Shown: positions 1-64,000 of the stretch, one piece after another
How positions within the stretch are numbered: the first letter of the stretch is position 1
Layout: each line of letters opens with the position of its first letter
Assembly: GCA_010405405.1 (NCBI GenBank)
Contig: MU004233.1
Coordinates: 2,644,539 to 2,708,538, forward strand
Origin: Microthyrium microscopicum
Lineage: Eukaryota
Length of the DNA stretch: 64,000 nucleotides
Reading direction: 5' to 3'
Program-made: the position numbers and the translations under genes
Notes under the pieces: model-generated
Told to the model about the DNA's origin: nothing
Databases searched by the model: none
Seen by the model: only the letters and a program-made list of their open reading frames with translations

Positions 1-2195
1 AAGATCGATGCGATCACTATGGCAGAGCTTGGTCAAAAATCCACAGGAAACACTAAACGATCAATTTGATGTCATCATGCGAGACTTGCTCAAACACGTT
101 CTTGGCCGAGAATGGCGAGCAAGAGAAGCCTCTTGTCGAGCCATCGCAGACCTGATCCAAGATCGTAAGTTTGAGAGATATGAGAAGTATATGGATGAGA
201 TTTGGACTTGTTGTTCTAAGGTCATGGACGACATCAAAGGCTCTGTCCGTGAAGCAGCCAAGGGCCTCTCCCGCACTCTTACTGCCATCTTGGTTCGCAA
301 CTTGGAGACTGGTGAGCCATCCAAGGCACTTCTGGGAATGCTTGGACATACCATTCCATTCTTACTTGATCCTGCCCGAATCGATTCAGCAGCAGAGGAC
401 GTGAAAGCTTGGTCAGTTTCTACACTGCTCACCATCATCAAAAAGAGCAAAGGGTCTGTTCTCGAGGAATGGATCCCTCTCCTACTAGAATCATTCATCA
501 CACTATTCAGTTCTCTCGAACCAGCAGCAGTCAACTATCTCCACCTCAACGCAGCAAAATACAACACCACCGCATCAGAAATCGACGGCATGCGTCTCCA
601 AGCCACAAGACAAAGTCCGCTGATGGAAGCACTCGAGACACTTCTTGACATGCCATACAAGAACCCTGATACACCCAACAAAATCATCATCGTCGTTGAG
701 CAATCTATGCAACGCATGATCGGCATGCCTTCATTGACGGCTACTAGTCGTATCATAGTCACCATGTTTGTCCGCCATCATGCTCGATATAAGGAGTTCG
801 CAGACAGACTGTTGACCGGTATTCGAAAGCCATTGACGGATCGAAACGATACTGTTTCCAGCTCTTTTGCTTATACGGTTGGGTATATTGCTCGCTGGGC
901 TTCGGACCAGGAAATCAAAAAGATTGCTGATTATGGCGTCAAGCTTTGGCGTACGTCTGAAGCAGATAGACATCGAGAGGTGGGTGCGGAGATCTTCCAG
1001 GCTATCTCTAAGCAGGCATCTGAGAAATTTGCTGGCTTGTCCGGGTATCTGTTGCCTTTTGTGTTCGTGGGTAAGCATGATGATCAGGAAAGCGTCAAGG
1101 AGATTTTCTCCAAGACCTGGAGTGATAGCACTAGTGGCTCGAGAGTCATTATGCTTCATCTGACTGCTATGGTTGAGCTGGCTTCTACTATGCTCGATGA
1201 TCCAAAGTGGGCGATGAAGCATGCTGGAGCTAGAGCGATTGCTGAAGCAACCGATGTGATCGCCGGGCTAGACGCTCTCGTTGCGCCTGAAGAAGCTCCA
1301 AAGGTCTGGCCTGCGCTGGCCAAGGCACTGGGTGGAAAGACATGGGAAGGCAAGGAGGTTGTTCTCCAAGCCTTTGGCAAATTCGTTGAAAAAGTAGCAC
1401 CCTTTTGGCAGAAAGATCCGGCCGTTGCTTCTGAGATGACCAAGGCAAGTTCCTTATACTTAAAGTTTTGCGTATTCACTAATCAATAGTTTAGATCATG
1501 CTGCGAGAAGCACGACGCCAAAATCGTGACTATCAGCGACACTCTTTCCCGGTCCTGGGGCAATTCGCTGGTGCTCGTACAGATCTCGATCTAGGCGAGC
1601 AAGTACTAGAAATCGTATCACCCCTCGTCGATGATTTGGTGTCCGCTGAAGACTCTATGGATGTCGATGGCGAAGACAAAGTCAAAGATATCGTTCGTGA
1701 TGACTTGCTAGCCGGCGCGATCACATCTTCAGCGAAATCCTTCAAGTCGACAGTGATCAAGGACAACGGTTTGTGCCATTCCAGAACACTTCATGGTCTA
1801 GCTAACACATCCCAGACTTCGCCCCTAGATTCATGTCCTTCCTCGACATGGCCGTCAAAGCCAACTCCGTTCAAAGCAGACATGTCTCCATATCTCTCTT
1901 CGAAGTACTGGAACCTCTATTGAGCTCCATCGATACTTCCAGAGCCGATCTACTCAAGTCAAAGGAGTCTCAGATCGCTTCAAGACTCAAGGTTCTTCTA
2001 TTCAAACCTCAGTATGCCTCTTATGGCGCAGACACCAAACTCAAGCGCGCCAAAGCGATCCACGCGGTAGCGAAGATTCCGTCAAAGAGTTTAGGTAAAG
2101 CGGTATTGGAGGAATCGCTAGGTTCTGAGGCAAAGTCCGAGCCTACGGATGCTGTAAGAGAAGAGCTTTTTAAAGCTGTCAAAGCTATCGAGTGA
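1..2195 (+). CDS. ECM29: Proteasome adaptor Ecm29, 3' part (HEAT repeats); introns 1445-1494 (GC-AG) and 1769-1815
   Basis: Motifs W-R-x-REASCRAIADL and DDIKGSVR, LEPAAVNYL resemble Ecm29. Both introns have CTAAY branch sites and join the three ORFs in frame. Confidence 0.9.
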
Positions 2196-3139
2196 AAGTA
2201 AGATTAGTGTGGTTGATATAATACCTTTGTAGGCTTTAGGTTGAATTGAAACAGCGTTCATGTACGAGAAGGAAGTCAATGCTATGCTGCAGTGTTATCT
2301 CAGCACCATCTGTAAATCAATTAGCGTGATAGCCCTGCCATGCTGTTCAATGTTTCCTACTCATCTCGAGGTTGATTCATCATCCACCGCAGCCGCCAAT
2401 AATCACGGGCCATGGCCATTGATTGGTGGCTGCCCGACTTTAGCCTGAACGCTGATAATGTCACTAATACCGCTTTTCCTGTAGTTCTGAATTCACCTGG
2501 AAGGGTAAAGTCCAAATCAGAAAATGTTTCAAGATGACTTAGGTAGCCCGTTGACCAAAATTTGACCTACTCCAGCAACCATTATTATTCTTACCAAAAC
2601 CTTCAAGCGGACCAAGAAAACCCATTTCAAACACACGACGCAAATGCGAAATTCCTGGTTTCAGGGAGCTATGGCTAAGTATGATAGCATATTGGTCGCC
2701 GTGGAGCGTGGAGGAGCGAGAGAGAAGCCTGCAAGGATGAGGTCTAATTCAGCGAATAGCTAGCTTAAGATGGCATAGTATAGTATCAATAATGCTAGTT
2801 ACGCTACTTAATTAAGTGTTGATATTTCCCGGACTAGAGATGAATCGCAGTGACCAAGGCGAATTTTGCCTCGCATTCGCCCTAGACTCGCCGTACAATG
2901 AAACTTTATTTCAACTTCATAGAGCATCCGTACGAGCTTTGAATACACAAGTTCTCACGTCTTGACATTCAGTACTTGTCTTTGATGAAACTGATGTGAC
3001 ATATATAGCGAAACTTCTCAGTCCAACCAGTCTTACCGGCCTCCAGAAGCCAAGACTGTAATCCAGTCAATCTTTGTGACTTGGATCAGACGACCTCGGT
3101 GTGCAAACGCTCGTCGCCTACTTTTCTCCAGTCAAAACT

Positions 3140-4185
3140 ACATGGGGCTGTTAACAACTCTGTCATACATCGTACGAGCCATTTTGAAACCCCCATCATC
3201 CGTGCCATGGACTATTGATAGTTGACTCCCACCTTTTCACAAGGGATGATGGCGGCATGCCTGACCAAGTAAATTATGATCGTGCCATACGATCGAGGGG
3301 TGTTCAGGAATGCATATTGGCTCCATATTCATTCCTGTCGTACTCGCTGTCGAGCTCACACCGCCTCAATCCAAGCTGTTTCGAAGAAAAAAATCCCGCC
3401 GCGGGAACCCGCCAGGGGTTCTTTCTGCCAGCGAATGCGTCCAGAAAACATCCCTTGAAAAGGCGTTGAGACTGGAGCACATGCCCCGATACCGTAGGTC
3501 TTGCCGTGCCATGGAAAAAAAGGACCCCTTGAATGCAAAGTGTTGTTGTGGATTTCGTCTGATGAACCAACAAAGAAAATTCATGTTCGTGGATTCGGAC
3601 ACAGGACCGAGAGACGGTAGAAGCCGCAGACTAAGCTACGGGAACGGAAAGCGGAAGAGGTTCCCCGGCGCTTGAAATCAGTCGAGGGGTGTTCAAACAG
3701 GTCACAGGCTGGCCTCTGCGGACCGCATGGGCGGTTAACGAGGTTGGGTCGCGGGTCTCAAAGAATGATAATCGCTTGTAACTGGTGCCAGCAAAACACG
3801 CGCTGGAGGGCGGGTCTATCCGTCGTCCGTCCAACATACCTCTTTGGACCCCGAAGTGAACGACAGGATTGACCATTGACTGCAGCACAACACACACAAC
3901 TTCTCTGTGGCGGTTGGAAAGTCTGAGACAAGTTGACAAGGAAGCGAGATGCAAACTGGCCATTATAACGGCTTTCGCGAGCTGCTCGGTGGCCTCTTCT
4001 TTTAGCCCACGCGACTTTTTCGATCCAGAGGTTCAAGTCTTGTCGATACGAGCTGTAGGTACTAGCGACTTTGAAGGTACAATTCGTACATCAAATATCC
4101 CTCCACATGTCCCCAGCTCATCTCATTTGATCTCCTAGTAGTAGTGGCCCCCTCCATCCACGTAACTTGGCCGATATGTACATCG
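3140..4185 (+). ncRNA. Candidate structured ncRNA (unclassified)
   Basis: Nested complementary segments with + strand G-U pairs, TATATA at 3002, no credible ORF, located between convergent genes. Confidence 0.35.
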
Positions 4186-5686
4186 CCGCCCAAATCAACA
4201 GAGGCTAATGCAGCAAAATTCCCACACCACCATCAACCACTTTATTTTGTGTCAGAATACTCCAAACCCTTGCCTTTCCACAAACTGTGAGGCAAGATAG
4301 AAGAGCCGAATTGAAAAAGTGCACAGAAAGGAAGATAACATTCAGGCCTCCTCATCAGGCCCCTTCACCGCCCGCCGTCAATCGGAAACTTTCTTCAAAG
4401 ATCCTTGATTCTTGCATTTGTGTGTTGGCCCATTTGGCCGCGTCCAACGCCATAGCCGCCAGAAAATTCCCAAAAAAAAAGAAGATGAATGACCAACTCT
4501 CCCAAAGAAAATGAAAAAGCGGCTGGTTTTTGGCGCTATGCTCTGCGAAATGCTAACATCCTATCCACTAACCAGACAAATCGTCTCTGTTACACAGCAC
4601 AAGTACACTTCGAGAAGACACACTGGACCGTGCAGCTCAAGTGACGCCTACATTTCCAATGAGATGTCGACCATTTTTGTCCAAACTACCAGAAATAGAA
4701 ATGTACATTGTCTCGGAAAACGACCCAATCCATAGACTTGGAAAGCGGGTGCCTTATCCGAGTCATTTGTGTACATCAAGTGCAAGTTACACAGATTCAG
4801 AGAAAGACTACACAACGTCGTTCAGAACATAGAGTACATCCACAACAAATACCCGCGATATCAATGACCAAGGGCGAAAGCAGTTGACCAGTTCAACATG
4901 CAAGCCTCTCTCGCCTACAGTACTCTGCTATTACTTTCTTAGTTAGCAGAAGGATTCACCAAGTTTTGCTGCTAATGTCTGTGCAACCGATGTGATAGAG
5001 TAGCTGCATGCCCCACACCTAACCGCCAGTTTACACTATCAAAATTTCGAATCCCCACCCGCGAATTCAAGTCAACGACACGACGAATTGTTGAGAGAAT
5101 TGACTTGATATTCCCATTAATCCATTCCAGGTCTAAGCCCCACTGGTCAATTGCCAATTAGTTCGGACAAGGCCGGTCCCATACCGCTGGGTCCATCTAA
5201 GTAAGGTAGAGTAGTAGCTAAGGCCTATTTCGCTTTTATTCCTCGCTCGTCAGCCCACTGATAAAAATGCAATAATCCCAAACAGTCTGCGTGCTTCTGC
5301 AGCCTGTGTCCCCGGGATCACTCAGCACCGAGGCCCTCCAGAAAGTGAAAGGAAAAAAACAACAATCCCGGTTTTTGCTCCAATGGCACTGGCCAATATC
5401 CCATCAATTGTCCATCTGATCGCTTGACCAGCCAGAAAGAACCTCGTCATCCAGTATTTTGTGCAGAAAGACATTGCAGTCGTGTTTTTTTTCCCGCTTT
5501 AACTGGTGTTGATCGAAAGCATTTCCCAGTTAAACGCGGCATAAACCGACCAGCCATGATTTGCAGAAAATCATCCGCCGTTGTGCTTTTTTAAACCAAT
5601 TGACTCTTTTCTCTGATCCGAGCTAAAGCGTTCGTAGAGTGCATGTGGGCAATTATAGCCGACTTCAAATCGTGGCTTTTTCCTGT

Positions 5687-7358
5687 TCAAACAAACCAAG
5701 CTCTTCCCACTAGCATACACGCAACGATCATCAACCCAAGCGCCAACGTACTCTGCATGCAGGTTTCGGTCCGGAATGGCCAGAATCGTGGCAGCCGTGA
5801 TAGCAGATTGGATCGGCCTTGACTGAGCCATTCCCAGAGAGGCCAACTTGGTCGTTCGGTACCAGAGACTTTGCGAATAATCTTGGCAGGGCTTCCATAT
5901 GCGAGATGATATGCTGGTATATCCTTCATACCAGTCAGCTGGATAGATTTTCTCCAAAAAAAAAAACAAGGCCCGCAACGAAGGGGAAATTTTGGAGCAA
6001 AAAGAGAAAACGAGACAAGGGGGGTGGGATCCCTTGGTTAAGGATTATGGTCGAAAGACCAGATTCTCCCAAATAAATCCCACGAGACAAGGCTGAGATC
6101 GTAGCAAAGTGTATTGGGAGTGTGATACGAGTTTGTATGGTAGTACCAGGGAGTGAACTTTGACGGATGTACGAGATCACGCCGCACCCTCCCCTTGGCA
6201 ACATGACAGACGGGTACTTGCCGCGAATAGGGAAATGGGAGAAAATTGAAGAGGGAATTATGCAGGATGGAAATCCAGAAAACTCACCTTAGTAATAAGG
6301 CTATTTGCGCCAATGACGCAGCCTTTACCAACATTAACACCTCCGAGAATGGTAACATGCCCTCCTATCCAGCAGTCGTCCTCGATCGTGACATCCATTC
6401 CGAAGCTGGGAGCACCTGCAGGTCCATTACGAAGCGTATGGTCTGGAACATGGGTCAGCGGTGAGGTTGACAAGACACAGATCAAAGAAATATCGAAGAC
6501 ATATCAGAAGGGTAGGAATTAATATTCCAGATTGACGCTTGGGAAGCAAGGATGTGTGATGTGCTGCAAGCAATGGATCAATCTGCAAGAAATGATTCAA
6601 ACAGACCAATGAACCTAAACAAAATCCCCGCAAAAGGGAAAAAAGGTGCAAGGCAAAAAGCAAAACACCAAGGTCTGTCAAATGTTGCTCGCGAGATCCT
6701 AATTCGACTTACCAAGTGGATGACCAACGGCATATATTGAAAAGTCTGGGCCGATCAAGCAACGTTCGCCGATCCGAACGCTTCGTACTGGAGTGTCGAG
6801 GATTTTGCAACCTCTGTTGATGAAGGTAGATGTCGCAATGTCAACACATGAACCATAGTCAACGTGGAGAGGCGGTTTGATGTAAGGGGCGAGCCCTTGA
6901 CCTGGGAACCGCTTGGGTTGAGGAAAAGTATCCGACGGCGCAGTTGAGGCTGGAGTCGAGGTCGTTGACTCGCTGCACTCTGAACTGGGGTCTGATGTCG
7001 CGGCATCGGGAGAGCTTCCGGCGGCAGGGAGGTTCAAGGCTGGCAGTGGGGAAGCCAGTGGAGGAGTGGACAGTGTTGGTCCAGCTTTGAACTGCAGCTG
7101 GGATTGGCCCGCGTTGATGATACTGTATTGGTGAGCTGGTTAGCATTTGGACACGTCTAGAGACAAGGCAGCTGCACTGCTGCAGATGGATCTATGGAAG
7201 CCTTGAACTTACGCGTGGTAGAGAGCTGCACGCTGCTCGGCGGATGCCTCTTCACCCTGTGAGTTGTAGTCTTGACATGCAATGGCGGCACGTAGCCTTG
7301 CAGCGCGGTAGTCCTGGTTGCCGGCCGGGAATTCGGTTCTCTGTTTGTAAGGTGCCAT
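5687..7358 (-). CDS. Maltose/galactoside O-acetyltransferase-like LbH hexapeptide protein; introns 7123-7212, 6443-6712, 5924-6287
   Basis: Spliced product contains PPLHVDYG, FINRGCKILD, VTIEDDCWIGGHVTILGGVNVGKGCVIGANSLITKDIPAYHLAYGSPAKIIR. Splice phases checked. Confidence 0.88.
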
Positions 7359-7973
7359 GGAAGATGATTTGTAGATCACCGAGGCACGGAGAGGAAGGTA
7401 ATGTATAGCTATACGAGTGTGGAATGGCGAAGTTGTGTGGCCTTTTGGGCGCAATGCGATTTTTATAGGATTTGAGTAGTACAGCGGTGAAAGGAAAGGC
7501 AACACTTGGAATGGGATAATGTAACAGTTTCAATGCCAAGTAAAAGAACCGACTAGTGTCGTAGAGAGTAAGTAGTTTGCAGTAAATAGCAAGATGGTGA
7601 ATGCGGATAGCTTTGAAGATACGGTTGGGGAAAGGCCTCTACTAAATGTGAGCGTTTGATAGCCGGAATTGAACCCCTTGATCTGCTGGCCACTGTTCTT
7701 TGCTCTTTGCTGTTCCTTGGTGCGGCACTATGGGCAGCGGGCCGTACAGTACATTACAGAGGTACTGCGAGACAGCCTCGTGCATATCAGCCATGAGATG
7801 TCCGCTAAAGGGTCTAAGACGATCGACTATTAGTCTCTCCCTTGCCGAACTTGGATCTCTAGTCTACTCACCCAACATTTGTAAATTTCATTTATACCGG
7901 CCTCAATCCGCGTATCTCTTGCCTGCACGCAGTTGCCGAAGATCCTCTTGGTTTCTCTTTTTTTTATCCTTGT

Positions 7974-9487
7974 TCATCGTGGAACCATCTGATCTATCTG
8001 TACTCTCTTGTCTTCACCGGCACTGCCAATTCCTACCTCTTTATCCCAGAATACCGAGAAAACTTTGATGCCGTCTCCCGCTACTTTACGCTCGTCGTTT
8101 GCAATGCTCTCTCGTCGAATGACGTAGACACTTTCGCAAACTTGCCCAGTTCCTCCCACCGCAAGACCAGATGCTGATTTCCCATCCATTCGAACACTTC
8201 GTAAATCCCAGATTCTGCAAGTGCCATCGTGACTTGCACTGACAAGCCCCCAAGGCTTTTCTGGCTCAGCCGCAGCGCTGACGATTGCACCGGCATGTCC
8301 TCGGAGGGTCAACCCGGTAACATCTCTTACATCAACACGAGGGTCAATCATGGCAATATGTCTAGCGCTAGTACCTGTAGCAAGTAACCCGAGATCCGGC
8401 ATTTCGGTAACGCATAGTAATGGATTGAGAAGGCGGCGGGTTGACACTTCGGCTCCAGTAACTAGATCCCATGTAACAAGGGTTTGATCCCACGAGGTAG
8501 AATAGCCAACCGTTGAATCTTTGGCAGAAAAGATGGCACCACTGACAGGACCAGTATGTCTTTTCAATAGGCTGAGAGGTCCTCGTTGTGGACCAGGCTG
8601 AAAGGCTGCTGATTGTTCAAGTTTCCTCCGTTTGGCTGCCCCAGGTAATGCACTTGGAAGCAGGGAATCGGGCGGCTGGGGACCTTCCGACTTCCGCGTA
8701 GACCATAGACCAACTGTGTGGTCTGAGGATCCAGATAGTATGCGAGAAGAGGGAGCATGCACAGAAATGCTGTCGACGCTCGATCGGTGGCCATAGAGGT
8801 CGAGAATTGGTGTAAAAGTACCTGAAACTTGCATCGAACCACCAGTGACACCATTTTCTTCGTATTTCCAGACACGCACGACTCTGTCACTGCCAGCAGA
8901 GACGATTTTGGATGTGGTCAGGAAACAGGCCGCATTGATCGGTTGGCCGGATGTGGGCTTGGAAACGGCAAGTAAATCCGAAGATTTTGACCACATTCGA
9001 ATAAGACCATCATAGCTAGCGGATAGAATTCTAGGATCTTTGATGGGAGAAGATGTGCCATCCTGATCCTGTAACAAGACTGACGATGTTTGTGAGACTA
9101 CATCGACAGCCGAGATCCAGTCCTCGTGCTCAAAAGAGACGACATGCGAGGGTGGAATCAAGGCCCTAACGTACTCGACTGAAAGAGTAACTTCGGAAGA
9201 GATGCCATTGGCTGTTAGAAATTCGTCGATGGTAGTGCGCAGGAATTGACCGTTGATCAAAAACTCAAATGGGATAGGCTTTTCATTTTCCAATAAATTG
9301 TTGACAAGAGTTGAAAGAGCAATTCTCCGGAGGCCTTACATGAAGTTAGGAAACTTAGCGTCATCAAAGAGATAGGAGGAGACATACCGGTGGACACAAG
9401 AATTGGGCCTGTATTCTCTGGTAACTTGATGGTTACGTCTGGGTCGCGCGACTCCAGCTGGATTCGGATTTGAGCGGTTTTGTCCAT
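7974..9487 (-). CDS. YTM1: Ribosome biogenesis WD40 protein Ytm1 (NLE domain + WD repeats); intron 9335-9387
   Basis: LRRIALSTLVNNLLENEKPIPFEFLINGQFLRT and FEHEDWISAVD followed by WD repeats. Confidence 0.95.
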
Positions 9488-9946
9488 GCTTTTGATGTTA
9501 TCTTCCCCGGTTCCACAATTACTAGCAACCAGTCTGACAGTGGTAAGGGGTGTCCGTGAAGATCAGATGGGATAAGACGGCGACAAAGTTGCGCTTGGAT
9601 ACTGAGTGTGTTCAAATTCTCAAGATGGTCGTGATATTTTTTTGCAGGGGTCAAAAATGGGCAACGCTGGATGACGTTAGGCGCGCTAGGAGGCACGTGC
9701 GCTAGTTGCTACAAGGCTGGATCTGGCCATAAGGCTGGCAGCACACGATTGTCCAGACAGACACGACCGTCAATGGCGAACAAGAAATTCAGGTACAAGA
9801 CGAGGGAGCTTTAATGATTCGCAGCACACAATGGTTGCAGCCACAATTATTAAGTCATTGCCGCAGCTCATAAAATGTTATACCAGCACATCTAATTTAC
9901 AATTTCACCGCTCGTCAAGCCTTCATGTCTTGTTGCTTCGGACCTT

Positions 9947-12585
9947 CTATGCCCGTTTAATAACACGAATCGCCTCCTTCCGATGACTAGAATCCGCAAA
10001 CAGCGCCTGCACCAAATCCACAACCTCATCCGCCGAAAACTCCAAACTCAGCTCGCCTTCCGTCCACAAATACTTGATATCCGCCAACGACGCCTCCAAG
10101 ATCTCGCCCAGATACCTAAAACGGAACCAATCTGGAGTATACACATGCACCAAATTGCTCGTCTCTTCCTCACCATCATTTGTGGGCGAGTCGAATAGGT
10201 CTGATAGACCAGCGACATTGTCACAGAAGGATTTTAGCATCTTACTCTGCTCTTCTGAGATGCCTGATGGATCGTCTGCGCGCTCTAACACATCTGAGGA
10301 CATCTGTTTGAGTAGCGTGCCTACTAGGCTACCGAGGCTTTGTAGACGGTCGGAATTGCTGAGGATGTTGGTCCAGGAGCGGTCGACATCGCGGACGCGG
10401 TTGATGGCATCTTGAATTATAGCGCTGTACTGCGCGGCGTTGAGGGGTGCGGTGCAATTGATGAAGCCGGACGTGGAAGAAAGGATGTCGGAGAGTATGG
10501 TGCGTTGCGAGTCCATTTCGCGACCGTAAGCACGGCGGGAGTAGGGAAGAAGAGCGGCAATGTCAGAGTCGAAGGTGCGGAGACGTTTGCTGAGTGGGTG
10601 AGTAGTTGAGAGCCTGGAGAGCAGGGTGGAGAGTTGCGAGTGTAAATGGACAGAGTCGTTGTATATCAGCATGTTGCCGGCTGGTTCGCTGGTGTAATAG
10701 GTACTGGCAGTGGCGCGATACATGGCGAGTAGTAGGGTTGGTATGGTCGATAGGCCTAGTGTTGCGGGAGCAATGGTTGGTACGGGGAAGTCAGGGGATG
10801 ACAGTGTGCTGGCGTCGGAGATGATTTGGTTGATAAGGTCGATAATTCCATCTGGTATAGAAGTGACTGTGTAGTTTTCTCGGAGTGTGATCTCTTTCGT
10901 TGTAGGTTGTTGCTTATGTGCCTTTCCATTTGCTTTTGCTTTCGATGGTGATTTAGAAATTGCAGCGGGTTTTGCAGGCGACTTTTCTGCCTCGTCAGCT
11001 TCATCGCCATCGTCTCCCCATCCCCAGGCACCCGCTTCTTCATCTTCTTGAGTTTTCTCTTCGGCTTTTGGTCCTTTCGAAGTTTCTTCTGCAGCTGGTT
11101 CGTCATCCCAAGCACTAGTGTCTTCTTCTTCCACAGCTTCATTGCCTTGAGGTTCTTCCTCTTCTCCCCAGCCAGCATCCCATTCATCGTTTGTACCATT
11201 TTCAGGTGTTTCTTCTTCCAATGGCTGTTCGCTTGGATCAGCATACATCACATCATCACTAGACACTAGCTGCGTCTCTATTCTCTCAGCCATCTTTTGT
11301 CTCTTTATATTTTGATAGCACATCTCTCTCATATCCGCCAGAGCAACCTCCTTGCGTTTGGCCAGCCAGGTCTGCGGAATCTTCTTAAGCCACACAGCGA
11401 GGTCGGCATCGCTGGGCATGTCCACTTCCGATTTCGAAATGAAAAGCGATAGCTCTTCAACCTTCGTGGTAATTTCCTTGAAAGTTTCCAGATTCGTAAG
11501 TTTCAGGGGCATTGCCGGATCGAGCCAATTCGAGACGAGTTGAAGAATCAGTGAAGGTAGTATAGTGTCCAGAAGTTGCGCCGAAATTGATCGTGGTAGC
11601 GCCGTTGATATGAAGTTGACAATAGCGTAAATGTCATCAATCATATCCAACACCGAGCCCTCCTGTTCACTTTTCACCAACCGTATCTCACCCTCCCCTT
11701 TCTCGACTCTCCAGAAATTCTTGCCCTTCGACCGATTCATCCGTGGCCCAAGAACACTCGAATCCAATTCCCGATGCAACCTACTCACACACCCATCTCT
11801 AACCCCCAGCGTCCCCAACGCCTCAATAACAGTCTCCAAATCCATCGCCTCACTATCCTCCCTCTTAACAACAACCCGTCCACCATCAACATTAACCAAC
11901 CGCCCCCAAACACCCAACACCTCCTTCACAACCCCCTCCCTCACACTCCCCACCCGTCTCCCCAGCACCGCCACCGCCCTACTCTCCCCAATCCCCGCGC
12001 CATCCCTCCTCAACCCACCCACCACCATCTCCGCATTTAAAACCTTCTCCAACGCACCACCCAGCTCCTGTCCATCAAGCGCATTCCGCGCCCCATCAAC
12101 CAGCCCAGCCGCAACCTGCAAAGTATCCAAAACCCCTTCTAAACCGACACTAAACTCCAACTCCCTCTGCAGCAGCGCGACTTTGCCCGCCGCATCATGG
12201 ACGCGTGCGCCTAGACTTTTCGCGTGTTCGGCCGCTTCGACAATTGCGCGCGCAGATGAGCGGGAGTGGGCGATGGATGTTTGGAGGGCGGTGGCTTGGG
12301 TTAGCCAGGTATCAATTGATGGGGCGGAAGAGGATGAGAGGGTGCGGATTTCAGCCTTTTACACGCAAATTGTCAGCTTTCATGATACAAGTGCATGGAT
12401 AGAGAGAGGGGGGGTTGTGTATTTACTTTGACATCTTCTTCGGCTTTGCTGACGAGCTCGAGAATGGAGGGTATGTTGGTCGACGTCAGCGTGGTTGAGA
12501 CTGTCTGCTCATCGTCAGGGTATGCGCCGGTTTGGACGAATGTGAGGACAGAGGAGGCGACCGCTGAAGATGGGTCCGTCGACAT
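9947..12585 (-). CDS. Dsl1/ZW10-family retrograde tethering protein; intron 12356-12426
   Basis: Acidic Trp-rich lasso (WDAGWGEEE, AWGWGDD) and C-terminal ILEASLADIKYLWTEGELSLEF...LVQALFADS. Confidence 0.85.
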
Positions 12586-14077
12586 GGTGAGCTCTTAAGA
12601 GCAAGGAGCAATTAATTGCAAAGTGAATTCATGAAGAGGAGCTGGATTGAAAAAGTTGGAAGTTGTATTGAAAGATGGCCTGATGATGCTGATTGGGCCA
12701 TCACCTTGACAGCTTTCGCGTGTTCGTTAGCGCGCGTTTAAGCGAATGGAAATCTTGACGACATCTGATCAAGCATTAAATGGTCCACGAAGTACTTCAC
12801 TTTGAAATCACTATGGCAATTGAAACTGTATTCACGTGAAAGCTTTTTTGAAATTCTTCTGACTATGTCCTACAAAGTCCTACTAAAGAAAAGAAGTCTA
12901 AAAGACACCAGCCCAATCACTCTCCTGATTTACCGCCAAATGCAAATCATGCAAAGTGATAATGGGTTGAAGAGTCTGTTGTAACATATAATGCAAAAGG
13001 TAAAAGAAACTTTTTGGGTATCCGATCCGCCAATGGGGTATTTCTGATCTCAAGGCCAGCAATCAAGTGTGTCTGGCCCAAAGAAGCTGCATAATCAAGC
13101 ATTATCGGGGTATCTCTGCCTCGCATTGCGCCAACAAAACCATGATTTCAAAGGCACGGAGTTTGCGCTGAAACTGAGGCAAAAAAACATCGACTATCTA
13201 GAATGGGATGACAAGTCTCCATCTAGGCGTGGAAAATCGCAAGCTCGCAGAGCAACTGGATATTGGTGAATCGCTTTTCTGATGGATGCTGCAAAATTTG
13301 TCAGTACAAGGTTACATTCAGAGCTAACACGCCTGAAGAGACCATTCGCTCTTTTCAGGATGAAACCATGAAAACTCATCGCATTCGATGGGAACCATAG
13401 CATTAGAATAAAGCCACCGATTGCGATGAAGAGACGAATTTGGGATTATCGAATGTCGTCGAGAAAAGGGTGATATCAAGCGGGAAGATCTTACCTAAAA
13501 AGATGTTGTTGAGTCGATGGAAAGGGAAAAACAGAAAAAAGTGCAATGCAACCGTTTGAACGGCAGGTTCTCTATCTCATGCTGTGGGCTGCATATGCCA
13601 GGTGTGTATAGAGAGAATCCGGGTCCTCCATTATGCCTCGAGCAGTATTAAAGCGAAGCGTGAACAATCGTCATTACTTTTTTGGGTATCTCCTTTTGTC
13701 GTGAAGTCGTTACGTTTGGCGAAGAAAGCAAAGTCTAAGATCGCCGAAAAGACCTCTATAAAAGGAGCAAAAGCGGAATGCTGAACGCACGCAATCGGTT
13801 GCTGTTGTGATCGCGCGGTAGGATGAGTAAGCCTCCCAATCGTAGGCAACTAAATGCGGAGAAGGAGGTGCGGAAAGAGAACCTCAACGCTGTCTATAAT
13901 GCCGAGGGTTTGTGGAGCCAAAATGTCCAGACTGAAAAGCTGCCGTCCGGTGGAAGGAATAAAACAAAACAAAACTCCAGGAGGGAGTAATCGATAAAAC
14001 GCCTGTTGATGCTTTCACGTGCTCATGTGCCGATCATTCTTGTCGTCGACATCTGTTGATGTGAGGAGGTGGCACAC

Positions 14078-16311
<2,234 letters not shown>

Positions 16312-17651
16312 GATTGCAATCGATGAGCAAGTTCAATATTAAGGTCGAGTGAGGATTGGAAGAGATGTAGAGAGCCTTGAAAGAATTATTCGATAATGAA
16401 TCAAGGAGAAGAGTTGCGGTGACGAAAAAAGTCGAGCGCGGCAACGAACTGAAGAAACAGAGTCGTCGAGGAAGGATTTGGGGTCGTAAGAGTATTATCT
16501 TCTCAGTCTAGCTGCGATAATGACAGACAGAGAAGAAGACAAAAACAAAAGACCGCTTGAAGTATTTGTGGATGAGAGGGGAGTGTGTGAGTAGAGGGTA
16601 GTGGGATGTATTGTTGTAGAAGTGTGTAGTGGAGAAGAGGAAGCAGCTTTTTTTCTTTGGCTAGAGCCTAGAGGATGTAAGATTTTCACTCCTGCTGCCA
16701 AGACATTTAGTGCGGGTCGCGCCTTCCATCACAGCGTGGGTTTTTTTTGCCTGAGCATGCTGCATCCCGACCGTCCTTGCCATTCTTGTATTCTTTGGAC
16801 CAATTTTGACCAGTCGTTGAACCCCTGAGGGTTTGTAAGAGGCAAGCACAGCCCACATGTTACCAGATCTTTGAGATTTGGTATTGTTCTGGAAGCTCCG
16901 ATGGATGCACCCTGAGAACGCTACTTCCATTCTAGAACTTGACATGATCAAACATATATCTTGTATGGTACGAGAGTTTACTTCTCATCCAAAGGTTATA
17001 TCAAGGCAAAGATTTATCTATTCTTACAATTCTTTTCCATTATTTGGTATCAATATCCAGCCCATGGCCCCGTACTAATGCCTTAGGTCCGCTTTTCTGC
17101 GTCATAACCTAACATTTACACCCAACCTTCAACACCATTAAATCAGAAGCTGGTACACGTAGTACCACGTGTAGGATACCCTACCACTGATGACCTTGGG
17201 TTGTTAGAGTACTTGGAAAGTATTCTGACGGAGTCGACAGCTCTGCTTACCCAAAATCACCAGGCTGTATCAAAGCGAAGCCTTGACAGTTTCTTGTCGT
17301 GCGCTGTCTCGTGCATCCTGTATCCACAAACTCCATGCACTACCAGCTCCGAGCCAATCAAGAAAACGAGAAGCAAGCATTTTTTATTCTTCCCGTGCAT
17401 ATCTCTGCATACTCGGGCATACCGTCTTGCAATTCGTTTATTTGTAGTGAAGCTTTATCACGTATTAGTGTATTGCACAGCCTGCGTCGTATACCATATG
17501 AGAAATCGCAAAAGCTTCGAGTCCCGAGACATAGAGTCGTCGAACACCATATACACAATACAATACACATAGGTAGACAACCCGTACGTCATAAGAATGC
17601 AGCACCCTTTATTCAGCCATATCATATATCATACAAACACCCAAGCACACC

Positions 17652-17914
17652 TTACGCATAATTCTTTCCCCTGACCCCATCACCTCGATTTCCTCGTGTC
17701 TTAACAAACACCACACAAATCGCAACAACAACCATAATGTAAAACATCCTTGACGTCCAGCTAAGTCCAGCAGTCTCCGGTTTGGCATAAATAGGTGCGT
17801 GGCTGTCTGACTTGCCGTCTGAGCCAGCCTTGCCGTCTTTGCCGTTCGCGCCATTCGAGGAGGTGACATCTAAATTGTCTCCTTGAACCATCGGTTCTGC
17901 AGTACCTTCGAGGC
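17652..17914 (-). CDS. Putative alternative terminal exon of cyclophilin B encoding a linker plus TM helix
   Basis: Donor G|GTATTC at 18151 and acceptor AAG at 17915-17917 join in frame to ...MFYIMVVVAICVVFVKTRG... Confidence 0.7.
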
Positions 17915-18131
17915 CTTAAAGACGCCGTAAATCAGCCAGTCCTCCTGTATATTTTTATTGAGACGAATGGGTTAAGGGGTTAGATGGGGGAAACAAGTAT
18001 TACATGAACGATGCGGCGGTTTACAGGAAAAAGATTGGGAATAAAGGGCCTAGTAAATGGTTCAGGTGATCGTCAAATCTGTGTAAGAAGAAGTGTATGT
18101 GATGTGCTGTGCTAACAATGTGTGAACGTCT

Positions 18132-18958
18132 CTAGAGCTCTGCATGAATACCTTCAGCAGGAACCTCCAACTCGCCGCTCTTTGCGATCTTGATGGTCTT
18201 CTTTGGCTTGTCACCGGGGTCCTTCTCAACGTTTTGAACCTTGTCGACAATGTCGTAGCCTTCAAGGATTTCGCCAAAGACTACGTGGCGGCCGTCGAGC
18301 CAGCTGGTGATGGCGGTTGTGATGAAGAATTGGCTGCCGTTGGTGTCTTGGCCGGAGTTTGCCATGGACATGAGACCTTTGCGGCTGTGCTTGAGCTTGA
18401 AGTTCTCGTCGGGGAACTTTGCGCCGTAGATGGATTTTCCGCCGGTGCCTAAGAGGTATTAGTTGATGGCAACTGGATGAATAAGGGGTAAAAAAGTTTA
18501 CCGTCGCCTTTGGTGAAGTCGCCTCCTTGAATCATAAAGTCTTTGATGACACGGTGGAAAGTGGAGCCTTCATATCCATAGCCCTTTTCTCCTGTGGCCA
18601 AAGCACTATGTAATTATAAGTATAGGTAGAAGATGGGATGAATGGGACGCATACCGGAAGTTTTCAGTGGTCTAATAAGCTGTTAGTTACTAGTTTTGGA
18701 TGATTGAGTTGTCATATATACCTTTGGTACAGTCTTGCCATACAAGCCAATTACGATTCTTCCCATTTTATCATCGCCATGGGTAATATCGAAAAAGACC
18801 TATGAAATCATTAGCAATGTCCTAGCATTTCATCCTGAAGGATTTACCTTATGAGTGACCTTGGGACCTTTAGTAGCCTCAGCGGTTTGAGCTAGGTATA
18901 CGAAGCAGATGGTCAAAATAAGCAAAGCCGAGACGACAATGCGCTGTAATGTCGCCAT
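18132..18958 (-). CDS. cypB: ER cyclophilin B (peptidyl-prolyl isomerase), signal peptide, C-terminal HAEL; 4 introns including a 17-nt microexon
   Basis: [58 protein letters not shown]-retention-like HAEL. Confidence 0.95.
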
Positions 18959-19276
18959 TTTGACAGACAAGTTGTGGAACGAAGTTGGGAGAAAGTGTGG
19001 AATTCAAGTTGACAGCGGGGGTGTTCGGTCTCTACTTAACGAACAAGAGTTGAGGGTTCAGTTTGACGAGCTGCGAGGTTGAAACGGATTAGGTGTCTTC
19101 TGAGAGGGAGAGTAACGTCTGGGATCTTTGTTAAAGAGGCTAGTAGGCTTCGGGCCGACATGCATGGATGAGGTTCTAGCGCCCGGGCCGAGTCACGATT
19201 TCGACCCTTTGAAGCTTCAATTTCAACATCCATCCGTTGCGCATGTAAAAGTCCACTCGCAGGATCCGAGGACACG

Positions 19277-19790
19277 ATGGTAAGTTTTCAGACACTCCTA
19301 CTCTGTATGCATATGCTAACTATAGAACAGCCTCTACTTTGGAACAACAACTTTCCCGACATCCAGCTCGTCAAGGTATCTTGTCCATACAAATGCCAAC
19401 AATCTCAACCTAATTCCCTCTCACAGAAAGCCCTCGAATCCTTCTATGGCATCGGCCCCGTCGTCTGCCGCACGATAATGGCACGTCATTTCATAAACCC
19501 TGGTGCAACGATGGGCTCCCTGGGCGCACCCAAAGTGCTGGAGCTTACCACTACCCTAATGGGCATGAAGATCGAGAATGATAAGAGAGGGGAGGTACGC
19601 GACAACATTAAGCGGCTGCGAGATATATCGAGCTATAGAGGAAGAAGACATGCCATGGGTTTGCCTGTTCGGGGCCAGAATACAAAATCACAGGTAAGGA
19701 TATTGAAAACATCTGTGGCAATGCATTTTACTGACTGGTTGTTAGATCCAAACTGCTCGGAGACTAAACAAGATAAATCGCGCTGGTTAA
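19277..19790 (+). CDS. SWS2: Mitochondrial small-subunit ribosomal protein S13; introns 19280-19330, 19376-19426, 19694-19745
   Basis: KALESFYGIG, IKRLRDISSYRGRRHAMGLPVRGQNT. The first coding exon is only the ATG. Confidence 0.92.
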
Positions 19791-20419
19791 TCGATACCCC
19801 ATACTGTGTATATAATAGGCGCTCTGGGACTGTTCACTATACAGTGGTGTATGATATGTAGCTCCATGTATCACGAATTATGGACTTTTTTAGAGACCAG
19901 AGCAAGTTCCAAATAATGCAAGAGAAGAGGCGATACAGTGTGATTCTTAGCTATCAGCTAAGTCTTGGGGCACTATTCTCATCCTGGATTCGTTTACATT
20001 GAAGACTTCAGGCTACGTGCTTTTGATAGGACCTCCTTCAACAATCCTTAGAAGTATCAAGCCTGAAGGAATCACGAAGGTGTTGCCAGACCTTATACGC
20101 ATATCGCGAAGCAGCACCAGCTGCAGGTGTGCCACAGTCCCACAAAACCAGCCTTACGCTCGGGAAAAAAAGGCTTCAGCAACAATGTCTGCCTTTACAA
20201 GAACACACATTCAGGCTCTATACTCCATCCCAGCCCAAAGACAACACTTGTGGACACTGCAAGTGCAATCATTTCAGTTTCAATCGTTATTAAACTGAGT
20301 GCCCATTCTGATGGGCGGTTTGTCGCCCGAATACTTCGACATACCAAATCCACAACATCCGCAGCGAAATGGACCCTCCGCGATCACTGCCTTACAGCTG
20401 AGAGACGTTGCAAAGTCCT

Positions 20420-20810
20420 TGACATATCAAACTCCCACGCGTTCCAGAAACACCACTATCCTCTGTCCCACAAGCCTTTCACTCGCCCTGGGAGCCGAGC
20501 GATCCAGAAGGCTATGGGCTTGTAAATGTGTCTCTGGAAACCCGTGATAATCTTTATCAAGCTGTCTCTTACTCCTGGGGCGACAACACCCAAGATCATA
20601 TAATAAAGCTGATTGGTCAACGCTCCTTGGCAATCACTGAAACATTGGCTATCGCATATCCATATTTGAACCAGTTTTGTTCCACTAGCTACCCGTGGAT
20701 CGACCAAATCTGCATCGGTCAGTCGAATATCAAAGAGCTTGGGTAGCAAGTTTCTCCTATAGGGGAAATATCCAGCAGTGTCTCAGAGGTCCTGAAATGA
20801 CTGGCGGAGT
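20420..20810 (+). pseudogene. Degenerate HET (heterokaryon incompatibility) domain relic
   Basis: YQAVSYSWG...WIDQICIGQSNIKELG*QVSPIGEI...VLK*L with in-frame stops at 20744 and 20798; no intact flanking ORF. Confidence 0.8.
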
Positions 20811-20967
20811 GAAAGAAGGACATTCTGAACTGATATCCATTTTAGCACACAGCAAGTACTTATTAGAGAGTCATATCGAAGTAGCTACGTAGGTAGGCAA
20901 GCCAGAGAACGACAATACTGTTCACATCTCGAACTAGGCACGATTGAATTCAATGTATTTTATTCTA

Positions 20968-22465
20968 TCATACGACATCGCCAACCTCGGTGTGAGAGGT
21001 TATCTTGTTCTTGAATTTAGTGAGCACTCCACGCCAGGCACTCATGGAGCACTCATTATAGCCGTATATTAAAGCATCGCAAAGGCCTTGGACCACAATG
21101 CAACCCTAGAGAGGAGATTAGCACAGTGCGTTGATGGAGTCACATATTCGGGACCCACTTTGTCGACAGTTGCTAGAGCAGTTGGTGCTGGCTTGCCAGT
21201 AGTACTTTGATAGATTCTGATCGCGGTGGGAATCGACCAGATCAGCTACAGACTATTAGTTCGCATTCGAGAGTGACAGTATTAGGCAATCCTCGATTTC
21301 TGTTGAAGCAGCAGAAAATACTTTCCATCAGGGTGACAAGCACTTTACTTCAAATTAGGGAGAGAATATTCAACTTACCATGTAGATCAAGGGGTAAGTC
21401 ATCATCTGATATGCAATCTAGAAACACCACATTAGCCTCATCGCGTATTCTCACTTTATATGTCGTACCTTTTTTAGTGTAGGTGGCATCGAAGCACCTG
21501 AACTCGTACGTGTACTTTGCCGTGTCGGCCACTTTTCAGAGGTTGAAAGCATAGCTCTATCTGTAGACACGCTTCCACTGCGCCAACTTCCTGAATTCTC
21601 TGGTTTGTCGAGGTAGTGCTCATTCAAGAAATGTATTGAACTTCGTCGGTGAGTAGTGTATAGGAGGGCGAAAAGCCGAGCGTATACGACAAGGATGGAG
21701 AGAATTATCACCCATCTTGGGACGAAGTTGACCAAGAGACGTGTTCGATCGCTTGGAAACCAGCACCCTAAATCTGTTAGATCTCTTCATAAGGTTCGGA
21801 AAAATAGTGACTTACAAGCGCCGATGTTATCATAAGCTCGTAGGCCGAGACCGATTGCTGCCCATATGCAAGAGACCACTGGCGGTATGGCGAATACTAA
21901 AATGCGATGTTGCTGGACCCATTTTGAAGCTGTTCGATGGTCCATTACTAGGAAGTAGGTGCATACTGCTATGCTAAGGACCCAATAGTCCGCTATCATA
22001 TAAGTTAGACTTAGCGAGATCAACATGTAGGTGAAGGCTTACTTTGTATCACAAACCACTGGACGAGAAACCCGTTTGCTAGGCAGAAGTTCCTCATAGG
22101 ATCCGATCCAATGGAATGACCTGACAATTCTGCTGCCGTAGAAGATATGAAGTTCAAGGCCATCAACAAGTCGCTTATGGCTAGTCCTCTGTTTTCAGTC
22201 AGTCTCGAGAAAGTGCAATGGGTTTGGAACAGCCACGCACAGGATCAACTGATGGCGAAAGGTGCGCGCCTGCTTGAAGATCTACAATGATGTTAGCTTG
22301 CGCTCTCAGTTCATTGTCGAGTTACCCTACCGCATAACCAAATACTATCCACAAGGCACCAATAGCTGAGGATATAGCAATGCACAAGATGACGATGTTT
22401 TGCGCATGTAGTTCAGGAGGCGTTCCTACAGCGGCAAGCGCCTTGTTATCTCTATTGTACAGCAT
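20968..22465 (-). CDS. cAMP-receptor-like 7TM GPCR, 7 introns
   Basis: Hand splice gives RTFRHQLILGLAISDL...FCLANGF...QTDYWVLSIA...YDNIGAWCWF...NFVPRW...MMTYPLIYMLIWSIPTAIRIYQ...VVQGLCDALIYGYNE with no stops. Confidence 0.85.
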
Positions 22466-23409
22466 CTTTGATCGAGGAATGCGAAGTATAGCAGGCTTGT
22501 GGTGAATGCTGCTCGAAGATGCAGCCTATATGGAAGCCATTCTCAAATGTTGGTTGTTGACAGAGCAAAGCGAGCCGCTGTACGATTGAGGCTGAATGTG
22601 TGAATATGTACAATCAAATGCACGAGACTGCCGCTTCTTCCGTTGTCGAATGAGCAAGTATATGGATTATATTAGAAGGTCGGCTTGGGTTCTTCATGGA
22701 ATGTCGACTTGGAAAAGCTGAGATAGGATTGACGTCGCACAGAGCGAGATTCCAAGCGAGAAAAAGGCAGGATGCAGAGAGAAGAGGACCGATAACAGAT
22801 ATTTGCGGTTTCACGGTTTCACGGCTTGAAGCTTAAGCATCCCTAACAAAGCAAAGATAACAATAATCCCACTGCTGGATCTCGAAGCTCCACGCTCGAC
22901 CTTATCTTGCGCCGGGTATAATGTTAGCTGCATGATGTGCGTTGCCAACCCCGGAAAAAGATCAACAAAAACCTTTCAGTTATTTTGCTTCAAAACTACA
23001 CGTACGTCAGAATCTTCTGTATGGCTTAACTTTTGTCTGTGAATTAGGCGGCACTCGCATTACCTTTGCATAACTGCCAAACTACACACTGGATTGTGAT
23101 CCCTCATACTCGAGTATTAGACTAAAAACAGGAACGTACCAGGGCAATTGATCCACCTGAAAACTTTACAGGTGATTGCTCCCATGTTTGTTTTCCATCC
23201 ATCTCCAGGAAGTTAACTTCCCAGAACGTTGGGAGACACAGCTCCTAGATCCTTAAGGATGAGAACTTTTACAGCAGTCCATCACTAATAATAGGAACTA
23301 CGTTACGTTAGAGCAAGCAGTTTTGCATGAAATTTCTGCAGCAAACCAACCAGGATATATTCCGTTTTATCTATATATACCTTTTAAACTCCTCCCTATC
23401 ACAAGAAGA

Positions 23410-24101
23410 TCAATATGGATATGGTGGGTTCCCAGGACTTCCAGGAGATGGCACTCCAGGCCAACTAGATGTTCGATGACCAACGTAAGTACCTCCTAAT
23501 CGCCGGGGATTATACACCATCTGAGGCGAATATGCTTCACCCGGAGGCGAGTCTTCTTGTCGTTTTCGGCGGATCGATGCTCGCGAGGAGCTTGCCGTGG
23601 ACACATTGGAGGAACTCTGTGTTGTTCCAGGAGCCATCATCCCGGAAAAAAACCCCTGTTGTGAGCGCCGACGTGTCCATGCCGGCTTGCTGTTGCGAGA
23701 TGTTGGCTCAATGGGAGAAGACGTCTGCTGTTTTCGGCGTGGACGGGTTATTCCCAGGGCATCGAGTTCGTAGTGGCTAAGACGAACATCACGGCCGTTG
23801 GCCTTTGCACGTTGGATTTTTGATTGAGCCTTTGCGGCGATTTCATCGGTATCTTCGGAGCTTCCTTCACTTGAGCTGGTGTCTTCTCCATCGTCGTCCT
23901 CGTCATCATAGTGCCGATATCGCGATACATCCAATTCGTCCTGATAATAGAGTCGATCTGAGCTGTAGCGTTGGGTGCGACGTCGAAGCTCACGACTGCT
24001 TTGAAGATCCTCATCACTGTCCACTTCTGCTATGTCCTGAACTCGTGATGTATACTGGGTTTCTCCTGGTGATCTTCCTCTTCCAGCAGTGATGTATTCC
24101 C
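23410..24101 (-). CDS. Low-complexity Ser/Arg/acidic ORF, probably spliced onto PRA1 through GC-AG intron 24102-24204
   Basis: GCTAAC branch and TTTTTAG acceptor at 24102, in frame with ORF 23410-24024; no ATG near its 5' end. Confidence 0.6.
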
Positions 24102-24184
24102 CTAAAAAGCAAAATGTTAGCCTCGATTCTGCTGTCTAATCATAGCCTTCAGAAAATGGGGACAATGACAAGACCTTCGTGGGA

Positions 24185-24760
24185 CTAATGAAAAGTCGAC
24201 TTGCCTGGTTTGGCCATGAGCGCTGCATGCCCCATAATAGTAAAAGAACTAAATCCTAGCAGCCACATCACTGTAGCCAGGGGAGACGACATGAAGAAAA
24301 CCGGTACAGCAATGATGACTAGAGTGCTATACAGTTGACTTGATGTAGCCCACCACTCGCCAATAACCAAGTCTGCTCCGCCCAGCATACTAATTCCGTA
24401 AATACCCCCTATAATGAGGAGTATGAAGAATAGTAGCCAGAAGTTGTTGAGCAAGGCATATACGCCAAGCATGGCAACGATGATGGCATAGTTGGAGTAG
24501 AAGTATGGAATGTTATGAATCATTCGATCCTGGGCTTCGACAAAACTCATTGGTGGTGTCATCCGCTGAAAATCAAGGAACTCGTATGGCGATCGGATAT
24601 TGCCGTATAGGGAACTTGTGCTGACAGAACCGAAACGCTCAGAAACACTGGAAGTAACCTCTCCATATTGCAATTTGAATAGCGTGTTGCCCAGTTCAGC
24701 GGGGAGACTGAATAATAGGCCACTTATATCCTGCGTCCTAGGTTCAGGCTGATTCGACAT
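24185..24760 (-). CDS. PRA1/Yip3-family membrane protein (divergent)
   Basis: EFLDFQRMTPP...NIPYFYSNY, hydrophobic hairpins, WLLGFSSFTIMGHAALMAKP. Confidence 0.85.
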   Translation of the reverse strand: MSNQPEPRTQDISGLLFSLPAELGNTLFKLQYGEVTSSVSERFGSVSTSSLYGNIRSPYEFLDFQRMTPPMSFVEAQDRMIHNIPYFYSNYAIIVAMLGVYALLNNFWLLFFILLIIGGIYGISMLGGADLVIGEWWATSSQLYSTLVIIAVPVFFMSSPLATVMWLLGFSSFTIMGHAALMAKPGKSTFH

Positions 24761-25682
24761 TTGGAGTTTTTTATTCTTTCTTTTCGTCAGACATTTTTTG
24801 ATAGAGGCAAGTATTAGTGCCATGGTGTGCATTGATAACTTGCTACGGGTCCAAGAACCACAACGGCGTATTCTGCAGATCGCCCATTTTATAGGGTGTG
24901 GAATTTCACGATGTTGAAATTGATGGTAGAAGATTACAACGTACCGTGGTTGGAGACATCATCCGGCCCAGCTTCGTCTCTCAGCCTGAGTTTAGCTTCA
25001 CCTACCCCAGGATACGATGAAAGGGGATTTTAAGAGCATTCAAAGAAGGTAATGTGGGCTCAAATGACTATAAACGAAAGAAAGTGCCGAAGAGCTCAAA
25101 GATGCAAGGCAAACCCAGTTGGGCCTCAAGAAATTGAGATGTACGGTGAGTTGGCAAGCATGGACAAGGCGGTAAGGTCAGCGGGGTCGTGGAACTTAGG
25201 CTTGCCAGGCCATGAAGAGCTGTATGGCTGTACAGTGAACTTTTTCGTTGCCACACATGGACCAATGACAATTAGATGTAATAGAGCAGATATACTGTGA
25301 TCAAGATACCTGAGCTCTAAGACTGCTGGATACTTGGTGGTTAGGGGAGCCGAAGCCGATACGGGACCACGAGTTGTGCAGGGGTTCGGCCCGCGTTTAT
25401 CGGAAGCAGGGCACGGACTGGGGTCAAGCACGTGGAGATATCGTGGGACCAGGCTCGGATTCAACCTCGCGATTATTTTGAACTGCTCGATCAAAACAAT
25501 TTCACGGCCTTCCAAGCACGCATAATCCATCCAATGGCAGCCTAACGCTGTCCCACAACACGAACCGGCCACTTACCAGAGCTTGAGGACGTACAATAAC
25601 CAGAGATCCATATCCTGCGTCCTTCGCATACCAAGACTTCGCCCGCAAGCACCACGATCAACATCAGAAAGTCCATTTGTTT

Positions 25683-26855
25683 CTAAATTGTTCCAGGCTC
25701 CGTGAGCTCTAGGTCCTCCATGCGCGACATATGGCCCCATTCACCAATTACCTCGCATTTTGCCTGAGTAGAGGGTGTAGAGGTCAACGAAATGTCCACC
25801 CGTACTTGTGGCAGGTGCTGGAAGCTTGCATATGTTTGGAACGTGTAGTCCCAGCAGTTCAGCTCCTCGGGATCGCAGTCAGTCCAATAGTTGATGGGTC
25901 GCTCGTGCATTCCAGTAGCAGGATTGTACTTCATTAAGCTTCCAACCCATTTGCGCGCAAGCCATTTGCGTACCAGGCGCATGCGATGTTGATGCAGAGT
26001 AAATGTTAGTGGTAAATGGAACTTCGCATCAGGATGGACGGTGTGGCTGTTCTTTGCATCAGAAGTTGTGCTCAGCGCTTGATTGTTGTTGCCACGGACA
26101 GCTTCCATTAGTTTGTGTGGTCGAGGACCTAGCCAAGCCTGGTAATTGCCCGGAGAGCTACTTCTCGGGGTATTCCATGAGCTGTACAGATAAGAGTCCT
26201 TCAAGTTCAAGGGATTGCGTCCGTTGGGGGGAAGTTGGAAGGAGTATCGCAAGTGCTTCAGTGGTGGCTGTCGCTTCCGAAAAGCGGTGACTGTGGCGCG
26301 CCAACAATTACTGATGGAATAATAATCGGAGTCTTTGTCCGTTTCAATCAATAGCCCGGGTTCTTCAGTCATGGCCACGATACAGGTTACTGACGTAACT
26401 CCGGGAAATTTCTCGGGTAGCTTTTTCCATTCCTGCTCTTGGGGAACATGATCAAGTTCAGCAACGAAGGCTTTCGCGAGCGTCCAACTATCGAAGACAA
26501 GATGGGTGATGTGGCATAACGAGCTGCTCTCCAGAGCCTTGGGTATTCGGCTCAAAGTCTTTCTATCAAAATAGTCGTGGATCGACGGTTCGAGCCAGCG
26601 AGTAGACAATAGAAAACTATTCTCACTGTATAAAATTTGTTTTGCTTCTTCATGATACCATCGGCAGGTGGCTAGGATCTCGGGATGCATTGTACGGGAG
26701 GAGCCTCCTTTTGGCCTATGCGAAGCGTGAGGGTACCAGCTTACATCGGTGCTGGGGCCCACGCAATGTGGTAGCTCGGAAGAAGAAATCAAAAGCTCTC
26801 GGAATATCATGAGTCGTATCTCAGTAGGTAGGCCTTCCAAGGTGGCATTGGACAT
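25683..26855 (-). CDS. Hypothetical protein with N-terminal F-box-like motif
   Basis: 390-aa ORF with LEGLPTEIRLMIFRELL and ILATCRWYHEEAKQILYSEN motifs typical of fungal F-box-like families. Confidence 0.7.
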   Translation of the reverse strand: MSNATLEGLPTEIRLMIFRELLISSSELPHCVGPSTDVSWYPHASHRPKGGSSRTMHPEILATCRWYHEEAKQILYSENSFLLSTRWLEPSIHDYFDRKTLSRIPKALESSSLCHITHLVFDSWTLAKAFVAELDHVPQEQEWKKLPEKFPGVTSVTCIVAMTEEPGLLIETDKDSDYYSISNCWRATVTAFRKRQPPLKHLRYSFQLPPNGRNPLNLKDSYLYSSWNTPRSSSPGNYQAWLGPRPHKLMEAVRGNNNQALSTTSDAKNSHTVHPDAKFHLPLTFTLHQHRMRLVRKWLARKWVGSLMKYNPATGMHERPINYWTDCDPEELNCWDYTFQTYASFQHLPQVRVDISLTSTPSTQAKCEVIGEWGHMSRMEDLELTEPGTI

Positions 26856-28028
26856 CTTCTTGGTAGTACAATGTTGTAATGCAGCTTGGTAAAGTCCAGT
26901 AGTGGCTTTGATTTGGAGCCGCGTTGCTTGGGATTAAGGAGTAAATGGAATGCGGAAAAGAGGCACCAAGTCGTGGATGATGGATTATATGACCTGCGGT
27001 CTGTCTTTGGTAGTCGCTGCGAACCGCGCCTGCGGCAAATTCCAGGTCAATGTCACTTGATAATCAGTGAACGTCTAGTGAAAGCGCAGCGAATAAAGAA
27101 AGTTTGAGGTGAAAAGTAGAGGTACTTTTGTAGGAACTCCAGCTAACAAGTGGAGGTGGAGGAGCAGTCGAGGCATCGCTCGGAAGTTAGAAATGAGGTG
27201 GAGTTTCGAGGTTGTTCAGCAGCGCGTTAGGTTGGGATAGTGCTAGGCGGTGTTCTCGAGGCTATCAGATGGTCCAACACTTCCATCAATTGACTGTGTT
27301 GTTGTAAGCATCTTGATATAGTCCAGCTTGACCTGGCTTACACCTGCCTAGATGTACCCATTACTATTGCTATAGCCTACAACACGATGATTGCATCAAA
27401 ACTTTTGTCAAGACTCGGCATCAAAAAAGGTGTTGTTACACGACAGTGCCGCTGGTGGTTGACTAAAAGCATACCCGTAGGCATGCCTACCGGGCAGTTG
27501 CTAGACCCACGGCTCGTCGTAAGGAAGATTGCACTACACGGTAATCGGATGCGTCTGGGAGTCTTATCCAAGAAAGAGGGCCATAGAATATATCGCAGAA
27601 ACAGTGAAATGCAATCCTTTAAAAGGTTGCAACGTGATAACGTACACTTGGTACTCTACATCCCACGTCTTGAAGCTGGGGTTCAGGCCGCAGCCATGAC
27701 AATTGACAAGACAAGGCTTCATCATTGAAAGTATTTGAATCTTTTGAAAAGACAAGAATAGGTCAAGTGCTTTGACTCTTTGAACAAACGATACATGACG
27801 CAAGGACGCGTCAAAGTAGCGCGGTCGCGCGATTGCTGATAAGACTCCAGTAAAATGGTGAAAAAGCGCCACAACTTCACATCAAGCGCTATCGTCGGCC
27901 ATTGCCGCCAAAAGTCGGACCTACAAGACTTTTTCCTATCCCTTGTGTTACAAATTTTTCTCCCGCTCCAAGAAGGTATAAAACGCGTGTGGACGGATTT
28001 CTCTGGTTGCTCAAAATTTGAAGATTAA

Positions 28029-28861
28029 TGGATTCGTCGGACGAAAATAATGTTGAAAAGGCCTCGCCAAAGCGCGCTGTTCCTTTCCTCAAGCAAATGT
28101 CAATCCTCATTTGACTTCGGTGCCGATTCTGTCGTGTTGCTTTACTTCTGGATTGGTGGACTCTAGCGTATTCAATGCCTGGAGTGTCTTCGCGTCTATG
28201 CAAACAGGTCAGCATAAATTCAAGATATCTAAATGCTCTCTTATTCACCTTATCAGGTAACACTATTATCCTTGCGCTGGGAGCATCCAATCAACCGGAA
28301 GGCCATCCAAACCAATGGCTAGAGGCCCTGATAGCTATACTTTCCTTCTTTATCGGTGCATTTTCCACCTCTCGCATAAGCAACCTGCTCGGCCCTTTAC
28401 GACGGTCCACTTTGGGTCTCTCCTTCTTCGTCCAAGGCGCGTTGATTGCCATCGCGGCGGCTCTTGTTCAAGCGGAGATCGTCCCAGGTCTTCATCCGGA
28501 TTCCACAGAGGATTTTCTGCAGCTGGTCCCACTTGCTATGCTTAGCTTTCAAGCAGGCGCACAGTGCATTGCTGCGCGGCATTTGGGTTTCAACGAGATC
28601 CCAACAACAGTGCTGACTTCTGTCTACTGTGATCTTGGAAATGACCCAGAGCTCTTTGTGCCGCTTCAACAGAATTGGAAACGAAATCGACGGTTTATTG
28701 CGGTAGTTCTACTTCTCTTGGGAGCAATTATCGGTGGCTGGCTAAGTCGGACCAACGAAGGCATGGCTGCTGGGTTGTGGATGGCTTCTGCTATCAAGCT
28801 TATCATCAGCGTTGCATGGTTCGTCTGGCGAAAGGATGGCAACCAGAAACCTGCGACTTGA
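28029..28861 (+). CDS. DUF1275/YoaK-family membrane protein; intron 28208-28256; apparent 1-nt frameshift near 28096
   Basis: CCFTSGLVDSSVFNAWSVFASMQT|GNTIILALG, SFQAGAQ, EIPTTVLTSVYCDL, RNRR. The ATG frame is offset from the domain frame. Confidence 0.8.
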
Positions 28862-29274
28862 AGCGGTAACACCCTCACAATTGCATTCTCGCTCGGGAGA
28901 ATAGACGTGGCAGACTTTGACGTGTGCTGTCCCTCATGGAAAAGGTCAGCCTTCGTACTTGATTTGATATTTCCATTTTCTAACGGTTTGCAGATATAGA
29001 TTTGATTTTTCGATATACCCTTTAGACCTTAGACTGCGAAGGTTCTAATACAACTGTGCTTCTAGACCACATACCAAGTGTCAGATTCAATCGCCGAGGT
29101 CATATCCGCAAGCCTTTGAACTCCAGTGGAGAAAGGTCTTACCATGCGTAGCACCCGATCCAATTTTTAAATGCTACCGTCGGAACAAAATGATCCGGCT
29201 TCTAGCATGGTACAGTATTGTCTAGACCAAAGTTGGTGTAGTATCAGAAATCGTTGATTATTGTAAAGAACCCA

Positions 29275-32200
29275 CTAAATGCTCCATACGCGCAAGACAA
29301 AGAATATCATAAAAGCCACCACATTAAACAATCCAGGCATAGTGGTTTTGTACGCATCCGACTTCTTTTTTGGACTTTTTAATGCTTCTCCTCTCGGCAT
29401 CTCGTTCACCGGAATGTCGTTATCAAATTCCTCTGGACCTCCCGCTGTTTCAATTGGTACAGTTGTAATTGGTCGACCTGCATCAAAGACAACTCCATGG
29501 TTATTCAGACTGACAGTTCGAGAGCCCATTGTGATAGCGTTCAATCCAGGTGTAAGTTGGGCAGTACTGGACGATATGATAACTTTGTAATAGCTTCCTT
29601 TGGCGCCAGGACTGTCATTGGCGCCGAGTCTATCATTGGGATCATGATCATTGATTCGTACCAACGTCATATCTCCCACACTGAAGGATTGGGGTGGTGA
29701 GAGTTTCCTTACTGCCGTTGATAGTGCTGCAATTGATGATGCTCCTTTGTACAGTATTCCCTCTTGGTTCATACTAAAGGTTTGGCTTGCAACAACCGCA
29801 GTATCACCAGGCCGAAGACGAAACATGAATGACTGTCCAACCACTTCGAAGGACCCGTCGGCCTTGTTTTCTGCTGGCTTGGGGGTTATTGTCAAGCCAT
29901 CAAGTGCCATGGGGCCCTCAAAAGGAGCTCCTTTCTCTCCCAATTCATTGTTCTTGTCCTGTTTATGCTGCTGGTCTTGAGCTCGTGGTCCCGGATCCTG
30001 GAGTCCAGAGTCTGGGAAGCCTGCTGGCATGGGCCCCAAGGATGGCATTGCTGCATTTGCTGTCTTCTGCCCTTGGACGAAGTTATTGTTCAATGTATCT
30101 GGTGCATGTTTCGGGGTCGGTGCCGCCCCTGGAGTTGGTGGCGAGCCATTGAACTCCGAGAGCATCTTGCCATCATCATCAAGTCTTGATGCAATTATGT
30201 CTAGAGGGGGGTCTTTTATTGCCGGATAACGGTGCCAGTCATCGGACATGGGGTCATCTATTTTGAAGTTGCAGTCTGTAAGCTCAGGAAATGCTTCTGT
30301 GATCCTGGTTGGGAGGGCAATCCATGGGAAATAACTTCCATCAGTTACGGTAGTGTCGGGGTCAAGGTCGTAATTCTTAGCTGCGTTCCTATAATCTAGA
30401 CTTACCGCTCCCATGTACGCTGATGCTGGTACAGGGCCATTCAGGTCGGCAAAATGTAGTGATCGAAGAGATATGATACTGTCCTGTACAACATAAGTTC
30501 GGACATCTTCCGGCTTGACTTGCAGAACAATATCGCGACTTAATATAGGGCGAGGCCACTGAAATTCATGATGCAATGTCACAGCTTGTATGGCAACGAG
30601 AACGGATGGAGACGTAACAGTCCAGGCCTAGGTCTGTTAGCACGCTGAACAAGACTCGTTAAGCGAATCCATGTGGACACAGGCGACTTTCGCTAGTCGC
30701 CACTTCAAGGTCTTCCGTGTTCAAGAAATTCCGTCCACTGGCCAGCATTACCTCTTTGGGGGGGGCTTATCTTGAGAGTATGAAAGCCAATGGACTAGCA
30801 TTTTGAAAAGCAAGCGATTGTCTTGCAAACTGATAAGAAAACTACTTACTCCAGTAATGACGGACTTCGGTAAAGCTGTTACAGTTTCTACGAATGTCAG
30901 CTTTTTGTTTAGATTCGGCTTGCTCAATCATACCCCCCAGATGTCCAAGGATGGTATACTCAGGAAATGTTATCTTATTAACAGTTCGAATCATAGATCG
31001 GACGACACTGGTCGTGCTATTACGGTCACGAGCAGTACCAGCACCGTCGTTTTCACATAGATTTCGTGCTGTTGCGTTTAGTTGAGATTGTCCAAAATAA
31101 TGGAGAACAGCGACGTCTGCTTCCATTGCACAACCGAACGCACGACGCATAATTTTCGCTGCTTGAGCCGGCGTGCCATGCAGTAACTCGTCTCTGCTGA
31201 TGTTTGAGGTCTTCTCTCTCTCCACGGGCATTGTCAACATCCAGTTGTACCATAACCGCATATCGTCGACTGGTTCTGGACATCTCCCAAACTGAAAGCT
31301 GCCTAGGGGATTAAGAATCTCCATTGCCATCCGATCCCCATCGTAGTCACCTGTCCAAGTCACCTCATTTGGTACTTTCATTATATTTTCCACATCAGCC
31401 ATAGTGATATTGAACCCGAACGGCGGCCATAAAGACTTGGAAATTTCACTGGTTTTTTCCCAGCTATACCGAAAATATTCGGTGTACTCCGCAGAATCTA
31501 GCTTCCATGCTCGCATGAATGCTTTGAAAGATCCCCACTGCGCAGCACATTGAGATGTCTCTATCAGACAATGCGGAGGATCTCCAGGCTGATTAGGCGA
31601 TCGTTCTTTCGGTTCTAAGTACCAGAGCTTATTCGGTAGTCTGGTGTTGTTATCGTTCCTGGTATAATATCGCTCCTGTGATACAAGTCGTGTGACAGGA
31701 ATGATTTTTTCTGATAACAGAGTGACTCGTGGCAACCCATCGCATTGCTTGGGCATGGGCTTAACGTAAGCTGATGATGTTTGCTTGATCGATACGTACG
31801 GCGACATCAATGTCGAGCTCGCCAATTTGTAGTCAGCAAAGGAACGGTAGTCGGGTGTGACTCCATAATTGATCAGATCTGCTCGCATCCTACTGCTCAA
31901 AGTATAGTGTACATGACTTTGATAATAAAGTTTCCAAGATTGAACGCATGAGTTCCCATTGTCATTAGCTGTCGTTCTCTCAGCGAATGCAGTGATAGAA
32001 GGTCCAATTGACTTGGTTGTTATAGTACTTGTTATTGTGATATAATTTGTAGCTTCAGGTGGTAATTGCATATGATAAGTCCAAGTTTCGGTTGGAGAGT
32101 TATCAGGATATCGCGTCCGAGGTGGTGCCCGTTTTTTGCTCTCTGCTTCTTCCGCGGAGTGTTTCTTCACGAAGTCTTCCCATGAAAACTCCGGCGGGTC

Positions 32201-32380
32201 GGGATGATCTATCTTCTCAAATGGTCCAGTCACTGTCGAGACTTGCCGGTTTGATGCTGAATTTGCATTCGAAGTCTGGTTGTCTATGAAAAGTAAGCTT
32301 CCAATCTTAAAGGCCGAGGATATCTTACTGTATGTTGATTCCGCTAAAATTTGTACGACGCATAACAAAAGAACCCACAT
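29275..32380 (-). CDS. Large secreted, probably GPI-anchored or membrane-tethered Thr/Pro-rich surface protein; introns ~30887-30932 and 30628-30849
   Basis: Signal peptide MWVLLLCVVQILA; in-frame splices join the two long ORFs (ITG|AWTVTSPSVLVA); hydrophobic C-terminus. Confidence 0.72.
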
Positions 32381-33599
32381 CTTACTCAAAATTTAGGCAG
32401 ACATCAGGTAATTGGCACGCAGAAGTAGCTCGAAAAGGACCGCTAATGGTAAACGTGTTCTCATAAGGTTTGAATGTTTTGCAGTCACCGAGAAGCTGTA
32501 TACCCGACTTATTAAAGTTTTCCTTAGGGAGGAGCAAGGTAAATACAATTTAAGTTATATTGAGAAGGATTTACAACCCTCGAAGACACTTTGGGTTCCG
32601 ATCCTATTGGATCCCCTAACCCGCTTTTGGATGAAACTATCAAGAGCTTCGTTATTCATTGGCTGAATTACTGCGAAACAAGTCTTTTTACAAGTGGTTC
32701 TCATGTACGAATACTTTCCTCTCATCATGTGTTGATTTGCCAACGTACCTTGTAATTCTGGTACAGTTTACTGAAGAGTTCAGCGTCTGTAGAGAAAATG
32801 ACTGACATCTCGCTATGCTCTGTTAGATTGTGAGATGATGAGATCTGCCATCTTGTATATTTCGCCATCGAGTGCAACCTCCAGGTATAGATTCGATCGG
32901 CGACGAGTCATTGCATAGAAACCTTGAAGTGAGCACGCCGCTCAGATTACCATTTACTTATCCGAGTAGTAGAGAGGTGATGCTGAAAAGATATATCCAC
33001 GATTGCATGAAGTTCGTAAGCTCTGATGCGTCCATACTGTACTAAATAGGCTATACAGGGACACTCGAGAATTCTGTAGAGATTTGAAAGGTTGTTGCTC
33101 GAGCGCTAACAGTCAAATTAAGCTCGCCAAGTATGCCGCCAAGAAGCGACTTGTTGACTAGGTGCCGTGCTAGTGGGAAGCTGATTGAAAACTGATCAGC
33201 CAAGATATAAGGTTACGGAATGCTGGGTGGGAATTGTTGTGGTCATGTTTGAGTCTCAAAGCTGAGAGATAATAAGTTGAAAGTGCAGCTGTTACGTGAA
33301 TTGATGCGGTAAAGCATGCGAAATGTGAAGAAGACAGGTATCGCAATGTGGGTTGGGAGTTCCTGCTTGAATGGCTAGACGGAATTCAATGAGCGTATGC
33401 AATAATTTCTAGAAGCTGTGGGCGGGTGAGACCCCTGCTTCAACTCACAACTAGCCAGGCGATGTCAAAACAAGGCTGGATGGGATTCTAGCCGCTTGCT
33501 TTGCAAAGCTCATGAGTATGTCTATGAGCAATAACTGCATTGCGGAAACGAAAAAGCCTGGGGTGAACGAGGATTGCATCGGGCCAATGAGGGCAAGTA

Positions 33600-34285
33600 A
33601 AGTTGCTGATAAGAACAATGGAAACGAACCAATGAGCATGCATTGTGCTCGAGTCATCGATTCCGAATTCGTTGATGACCACGAGCATACGAAAGTCGGT
33701 TATGCGAGATAAGGCATTTGAACAGCCAGTACCTCAGATACGAAAGGTCACCTCAGTCTCCTTTTTCTGTCTGAGAACTGGACGAACTCCAAAGGAGTCA
33801 AAGCTTGTTGATGTAGAGTCTCAAAGAAAGATGCCAGGACGTCCGAAAGCATGTACTCATTTACTCGAAGCCCTCATTAATCGTGTCAGAATGCCTTGAA
33901 GTTTGATAATCCGGGGTACAGGGCCTAGTAGTTCGCCAAGCAGGCCGTTGCTGTGGACGTGTAGTTCTGCATGGAAGAGCCCCCTTACCAGTCTTTCGCA
34001 GCGCCCGAATGCGTCGTTGCATTAGCTTGTGAATGTTTAGTTCTCAATTTGCTTTTGCTGAGTATCAAGTGTGCTACAACTGAACCAATTGTTCTCTACG
34101 TTGACCCCTAGTGATGGGTATTGTGGGCAGATCTTGGACGGATTCGGTATGACTCTCAAGTTTTGCGTGTGGAAAGTCAAGTACGGAGCACCCGGGCTGC
34201 AGTTCGAAAGCACATAGCTTTACCGCCAGGTGGGATAACATGGGGGGAGCTGTACCCAGTACAAGCATCCAAAATCGATAAGCTT
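33600..34285 (+). promoter_or_regulatory. GATA(A) sites upstream of the ammonium transporter (AreA/Nit2-type nitrogen control)
   Basis: GATAA at about 33607, 33708, 33905, 34234 and 34277. Function is inferred from the downstream gene. Confidence 0.45.
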
Positions 34286-34406
34286 GTTGACAGGTTCCTG
34301 GTAGCTGGAGACATTTAACAGGAGACCGACTTTTTTGGCACTGAGTTAAAGGCAACAGGTAGCGTCCTGTGTATCACTTCTTCTCAGCTATTCGCTGCTA
34401 CTCAAG

Positions 34407-36119
34407 ATGTCGTCAACATCTTCTTCCGCTGCATCATCATCGCCGACCGTGAATCCATTAGCTCCAGACTGGTTGGACAAGGGCGATAATGCGTGGCAGC
34501 TCACTGCTGCAACATTGGTAGGCCTTCAGTCTGTCCCGGGTCTGGTGGTTTTGTATGCCGGTTGGGTCAAGCACAAATGGGCAATCAACTCGGCTTTCAT
34601 GGCATTTTATGCGCAAGTTCCTTCCACTTATAACGGTATATCATGAGATAAATATGCGCTGACAATGCCCAGATTTTGCGCAGTCTTGATAGCTTGGGTA
34701 GTATGGGCTTACAAGGCCGCATTTGGCAATCAGATGCTCCCATTCGTTGGAGTCCCTGGTCCTGCTGTAGAGATGACCTATGAGGTAGCCTTCCTATTTG
34801 GCCGGAAAGAAAACATTTTACTGACGAATATAGCTCAAGCAAGCGGTTCTTCCGGCGGCCAATATTTCAGCAAACTTCCCTCAAAGTACAATGGTGTATT
34901 TCCAATTTGTCTTCGCTGCCATCACGGTCATTTTGATCGCAGGTAGTTTTCTGTGCCGTATGAATATATACGCCTGGATTTTCTTCGTGCCCTTGTGGCT
35001 GACTTTCTCGTACACTGTTGGTGCCTTCAGTCTTTGGGGAGGAGGCTTCTTATTTCAGCGTGGCGTTATCGATTATTCCGGCGGGTAAGAGCCATTGAAT
35101 ACACCCACAGAGAATAATCCTCATGCTTACTTTAAGCCAGTTATGTTATCCACTTGTCTGCTGGAACAGCGGGATTTGTCGGAGCATGGTGGATAGGGCC
35201 TCGAATTGCGGAGGATCTGGATGACGCAACCCCAAATAACATCATCATGATGATGACGGGTGCGGGACTTTTGTGGCTTGGGTGGAATGGCTTCAATGGA
35301 GGTGATCCATACGCAGCAAGTCCAGACGCAGGTGCAGCTGTGTTGAATACGAACATTTGCACGGCGTTCAGTTCCATTGTTTGGATGGCAATGGATGTTG
35401 CGTACTTTCGCCGGCCTTCTGTCATAGGTGCGATCCAAGGGATGATCACCGGCCTTGTGGCGATTACTCCTGCCGCTGGTGTTGTCGCCGGGTGGGGGGC
35501 TATTATTCTCGGACTCGGCTCTGCTGTAATTCCCTGGGTAGGCTCTGAGATCGATACATTCTTCGATATACCATACTGACAGATCCAGATCACTCTCAAC
35601 CTAGGGAAACGTCATATCGGCATTCTCCAACGCGTTGATGATACTCTCGATGTCTTCCACACTCATTTTGTGGCCTCCTTAGTAGGAGGCTTTGGTGTTG
35701 GACTCTTTGCGACCGAGAGTGGATGCGCCGCATTCGCCTGCATTGATGCTGGAGGAGCTGAAGCCGGAGTTGGTAAACAAGTTTGGCTACAGATTGTCGG
35801 AGCTCTCTTCATAATTGGATGGAACATAGTGTGGACGTCGCTGATTATGATGTTCATCAAGTATGTTTTACGCATTCCATTGCGCATGACGGATGAAGCT
35901 TGTCGAATCGGCGACTACCATATCCACCAAGAAGAGTCTTATACGTTTGCGTATTACAACCGCAGCTTGCTAGAGGGTGCTAACAAGAAAGATTTGGAGC
36001 AGGCTATGAAAAACGTCATCGAAGGCCATGATATGGAAGCTGGTGTAGCAAAGTCCTCGTCGGGGGATGAAATCTCGCCTGTGGCTAAAGAGAAGACTGG
36101 CGAGGGTAAGCAAGACTAG
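34407..36119 (+). CDS. Ammonium transporter (Amt/MEP family); introns 34613-34672 (GC-AG), 34785-34833, 35085-35140, 35538-35589
   Basis: [60 protein letters not shown]. Confidence 0.95.
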
Positions 36120-36241
36120 TATCGCATATTTTCGAGTCTTTAATAGCTTCGAGCAGTTTGTAGGCAATTTGGACAGTAATTATAGGTTTTGAGTTGGTCT
36201 TAATTTCGTTTGATGAAAAGAGACTATCTGGTCATGTGATA

Positions 36242-36276
36242 TCGCGTCTTAGCGCGCTTCCAACGCGCCACGCGTA
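36242..36276 (+). promoter_or_regulatory. MCB-like CGCG cluster upstream of MSH3
   Basis: Four CGCG cores within 35 nt, including a perfect ACGCGT at 36270; MBF-type sites are typical of G1/S DNA repair genes. Confidence 0.55.
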
Positions 36277-36363
36277 AATTTGCTCTAACTTCGAATGTTC
36301 TTCACAGTGTAGTAGTGGGCAGCCATTAGATTTTCGCCATTTTGCGATACAGCTGCCATCAAA

Positions 36364-39300
36364 ATGGCCCCTAAAAGCCTTAAAGGGTCCTCACAGAACT
36401 CTTCCAATCAACGCTCCATATCGAGTTTCTTCACTCCTAAGCCCTCGCAGCCAAAACCACCGGCGCCACAAGATGCATCTGTGAACATGACGAACACCTT
36501 GACGATCGCTTCGATCCACAAGAAATCTACGAAACGGCAATCGGAGGATATCACCAGCGATGTCGAGAACGAACTGAGAAACAAGAAGAGAAAGACGGAC
36601 GTTGTGGCAGCATCACGATTTGTCTACTCTAGCACGCCTACCGCGGCAAGAACTGGCGCCGAAGCACTAGACCTGACGGAGGAGGACGAAGAGACGAAGG
36701 AGAAGAAAATGAAGCTGCACGAGCAATTTGTTGAGAAGTTGACACGTCCTAGAGAGGATTGGAGACGGCAGACAACTGAACATGAGGAGGAAGAGGCGCA
36801 AGACATGGAAGAAGAGGAAGAGCCACTTCCAAAATCTAGAAAGGGGAAGAAAAACTCCCTTACACCAATGGTTCAGCAATACCTCGACGTCAAAAGACAA
36901 AATCTCGACAAAATAATCGTCTTCGAAGTGGGTTATAAATTCCAGTTTTATGGCGAGGATGCTCGAGTTGCTGCGAAAGAGCTGAATATTGTCTGCATAC
37001 CGGGCGTTATGACATACGACAATGATCCACAAGGCCGTTTGGCAAGCGCATCAATTCCCGTTGGCAGACTGCCAGTTCACGTCAAGCGATTAGTAGCTGC
37101 AGGCCATAAAGTTGGTGTCGTCAAACAACTAGAAACCGCCGCCTTGAAAGCCGTAGGAGACAATCGAGGTGGTCCCTTCGTCCGCAAACTTACAAATGTC
37201 TACACGCAAGGTACATATATTGAAGATCCAGAGGCTGAAGAGGTAAGATTCCCATGTCTAAAACACATCCATCTATTTCTTCATGTAATTGATGATAACC
37301 AACGCACTCGTTGGCTTTTATCGCATCACGTGGCTTCTCTTATATCCAGTCCTATCCAAGACATCATGTTGAAGCCTGAAGCCTCGTATCATCTCAACGC
37401 TACAAGATATTGCGATAACAATCCATGGCTTCCGTACAACTCGGAGGCCCTTGAACCATCGCTGGCTTCTATAGGGAGATGCGATATTACGAAAGATCAT
37501 TTCATCCCATTAGAATTTGCTTGCCTTCGATATGGTCGATCATCTTACTGACGAGTCACAGGATGGCCCGGGAACTATTATCTGTTTGACCGAGACAATC
37601 TTGTCAAACAGGGTTCATGTAGGCATGGTTTCCGTGCAACCTACTACTGGATATATCATGTACGATGACTTTGATGATGAGTTCATGCGCAGTGAATTGG
37701 AGACGAGACTTCTTCATCTCACGCCTTGTGAATACCTTATTGTTGGATCACTATCAGATGAGACCAGGAAGATAGTAAAACATCTGTCCGGAAGCTCGCG
37801 ATCTGGAGTCAAGGCCCGAGTTGAAAATGTAACAAAGTCGAAAACGATGGTGGCGGAATCATTCAGCCACGTCTCTTCCTTCTATGCAAGCAAGTTTCAG
37901 CAGTCCGAAAACGAAGAACCCAACACCGCTCGTCAATATACCCTGGATCAGATCCACCAGCTTTCAGAACAGGTTACGATGTGTCTCTCCGCAATGATCA
38001 AACATCTGACGGAATACGGATTGCAACATGTGTTTGATCTCACCGTCAACTTCCAAAACTTCAGTACTCGAAACCACATGATGCTGAATGGCAATACCCT
38101 GAATTCCCTTGAGATTTATCATAATCAAACGGATCACGGCGCCAAGGGCAGTTTGTTTTGGCAACTTGACCGAACAAAAACACGCTTTGGCAAAAGACTT
38201 TTGCGAAAATGGATTGGAAGACCTTTACTTGATCAAGCCAGTCTAGAGGCTCGCATCAATGCAGTCCAAGAATTGAAAGATTCTGGCGGGTCGCGAGAAA
38301 ATGATCGCCTTCGGCGTGTACTCAAGGCCGCATCGAAATCCGACCTCGAGAAGATCCTCATACGTATCTACTACAAACGTGCCACTAGGAAGGAAGTGCT
38401 TTTACTCCTTCGAACCTTGCAAGCTATAGGAAATGAATTTGCTGGATCGAGCTATGAAGGGTTCAGATCTGACACCGTCAATAATGCTGGCTCCTCCATT
38501 GCACAGATCACGACATGTGTCACAGAGTTTCTTGACAGGGTTCGCTGGCGTTCAGAGAACGAGGAAGATCTATACTCTTTTTTTAGGGAAGATTTTGAAT
38601 CGGAAGCAGTTACTGACCAGAAATGTCTTATTGCGGAAGTTGAGCATGATCTAGAACAGCATCGAGCCGAGGCAGCCTCAAAGCTAGGTCGACCTGTCAA
38701 TTTTGTTACGATCAGCGGAATAGAGTACTTGGTTGAAGTCGAAAACTCTAAAGCCCAGCTTGGGAAGGTTCCGGCTAGTTGGTTGAAGGTGAGCGGGACT
38801 AAAAAATCTTCCGTAAGTTTTTCCGCAGATCCGTCCTCGACCCAATGTGCTTACGTTGCGCGCAATCTGCTGAACACCATTATGGCGAAATGCTATACAA
38901 CGGACTAAAAAAACCAATGGCACCCTCCCATCAGAGGCGAAGGTTCCCACCATGGCTACTAAATAAGATATGATGTATTTGTCATCTTTACGAGATCTCA
39001 ACGCCTACTGGGTGATCAGTCACTCGATCCCGAGCCTGGTAGATGACGGAAACCGTTGTCGATGGAGTAAATCAGTTGTGTTTGTTTTGCCAGTCCGTTG
39101 CATAGCTTTTCGGCAGATTGGCAATTAGGATGTTCATCGGGGTGTTGAATAACACAACAGTCTATATGTCGAATCTAAACTGACAGATCCCAGCGATTTC
39201 ATACCCCTGAGGTAGTCAAAAGCATCCGACGAAGAGATCAATATAAAGAAAGTCTGGCCGAGGCTTGCGACATTGCCTTCACCCGATACCTGGAACAAAT

Positions 39301-40435
39301 CGGAGAATACTATCGACAATTTCGCGATTGTATTTTTGGCATCGCAACGCTGGACTGCCTTTTCAGCCTGGCCGAGATTGCCAATCAGCCAGGTTACTGT
39401 AAGCCGGATTTTTCCACAGGAGACCCTCATATCGAAATCAAGCAAGGGAGACATCCAATGGTAGAGCAGCTGCTTCTCGACAATTATGTTCCCAACGATA
39501 TCGATATAGGTCCTTCTGGAACAACAAATGCACTCCTCATTACTGGTCCCAACATGGGGGGAAAATCGTCCTATGTTCGGTCGATGTCTTTAATTTGCAT
39601 CATGGCCCAGATAGGTAAGTTGTTCCTCGTGCAAAAGTATCTTCATTTGATCTCATACCATTCTGTAACACCCATCATGCTCTAAGGCTTCCATAGACTG
39701 CGATGCATAGCATCAGAACCAGCATTTGCTCTGATGGATCTGTGGCGTAATATTGCACTAACACCCTCCTGCAGGCTCATTTGTTCCAGCCGATTCCGCC
39801 CGGCTAAGCTTATTAGATGGTGTTTACACTCGCATGGGGGCATTGGACAATATAATGAAGGGAGAAAGCACGTTCATGGTAGAACTTGGCGAGACTTCGC
39901 AAATCTTGAAGCAAGCTACGCGCCGCAGCCTAGTCATCCTTGACGAACTTGGTCGAGGCACGTCTACTATGGACGGTGTCGCCATAGCGGAAGCTGTCTT
40001 GCAGTTCCTGATCGACCGCGGCATCATGACCCTGTTTATCACGCACTATCAAGATCTGGCCAAGGTTGCTCTCGGAAACAAGAGCCTAAAAAATGTGCAT
40101 GTCAAATTCCGGGAGACCGACCAGGACAACGCTATAACGTTTCTCTATCAAATCTCAGGGGGAGTTGCCCATCGGAGCTATGGGTAAGTCGAAGCTAATA
40201 AGATTTTGATATAATAAATTTTCCGAACTAACACCATTAACCCAGACTGCACGTTGCTCGCCTTGCCAATATTCCGAGGTCTATTATCGAACTTGCCGCC
40301 GTCAAAAGCCGGGAATTGGAGATGAAAATAAGCCATCGGAGGGCTACTAACTTGGGAAAATTGGTAACTCAATTTCTTAGAGGAGAGTCGACTGCTGTAG
40401 AACGCTTATTATGTGCCTCAACTGAGGCAGGCTAG
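36364..40435 (+). CDS. MSH3: DNA mismatch repair protein Msh3; introns 37243-37561, 38813-39193, 39615-39774, 40184-40245
   Basis: [11 protein letters not shown]-box-like motif, [36 protein letters not shown] region, [18 protein letters not shown]. All splices in frame. Confidence 0.95.
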
Positions 40436-41814
40436 TAAGGACTTATACATGAAGTATTTACAAATAACATTATTCCCATTAGAACGGCTGATTTTCATGT
40501 CACAGAAATCTTATGCGAGTTATTAATGCCGTGACGTGAATACGTCAGTCAGTTGGTTCACGAAAGCTGCAGGTTAGAGAGATTAGAGGACTTGAACGCT
40601 TCCTCAGTATTCTCACGGACCATGTCGCGAAACTGGTATGTATGCGGCCACATACCCGACCTTCGTAACCTAGCAGTCGGCCTTGTGTTGCACACCCGAC
40701 TACCGAGATCCCAAAATAAATGAACGTGTAGTTGCGGCTGAACTTTATTTGTACATCTTGGTATCTTGCTAGTGTATTGTCTGATAAGGCTCATAGCCTT
40801 GTTCGGGCTAGTACCTACCATTTACGACAGAATGAACAGCCATACAAGCGTAGGTCAAGGATTATTGGCGTCGCGTTCCTGTTTATCAGCCTTATATATC
40901 TGCAGGATATTGAGCCGTCACCCTGCCATATCCCGACTAGGGGCAAAGTTTTATGCCACATCCTTGTCGAGCCGAAGTTTGTCAATATCAAAGTTCAAAA
41001 TACCAGCAAGATTTGATCATCTGCGGTGAGCTAGCTCTGGACTTCCATGGGATGGGAATATCGCCGTTGGATAACCTAAGGTCTAATTTTAACAACCATA
41101 TTCGCTACTCTGAGAGTGAGATGCAAGAGTTTTAGAAGCTGGGAAAAAGTGTGAGCTCGGAAAACCCACTCGTTTGGATATACTAAATGATGGGTTTGTA
41201 AATACATGACGCAAGAGTTCTTGGGTTCGGCGCTCATATAGATTCTCTCCGATTCTGCCTAGGCACTATGTGGATAAGAAGACAGACAGTCATTGGATGA
41301 CGGACATGATCGAACAGTGTCCAAGGGACCAAGCATGAACTAGATTAAGACGGTAGTGTGGTGCCAACGACTACTTCGCCCTAAAGCTTCCAAGAATAGG
41401 CCCTTCGAAAATGGTTCGGTAACGACTGAGAAGATCATAACATCGGTCGTGTACCGTTATATGGCAAATCTCCGACAATCTTCTCCCATGGTGCTAGCTT
41501 GCGGTCCAGTCGACCAATTGGGATGTCAACATTCCATCCCGGCATCGACTTTTGGTTCGTCGGGCTCTGGATACTTCCAGATAGTGAACTTTGTGTAGGG
41601 GTATTAGTGCCGCTGCGCAATATCTCGATCGGCTTGTGAATGAAATCCTAGGTGTTGTCCATATTAAGAGGTATAAAAGAGCTCTGTGCCATCCTCTTTT
41701 GAAGGTCCTCATTCAGTAAACATATCACATCGATAACATTCATTCTATAAATTCCTTGCAACACAACATCTGTTACCATTCAGACTCATTATTCTATCAC
41801 AATCATCTGATACA

Positions 41815-42390
41815 ATGCGCTTCGCTCTGATCTCAACACTTGCCATGGTGGGCACATCGCTCGCCCTCCCAGCCGACCTCGAGAAGCGAGACGCTGGTGT
41901 AACGGTCAACAATGGCATCGTAGCCACCACAAGCGCTCTTACCACCCTAGAGGCTCACCTCCACAACCCAATACCATTTCAGTCAGATCGGATCGGCGAC
42001 TTCCTCTGGAAAGCCGTTCAACTCAATGACAAGGTCAACAACGAGCTCTACGCCGCCGCAATTGCCACCAACAAATTGGACAAAGGAGAAAAGATAGGCT
42101 ACCTCACCGACAATCTCGCAATGTCAGCACTACTCACGCCTTTGTCGAACAAATTAAGCAGCGCAGTGGATCACTGGATTCAGGATCGACCAGCCGTCAC
42201 CAGATTCAACCCTGCTGCCCAACAAAGCATCTTGCAGAGCCTCAAGACAACTAGACAAAATGCGAACATGTTTGCACAAGCCGTTCTCGCACGTCAAAAA
42301 ACCGGAGTCGTCTTGATCGCAGGCCCAATCACCAGCATGCTCACCAGCCAAGTCGATCGTGCTATAACCGAATACTCAAAACGGTATTGA
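41815..42390 (+). CDS. Small secreted helical protein, HsbA/Mp1p cell-wall-protein-like
   Basis: Signal peptide plus KR Kex2 site; 191 aa, Cys-free, amphipathic; TATAAAA at ~41672. Confidence 0.7.
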   Translation: MRFALISTLAMVGTSLALPADLEKRDAGVTVNNGIVATTSALTTLEAHLHNPIPFQSDRIGDFLWKAVQLNDKVNNELYAAAIATNKLDKGEKIGYLTDNLAMSALLTPLSNKLSSAVDHWIQDRPAVTRFNPAAQQSILQSLKTTRQNANMFAQAVLARQKTGVVLIAGPITSMLTSQVDRAITEYSKRY

Positions 42391-45098
42391 TCAATCTACT
42401 TGAGTTGTTTGTCTTTCTTGTTTAGCGAAATTCTTGTCATATTTTTATGTATTAGTACAAACTACCGTACCATAACTTGTATATACCACGGCGCATCTAA
42501 GATGGTCTTAGCAGGCGGAAAACAATAGAACCACCATATCATGATCATAATTCCTCCCTTCTGCTATGAACGAGTGATTTTAATAGTCCTAGCTTACGTA
42601 TGATATAAATTGATATCGGATCTGTCCCAAAACGCTTGCTCTACCTAGGTACTTAGCCATTGCCTGCAAATGAGTTTGTGTGAAACAGCCAAGTAATCAA
42701 CACCCGTGAACATGAATCTACACCTGAAAGAGAGCCGATGGACCACTTCGTCATCTCCTCTATGAGTTAGTGTTGGCTCGCTTCCAACTTAGACAGGCTC
42801 TTCGGGTGTACTTTGGTACATCAAACGTTAATCTCCTCTGCGATGGCTCAATCGACAGACGATGAGGTACTGGAAATAAAGAAGGGGACTTGAGTGTCTT
42901 GTCATTACCCTAGAATTGACAACTACCAGGTAGCTAATGTCTCTTGCCCAGTAATTTGGAAGAGGCCTCAGTGTCTCTAGGGCTGATATCGCGCCCAAAA
43001 CTCCCCAGAAACTAATACCTGAATTTCAGGTTGGCAGTCAGACCTAATGGCTTTGTGTTCTCTCTTTCGAATCGTCCAATTGCTTTGCAATAGAACATTT
43101 CCTACCCTGCACGGCAACTCATACGGCGGGCAATGCTGACAAAATATGACTCTCAAATCCCTGCAATGTTGTCTCTTATAAAGTATCTTCAAAACTTATC
43201 ACATCTGTAGCCCATTTCAACGATAACCAGTTCCTACGGTGACGCAGATGTGACAGGAACTCAACTGCATTCTGAGCCTGAAATCACCGCGTGGGTTTCA
43301 GGTCACTCATATCACTGCCTATTCCCTCATTCCATAAACGGTGAATCAGTATGCCCGGAAACACTCCAAGAAGTCGGGAATTTCAGATATGTCTTGGTGG
43401 ACCACCTTATGGTCATTGGCGACAGACAGCCTAGGCAGATCAAGGCGTCGGAGGGCCTGAGGTTTGATAACCTCTATGAATCGAAAAAGCGAGGTAATTG
43501 TGGTCAATAATATTAGTACCTTATGGAACATAAGATATTAACCAAGCAAAATAATTGTCATCGCGGCATCGGCCTCGGGCATAGGTTTAGCCCTCAACTT
43601 CGATGCAGTACTAACATGTCATGATCGATAAGATAATTTGCGCCAGGAGTCTTTGCAGTGAGTGGACTTTTTGTCGCAAGCGAATTGTTCTTAGCGAGCA
43701 AGATTTCTAGGGCAGTCAAGTCATCCCATCACCGAGGCGGCTCTGTGTTTATTCTCGGATGCAGGCTCCCTTTGCTATCTGTCGGGTTTTGCTTAGTCGC
43801 GGTAATAATTGAAGCTTCTAGCTTATTTTGCTGTCTTCTAGAAACTCCATGACCTTGTTCGTACCTCTATATGACTCTCGCAATATGGGGTCGCTACAGA
43901 TTAGCTCTTTTTCGGACTTTGCGAATTAGTGGTATGAGTGAGTTATAGCCGATAGTTAGAACTCAGAGGAGCATTGATATATCGGATCGTCGGATCATCG
44001 ACAATCGGAGATTTACCTTTGTGTGTAGGCTTGGTAATCTTGAAAGCCTAGGCGTCTAAATTTAACTTTCGGTCTTCATATCACAAGTTAGATCATGGCC
44101 ATTTGTTACGACACAATATCTCCCATCCATTCATGACGTACCAAGCCTTGGTGCGCATCTATCAATGCGATCATGATGATATGATACTGTTTTCCATGTT
44201 CCTGGAGGAAGGATAACGCTCTGATCTTGCTGTTAGATCGATTTGGCCATGTGACGCAACATGGCAGAGGTTTCCACGCAAGAAGATAGGATTGACTGCG
44301 TTCGTTCGTGGTATCAACAGCTTGGGAGCCCGATTTACATACTTAGTTTCATAAGCGCTGCAAACCATCTCAGAGTAGGCTGTCGTCCAGTCCTTGCTGT
44401 TTCTTCACAAAAAGGAGTCTAGACGCTCTCGCACCTCGCCAATGCGCACGCTCATTTCCAATGTGTTTACCTCCATAATATACTTCTCATGGACGGTAGT
44501 TGGACTCAGGTCGCATAACAGGTCGCGAACACATCTATAGTATTACAGGGAAGCCCTGATGCTAGTAATGAGAGCACGGGTGAAACATATTTCTGGGGTA
44601 GCAAGCTGACCGCGGGGAGCATTGTTTTGTTTGGCAGAGTTCAACATATGAAAAATGATGGTAAAGAGAAATGTTGGCGATGTCGTTGGTGGTTGGCAGA
44701 TTGGCTTCGCTTGGGAGACCATCAAATCATCCACTAACATTCAATACAGCTGGTCCAGACCATTTCAGGACTAGCGGCATGAGTGATGGACCAGTTCATT
44801 GGATCATCATCGCGAGTTGAGCCGCTTGGCTTCGAGAACATCGCGGGAACTTCATTGCTTCAAAGGAACCGGACCTCAAGGGGTCATTTTCCCCTGCTTG
44901 TTGCCATCTATCCTGTGCCTGAAGCATCGAGCGCAGCTTTCGAATACTCTGCTCATAAGTTGGGCCCGGTCGCCACTACCATACCACGCGCTGTTCTCCT
45001 CTACCACCAACGTCCTTAAAAATGTCGACTGCTCCACAATAAGCAACTAAGACTCCAATACTCACACATCCGGCGAGCGGGCAAGCGAGTAAACGAAG

Positions 45099-46940
45099 AT
45101 GCCTTTGGGAATATTGGAATCGCGTGAGCCAGAGGTGCCAGGTAAAAATAGAGCTCATCGTCAACGCGGGGCAACCTGCTAATTCCTCAAGGGACGGTAT
45201 ACATTCTCGATCACGCAAACGCCTCCGATAACATTCAACTGGACCCAAATCTCAAACACGATACTTCTGGCAAAGTTACCAGAATACTGGTGCCACAGCC
45301 CTCAGATGATCCAAATGATCCCCTTGTATGACACGAACTTTACACATATATTGAATATCATGGGCTAACGATTTCAGAACTGGTCGATATGGAAGAGAGA
45401 TAGAATCCTCTTCATTATATCTCTTCAGGCTGTCATAGCTGCATCGCTCTCCCCGCTACTCGCTGCCGACACAGTATCATTATCACTTTACTATGGACGA
45501 GGATATACCTTCACCAAGGTCGCCCTACTGACCGGCTACCATCTTCTAGGAGTTGGAATCGGAGGTGTACTATTTGTTCCCTCATCACGTATCTGGGGAA
45601 AGCGCCATGCCTTCCTACTCGGCAACCTAATAGTAATCATCAGTTCAGCATGGGGCGGCGGATCTGGCAAAAATTACAAATCTGCTCTCGCGGCCCGTAT
45701 CTTCCAAGGTATAGGACTCGCACCTTTTGAAGCACTAGTCAACGCAACTGTCGGCGACCTCTACTTCGTACACGAACGAGGCAAACGCATGGCCCTCACC
45801 AACTTCTGCGTCTTTGGCGGCTCCTTCATGACACCCATAATCGTCGGCAAAATGGCCAGCACTCTCGGATGGCCCTGGACCTTCTACTTCGTCGCCATCT
45901 TCAGTGCTGCCATGTTTCCACTGCTCTTTTTCTTCGTGCCTGAAATGGCTTATCGCCGGGATGACCGCCTCAACACTGACATGGGCCTCATCGTACTGGG
46001 CACCAACCAACTTGCAACCTCCACCACCACCCCTGCGGGGGTTCTCGATAGCCACGATCAACATACCTCTCCCAGCGAGTCGTTCGCCGAAAAGCCCACA
46101 TCAGCACCCGCAGCTCACCTGCAGGCACAGTCCTTCAAGTCCAGCCTCTCCCCCTTCAATGGCCGCAAAACAGACGAAGCATTCTGGAAACTCTTCCTCC
46201 GCCCCTTTCCCCTCTTCCTGCACCCTACCATCTTCTGGGCCGTGTTAATCCAAGGAACGCTCATCGGATGGACCGTCTTTCTCGGCATCGTCCTCGCCGC
46301 CATCATGCTCGGGCCTCCATTATTCTTCAACGAAGTAAAGACAGGATACATGTACACAGGCGCCTTCATTGGAGCCATCATCGGCTTCCTAATCGCCGGC
46401 CTCCTCTCAGATAGCATACCGAACTACCTCACGCGCCGCAATGGAGGCCGCTACGAACCTGAATTCCGTCTATGGCTCGTCCTACCTCAACTCATACTGG
46501 GTTGTGCTGGTCTCTACGGTTTCGGCATTACGTCCGATAATACGTACAAGTACGGCTGGTTCTGGCCTGACTTTTTCTTTGCGCTCGAGGTCGCGGGTAT
46601 GGTAGTTGGCGCAGTGGCGAGCAGTCTTTATGTGGTTGATGCGCATCGTGGGATTGCGATTGAGGCTTTCACGTGTATGATGGTGTTCAAGAATGTGTTT
46701 TCATTTGGGCTCACGTTTAGTGGGTATGATTGGCTTGCGGCGACGGGAATCAAGCCTATTTTTATTGCGATTGCTAGTGTGCAGGTTGGAGTGTGTTTGC
46801 TGACGATACCACTCTGTAAGTTTCTTTATTCAAGAATAATGATGGAGTTGTGCTAACCATTGTGTCTAGATATTTTCGGGAAGCGGAATAGAGCGTTCTT
46901 GGCGAAGCATGACATACTCAAGGCCATTGGGCTGTCGTAG
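45099..46940 (+). CDS. MFS transporter (HOL1/DHA1-like); introns 45142-45190, 45326-45377, 46816-46869
   Basis: LVPQPSDDPNDPL|NWS, WGKRH, DLYFVHERG, YEPEFRL, YIFGKRNR. Confidence 0.9.
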
Positions 46941-47163
46941 TGGAGATTACTGGAGCTGGGGCGATAATATGCTATTTCGTAATCTTAGTATAATCTCATA
47001 ATGACTGGCAGAATAACTTCATGTCCAGATTCAAGTGTCAAAACCCAATATTATCTGTTGTGATCTGCATTATTGATCAATATCTCTCTATATACACCCG
47101 CCCTCCTCGTCCCATGCAATCGTAAACAAGCATCAAAAACAATAAACCCGACATCCGCTACCT

Positions 47164-48371
47164 CTAACCAGCCGCCTCCATCTTATCCAGGACGGCTCGA
47201 GTGAATTCGTGCGTTGTCGATGAGCCGCCCATATCGCGTGTTCGTGCCTTCCCTTGACCAATTACGTCGTATACAGCCTTGCTGATACGGTTCGCATGCT
47301 CATCTAGACCAATATGTCGCAACAACATTGAAGCGGAGAGCAACATAGCGGTAGGATTTGCCTGGTCCTTGCCCTTGATATCGAGACCGACGTGACGGCA
47401 ACCTGGCTCGAAAACAGCGACATCGCGGCCCATGTTGCAACCAGGTACAATACCTGGGCCGCCGACTAGTCCAGCGCCAATGTTGGATAGAATGCCGCCG
47501 TACAAGTTTGGCATGACCATGACGTCGAATTGCTGAGGTCGGGATACACATTGCATGCTGGCGTTGTCGACGATCATGTCATTTGTCTCGAGTGTAGGAT
47601 AGTCTTCGGCGACCTTCTTGAATGTGTTGCGGAAGAGACCGTCTGCGAGCTTCATGATGTTGGCTTTGTGGATACATGTGACCTTCTTGCGGTTGTTGGC
47701 GAGCGCAAAGGCGAATGCGAATTTGGCGATGCGTTCTGACTTGGCACGTGTGATGATCTTGAGGGATTCGACTACTCCGCTGACACTCTGGTGCTCTAGA
47801 CCAGAGTACTCGCCCTCTGTGTTCTCACGGATAATGCAGAGATCTACATTCTTGTGCCGTGTTTCGTAGCCGGGGATGTTTTTGACCAGCACAACACTGG
47901 CGTAGATATCGAGTTCCTGTCGAAGCGCGACGTTGAAACTCTGGTGGCCGGACCGCTCAACGGGTGTATGTAGGATACCCTTGAGACCGAGCTTATTGCG
48001 CTTCAAAGAAGCGATAGATTCGCGGAAGAGCTCCTCAGCATGCTTGTCACCATCATCCATGCCAGACACGTCGACTTGTTCCCACTCAATGGGCACGTTG
48101 TCGGCCTTGAAGATTGCTTTGACGGATTCACTGACTTCGGCGCCAATACCGTCACCGGGGATCAGGGTTACGGTATATTTGCCGCCGAACTTTGTGGGCT
48201 TGAAGATATCGGATTGCACAGTGGCCATGCCTATGGAAGAGAGTAGAATTAGTACTCGGTATGGTCATCGAGGATGAGATTGCGGGATTAATTACTGCGG
48301 ATTGCTTGACGTGGGACTTGAGCTGACCGAGCAGCGCTCCGCAAAAGGAGAGGAGACCGTGAACTCAGCAT
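47164..48371 (-). CDS. IDH1: NAD-dependent isocitrate dehydrogenase subunit 1, mitochondrial; intron 48231-48295
   Basis: Arg/Ser-rich presequence, PTKFGGKYTVTLIPGDGIG, RENTEGEYSGLEH, HKANIMKLADG. Confidence 0.96.
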
Positions 48372-48772
48372 GGCTATTGTCAATTGTGCTGGCCAGATAT
48401 GCGGAGGAGGGGATTGAGGCTGGAGGAGTAGAGAGAAGACTGGTGGTGAAGCTTGAAGTGTCCAGTCGAGAAGATGAAGGCTTGAAGATAAGATGGAGAG
48501 AGCAGGGCTGGAGCTCCAGCCAATGAGCAGGCGCTACTGAGCACTAACCTCCACCCATGTTACCGCATGCAGCTCCAACAACATTTCTAGATCCTCCACC
48601 ACAAACAACACCAACATTCCGTATTATCGCGCGCAATCGATCAAAATCTTCCGGCAAGATAACATCACGCGCTTTGATCCAAATCATCCCGAGCCATCAA
48701 AAACGGAGTCGGAGCATATCATCGCATACTTGCCCACAATAAGCAGCTTCCCAACCTTAAAGCATCAGCAAC

Positions 48773-49369
48773 ATGCCTCCTGGGCGACCTGATCCAGATC
48801 TCACCGCGGCCGACGGTATATCAGCCTTCTATTGTCGAATGCTTGAGCGCCACTAACCTCTGGATATAGCCGCAACAACATTTGCCACAAACTACTACAA
48901 CGCCCTTCGAGACAGTCGATCCGCCATCAAAAACTACTACTGCGAGCCCGCCGCCGACTCCGCCATCAAAGTCCCGCGAATAATATGGAACGGCAACGAA
49001 ATCCCGGATGTTGATGCCATGCAAAAACTCTTTGTCGACGAAATGCCTCCTACCTTCTACGAGGTTCAAGCTGTCGACGCGCAAGTCCTCAATTCTCGCT
49101 ATTTTCCTGATCTAGGCAGCGATCGCAACATCTCCATCGCTGTCACTGTTGCAGGCTTTCTACGACTGGAGCATCCAAAGACTGGACCACTGCACGAGTT
49201 CAGCGAGAACTTCATTCTGATCCCAAACCGAGCGAAACTAATGAACAAGGGTGTGGGGCAGAGCAAAAGGGATTGGTTGATTCAGAACCAAATCTTTCGA
49301 TATGTGGTTACTCATGATCCTATTGAGACGGCTGGCTGGACGACTACCATGGAGGTTGACGCCAGCTGA
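48773..49369 (+). CDS. NTF2-like export protein (Nxt1-like); intron 48816-48869
   Basis: AATTFATNYYNAL...IIWNGN...YEVQAVDAQVLN...FSENFILIPN...WLIQNQIFRYV. Confidence 0.8.
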
Positions 49370-50155
49370 GAAAGAAAGCTAGGAATTTAAGCAAATCTGA
49401 AGGATGAGCATAAAGAATTACACTCAAAAGGGATGGGAATCGGATCTCAGATATCGCATCTCACAATCCATGAAGGAACTGAAGATTCGCCTTGTCGACT
49501 AAATTCAAAATTGCAAGAGAATAGGTAAAACATGTCCTGCGCTTAGAGAATCAAGCTAACTCTGTGTAAAGGATAATAGCATGCAAATGAAACTGTCGAC
49601 ATCAATCTACGCACTCTTGAATCTGATTCAGGACATTAACACATATAGCGTCCACTAGCATAAGGCACTTGACTTAACACTAAGTTTTAAAAAAAAAACC
49701 AGTTTCCTTCATCTGTCCCAAAACCTCGGAAATTTCCCATCGCATCTTATGGGCTGGTTCGCACCTCCTGGGTGCTTTTAAATATTACAGCCTTCTGGTA
49801 GCTTCAGCCGAATTGCAGTCTGTCTCATCTTGACCCAGTCAGTCTGTTTGATTGCTGCTCTTGCAGGACTCATGGCGAAAGAGCAAGCGACTCTATTCCT
49901 CTACTTTATGGTTGCCTAAAACATCAGCCTAGAATATCTCGTTGACACTTCTTACTCAATTGGGATGTCTACCTGTGCATCTAGGCTCAGCTGAGCTTCT
50001 AGGTATTTCTCAATTTATGTCTTCCTTTACTTCTCTCTTCCATTGTCTGCTTCTTGTTAGTAACTTTGCTACTTACTACACACTGATTTTGAAAATATAT
50101 ATATTCCAGACTCTTGACCCCATTTCCAAACCTTTTTGCTTGAAAGCCGATCAAG

Positions 50156-51851
50156 ATGATTGTCCAGGAGAAGGATTCAAAGGGCAATGTTGTCCGCGAA
50201 GTCACTGTCGATTTCCTCTCCGACAAGATGATCACCGACGAATATCTCCCCATTGACTCGGCAGCGCAATTGGGAAGGGACGGTGCTTTTCGAGCCGTCG
50301 TTCCTGCGAAACTCAATAAGCTACTATCTGTCTCCATTAAGATGAAGGGAGCTTGGGGATCCGATGAAGTAGTCATGGACATGTATGTTGATGGACTTCT
50401 TAGAAACACCTTCAGCAGCCACCTCAAATACAAAGCCGGAAGACACCGCTATCACAAGTTCGAGACCGCTTTTTTCAAGAGGGCTCTTCAGGAAGATACC
50501 TGCTACGAAGGCGAAATGTGGTGCATCGACCGTTCAGATCGTGACCAATCAAGCCTCGGTTTTGGAAGAAACGGATCCCAAGGCACTGTACAGCTGGCAT
50601 TCTACTTTTCCTGCGACGACAAAGAGACCCTGCGATCGGCGCCAAACTTGACATTTTTAGGCACAATCGGCCCAGAGCTCTTCCATGAAGAGGGCAAACC
50701 TACTACCATAGTACAATTTCGATCTATCGATACCCAGAAGGGACCGGCCGCTCTCAACAAAGTGAAGAATCTCACTAGGAGAGTCAGACCACACCACAGA
50801 TGGGCTATCTGTCGCTTCCTGTATCGCCAAGAAGGTTCTTTCTTCCCTTCATCATATCCTATCTAGGAAGCTACTAAATGATTCTCAGAGCAGATTAAAG
50901 AGGGAAAGTACGAACTCTTCCCAAATTCTCAGCGAGCTTGCGTAGTTGAGCCGATTCACCCTCACATCACTTCCCTCTCAACTCAAAATTCGAGCAAGAA
51001 CAGTAAAGATACTGGCTCAGACACCAAAATGAAGCCCAAAATAGTAGAAACGGCCTCGAAGAACGACAAGAATATCACCAAGAACACCTCAAAACCACAC
51101 ACCAAAGCACCTTCCAACCCATCAGCACCCTCAAAATCATCAAAAATCAGCGCTCCCGAAGCCACAGCACAAAACACGACATCTTCCCATCAACTCAGCT
51201 GTCCAGTAAAGACTACGATGGCTCCCATCGCACTCGATAAAAATTTGAGCGTTTCGACCCGACCCAAGATCACCAAACTCCCATCGAATACAGTGGCTCC
51301 CATCGCACTCGCTGGCCAAAAGCGTCCTCGGCAGGATTCTGTAATTGCTACTCCAGCGGTCAAAAAAACCAAAATCATACCCCCTGCGACCCCACCAGAC
51401 ATCACAAAGATCGCAATCAACGACAAGAGTCGTGAGATTATTGCTGCCCAGAAAGCCGCTGATGACAGTATGGTGAGTCCTACCTTACCCTTCCTGCCCT
51501 GCACTTCTTCCTAGCGCCTCCTTTCTTGCCCATCTACAACGATATCTACCTCGCCAGCACGCGCGACGTGTATAAATACGCTCTGAGCTCCAGCGCGCTC
51601 GCTCAGGCTGTGGAGCAGGAGAGCGACGCGCGTTACTTTCTATATCAGACGGCGAACTAACGAGCGTGTTTCACAGGCTGAGCTACAGCAGCGACATAAG
51701 CAGAACCGTGATTTGAAGGGTGAAGAGCTACGTCTGAAGGCCATCAACGTATGTTTCTACACTACATTCTGCGTGTAAAGCAGTAACTAATGAGATGTAG
51801 GACTTTCGTGGAGCGCTAGAGAAGCTGCTTAAACGTGAGCCGTCGAAGTGA
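50156..51851 (+). CDS. Hypothetical protein (globular N-terminal domain, K/P/S-rich linker, short helical tail); introns 50834-50888, 51472-51676, 51749-51800
   Basis: ORFs join in frame through canonical introns; family not recognised. Confidence 0.6.
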
Positions 51852-53073
51852 GCGGACTCTGGAGTGGATGGAAAGAAGGCGGATGGAGAATAGGTGCTGC
51901 GATGGGCAACTTGAGTTATTCTGGGCAGATGAGAGAATCTGGAATATGTCAGGAAATTGAACTTGCGTTGCTTGGATATTGCTTTCAGATGTTTGGATGA
52001 GGATGAATTGAAGAGAAAGGGGATGAGGAATTGTTTGGTTTTGATGTGGAAGGTGAAAAGTATGGTTCTGCCATGAAATAGGATGGGCAATATGAAGTGC
52101 GATGGGAGTTATATCATGCAATGGCAAACCGCCACACCGCATAGGTGTGATGGCAACTGAATTTTTTTGGATTTGAATATCGTGTACACCGATTGCTTAT
52201 AATGACATCTTACTTTCATCAATGAACCCGCTAATCTTTGCATAGTGAGTTCTATTGGTGCAGCTAAGTTGTAGGTATTTCCCAAGATAGCTCAGTTTAT
52301 AGAAAAAGCCATTCGTAAGCATATTTGATGATACTCGAGGTGGCCTTGGTCTTTGTTTCAGTGCTTATGACCAGGCTCTTGTTTTCTTTTAGTCATGAAC
52401 ATGGACTTACCCGCCTATACGTTTATATCATCAATTTTGCTCATCTATACCATCTGCGTTTCAAGATTGTCCTATGTTTCATGATCATATGTAGTTGAGG
52501 TGGCAAGGCTGAAAGCAAGGCTGGGACAGCGACCACGCCCAATTGAGCTAGCATGAAACGTGGGACAGAAGAGGCTGCACTATGCCGCTTTTTCCTTAGC
52601 TCGCTCACGTGGCTCTGAAATATCGAGATTTGAACCACCCGTGCGGTCCGTGCCAGCTCATTTCCAATTCCATTGCAAGTTGGCATCTGGGTTACTGGGT
52701 ACATGATAGGCGTGCTTTATTATACGATAATCATGAGATGGGACGATTCGCCAACAAGAGTTGTTGATGTTTTGCATGCTTGAAAAGGCCAGAGCAAAAG
52801 ACAAGGCAACTAATATCCGGCCGGCATTAAAGTTATATCGAAAACCCTGAAGACCCATGAGCCTGGTCCTACATCTGCATGCACACTCACTATCCGCATC
52901 GTCCTTGGCTCGCCACCCGGAGCTCAACCTATTTTATTTCGCCTTGGTACTCGCAACTTGCCTATTGACACTGATGATCCGGGAGGTGCCGTGCAACTTC
53001 AACTTCCCCTTGAACCGCTGGTTCGCTACACCAGTCCACGGCGGGCACTGTTCCTTCCCCGCGTCTACCTCTC

Positions 53074-56000
53074 ATGGCTCTCCCAAACGGCGACACCAGG
53101 GACACGACAGACCCGAACCAAACGCCAATCGAGAGTCCCCAAGTGGAAACCCCCATTGAAAAGGAGAGAGCCAGAAAGCGGGAAATCGCAAGGTCAAATA
53201 TGCCCGATTGCGCGTGTCCTGCATACAACTGACCCCATTATCTGTAGTTATCTATCCGCTGCCTCTGTTCCACGCGATATAGATGGTGTTTTACGAGCCA
53301 CTTCTAGCGATGCCAACATTACAGCTCTCGTACAACTTGGTGCTTTCAAACTCGAGACAGATAGAGCTTTCCTCTCCCTGCTGGATGGTCGCAATCAATA
53401 CATTGTGACCGAGGCTACTCGAAATCACTCAATTCGCAAAGCCGATGAGTCCGTTTTCTTGGGACTTTCAAAGCTGAACATATCATATGGTGTTTGTCCT
53501 AGGTACCTGGCGACTCATGCGCTTTCTGAATACGACTAATGAGCTTCTAGGACGATAGATTACTTTACTGATAGTAGTGGAGAGATGGTTATGGAAACCC
53601 CCAATGTTATTGCTGATAAACGACGATACATTATCAACGATTTTCGGGCGGACCCTCATTATAAGACGAGGCCATACGTCACTGGTTTTCCTTACATGGT
53701 TTCATATGCTGAAGTGCCATTAGTTTCTCCTCTGGGCTATGTCTTGGGATCTTACTGTGTAGTTGACGACAAACTAAGAGAATTCGATACTGAAGAATGC
53801 ATCGGGATATTGGATGAGGTTGCTGATGCTATCATGACACATCTGGACCTTATCAGGCTCAAACAGAACAGAACTCGAGCGGAAACGTTAATCAAGGGTC
53901 TGAGTGAATTTATGGCAAGAGAAGCTCCAGTTCCTATCGGTCGGGATTTGTCTATTGCCAGCACGATTAGCGAACAGCGCATGACAGCCACAAGGATTGA
54001 CAGCTCATTGGAGCAGATCAAGGAGCAGGAATCGTCAGAGACCCTTGAACTGGTTGAGCCGGTCTACCGTCCGCAGATAGCTTCATATCCAAGCACCTCT
54101 GGCCAGTCCCATGGCACTGTCTCGGGATCAGATGATCATACAATGTTATCATCAAACACGGACATCATCGATACGCCCCCATCGACGCCACCGGATCGCG
54201 CAAACCCATTTGAAAGCATCGGCCTTTCTTCAACCACGAGCGATGGCCAGTACGACGAAAACGCGCCCTTAGCCGTTGAACCTGATCCGGCTGAAGCTAG
54301 CCATGAATCAACGATCTCCTCAGATATCCGTGCTACGTTTGCGCGCGCAGCCAAAACTATCCGAGATGCGATGGATATGTCTGGGATTCTTTTCTTGGAC
54401 GCTGCACCAACTGGCTTTGGTCTACACTTAACACAAAGTTCACCTGAAGAGCAAGAAGACCAATGGCAAAGTATGCCTGTAGATGATATATCAACCCCAG
54501 ACATGGCCAACAATGCGTGCGACATAATCGCTGGTAGTTACGAAACACCTCTGATGCCCGAAAAGCATCTCCCCGAGGTTCTTTTACAAAGGTTCTTACG
54601 AAGATATCCCCGTGGACATGTCTTCTCCGCTGATGAATTTGGTCCCATCGATTGTGATTATGGCCCGGGTGCTATGCCTAAAACTCTAAAACAGCATCGT
54701 CGACGCAGCTCCCGATCTCAACACGACGTCGAAGAATTGTTCGCATTTTTGCCCAATGCTCGATACATCATTTTTCTTCCTTTGTGGCATTTTCAGCGAG
54801 AAACCTGGTTCGGTGCCACCCTGGGCTGGACGACAAGCGAATTGGCACCTATCGACGTTGACAGTTTGAGCCTTCTGATGGCTTTCGGCAATTCGATCAT
54901 GGCGGAGGTATCTCGTTTTGAAGCTCTAGCCATTAGTAGGGCGAAATCAGACTTCATCTCGTCAATCAGCCATGAGCTACGAAGCCCGTTACATGGTATA
55001 CTAGCAAGCGGAGAGCTTCTGCGAGAAGCCGTGGACGATCCTGCTCTTATCTCAAATCTGGACATGATCGACAGTTGCGGCCGCACCCTTCTGGATACCT
55101 TCAACAATCTGCTGGATTACGCAAAAATAAACAACGTTTCCCAATCCGAAGCCAAGGATCAAGGTGTTGACTCCGGCTCACAAAGTCCCTCCACCTCCAA
55201 GTCAGCCAACAAACTACACGATCTGAGTTATTTAGTCCAAGAAGTAGTAGATGGCGTGCATCTTGGATTTATCAAGACCATCTTCCAAAATACCTCTGAT
55301 AACGAAAGCATGTTCAGCACTAGTCAACCAGAATATGATGAACGTGGCGAACATACACCTGACGAAACAGTTCTCGTTACTGTAAACATTGAAGACAGAC
55401 CAACTTGGATATCAAGGCTCGATAGTGGATCCTGGAAGAGAGTTGTGATGAACATTTTTGGCAATGCGCTCAAATACACGCGGTCAGGCCACATCGAAGT
55501 TGGGCTAAAACTCGTTGAGCTGCCAAATATGGCAGGGCAACTAAAGCATCAAATTCGCTTTTCTGTTAAAGACACTGGCATTGGCATGGGCTCGGAATAT
55601 ATGAAATATTCTCTCTATCAGCCGTTCTGTCAAGAGAATCCTTTGTCTGTAGGAAGTGGACTAGGCCTCTCCATAGTCCAACAACTTGTTAAAAAGCTCG
55701 GCGGGACTCTACAGATCAAAAGCCAAATAGGAGTTGGCACTGCGGTCCAAGTCACAGTTCCGCTCGACAATGATATGGTCGATAGCCTCATCACCAACCC
55801 ACGAGCCGCCCCAGTTGGCTCTTTATCTGACTCCAAGAAGTTTTTGAGCGGCAAGTCGATTTGCTATATATCTCCAGAGGCCTATAAGGATTTGATCAAT
55901 CGCGATTTTGTAATGACAATTGATGTGAAAGACAGAGCAAAGGCAGTGTACAAAGCTCTCGCAAAGCTCGCATCCACGGGAAATGAAATGAACATTCTTC

Positions 56001-57087
56001 TTGTCAACGATCACATCATCCCCGATGCCGATCTCTACTTTATCGATGGCCATATTCTCGGCAAGTCGACGAAAGGCAAACGTTATGTCTCCATACATGA
56101 GCACCTTCCACGACCAACTGCTCCACTACTCGTGCTATGCGGTGCGAGGGCTGGCTCGCCTCGATTGCAAAAGTCGGAACTGTTACATGGCACTACTTAT
56201 TTCATACACCATCCTCTGCTTCCCAAGCGCTTCACATCTGTTCTCTTGGAGGCAACCTCGTCTGGAAAGTCCAAAGTCTTTAGTCACAGCCAAACCTCAT
56301 CTCCATCTACACAGGCACCGGAAACACCGAATTCATCTCCAGAGTCCGAAACACTACCAAATATCGCCAAAGAGCCTCTCCCTGTCAGCTCCATCCGCCC
56401 ATCCATTTCCGCAATTGAAAGCATCTCTCCTACCACTCGCCCAATACCAGGTAAGACATGAACATGTCGAATACAGTTCTTGACGATCACTTCATGGATT
56501 CGTAACGCGAAAATACGAAGCGTTCCATTTAGTGATTGTTGGCTTTGATCGCGGTGAATCTATACTAACAAACTCCAGATACCTTAATTCCATCTCCTGA
56601 CTGTCAACCTCTATCCGCACCCGCGCCTACCCCCAAACACCTTTTACTTGTTGACGACAACGCCATCAACCTCAAAATCCTAATGACCGTCTCCCAAAAG
56701 ACGGGCAGCACATATAGCACCGCCATCAATGGCCTCGAGGCTGTGCAAGTCTACAAGGCGTCCTCGAAACGTTTTGATCTTATCTTTATGGATATCAGTA
56801 TGCCTGTCATGTCCGGACTGGAAGCGACACGCGAGATACGCGCATTCGAGCGTGATATGAAAATGCAGCCAAGCAAGATTGTAGCGCTGACGGGGCTTGG
56901 GAGTGCGAGCTCGAAGAAAGAGGCGTTTGCGAGTGGGACGAATATGTTCTTGACGAAGCCGATACGGTTGCAAGCGGTTAGGGATCTATTGAACGAGGGC
57001 AGTGACATTGAGACGGCTGCATCGCAAGCGTCTGGCCAAAGTTTGACGAGCACTGTGGAGGTTCGTAGTAAAAGTTACAGTGGATGA
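53074..57087 (+). CDS. Hybrid histidine kinase (GAF-HisKA-HATPase-REC); introns 53193-53247, 53503-53550, 56451-56578
   Basis: SYAEVPL...GSYCVVDD (GAF), ISHELRSPLHG, NIFGNALKY, DTGIG, LLLVDDNAIN, FMDISMPVMSG. Confidence 0.93.
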
Positions 57088-57494
57088 TCATTGGCGAGCG
57101 AAGTGTTTGATGCGTGTTATTTTGAGCATTTCAGCGTTTTACCCAAGGGCGGTTTGGTGATTTGATTGATGTATATATGAGATTTACGAGACAGTTTTCA
57201 TTGGCCAAGCAACATCGCTGAAACTGACGAATGTATCAATAGTAATATTTGATCTATCACCCTTTTACCTGACTTCTTACATAATGCAGCTGCATTGGAT
57301 CCGACCATTTGGTACCTTAGGGAGGAATGTATATGAACTTGGCGATCGTCAATATTGATCAACCAAGCAGCACTTCTTGGAGTTCCTTTGATCGTAACCT
57401 TTAGCTACCTGGTATCACTGGCTTTCTCAGCCGCTAATAGATTATCTCTTGGAAGCTTGTCCAGTCTCGCACCCAGCCCAGCCCAGTCAACAAT

Positions 57495-58296
57495 CTATCG
57501 CCCAGGACAGCTTGCATCGCACGCTGCATTCTGTGGCCAGACACAAGAGGACGTCTCGCTGTCAAACCAAAAGCGCACTCCTCCCGGGCCAAGAGGGCAA
57601 TACATGGTCAATCCTCCATCGTCTTCATCCTTCTGGCACACAACATATTTGGTGCAGTCGTTCGGATCTGGATACTCTCCACGTTTCTTGCCATTGCAAA
57701 AATCGCCGACATCCACATCCGTACACTTCTCAGCTCCAGCCAGCACAACCTGGCCTCCTTTGAATGCTTGGCCGATCGATTTGCAATTGTGGCTCTCTGC
57801 ATTTTCAAGTGACTCGTCAGGAGCGCCGGCGCAGCCCGCAACTTCAGGATAGTCACATCGGGCTGATGCAGGGCTAGGCCCAGACTCTGCGACAAAATGG
57901 AGCGGGTTCCCGTCGTTGCTTAATGCGCATATCATCTCGTATGCGTGGGTCTGCGCTACGCAGGCGACGTAGTGTGTGCATTTTGTTGGATGTGGGTAGT
58001 CTCCGTCAAGTAGGCCGGAGCAGTCGAACTCGAAATCTGGTTCGCCGTGATAGAGCCATTGAGCGCATTCTTGGAAGTGGAAATCACTAGGTAGATGACA
58101 TGTTAGCTTTTGCTTCAAGTTTTTTTTTGATGCAAGGTTGGCACAAAGATCTTGTTACTTACCAAGTCTGGATATTGTCGGTAGCCAATCTCTGGCACAA
58201 ACGGTATTGTATAAGACAATTGTCTAATAAGGGACTCGCTATGACCGTTGTCATCGAGGATAAGACGGCTCCAGTGAGGAATCCGGAGAAATGCAT
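57495..58296 (-). CDS. Secreted protein with two CBM14/peritrophin-A chitin-binding domains; intron 58087-58162
   Basis: Signal peptide; two 6-Cys units of the form C-x5-G-x-YP-x-P-x2-C-x2-YV-x-C. Confidence 0.85.
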
Positions 58297-59468
58297 GCTG
58301 GATTATGCTTTTACGACTGCAGACTTTGAAAGATAGGCTACGTATTTTCTCAGTTTATGGTTTCGACTACTGTAAACTAGCTCTTGAAAGGATATCATTC
58401 GAAAGAAAGAAGCAGATAGCTGACGATACTTTAATACTCTCCCCATACAAAACTAATCTCTAGCAAATGCATATGTCCGTAGACCGGAGCATCAGTGGAC
58501 GATCTAGCAACCAGGTCAGCCAGCCAGACAGCGATCAACCAAATTTCATGCAGCTTTACAGTCTCCTTATTCGCTACGATTCTGCCAGGACTTGGAAGAC
58601 TAGAGTTGAGATTCTGCGCCATTGTGCCCGGTGTGCTACTACGAATACATGACTACCTACCTGCAGCCATGCCTAGATCAATTGGTCAATCTCACACGCT
58701 AAATATGATATAGTCCACCAAAAGACGAGGAATCATCACACAAGTTGTATACGAGCGGGGTGTACAAAGATCTTAGGCACATCAGCCGGACGGGAGGTTT
58801 TTCATACGGTCGTGATTCCTTAGCTTTCTTAGCATACAGTAGCTTAATGTGGATCTGGTTAGTTTGCTTTGTTGAGGCTATGCGCGATTGAGCTGTCCTC
58901 TTTACAGATCCGATACATATTACTGTCTGCCTGCTTGTGGTCTAGAAATGAGGTGCAGAAAAAGTTCTGTTTTTACCCAGGAGAGACAGAATCTTTCATA
59001 TTTGGTAGCTACTAGTACCTACGTAACAAGTCACTGCAAGTTTAAACAGGCATAGGAATATAATTAGAACTCGACAGAAGTCGACGTTGATTTGAAGGTG
59101 AACTTGCCTCCTATGCATAAGATGTGAAGTACTAGGTGCATTGTGATCAGTCCTATATCCTACCTTGACATATGCTTGGAGGAAAGTGTCGTGCGAAAAC
59201 GAGAAGATTAGAGTACAGCACTAACACACCGAAATGTGGAATATAAGGATATTTGATCTGTTCATCATCTATATCTTGAATTCTGCTTCGCAACTATCGC
59301 CATGGATAGATGATCCCGATATTGTGCGCGGCCAGAATCATTTCCACTCTTGATGTAATCTTACACAGCTAGATGATTGAACCAATGCCAGTTTTTTCCC
59401 GTAACCATAATACAACACAGCCTATGTAACAATCTGCTTTTGCTTTTCCCAACGCCAGTGCGCATCAC

Positions 59469-60726
59469 CTATGGTCGCCGCCTAACCTTGGCATTGTTAC
59501 GTCTTCGTGCTTCGCCATTTGCAGATGAAGCAGTAGCGTTTTTGATCGCTGGGTTGATATCATGCTCAATCTTTTCGTCGTCGTTCAGATATGGTACATC
59601 AACAGACCCGCCAATGAATCGTCCGCCAGTCTTGTTCCAGAGGAAAACAGGGAAGCGGAACAGCACTGTGTCCTTGATGGTTGGTGGATGAATTTCGTTG
59701 ATCTGTGTCCGTTAGTAAGGTAATGACAGTAATGGTCTTTGAGAAACTTACATCAATGAGAAATTCGTTAGTCTCGCCTTCCTCAGAGGTCTCTTCTAAG
59801 AACACATTTCCGACTGAATCAACAATCAAAACCTTTCCATTCTCTGCCACAACTCTACGCTTGTTGCCTTGTGGACCAGACACTAGTGTTGCCTCGATAG
59901 GCTCGCTGATGTCTTCTGCAACAATACCCTTCTTTGCATTCTTCTTGAGCTCCTTGTCCTGCATGCGTTTTTGGCGACGATTCATTGCACTTTCAGCTCC
60001 GTTGGACTGTGCTGCCGAAGGTACAACTTCTGCAGTATCAAGGCCAGGCACAACCATTCCGTTTCCCCAGGCCATCTTGCGCGCATTCAAAATGTACTTC
60101 TGCGCAAACTGACGCTGTTGTTTCCAACCCATGTACAACGCAAGATAATGCGCACCTCCACCAACCACAATGAACAGGCCAATAAGCACGGTGCCAGCAC
60201 CCGGTCGATACCGCGCATAATAGTAACCAGTTCCACGCCAAGCAGGAAAACCATGGTCCAAGAAGAAGTCATAGCGATCACGATTTTCTCCACGCAGGAT
60301 TGTAGCGATGATGGACAGGCGCTTGAAGCGCGCATCCGCCTCCTTATGGAACGCATCAATTTCGCGTTGGCTTGGGCGCTTCTTCTTGTCAACGGTTGTC
60401 TTGCCAGTGGCAGGGTCGGTGACTTTGCCGTAGTTGGCGATGAAGGACTGGCGGGCTTTGTCAGGATGGGCGCGTGCGGCGACTTTGCGGTAGGCGCGAT
60501 TGATTTCGTCCATGGTGGACTTGCGTGTTACGCCGATGAGGGAGTAGAAGGTAGTGTCGGGGCCTTCGTGGGCGATCACATCGTCGCGAATGCGAAAGAT
60601 TTCGTGGTCTGGGCTTTGGTTAGCGATTTTTGTTAAGGAGGTTGAATTAGAGCGCATACCTTCTGGTTGCCATGCCGTTGCTGCGCCGGCCAGCAGACAA
60701 GCTGCTATTACATTGAGAAACCGCAT
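59469..60726 (-). CDS. ERJ5: ER-membrane J-domain protein (Erj5-like); intron 59703-59751
   Basis: Signal peptide, DHEIFR, HPD motif, RYDFFLDHGFPAWRGTGYYYARYRPG, TM helix. Confidence 0.85.
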
Positions 60727-61148
60727 TTTGGGCGGTTAGTAGATGGGGATGAGGGATGGGAGATGTGTATAAATTTTGGGCAATGGACGACGTGGCAGCC
60801 CTGAGCGTAAGAGCGTCGGCTGCTGAAACGTCTCGAGGTGCGCGAATTAAGACCAACAGTACCGACTTGAAATCTGAAATAGAGCCGGATGGTTTATGTC
60901 GGAGAAATGGCTGTCGTGGCCTCAGCAAGTAGAAAATGCGGTAAAAGCCAGTGGGTTGGTAGGAAATTTAATTGTTTCGAGGTCCAACCAGCAGGCATCG
61001 CAAGTTGTGGCGCGCTGAAATGATATCAATGTGGCGCAGCGAATTCACCAGCCACAATGATCAGAAAATCTTTTGTGCTGTCAAGACTGACTCAAGAGGC
61101 TGAAAATTTTCAGCATCGCTTAGATTGGAACACAAGTAATCTCGGACC

Positions 61149-62782
61149 ATGGACGCTCATCGAGGTCTTCTATCACAAGTTCACTTTGCACCATATGTAC
61201 CCATCTGGCGACTCGAGCTCGCCAAAAGCTATGCATCTCTTGGGTATCCTGATCTAGCCGCAGGTGAGGCGTACATGGCCTTGTTGTTATCCGATGAAAT
61301 TCAGGATGAAAGTGGTGAATATCACGACGAGGTTATTGAGGCTGTAACGCTGCTTCATCTTCTCCCCACAATCAATGGTGGTCAGAAAGGTTTTGGTCCT
61401 GATTCGTTGAGCGAAGATGACATACTCTCTTGGACATTAAACTCCGTGGAAAAAGTTTCGTAGGTGCCTAGCGTATTTTCTTCTGGGTGTTCTTTTCACA
61501 CAAGTATAACAGATATGAGCTTCTTTCAAGGTACTTGATAGATTGTGGTTGTCTTCGCAGCGCAGCAGAGTTCACCAGCAGAGGATTGCGGAAGTTCTCG
61601 ACCAATGCGGTTCTTACGCAGAATTTAGCATCCATCCATAAACGTGCTGGGAAAGGTTGTGATTTTGATCCAACATTTGAATCATATCCAGAACGCACGT
61701 TTGTCCGGAGAGAGCTGTATCCTTGGCATAGCTTTGAGCCTGATCGATTCACTACAGAGTCTTTGCAAGCTCTAAACGACCAGCTGGGCAAGGTAGCACC
61801 AAAGCTCGAAGTCAAAAGTGTAGAGTTGCCAGAGCTGAGATCTGAAAGACCGGACGCGACATCCAGACAATTAGGCGTATTTGCGAAAGAAGACCTATCT
61901 CCGGGCGACATTATCTTGGTTGAAAAGTCTCTCCTGACTGGTACGACACGACTTCATGATTCGTACTGCGATGCATGTAGCTTAAGTCTTACGGGTCTGG
62001 GGAGCGCAGTCTCATGTCCAGAGTGTATGGTAGCTGTATTCTGCGGCCAAGACTGTCTAGATCTTGCTACAGAGTCATACCATACAGCGCTATGTGGCAC
62101 AGATGTCTCTTCTCTTCAGAGAAATATCCCCGCGACTGAAGCAGCAGATGCTTTATATTCTCAGCTACTACTTCGAGCTTTTGCCATGTCAGTGGCTCAA
62201 GACTGTCATCCTCTTGAGCTACCTGAAGTAAAATATATTTGGGGAGATCATAAATTAGCTCAACATGATCCTACAACACATTCGGATGATCCTTTCCACC
62301 ATCAGCCACGCACATTGCCATTTAGCTTTCAAAACAATGTGTTGTTACCAATTCACATTCTTGAAAAGATGGATGTCAACATATTCTCCACTCAAGCTCG
62401 CTTCGATCCATGGGTAACGAATACCCTATATGCCAAATTCCGTGGCACTGCATCTGCAAAACTTGGTCCTACAGCCCTGCCAGAGATTGGTGCTGTTCAT
62501 CCACTTTGGTGTCTTACAAATCATAGCTGCGATCCAAATGTTGCCTGGGAGTGGGAGGGAACAATGCGATTCTGGGTCCGTGAGAATAGAGCATTGTGGG
62601 ATGGGAAGAAATCCGCCAAACCTCCAGGCATCAGAGCTGGCGACGAGATCCTTAGTCATTATTGTGATATTAGACTTCCAGTCAAAGAGCGCAGAGAGTG
62701 GGCTTCTGGTGCATTAGGTGGAGACTGCGCATGCGAGCGCTGCCTATGGGAAGACAAACAAAGCGACAAGAGCGACGGATGA
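61149..62782 (+). CDS. SET/MYND-domain protein; intron 61460-61512
   Basis: LGYPDLAAGEAY, QLGVFAKEDL, CDAC/CPEC zinc motif, NHSCDPN, ILSHY, CACERC post-SET. Confidence 0.88.
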
Positions 62783-62945
62783 AAGAACATCTTGTATACT
62801 TTTACATATTCACGCGACAGATGTATGCATAATACCGCAAACAATGCAATTACTCGCTCAACCTTACCGACCCAGCCCACGACAAGACCATTTCAGTGGA
62901 GTCCTTGCAAACCGTGGTAATGATTCATACGCAATATCATGAATT

Positions 62946-64000
62946 TCATAGTAAATCATCATCCGGTTGCGGAACAGGTGCCGTAGAATCCCAATTCCAA
63001 TCCTGATCAATATCGAATGTACCAACATTTTGCCACCCATAACTTGGCGGTAAATGCGCCGAAGGGATATGTTGTGATAAACCAGCCTCTCCATTTTTGA
63101 CGTATGCTTCTGTATTATATGGTGATGGTTGCATATAGACACCATCATAAGCTATAGACGGTTCGAATGTTGCCGAAACACTTGCAGGGTGCATACTTGA
63201 CGGAACAGAACTTCTTGGTGGTGTCGACATGTCGTGCGAACCACTTGAGGTACCATATATAGCACGAGAGTTGTTGGAAGGATATGGAGAGCTTGGCGAG
63301 ACTGAAAGCATTCCTGGCATACTGGAGATCATAGGTTGACGAAGCGTTGAAGCAGAGCCCGCTGGACTTAGAGGAGAAGATAGTCCCATGTCTCCAGTTG
63401 CGCTATTGTTGGCCATGCTTACAGGTGTCTTGCCTGGGAAATTTGAGTCTTCCTGCTGGTCCTGAGACTTGAACTTCAGCGTGATTGTTCCGAAGAATGG
63501 GACGACGACTTTTACGCCAGACTCTTCACCTTCGACTGGTCCGTTTCGAAACTTGGTGAGTTGCTGAAGCGCCCGATAGCTCTGGCGGGCGACCTTTCCA
63601 AATGGTTGGTCCGAGATACGTTGATACACTTCAATACAAGTATCCACAGTGTCCCAATCTTCGGCTTGTCGTTTCTTGTCGGCCAGAGGGTTGTTAGCTG
63701 AAGTGGGAGAATTGGGAGTTTGGTTGGCGCTGACGAGGCCAATAATCAGTGTGACCAATGCCATGAAGTTTACAAAGTCGAGAAATTTTGCTTTGTAAAC
63801 ATGACGATTGCAAGGGTCTCGCATGACGAGATATACAGCTATCATGGACCTGGCAGATTCGAAACATGTGTCTCGACTGTACTCGAAGCCATTATTCGTC
63901 ACACTTTTGAGCATATAAGGGATGTGGAGAATCAGCCGAGTCTGGTGATAGAGGATTTGCCCAAGAATCTTTTGCAGCCAGGCCATATAATCTTCCGGCG
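62946..64000 (-). CDS. Fungal Zn2Cys6-type transcription factor, C-terminal part (5' end outside window)
   Basis: YHQTRLILHIPYML, YSRDTCFESAR, DFVNF, VVVPFFGTI typical of MHR-domain TFs. Confidence 0.75.
   Translation of the reverse strand, partial: PEDYMAWLQKILGQILYHQTRLILHIPYMLKSVTNNGFEYSRDTCFESARSMIAVYLVMRDPCNRHVYKAKFLDFVNFMALVTLIIGLVSANQTPNSPTSANNPLADKKRQAEDWDTVDTCIEVYQRISDQPFGKVARQSYRALQQLTKFRNGPVEGEESGVKVVVPFFGTITLKFKSQDQQEDSNFPGKTPVSMANNSATGDMGLSSPLSPAGSASTLRQPMISSMPGMLSVSPSSPYPSNNSRAIYGTSSGSHDMSTPPRSSVPSSMHPASVSATFEPSIAYDGVYMQPSPYNTEAYVKNGEAGLSQHIPSAHLPPSYGWQNVGTFDIDQDWNWDSTAPVPQPDDDLL

Follow-up and report, generated by a model that had tools for sequence, protein, structure and literature searches.

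The gap of about 3.5 kb that separates the convergent ECM29 and acetyltransferase-like genes in this stretch of the Microthyrium microscopicum genome is transcribed, most simply as one minus-strand RNA of at least 3.2 kb. The covering contig lacks two short introns near the ECM29 end of the gap, and the RNA appears to have no credible protein-coding frame as far as its sequence has been tested. The gap product reads as a non-coding (or read-through) transcript of an ordinary fungal kind that has gone unannotated. A preliminary description of the same DNA had placed here a candidate large non-coding RNA, about 1.2 kb long and on the plus strand, with a nested fold-back of about 1 kb and a layout like that of the H/ACA snoRNAs. 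The gap does make a long RNA without a credible open reading frame (orf), as that description held, but the strand, the size, the fold and the family assignment did not hold up, and the structured-RNA model is largely refuted.

All coordinates refer to the window, the whole stretch of 64,000 nucleotides that was analyzed, and the features discussed are listed in Table 1. The stop codon of ECM29 is at 2193–2195 on the plus strand, and the part of the gene within the window has introns near 1443–1492 and 1768–1814. On the far side of the gap lies a minus-strand gene with exons at 7213–7358, 6713–7122, 6288–6442 and 5690–5923 and a stop codon at 5687–5689. Its coding sequence (7358–5690) is probably acetyltransferase-like, a designation that comes from our reading of hexapeptide motifs in the translation; Pfam searches with the single exons of this gene gave no match at E≤0.01. 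The two genes are convergent, as had been described, and the approximately 3.5 kb between them is free of long orfs. The longest ATG-initiated frame anywhere in the gap is no more than 121 aa, and nowhere else in the window does a stretch as long as this (3,653 nt) lack an open frame of at least 140 aa; three other such stretches are 2.7–3.0 kb each.

Table 1. Coordinates of the genes flanking the gap, of the RNA that covers it, and of the elements and folds considered within it.
Feature	Position	Strand	Evidence and remarks
ECM29 gene, 3′ part	1–2195	+	PF24492 (E 2.2e-43); PF23731 (E 1.7e-6); contig joints
Last exon of the gap RNA, meeting or overlapping the 3′ end of the ECM29 transcript	2196–2309	-	Record 1 is continuous from ECM29, 1815–2309
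51-nt intron	2310–2360	-	GTAGGA...CTAAT...CAG; removed in contig
Internal exon	2361–2496	-	134–136 contig letters between two joints
74-nt intron	2497–2570	-	GTAGGT...CTGAT...CAG; removed in contig
Unspliced main part (the first or sole large exon)	2571–5492	-	Strand taken from the downstream introns
Region of the proposed nested fold	3001–4185		Inside the long unspliced exon; structure signal at chance level
Best local fold of the gap	3284–3376	-	z −3.28, 0 of 200 shuffles (window 3280–3399)
GGGAAC/GTTCCC hairpin	3640–3665		Predicted by folding; unremarkable alone, z −0.74 (+) and −0.90 (-)
Imperfect inverted repeat	5487–5545		Exactly between the two long contigs; minus-strand z −3.17
Putative acetyltransferase-like (hexapeptide-repeat) gene	5687–7358	-	Translations; contig joints

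The RNA evidence consists of contigs from one public run of one study, which carry no strand information and were aligned to positions 1–10000 of the window. The run is labeled as RNA by guess only; we treated it as RNA because nine introns, with GT..AG or CT..AC ends, are spliced out of its contigs. One contig, record 1, is 9032 nt long and covers positions 1–5492 with no differing letters. It lacks both of the plus-strand ECM29 introns, and two further stretches, both with CT..AC ends, are missing from it as well, the joints there falling at 2309/2361 and 2494/2569. From 2569 to 5492 it is unbroken, with no other letters and no gaps; the end of the intron is refined to 2570. In each depth bin with one of the other eight introns, the depth exactly equals the exon cover of the long contigs, and extra depth is seen only at the 364-nt intron. 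As none of those eight introns is covered by an unspliced or DNA-derived contig, the cover of the gap is not a carry-over of DNA.

The strand of the gap RNA is indicated by its two introns. Read on the minus strand, both begin with GTAGG, contain a CTAAT or CTGAT branch motif and end in CAG, and their CT..AC ends (GT..AG on the minus strand) are the sole features of the covering contig that tell the strand. The plus-strand assignment of the preliminary description is contradicted by this polarity, and no plus-strand transcription of the region is seen as far as contigs can show. Because the assembled contigs never contain 2310–2360 and 2497–2570, no assembled plus-strand read-through from ECM29 crosses 2310–2570. 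Unused intron-like patterns number two on each strand, which says nothing about the strand of the unspliced body; the regular expression used for this count missed six of the nine known introns as these had been cut. The covered stretch is approximately 3.2 kb or more, rather than the 1.2 kb proposed, and with 2569–5492 unbroken and two further spliced exons the transcript exceeds the length of 200 nt above which an RNA is classed as a lncRNA. We infer that a single minus-strand molecule carries both splices together with 3001–4185, and that it may have a start of its own and some effect on ECM29; the contigs themselves show neither strand, ends nor the continuity of single molecules, and they merge anything that overlaps by 31 nt.

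The cover does not lapse between the acetyltransferase-like gene and the gap, and all 30 of the depth bins are covered. Record 1 stops at 5492, precisely on the border of a T8/A8 run, and a second long contig, record 2, begins at about 5546. Record 2 joins neighboring genes of the same strand—a WD40/NLE gene and the acetyltransferase-like gene—and, as it joins two genes, one contig does not prove one transcript.

These observations bear on the main rival to an independent RNA, namely that the gap RNA is a 3′-extended read-through isoform of the acetyltransferase mRNA and there is no separate gene. Polymerases would miss the poly(A) site (at about 5.49–5.55 kb) and run 3.3 kb to the ECM29 terminator zone, with two cryptic or relic introns spliced en route. 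The gap RNA is on the strand of the acetyltransferase-like gene, the cover passes continuously from that gene into the gap, and record 2 shows that neighboring same-strand genes do become joined in the assembly. The ends at 5492 and about 5546 do not resemble the start of a transcript but rather branches of the assembly graph on either side of a 53-nt piece, which speaks against an independent lncRNA and for read-through. Tandem transcripts also form a large class in Fusarium, with 740 novel and 388 non-coding according to Table 1 of PMC6094484, and this supports read-through as well. The two long contigs, however, are unjoined, and both of the introns—which would lie far downstream of the gene—are fully spliced and have good branch sites. 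A message whose splice junctions lie 3 kb beyond the stop codon would moreover be expected to be an NMD target and rare, and this too counts against read-through. Overall, we consider read-through to be possible but rather doubtful.

A further arrangement is that several overlapping transcripts of both strands have been assembled into one mosaic contig, with a short spliced minus-strand RNA near 2.2–2.8 kb and one or more other RNAs further in, such that the RNA over 3001–4185 could be plus-strand. Contigs that merge 31-nt overlaps could produce this, record 1 already merges the plus-strand ECM29 mRNA with the minus-spliced exons, and there is a TATATA at 3002. We find such a mosaic quite improbable, as it needs more transcription units, there is no break or branch in 2569–5492, and the fold signal is absent even on the plus strand.

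The coding capacity of the gap was examined on both strands. In the spliced minus-strand RNA the longest ATG-initiated frame is 110 aa (3963–3631) and the longest stop-to-stop frame is 133 aa. None of the 57 six-frame open frames of at least 40 aa matched Pfam at the cut-off, the best E-value being 0.0078. Two frames, the longest on each strand, were used to query large protein libraries. For the longest minus-strand frame (3634–4032) no homologue was found in a search of 5.8 billion clusters. The longest plus-strand frame (131 aa) gave one match (E 9e-6) among 1.84 billion representatives, in which a 27-residue basic stretch is aligned seven times in a tandem-repeat protein; this match was rejected because composition and repeats inflate it. 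Codon log-likelihood scores of the four longest gap frames (at least 108 aa) range from −0.03 to 0.03, as compared with 0.009±0.113 for off-frame controls (n = 132) and 0.168±0.057 for real long frames (n = 17). A few short frames score as genes do, for example 4358–4552 on the minus strand, at 0.165.

Two kinds of protein-coding origin were weighed against these results: an mRNA encoding a protein that is small or confined to the lineage, and a decayed protein gene of which a relic is still transcribed. The two short canonical introns resemble those of a gene, and there are three candidate frames. One is the 110-aa frame; a second, of 107 codons (66 aa from its ATG), passes both splice junctions without a stop; and the third, minus-strand frame 0 (4032–3307), is open over 242 codons but for a single stop at 3631–3633. 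The lack of any Pfam domain in the 57 frames and of a homologue for 3634–4032 argues against such an mRNA, as do codon scores like those of non-coding controls and at least four upstream ATG frames of 36–50 aa ahead of the 110-aa frame. By a rough estimate, frames of these lengths are expected by chance at the local G+C content of 54–57%. A gene relic is further disfavored because nothing in the gap looks like a degraded duplicate and RIP has left no signature there: the RIP indices of the gap agree with those of the remaining window, with TpA/ApT at 0.69 in the gap and 0.68 in the whole window. A protein-coding origin of either kind seems unlikely to us.

No repeat family accounts for the region. 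Beyond short pairs no repeat was found in the window, and a blastn comparison of the gap with the rest of the window gave nothing at E≤1. An exact 28-mer from 3001–4185 had no matches in metagenome contigs, and a search of metagenome contigs with an ECM29 exon matched 52 pattern stretches, none of them from a relative. A sequence index of other scanned DNA returned no look-alikes for 3001–4185, 696–7200 or 5470–5570.

The nested fold proposed at 3001–4185 was compared with shuffled sequence. All eight of the complementary pairs quoted in its support are located exactly where they had been placed, as are TATATA at 3002, ACATCA at 4088 and ACA at 4180; CCCAGCTCA is found at 4112. The fold-back of about 1 kb built from these strings is no better than chance in stem counts, chain depth, minimum free energy (MFE) or pairing probabilities. 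Stems of at least 7 bp with no more than one G-U pair number 132 in the 1185 nt, against 130±12 in 100 dinucleotide shuffles, and the longest chain of concentric stems is 11, against 12.2±1.3, a depth that was equaled or beaten in 90 of the 100 shuffles. Five other stretches of the window have concentric chains of 11–15, and the proposed chain—six concentric helices, four of them of 7–8 bp—is well within the range of the shuffles. The MFE of the plus strand is −364.9 (shuffles −367.2±8.4; z +0.27), with 24 of 40 shuffles at least as low, and that of the minus strand is −383.4 (shuffles −386.3±8.1; z +0.36), with 26 of 40 at least as low. The argument that G-U pairs favor the plus strand is correct for the hand-picked helices only; overall, it is the minus strand that folds lower.

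The pairing probability is 0.0001 or less for seven of the eight named helices, and the GGGAAC/GTTCCC hairpin is the only one present in the MFE structure (pairing probability 0.93). Forcing all eight helices gives −318.8 instead of −364.9, a cost of 46 kcal/mol. When parts are taken alone, the side arm has a z of −0.90, and the 3′ stem region (4085–4185) has a z of +0.21, a stability reached by 108 of 200 shuffles. The 120-nt sliding windows over 2200–5679 have a mean z of +0.05 on the plus strand and −0.08 on the minus strand. As shuffled sequences match the region in stems, chains and energy, we read its fold as chance; chance likewise explains the nested pairings and the H box and ACA strings. 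A hand-drawn 1-kb RNA fold is what any sequence of such length and composition offers.

Box H/ACA snoRNAs, as described in PMC6049503, are small RNAs of hairpin-hinge-hairpin-tail form; the hinge carries the H box and the tail the ACA, and each of the hairpins holds a pocket that pairs with both sides of the target uridine, for a total of at least 8 bp. All that the region shares with them is that it contains ANANNA and ACA strings with some stem lying between. Such strings are ubiquitous and uninformative: the 1185 nt have 25 copies of ANANNA and 26 of ACA, and there are 32 ANANNA...ACA pairs spaced 60–110 nt apart. In contrast to the small hairpins of H/ACA snoRNAs, the proposed 5′ arm spans 3172–4089 (about 900 nt) and its five outer helices have pairing probabilities near zero; the 3′ stem is unstable, and the strand transcribed appears to be the opposite one. 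Whereas an H/ACA pocket pairs on two sides, the rRNA match is a one-sided 9-mer that lies within a stem, and the preliminary description had itself failed to build a full pocket. By our estimate, several kb of rRNA would be expected to yield one such 9-mer match fortuitously. The contig runs through 4185, and no RNA end is seen near that position.

Searches of Rfam, which had been suggested as a check for large snoRNAs, telomerase RNA and RNase P/MRP, matched none of these families even at E≤10. Over the whole window there are no matches at the gathering score, and at E≤10 on three sub-ranges the only rows are NPPA-AS1_1 (E 5), NsiR1 (E 8.4) and mir-1468 (E 4.2), all of them far under their own cut-offs and at the level of chance. 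No tRNA was found by ARAGORN.

A fungal telomerase RNA has a template complementary to approximately 1.5 telomere repeats (of the TTAGGG type), and in filamentous ascomycetes the Neurospora-type TER is a long Pol II ncRNA with spliceosomal signals near its 3′ end that are used for 3′-end cleavage. The gap RNA resembles these TERs in being a long, probably Pol II ncRNA in an apparent intergenic gap with splice signals near its 3′ end. It differs from them in having no telomere template and no Rfam telomerase match, and its two introns are fully removed and not used for 3′-end cleavage. Eight template hexamers were tried over 2000–6000. CCCTAA, TTAGGG, ACCCTA, TAGGGT, GTTAGG and GGTTAG are all absent, and the only occurrences are CCTAAC at 5018 and CTAACC at 4568 and 5019, which are outside 3001–4185. 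Matches to AACCCTAA with one mismatch number 27 in the window, with none in the gap. The quoted strings do exist and the gap is transcribed, but with a fold at or below chance, abundant box strings, chance-level Rfam rows, template hexamers only outside the region, and splice polarity indicating the opposite strand, a plus-strand structured ncRNA of about 1.2 kb—H/ACA-like, telomerase RNA or RNase P/MRP—is scarcely conceivable.

Our preferred reading, which we hold tentatively and at somewhat less than even confidence, is that the gap RNA is an independent lncRNA of the intergenic/antisense class, transcribed from the minus strand and of a kind common in filamentous fungi. A Pol II transcript would start where the acetyltransferase-like gene ends or shortly beyond (about 5.49–5.66 kb), would remain unspliced to 2571, would then lose the introns at 2497–2570 and 2310–2360, and would end tail-to-tail on the 3′ end of ECM29. 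The region 3001–4185 would be an internal, unspliced part of this transcript, of at least about 3.2 kb. Any effect that it has would most likely come through convergent transcription into the ECM29 terminator zone together with antisense overlap; action as a folded RNA machine would not be the expected route.

The intergenic, antisense and tandem non-coding transcripts of Fusarium graminearum number in the hundreds to thousands and have mRNA-like features, and only five of the lncRNAs identified there resembled lncRNAs of other eukaryotes, according to PMC6094484; the NATs and lncRNAs of Neurospora crassa (PMC3951366) are likewise among the nearest counterparts. Like the F. graminearum lncRNAs, the gap RNA is longer than 200 nt, lies between genes, is spliced as an mRNA is, and lacks coding capacity as tested; no similar sequence was found elsewhere, which according to PMC6094484 is usual for fungal lncRNAs. 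A further shared feature is its position, since it converges on a protein gene whose 3′ end it reaches. It differs from the catalogued examples in being seen in strandless contigs only, and read-through from the same-strand gene, although not the reading we favor, has a real if smaller claim to be its source.

The chief value of the result is for annotation: a spliced, unannotated and apparently non-coding unit, on the strand opposite to that proposed, accounts for 3.5 kb of a compact fungal genome that had looked ‘empty’. Should the gap RNA regulate ECM29 by convergent transcription, this would be a further example of a known mechanism and not a new one. A stronger version, in which a dedicated regulatory lncRNA gene, with a minus-strand start immediately behind the acetyltransferase-like gene and a spliced tail lying over the 3′ end of ECM29, tunes the 3′-end formation or mRNA level of ECM29 (a proteasome adaptor), strikes us as very improbable. 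That version would also use two small elements of the gap as protein-binding modules, the minus-strand fold at 3284–3376 and the 14-mer TCGAGGGGTGTTCA, which occurs twice in the gap, at 3293 and 3682. The fold is the best local one in the gap (Table 1), but two control stretches of 3.5 kb each have one window at z≤−3 (minima −3.12 and −5.27) and, as controls of equal size also reach this level, it is not distinctive.

The acetyltransferase-proximal end of the gap was also scanned, over about 5380–5700, for C/D box RNAs; the single weak candidate was rejected, with a terminal stem of only 2 bp. The imperfect inverted repeat between the two long contigs (5487–5545) is carried by short contigs of high depth.

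Near the 3' end of the acetyltransferase-like gene, excess contig coverage falls between the two long contigs assembled from the public RNA run. The bin spanning 5345-5678 has a summed contig depth of 3166.6, compared with the ~484 that these two contigs explain by depth arithmetic, an excess that we take simply as a lead because contig depth is a poor measure of abundance. The excess was assigned to the ~53 nt separating the two contigs, which coincides with an imperfect inverted repeat bordered on the plus strand by a T8 run and, farther along, by a T6 run; four of the 18 aligned contigs match at an identity of only 95-99%. Possible sources of this piece are a highly expressed small RNA, a repeated element of short length, and a pile-up arising from 3' ends or internal priming. 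Coordinates of the features are listed in the table.

Features of the gap and of the neighboring minus-strand genes.
Feature	Position	Strand	Remarks
Exact 14-nt direct repeat, TCGAGGGGTGTTCA	3293-3306 and 3682-3695		Copies 389 nt apart
G+C-rich hairpin followed by U7, CCCCUGGCGGGUUCCCGCGGCGGGAUUUUUUU	3387-3434	-	Shape of a bacterial intrinsic terminator
Imperfect inverted repeat	5487-5545		Minus-strand fold z -3.17
Acetyltransferase-like gene intron, 364 nt	5924-6287	-	Contigs
Acetyltransferase-like gene intron, 270 nt	6443-6712	-	Contigs
Open frame of the WD40/NLE-domain gene	9497 to 7977	-	Pfam NLE and WD40

One of the long contigs (5546-10000+) connects the acetyltransferase-like gene with a WD40/NLE-domain gene on the same strand; the transcripts of the two therefore overlap or read through, and contig continuity at this locus is not proof of a single transcript. 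Two introns of the acetyltransferase-like gene are long, compared with 47-90 nt for the seven remaining contig-supported introns. No surplus contig depth is seen over the 270-nt intron; over the 364-nt intron the depth is 317.6 (bin 6013-6346), where the spliced contig would account for 160.9, and this intron is thus either retained or separately expressed.

Three further features lie within the ~3.5 kb gap between the convergent ECM29 and acetyltransferase-like genes. A minus-strand frame at 3307-4032 is open for 242 codons with a single interrupting stop, at 3631-3633. Its codon usage is non-coding-like, and a homologue search with the upstream half returned no match; the frame is probably due to chance, given the local G+C content of 54-57%, though it could be a decayed frame. 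The terminator-like hairpin, for which the Rfam row (NsiR1, E 8.4) is at chance level, is probably meaningless in a fungal Pol II transcript. The 14-nt direct repeat has a chance of ~0.02 within 3.5 kb by a naive estimate, and its first copy belongs to the best local minus-strand fold, at 3284-3376.

Follow-up and report, generated by a model that had tools for sequence, protein, structure and literature searches.

A long fold-back intron in MSH3 of Microthyrium microscopicum occurs in spliced and retained RNA

Introduction

Regular fungal introns are described as 50-55 bp long (PMC4457414), and the second intron of MSH3 in Microthyrium microscopicum, at 381 nt, is about seven times the usual length. 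An earlier note on this DNA had described the intron as a long fold-back RNA in which two folds compete beside the 5' splice site, and had read it either as a structure-controlled splice switch for a mismatch repair gene or as an introner-like element. The locus raises the question of what the fold-back is and whether it bears on the splicing of MSH3. The DNA analyzed was a stretch of 64,000 nt from the forward strand of contig MU004233.1 (assembly GCA_010405405.1, positions 2,644,539-2,708,538), referred to here as the window. Taken as a whole, the observation in the earlier note was partly confirmed and its interpretation partly supported.

Results

The spliced translation of the gene is open over 1049 codons, and Pfam domains MutS_I, II, III and V were found on its exons. 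Exon 2 is 100% identical to a 1049-aa protein (P0001) whose NCBI name assigns it to Microthyrium microscopicum. Four introns, all supported by RNA, interrupt the coding region, and the 381-nt intron is the second of them. The features needed to follow its splicing are listed below, all on the + strand.

36364..40435 (+): MSH3 coding region, five exons, 1049 aa; stop codon at 40433-40435
37243..37561 (+): intron 1, 319 nt, used as the control long intron; RNA contig joins across it, GT..AG ends
38813..39193 (+): intron 2, 381 nt in length, separating S710 from R711 in phase 0; RNA joint 38812>39194, GT..AG ends
38813..38818 (+): 5' splice site GTAAGT, from sequence and RNA joint
39180..39184 (+): putative branch site CTGAC, whose A (39183) lies 10 nt upstream of the intron's 3' end; from the motif only
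39191..39193 (+): 3' splice site CAG, from sequence and RNA joint
38906..38908 (+): in-frame TAA reached after 31 extra codons when intron 2 is retained; ORF 37514-38908 ends there

An RNA contig skips exactly 381 nt and links 38812 to 39194, which establishes the intron and the length claimed for it. Its ends, its branch motif and its precise, frame-restoring removal identify it as a spliceosomal intron of U2 type. CTGAC or CTAAC also occurs in introns 1, 3 and 4 at a similar distance, and intron 4 measures 62 nt. No nested (stwintron) donors or extra branch sites were seen by eye in intron 2. The interruption of the conserved SGTKKS-SRFHTPEV region described previously agrees with the phase-0 position between S710 and R711, which lies within the ...SGTKKxSRFHTPEV block of MSH3, and the stop predicted at 38906 upon retention is indeed a TAA in frame with exon 2.

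A finding beyond the earlier note is that spliced and intron-2-retaining contigs occur side by side in one RNA run. The retaining contig, of 441 nt (38783-39223), runs unbroken across the intron and takes in 30 nt of each of exons 2 and 3, and introns 1, 3 and 4 were represented among the contigs of the same run only in the spliced form. The spliced contig had a depth of 152.5 and the retaining one a depth of 176.5, although depth is a poor measure of level and contigs drop rare variants. All of this RNA evidence consists of contigs of a single run (X5), under one condition, and carries no strand, ends or reliable levels; the run, whose label only guessed "RNA?", was judged to be RNA because of its spliced contigs. 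Carry-over of DNA is argued against by bins devoid of RNA cover (37376-37522, 36200-36346 and 40463-40600) together with the appearance of introns 1, 3 and 4 only as joints. Intron 1 comes close to intron 2 in length, resembles it in its branch site and also tends to fold back, yet only its spliced form was found, so length alone does not explain the retention of intron 2. The retained form fits an intron that is spliced differently from the other three, and a specific effect of its structure, or regulation, is possibly behind the retention.

The two fold-back stems reported previously were borne out by the sequence, and the segments forming them are as follows.

38863..38874 (+): left outer arm, 12/12 pairs with 39109-39120 including one G-U; repeat I3, pairing model
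38892..38917 (+): left inner arm, made up of a core of 15 nt (38892-38906) and an A-rich extension; repeat I1, pairing model
38918..39080 (+): spacer of 163 nt separating the arms and holding only local hairpins; folding, repeat search
39081..39106 (+): right inner arm, pairing with 38892-38917; repeat search, pairing model
39109..39120 (+): right outer arm, pairing with 38863-38874; repeat search, pairing model
38821..38830 (+): segment proposed as competitor for the left outer arm; 9/10 pairs with 38865-38874

In the inner stem (38892-38906 with 39092-39106), 14 of the 15 positions are paired and A38897/C39101 is the mismatch; in the outer stem (38863-38874 with 39109-39120) all 12 are paired, with the G-U pair at 38871/39112. 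Predicted pairing probabilities were 0.85-1.0 for the inner and 0.39-0.84 for the outer stem, and the predicted energy of the long-range arms was -42.5 to -44.6 kcal/mol. The repeat search recovered, besides I3, inverted arms of 41 nt (I1) that are 78% complementary and 163 nt apart. Each repeat arm spans about 45-60 nt with an indel pattern common to both, and the inverted repeat is nearly central, with its center near 38992 against 39003 for the intron.

The earlier note had proposed judging the fold against dinucleotide-shuffled controls, and the outcome depended on the region considered. The intron as a whole (MFE -104.6 kcal/mol) was unexceptional, with a z of -1.16 and 17 of 100 shuffles folding as well. 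Shuffles were surpassed by the sub-region 38855-39128, whose bounds were picked after the stems had been seen (z -2.95; 0/200 shuffles as good), and by the fold-back energy obtained when the 5' half of the intron was paired with its 3' half (-95.8 kcal/mol, z -4.4), which none of 300 dinucleotide shuffles equaled. Local alignment of the intron with its own reverse complement gave a score of 38, and dinucleotide shuffles attained it 4 times in 1000; when the window was divided into 670 overlapping tiles of 381 nt, two more places (2389-2433 and 39409-39524) also scored at least this high. Set against 995 real tiles of the window with GC regressed out, the fold-back energy had a z of -1.8 and 20 tiles were equally extreme, so that a hairpin striking by eye ranks no higher than roughly the top 2% of the genomic background around it. 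Intron 1 gave a z of -2.75 for folding and -2.5 for fold-back energy. Overall, the excess of pairing in intron 2 over chance is only moderate. The antisense strand of intron 2 folded better (z -3.95; 0/100 shuffles as good) than the sense strand (z -1.16), which points to symmetry at the level of the DNA; transition mismatches in the arms, read by eye, correspond to one G-U pair in sense RNA versus three in antisense.

As for the competing pairing proposed just behind the donor, the duplex itself exists: 38821-38830 pairs with 38865-38874 at 9 of 10 positions, with one C-U mismatch. The idea of two competing folds was not supported, with probabilities of 0.03-0.09 and -9.7 against about -43 kcal/mol; the two are mutually exclusive on paper and very unequal in stability. 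Taken by pair, the probabilities of the alternative were 0.05-0.10 for the intron alone and 0.03 with exon flanks; when the upstream linker was shuffled 5000 times, 2.7% of the results equaled its energy, and it was missing from the MFE structure of the nascent RNA 38813-39080. Retention through an occluded 5' splice site was rejected, since the predicted accessibility of this site is no lower in intron 2 (0.26-0.62) than in introns 1 and 4 (0.12-0.25) and its partners vary with flank length. A shortening of the span from the 5' splice site to the branch site beyond chance was likewise rejected for MFE structures: the predicted graph distance was 17, against 17.2 +/- 10.7 in shuffles, 53% of which were as short.

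The reading as an introner-like element failed on copy number. A blastn search of intron 2 against the 64-kb window returned only its own two arms, the next best match having an E of 2.9, and among the contigs of three DNA runs, at a likeness of at least 80%, no other contig fell on the arms, the sole extra piece on the intron being one 25-nt match. The intron is thus not an active introner but single-copy in the window and the genome contigs. No transposon hallmarks, including a target-site duplication, were found at the repeat. A MITE or fold-back DNA transposon was not supported, as the inverted repeat is accompanied neither by a target-site duplication nor by dispersed copies in the window or the genome contigs; the only candidate flank repeat seen by eye, TTA at 38851-38853 and 39125-39127, is not flush with the left arm. 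Rfam 15 gave 0 matches on either strand of 38600-39400 at E up to 10, and no box C/D or H/ACA arrangement was seen by eye in intron 2. Among the literature matches listed for Microthyrium, nothing concerned MSH3 introns or introners in Microthyrium microscopicum, although supplements of introner surveys might list the genome.

Relatives for comparison were sparse, the closest protein relatives found for MSH3 being only about 60% identical. A metagenome scan with an MSH3 alignment and the patterns TGPNMGGK and GESTFMVE yielded 80 loci, 79 of which showed just 28-46% identity to MSH3 in their best segment. The sole MSH3-like relative among them (L001; 48%) covers residues 16-962 in one frame, with no intron at the position of intron 2 or anywhere else in those residues, and is therefore uninformative on the stems.

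Discussion

The best explanation of these data, which we hold at about an even chance of being right, is that intron 2 is a long intron of ordinary U2 type, slowly spliced, that contains a relic inverted repeat. Its middle 270 nt (about 38856-39125) would be a decayed, single-copy inverted repeat, a relic at the DNA level that was not shaped by selection on the sense RNA. The repeat may have arisen when palindromic or fold-back DNA, for example a degenerate mobile element or introner, was inserted into a shorter intron of roughly 110 nt, or else through a local inverted duplication. The arms in the pre-mRNA would still zip up, at about -43 kcal/mol; removal of the intron takes place at the canonical sites, and an unspliced form is found as well, unlike for the other three introns. 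We infer this origin, the stem in vivo, slow splicing rather than regulation as the source of the retained form, and the decay of that form. Translation of unspliced transcripts would yield a protein of 741 aa (710 + 31 aa) that lacks the MutS_V ATPase domain, and the retained RNA is a likely target of nonsense-mediated decay. Intron retention with a premature stop, that is, unproductive splicing coupled to nonsense-mediated decay, is the commonest form of alternative splicing in fungi, and the retained form of intron 2 likewise has an in-frame stop 31 codons in.

The fold-back could instead be a selected cis-element, as in the switch of the earlier note: an enhancer or brake of splicing that, through retention and the premature stop, would control the level of MSH3 (MutS-beta), the choice of fold perhaps falling to a trans factor or to co-transcriptional kinetics. 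It is attractive that intron 2 occurs in spliced and retained contigs while introns 1, 3 and 4 are only spliced, that the stems are very stable with a fold-back energy beating 300 of 300 shuffles, and that RPL7B offers a precedent of the same design (bioRxiv 10.1101/2025.03.14.643126), joined by the zipper variants of RPL28 (PMC12350175), as those reports describe them. We nevertheless consider such an element unlikely, because the alternative pairing is weak (0.03-0.09; -9.7 vs about -43 kcal/mol) and missing from the nascent MFE structure, the sense strand is not favored over the antisense, the graph distance equals that of shuffles, 5' splice site accessibility does not single out intron 2, and the support comes from one RNA run under one condition. 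A more specific version, in which the fold-back gates MSH3 so that splicing proceeds only with the hairpin formed, or only with it melted, according to temperature, the speed of transcription or a bound factor, and the retained, prematurely terminated RNA lowers MutS-beta, appears highly improbable, and a switch tuning mutability through MSH3 is purely conjectural.

Complementarity arising by chance in a long intron, with neither history nor effect and with retention unrelated to it, would account for the whole-intron z of -1.16 (17/100 shuffles as good), for an alignment score of 38 that is matched in 4 of 1000 shuffles and twice more within the 64 kb, for the 20 of 995 window tiles equally extreme in fold-back energy, and for the in silico result that end closure is just as good in random sequences of the same composition. 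This reading is doubtful in view of the fold-back z of -4.4 (0/300 dinucleotide shuffles), the z of -2.95 in the chosen sub-region, and a repeat that is almost centered, with arms of about 45-60 nt sharing an indel pattern. A functional RNA hosted by the intron, such as a snoRNA, a precursor of hairpin small RNA or an antisense transcript, would explain intronic cover rather than retention; the intronic contig depth is of the same order as that of the exons, a mean that could be dominated by the interior, and the antisense fold has a z of -3.95. It seems very improbable, given that Rfam returned 0 matches (E up to 10, both strands), that no box C/D or H/ACA was seen by eye, and that the 441-nt contig is unbroken across both borders, which implies that reads crossing both exist.

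The relic reading can also be set beside known systems. Long introns of S. cerevisiae (RPS17B, RPL7A and others) are reported to carry zipper stems, and variants of the zipper stem in yeast RPL28 to lower the retained-intron fraction (PMC12350175). The outer stem of intron 2 (12 bp, at distances of 50 nt to 38813 and 63 nt to A39183) agrees with the stem described in that source. Its linkers, which sum to about 103-112 nt (44-50 + 59-62), lie outside the accompanying definition, derived for the S. cerevisiae spliceosome, of a total linker from 5' splice site to stem to branch point of 42-85 nt (PMC12350175). In addition, the host is a filamentous ascomycete in which long introns are exceptional, the stem is here a thermodynamic prediction, and its predicted distance shortening is no better than in shuffles. 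RPL7B intron 1, in which a zipper stem acting as splicing enhancer is set against a mutually exclusive, conserved and protein-bound structure (bioRxiv 10.1101/2025.03.14.643126), has by that account the architecture proposed for intron 2, namely a long-range stem, one strand of which also takes part in an alternative pairing. The alternative in intron 2, however, is a 9/10 duplex with a probability of 0.03-0.09, and whereas RPL7B is described as stem-dependent through a weak branch site, the branch site of intron 2 is near consensus (CTGAC).

Introner-like elements of Dothideomycetes are reported to degenerate until they are indistinguishable from regular introns (PMC3609843, PMC4457414). As those papers portray them, they have in common with intron 2 a Dothideomycete host, extra length, canonical splice signals and a predicted structure, whose stability in intron 2 stands out from shuffles in the fold-back energy (z -4.4) and less so in the whole fold (z -1.16) or against window tiles (z -1.8); they differ in occurring in many nearly identical copies across unrelated genes, whereas intron 2 has no second copy in the window or contigs. 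Internally symmetrical (stw)introns of Hypoxylaceae are described as having terminal repeats and a conserved WTTCTAGAAA palindrome, as falling into sister families and as being nested in many cases (PMC8469720). Going by that description, they resemble intron 2 in their imperfect inverted repeats (45-55 nt, about 73% identity, about 100 nt apart) and in having neither an Rfam match nor flanking duplications. The arms of intron 2, in contrast, are internal, 43-50 nt and 68-73 nt from its ends, and single-copy, and the WTTCTAGAAA palindrome was not seen in its sequence.

Were the gate real, a leaf-surface fungus could tune its insertion/deletion-loop repair, and hence the mutability of its microsatellites, post-transcriptionally. 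If the stem sets the amount of productive MSH3 mRNA, the intron would be a rare instance of RNA-structure control of a mismatch-repair gene, as well as a zipper-type intron structure outside budding yeast. Intron 2 offers a useful case, from a filamentous fungus, of an intron that is long and structured and is precisely spliced yet also persists unspliced, and studies on the growth of fungal introns may find in it a candidate for a degenerate introner or a fold-back relic.

MSH3 gene structure and intron set

A MutS homologue is encoded on the + strand at approximately 36.3–40.5 kb of the window. Exon 2 shows 100% identity to a protein of 1049 aa that NCBI assigns to Microthyrium microscopicum, a Dothideomycete, and the next-closest proteins are MSH3 with only 54–60% identity. 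Pfam domains were distributed over the exons as MutS_I (exon 1), MutS_II and III (exon 2), the end of MutS_III with the start of MutS_V (exon 3), and MutS_V (exon 4). The following introns interrupt the gene, all with a GTAAG donor, a CAG acceptor, and a CTGAC/CTAAC motif 10–15 nt before the 3′ end.

Introns of MSH3 (window coordinates)
37243-37561, + strand, intron 1, 319 nt
38813-39193, + strand, intron 2, 381 nt
39615-39774, + strand, intron 3, 160 nt
40184-40245, + strand, intron 4, 62 nt

The sequencing run X5 yielded spliced contigs of MSH3 and thus contains RNA. Their joints (37240>37560, 38812>39194, 39612>39773, and 40182>40245), every one readable as GT..AG, confirmed both the gene model and the precise ends of intron 2, a canonical intron that is excised exactly at these sites. 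Exons joined at these positions form a 1049-codon open frame (36364-40435). Intron 2 is a phase 0 intron splitting S710 and R711 within the block ...VPASW.K.SGTKK.SRFHTPEV, which has eleven invariant residues in an alignment of 14 MSH3 proteins; its proposed location inside the conserved SGTKKS-SRFHTPEV region was therefore correct. An MSH3 relative on a metagenome contig (L001, 5001-8027; 48% identity over residues 16-962), the sole eukaryote-like locus from the metagenomes, reads through this range in one continuous frame and has none of the four introns there. With 4 mismatches and 3 gaps, the GAA/GAG-rich acidic-repeat part of exon 1 (36784-36822) matched another, more deeply covered contig in both DNA and RNA runs, probably a low-complexity coincidence.

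Retention of intron 2

A second X5 contig of 441 nt runs continuously through 38783-39223, comprising intron 2 flanked by 30 nt each of exons 2 and 3. No unspliced piece of introns 1, 3, or 4 was found among the X5 contigs, so that intron 2 is the only MSH3 intron with an unspliced form abundant enough for assembly; contigs omit rare variants, and low-level unspliced forms of the other three may exist. Depths were 152.5 for the contig across the joint and 176.5 for the intron-keeping contig, with exon contigs at 147.1 upstream and 332.3 downstream, although contig depth is a mean and a poor gauge of level, here from a single unstranded RNA run under a single condition. Zero X5 cover in a bin wholly within intron 1 (37376-37522) and at both intergenic ends makes DNA carry-over an unlikely source of the retaining contig. 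An in-frame TAA (38906-38908) lies 31 codons into the intron, at the stop position that the earlier note had given, and a product translated from the unspliced RNA would be 741 aa long and lack the MutS_V ATPase. Both RNA forms, and with them the retention, are evidence new in this analysis.

The fold-back and its background

All coordinates given in the earlier note for features of intron 2 were found in the sequence. The inner stem (38892-38906 with 39092-39106) forms 14 of 15 pairs and is lengthened to 38917/39081 by an A-rich/U-rich extension; the outer stem (38863-38874 with 39109-39120) forms 12 of 12 pairs, one of them G-U. The arms are spaced by 163 nt and have a combined predicted energy of -42.5 to -44.6 kcal/mol, with partition-function pair probabilities of 0.85-1.0 (inner) and 0.39-0.84 (outer). 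An exact 11-nt direct repeat, GGACTAAAAAA, occurs in exon 2 shortly before the donor (38796-38806) and again where the left inner arm of the intron ends (38902-38912); this second copy includes the in-frame TAA. The right outer arm (39112-39125) is also 13/14 complementary to an exon 3 stretch (39377-39390), a third possible partner in unspliced RNA.

Whether this structure exceeds chance varied with the yardstick, and all yardsticks are reported. The whole intron folded at -104.6 kcal/mol (z -1.16; 17/100 shuffles as good), and the sub-region 38855-39128, with bounds picked after the stems had been seen, gave z -2.95 (0/200). Local alignment of the intron to its own reverse complement scored 38, reached by 4 of 1000 dinucleotide shuffles; among 670 overlapping 381-nt tiles, a score of at least 38 recurred at two other places in the window. 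One is a 45-nt near-perfect palindrome, GCAGCCGCCAAT...ATTGGTGGCTGC (2389-2433), with the same score of 38, and the other a 116-nt gapped imperfect palindrome in coding sequence of MSH3 exon 3 (39409-39524), which scored 41. Paired half against half as one zipper, intron 2 reached -95.8 kcal/mol (z -4.4), better than 300/300 shuffles, yet against real window sequence the value was z -1.8, with 20 of 995 GC-regressed tiles as extreme. Intron 1 showed the same half-against-half tendency more weakly (z -2.5; 4/200). Taken together, the shuffle and tile comparisons indicate that the fold-back is real and ranks within about the highest 2% of its own background, and that it is not statistically singular for a 64-kb scan. 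Intron 1 is also long, and its fold beats shuffles (z -2.75; 2/100 as good); in its minimum free energy (MFE) structure, the sequence directly upstream of the CTGAC branch site is paired with the 16 nt at the intron's 5′ end, which include the GTAAGA donor.

Element and switch readings

The introner-like element (ILE) suggested as one origin of intron 2 was not borne out. Within the window, the intron matched nothing beyond its own two arms, and among contigs of three DNA runs (at least 80% likeness) the sole foreign match was 25 nt with one mismatch (38909-38933), leaving a stable, single-copy inverted repeat in the centre of the intron and no further copy; an active multi-copy element was rejected on these grounds. 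One other contig, present in all three DNA runs, carries this match and 19 nt identical to exon 2 (38749-38767), the two lying approximately 2.2 kb apart in opposite orientation, a combination that looks unlikely to be chance. In length and predicted structure, intron 2 resembles the ILEs of Dothideomycetes, whose quick degeneration is stressed in PMC3609843 and PMC4457414. The symmetrical (stw)introns of Hypoxylaceae, as described in PMC8469720, form sister families and have terminal inverted repeats of 45-55 nt with roughly 73% identity, whereas the arms of intron 2 are internal. No convincing target-site duplication was seen around the repeat, the only candidate being TTA on either side, not flush with the left arm.

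A structure-controlled splice switch had also been proposed, based on two folds competing near the donor. The 5′ alternative (38821-38830 with 38865-38874) does exist, pairing at 9 of 10 positions with an internal C-U mismatch, but at -9.7 versus approximately -43 kcal/mol it is much weaker than the long-range arms. Its probability was 0.05-0.10 when the intron was folded by itself and 0.03 when exon flanks were included. The pairing was absent from the MFE structure of the nascent RNA to 39080, and an equally good one arose in 2.7% of 5000 shuffled versions of the upstream linker. The 5′ splice site is predicted to be no less accessible (0.26-0.62, varying with flank length) than those of introns 1 and 4 (0.12-0.25), both fully spliced. 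The predicted graph distance from 5′ splice site to branch site was 17, compared with 17.2 ± 10.7 in shuffles, indicating that any sequence of such length would show this shortening in silico. Under the yeast zipper-stem definition of PMC12350175, the stem agrees in position and length and departs in total linker length (~103-112 nt). The same paper reports that zipper-stem variants lower intron retention in yeast RPL28, and bioRxiv 10.1101/2025.03.14.643126 describes the RPL7B intron, where a zipper stem and a conserved, protein-bound alternative compete, a natural instance of the imagined design. These precedents make the switch idea legitimate, and the one observation that speaks for it in intron 2 is the co-occurrence of a hairpin with a retained form.

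Interpretation

Of the earlier interpretation, retention survives, and the competing fold and introner origin do not. The chances seem about even that intron 2 is a slowly spliced structured intron in which an insertion or an inverted duplication left a relic, with a non-productive retained RNA. An intron of ~110 nt would have been expanded by such an event, the repeat may zip up in the pre-mRNA with the centre looped out, the long structured intron would be spliced more slowly than its neighbours, and the retained RNA would probably be lost by nonsense-mediated decay (NMD). Strand folding and mismatch pattern gave no sign of selection on the structure as RNA: the antisense strand folded better than the sense strand (-121.2 kcal/mol; z -3.95; 0/100 shuffles as good), and one of four transition mismatches between the arms would be G-U in sense RNA and three in antisense RNA, small numbers read by eye from the arm alignments. 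A decaying inverted duplication at the DNA level would produce such a pattern.

That the fold-back is a selected splicing-control element appears unlikely, although intron 1, nearly as long with a similar branch site yet seen only spliced, keeps the idea alive. Plain chance without consequence would fit the recurrence of equal scores in the window, sits less easily with the half-against-half shuffles, and is likewise given a low probability. It is highly improbable that the intron hosts an RNA; the fold-back is not a known RNA family, as Rfam 15, searched with both strands at E up to 10, returned nothing.

Intron 2 would be of modest significance unless its stems were shown to matter by comparative or mutational evidence. 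With the fold-back confirmed in sequence and the intron in RNA, MSH3 of M. microscopicum provides a new example of two known kinds, a structured long intron and a retained intron with a premature stop.
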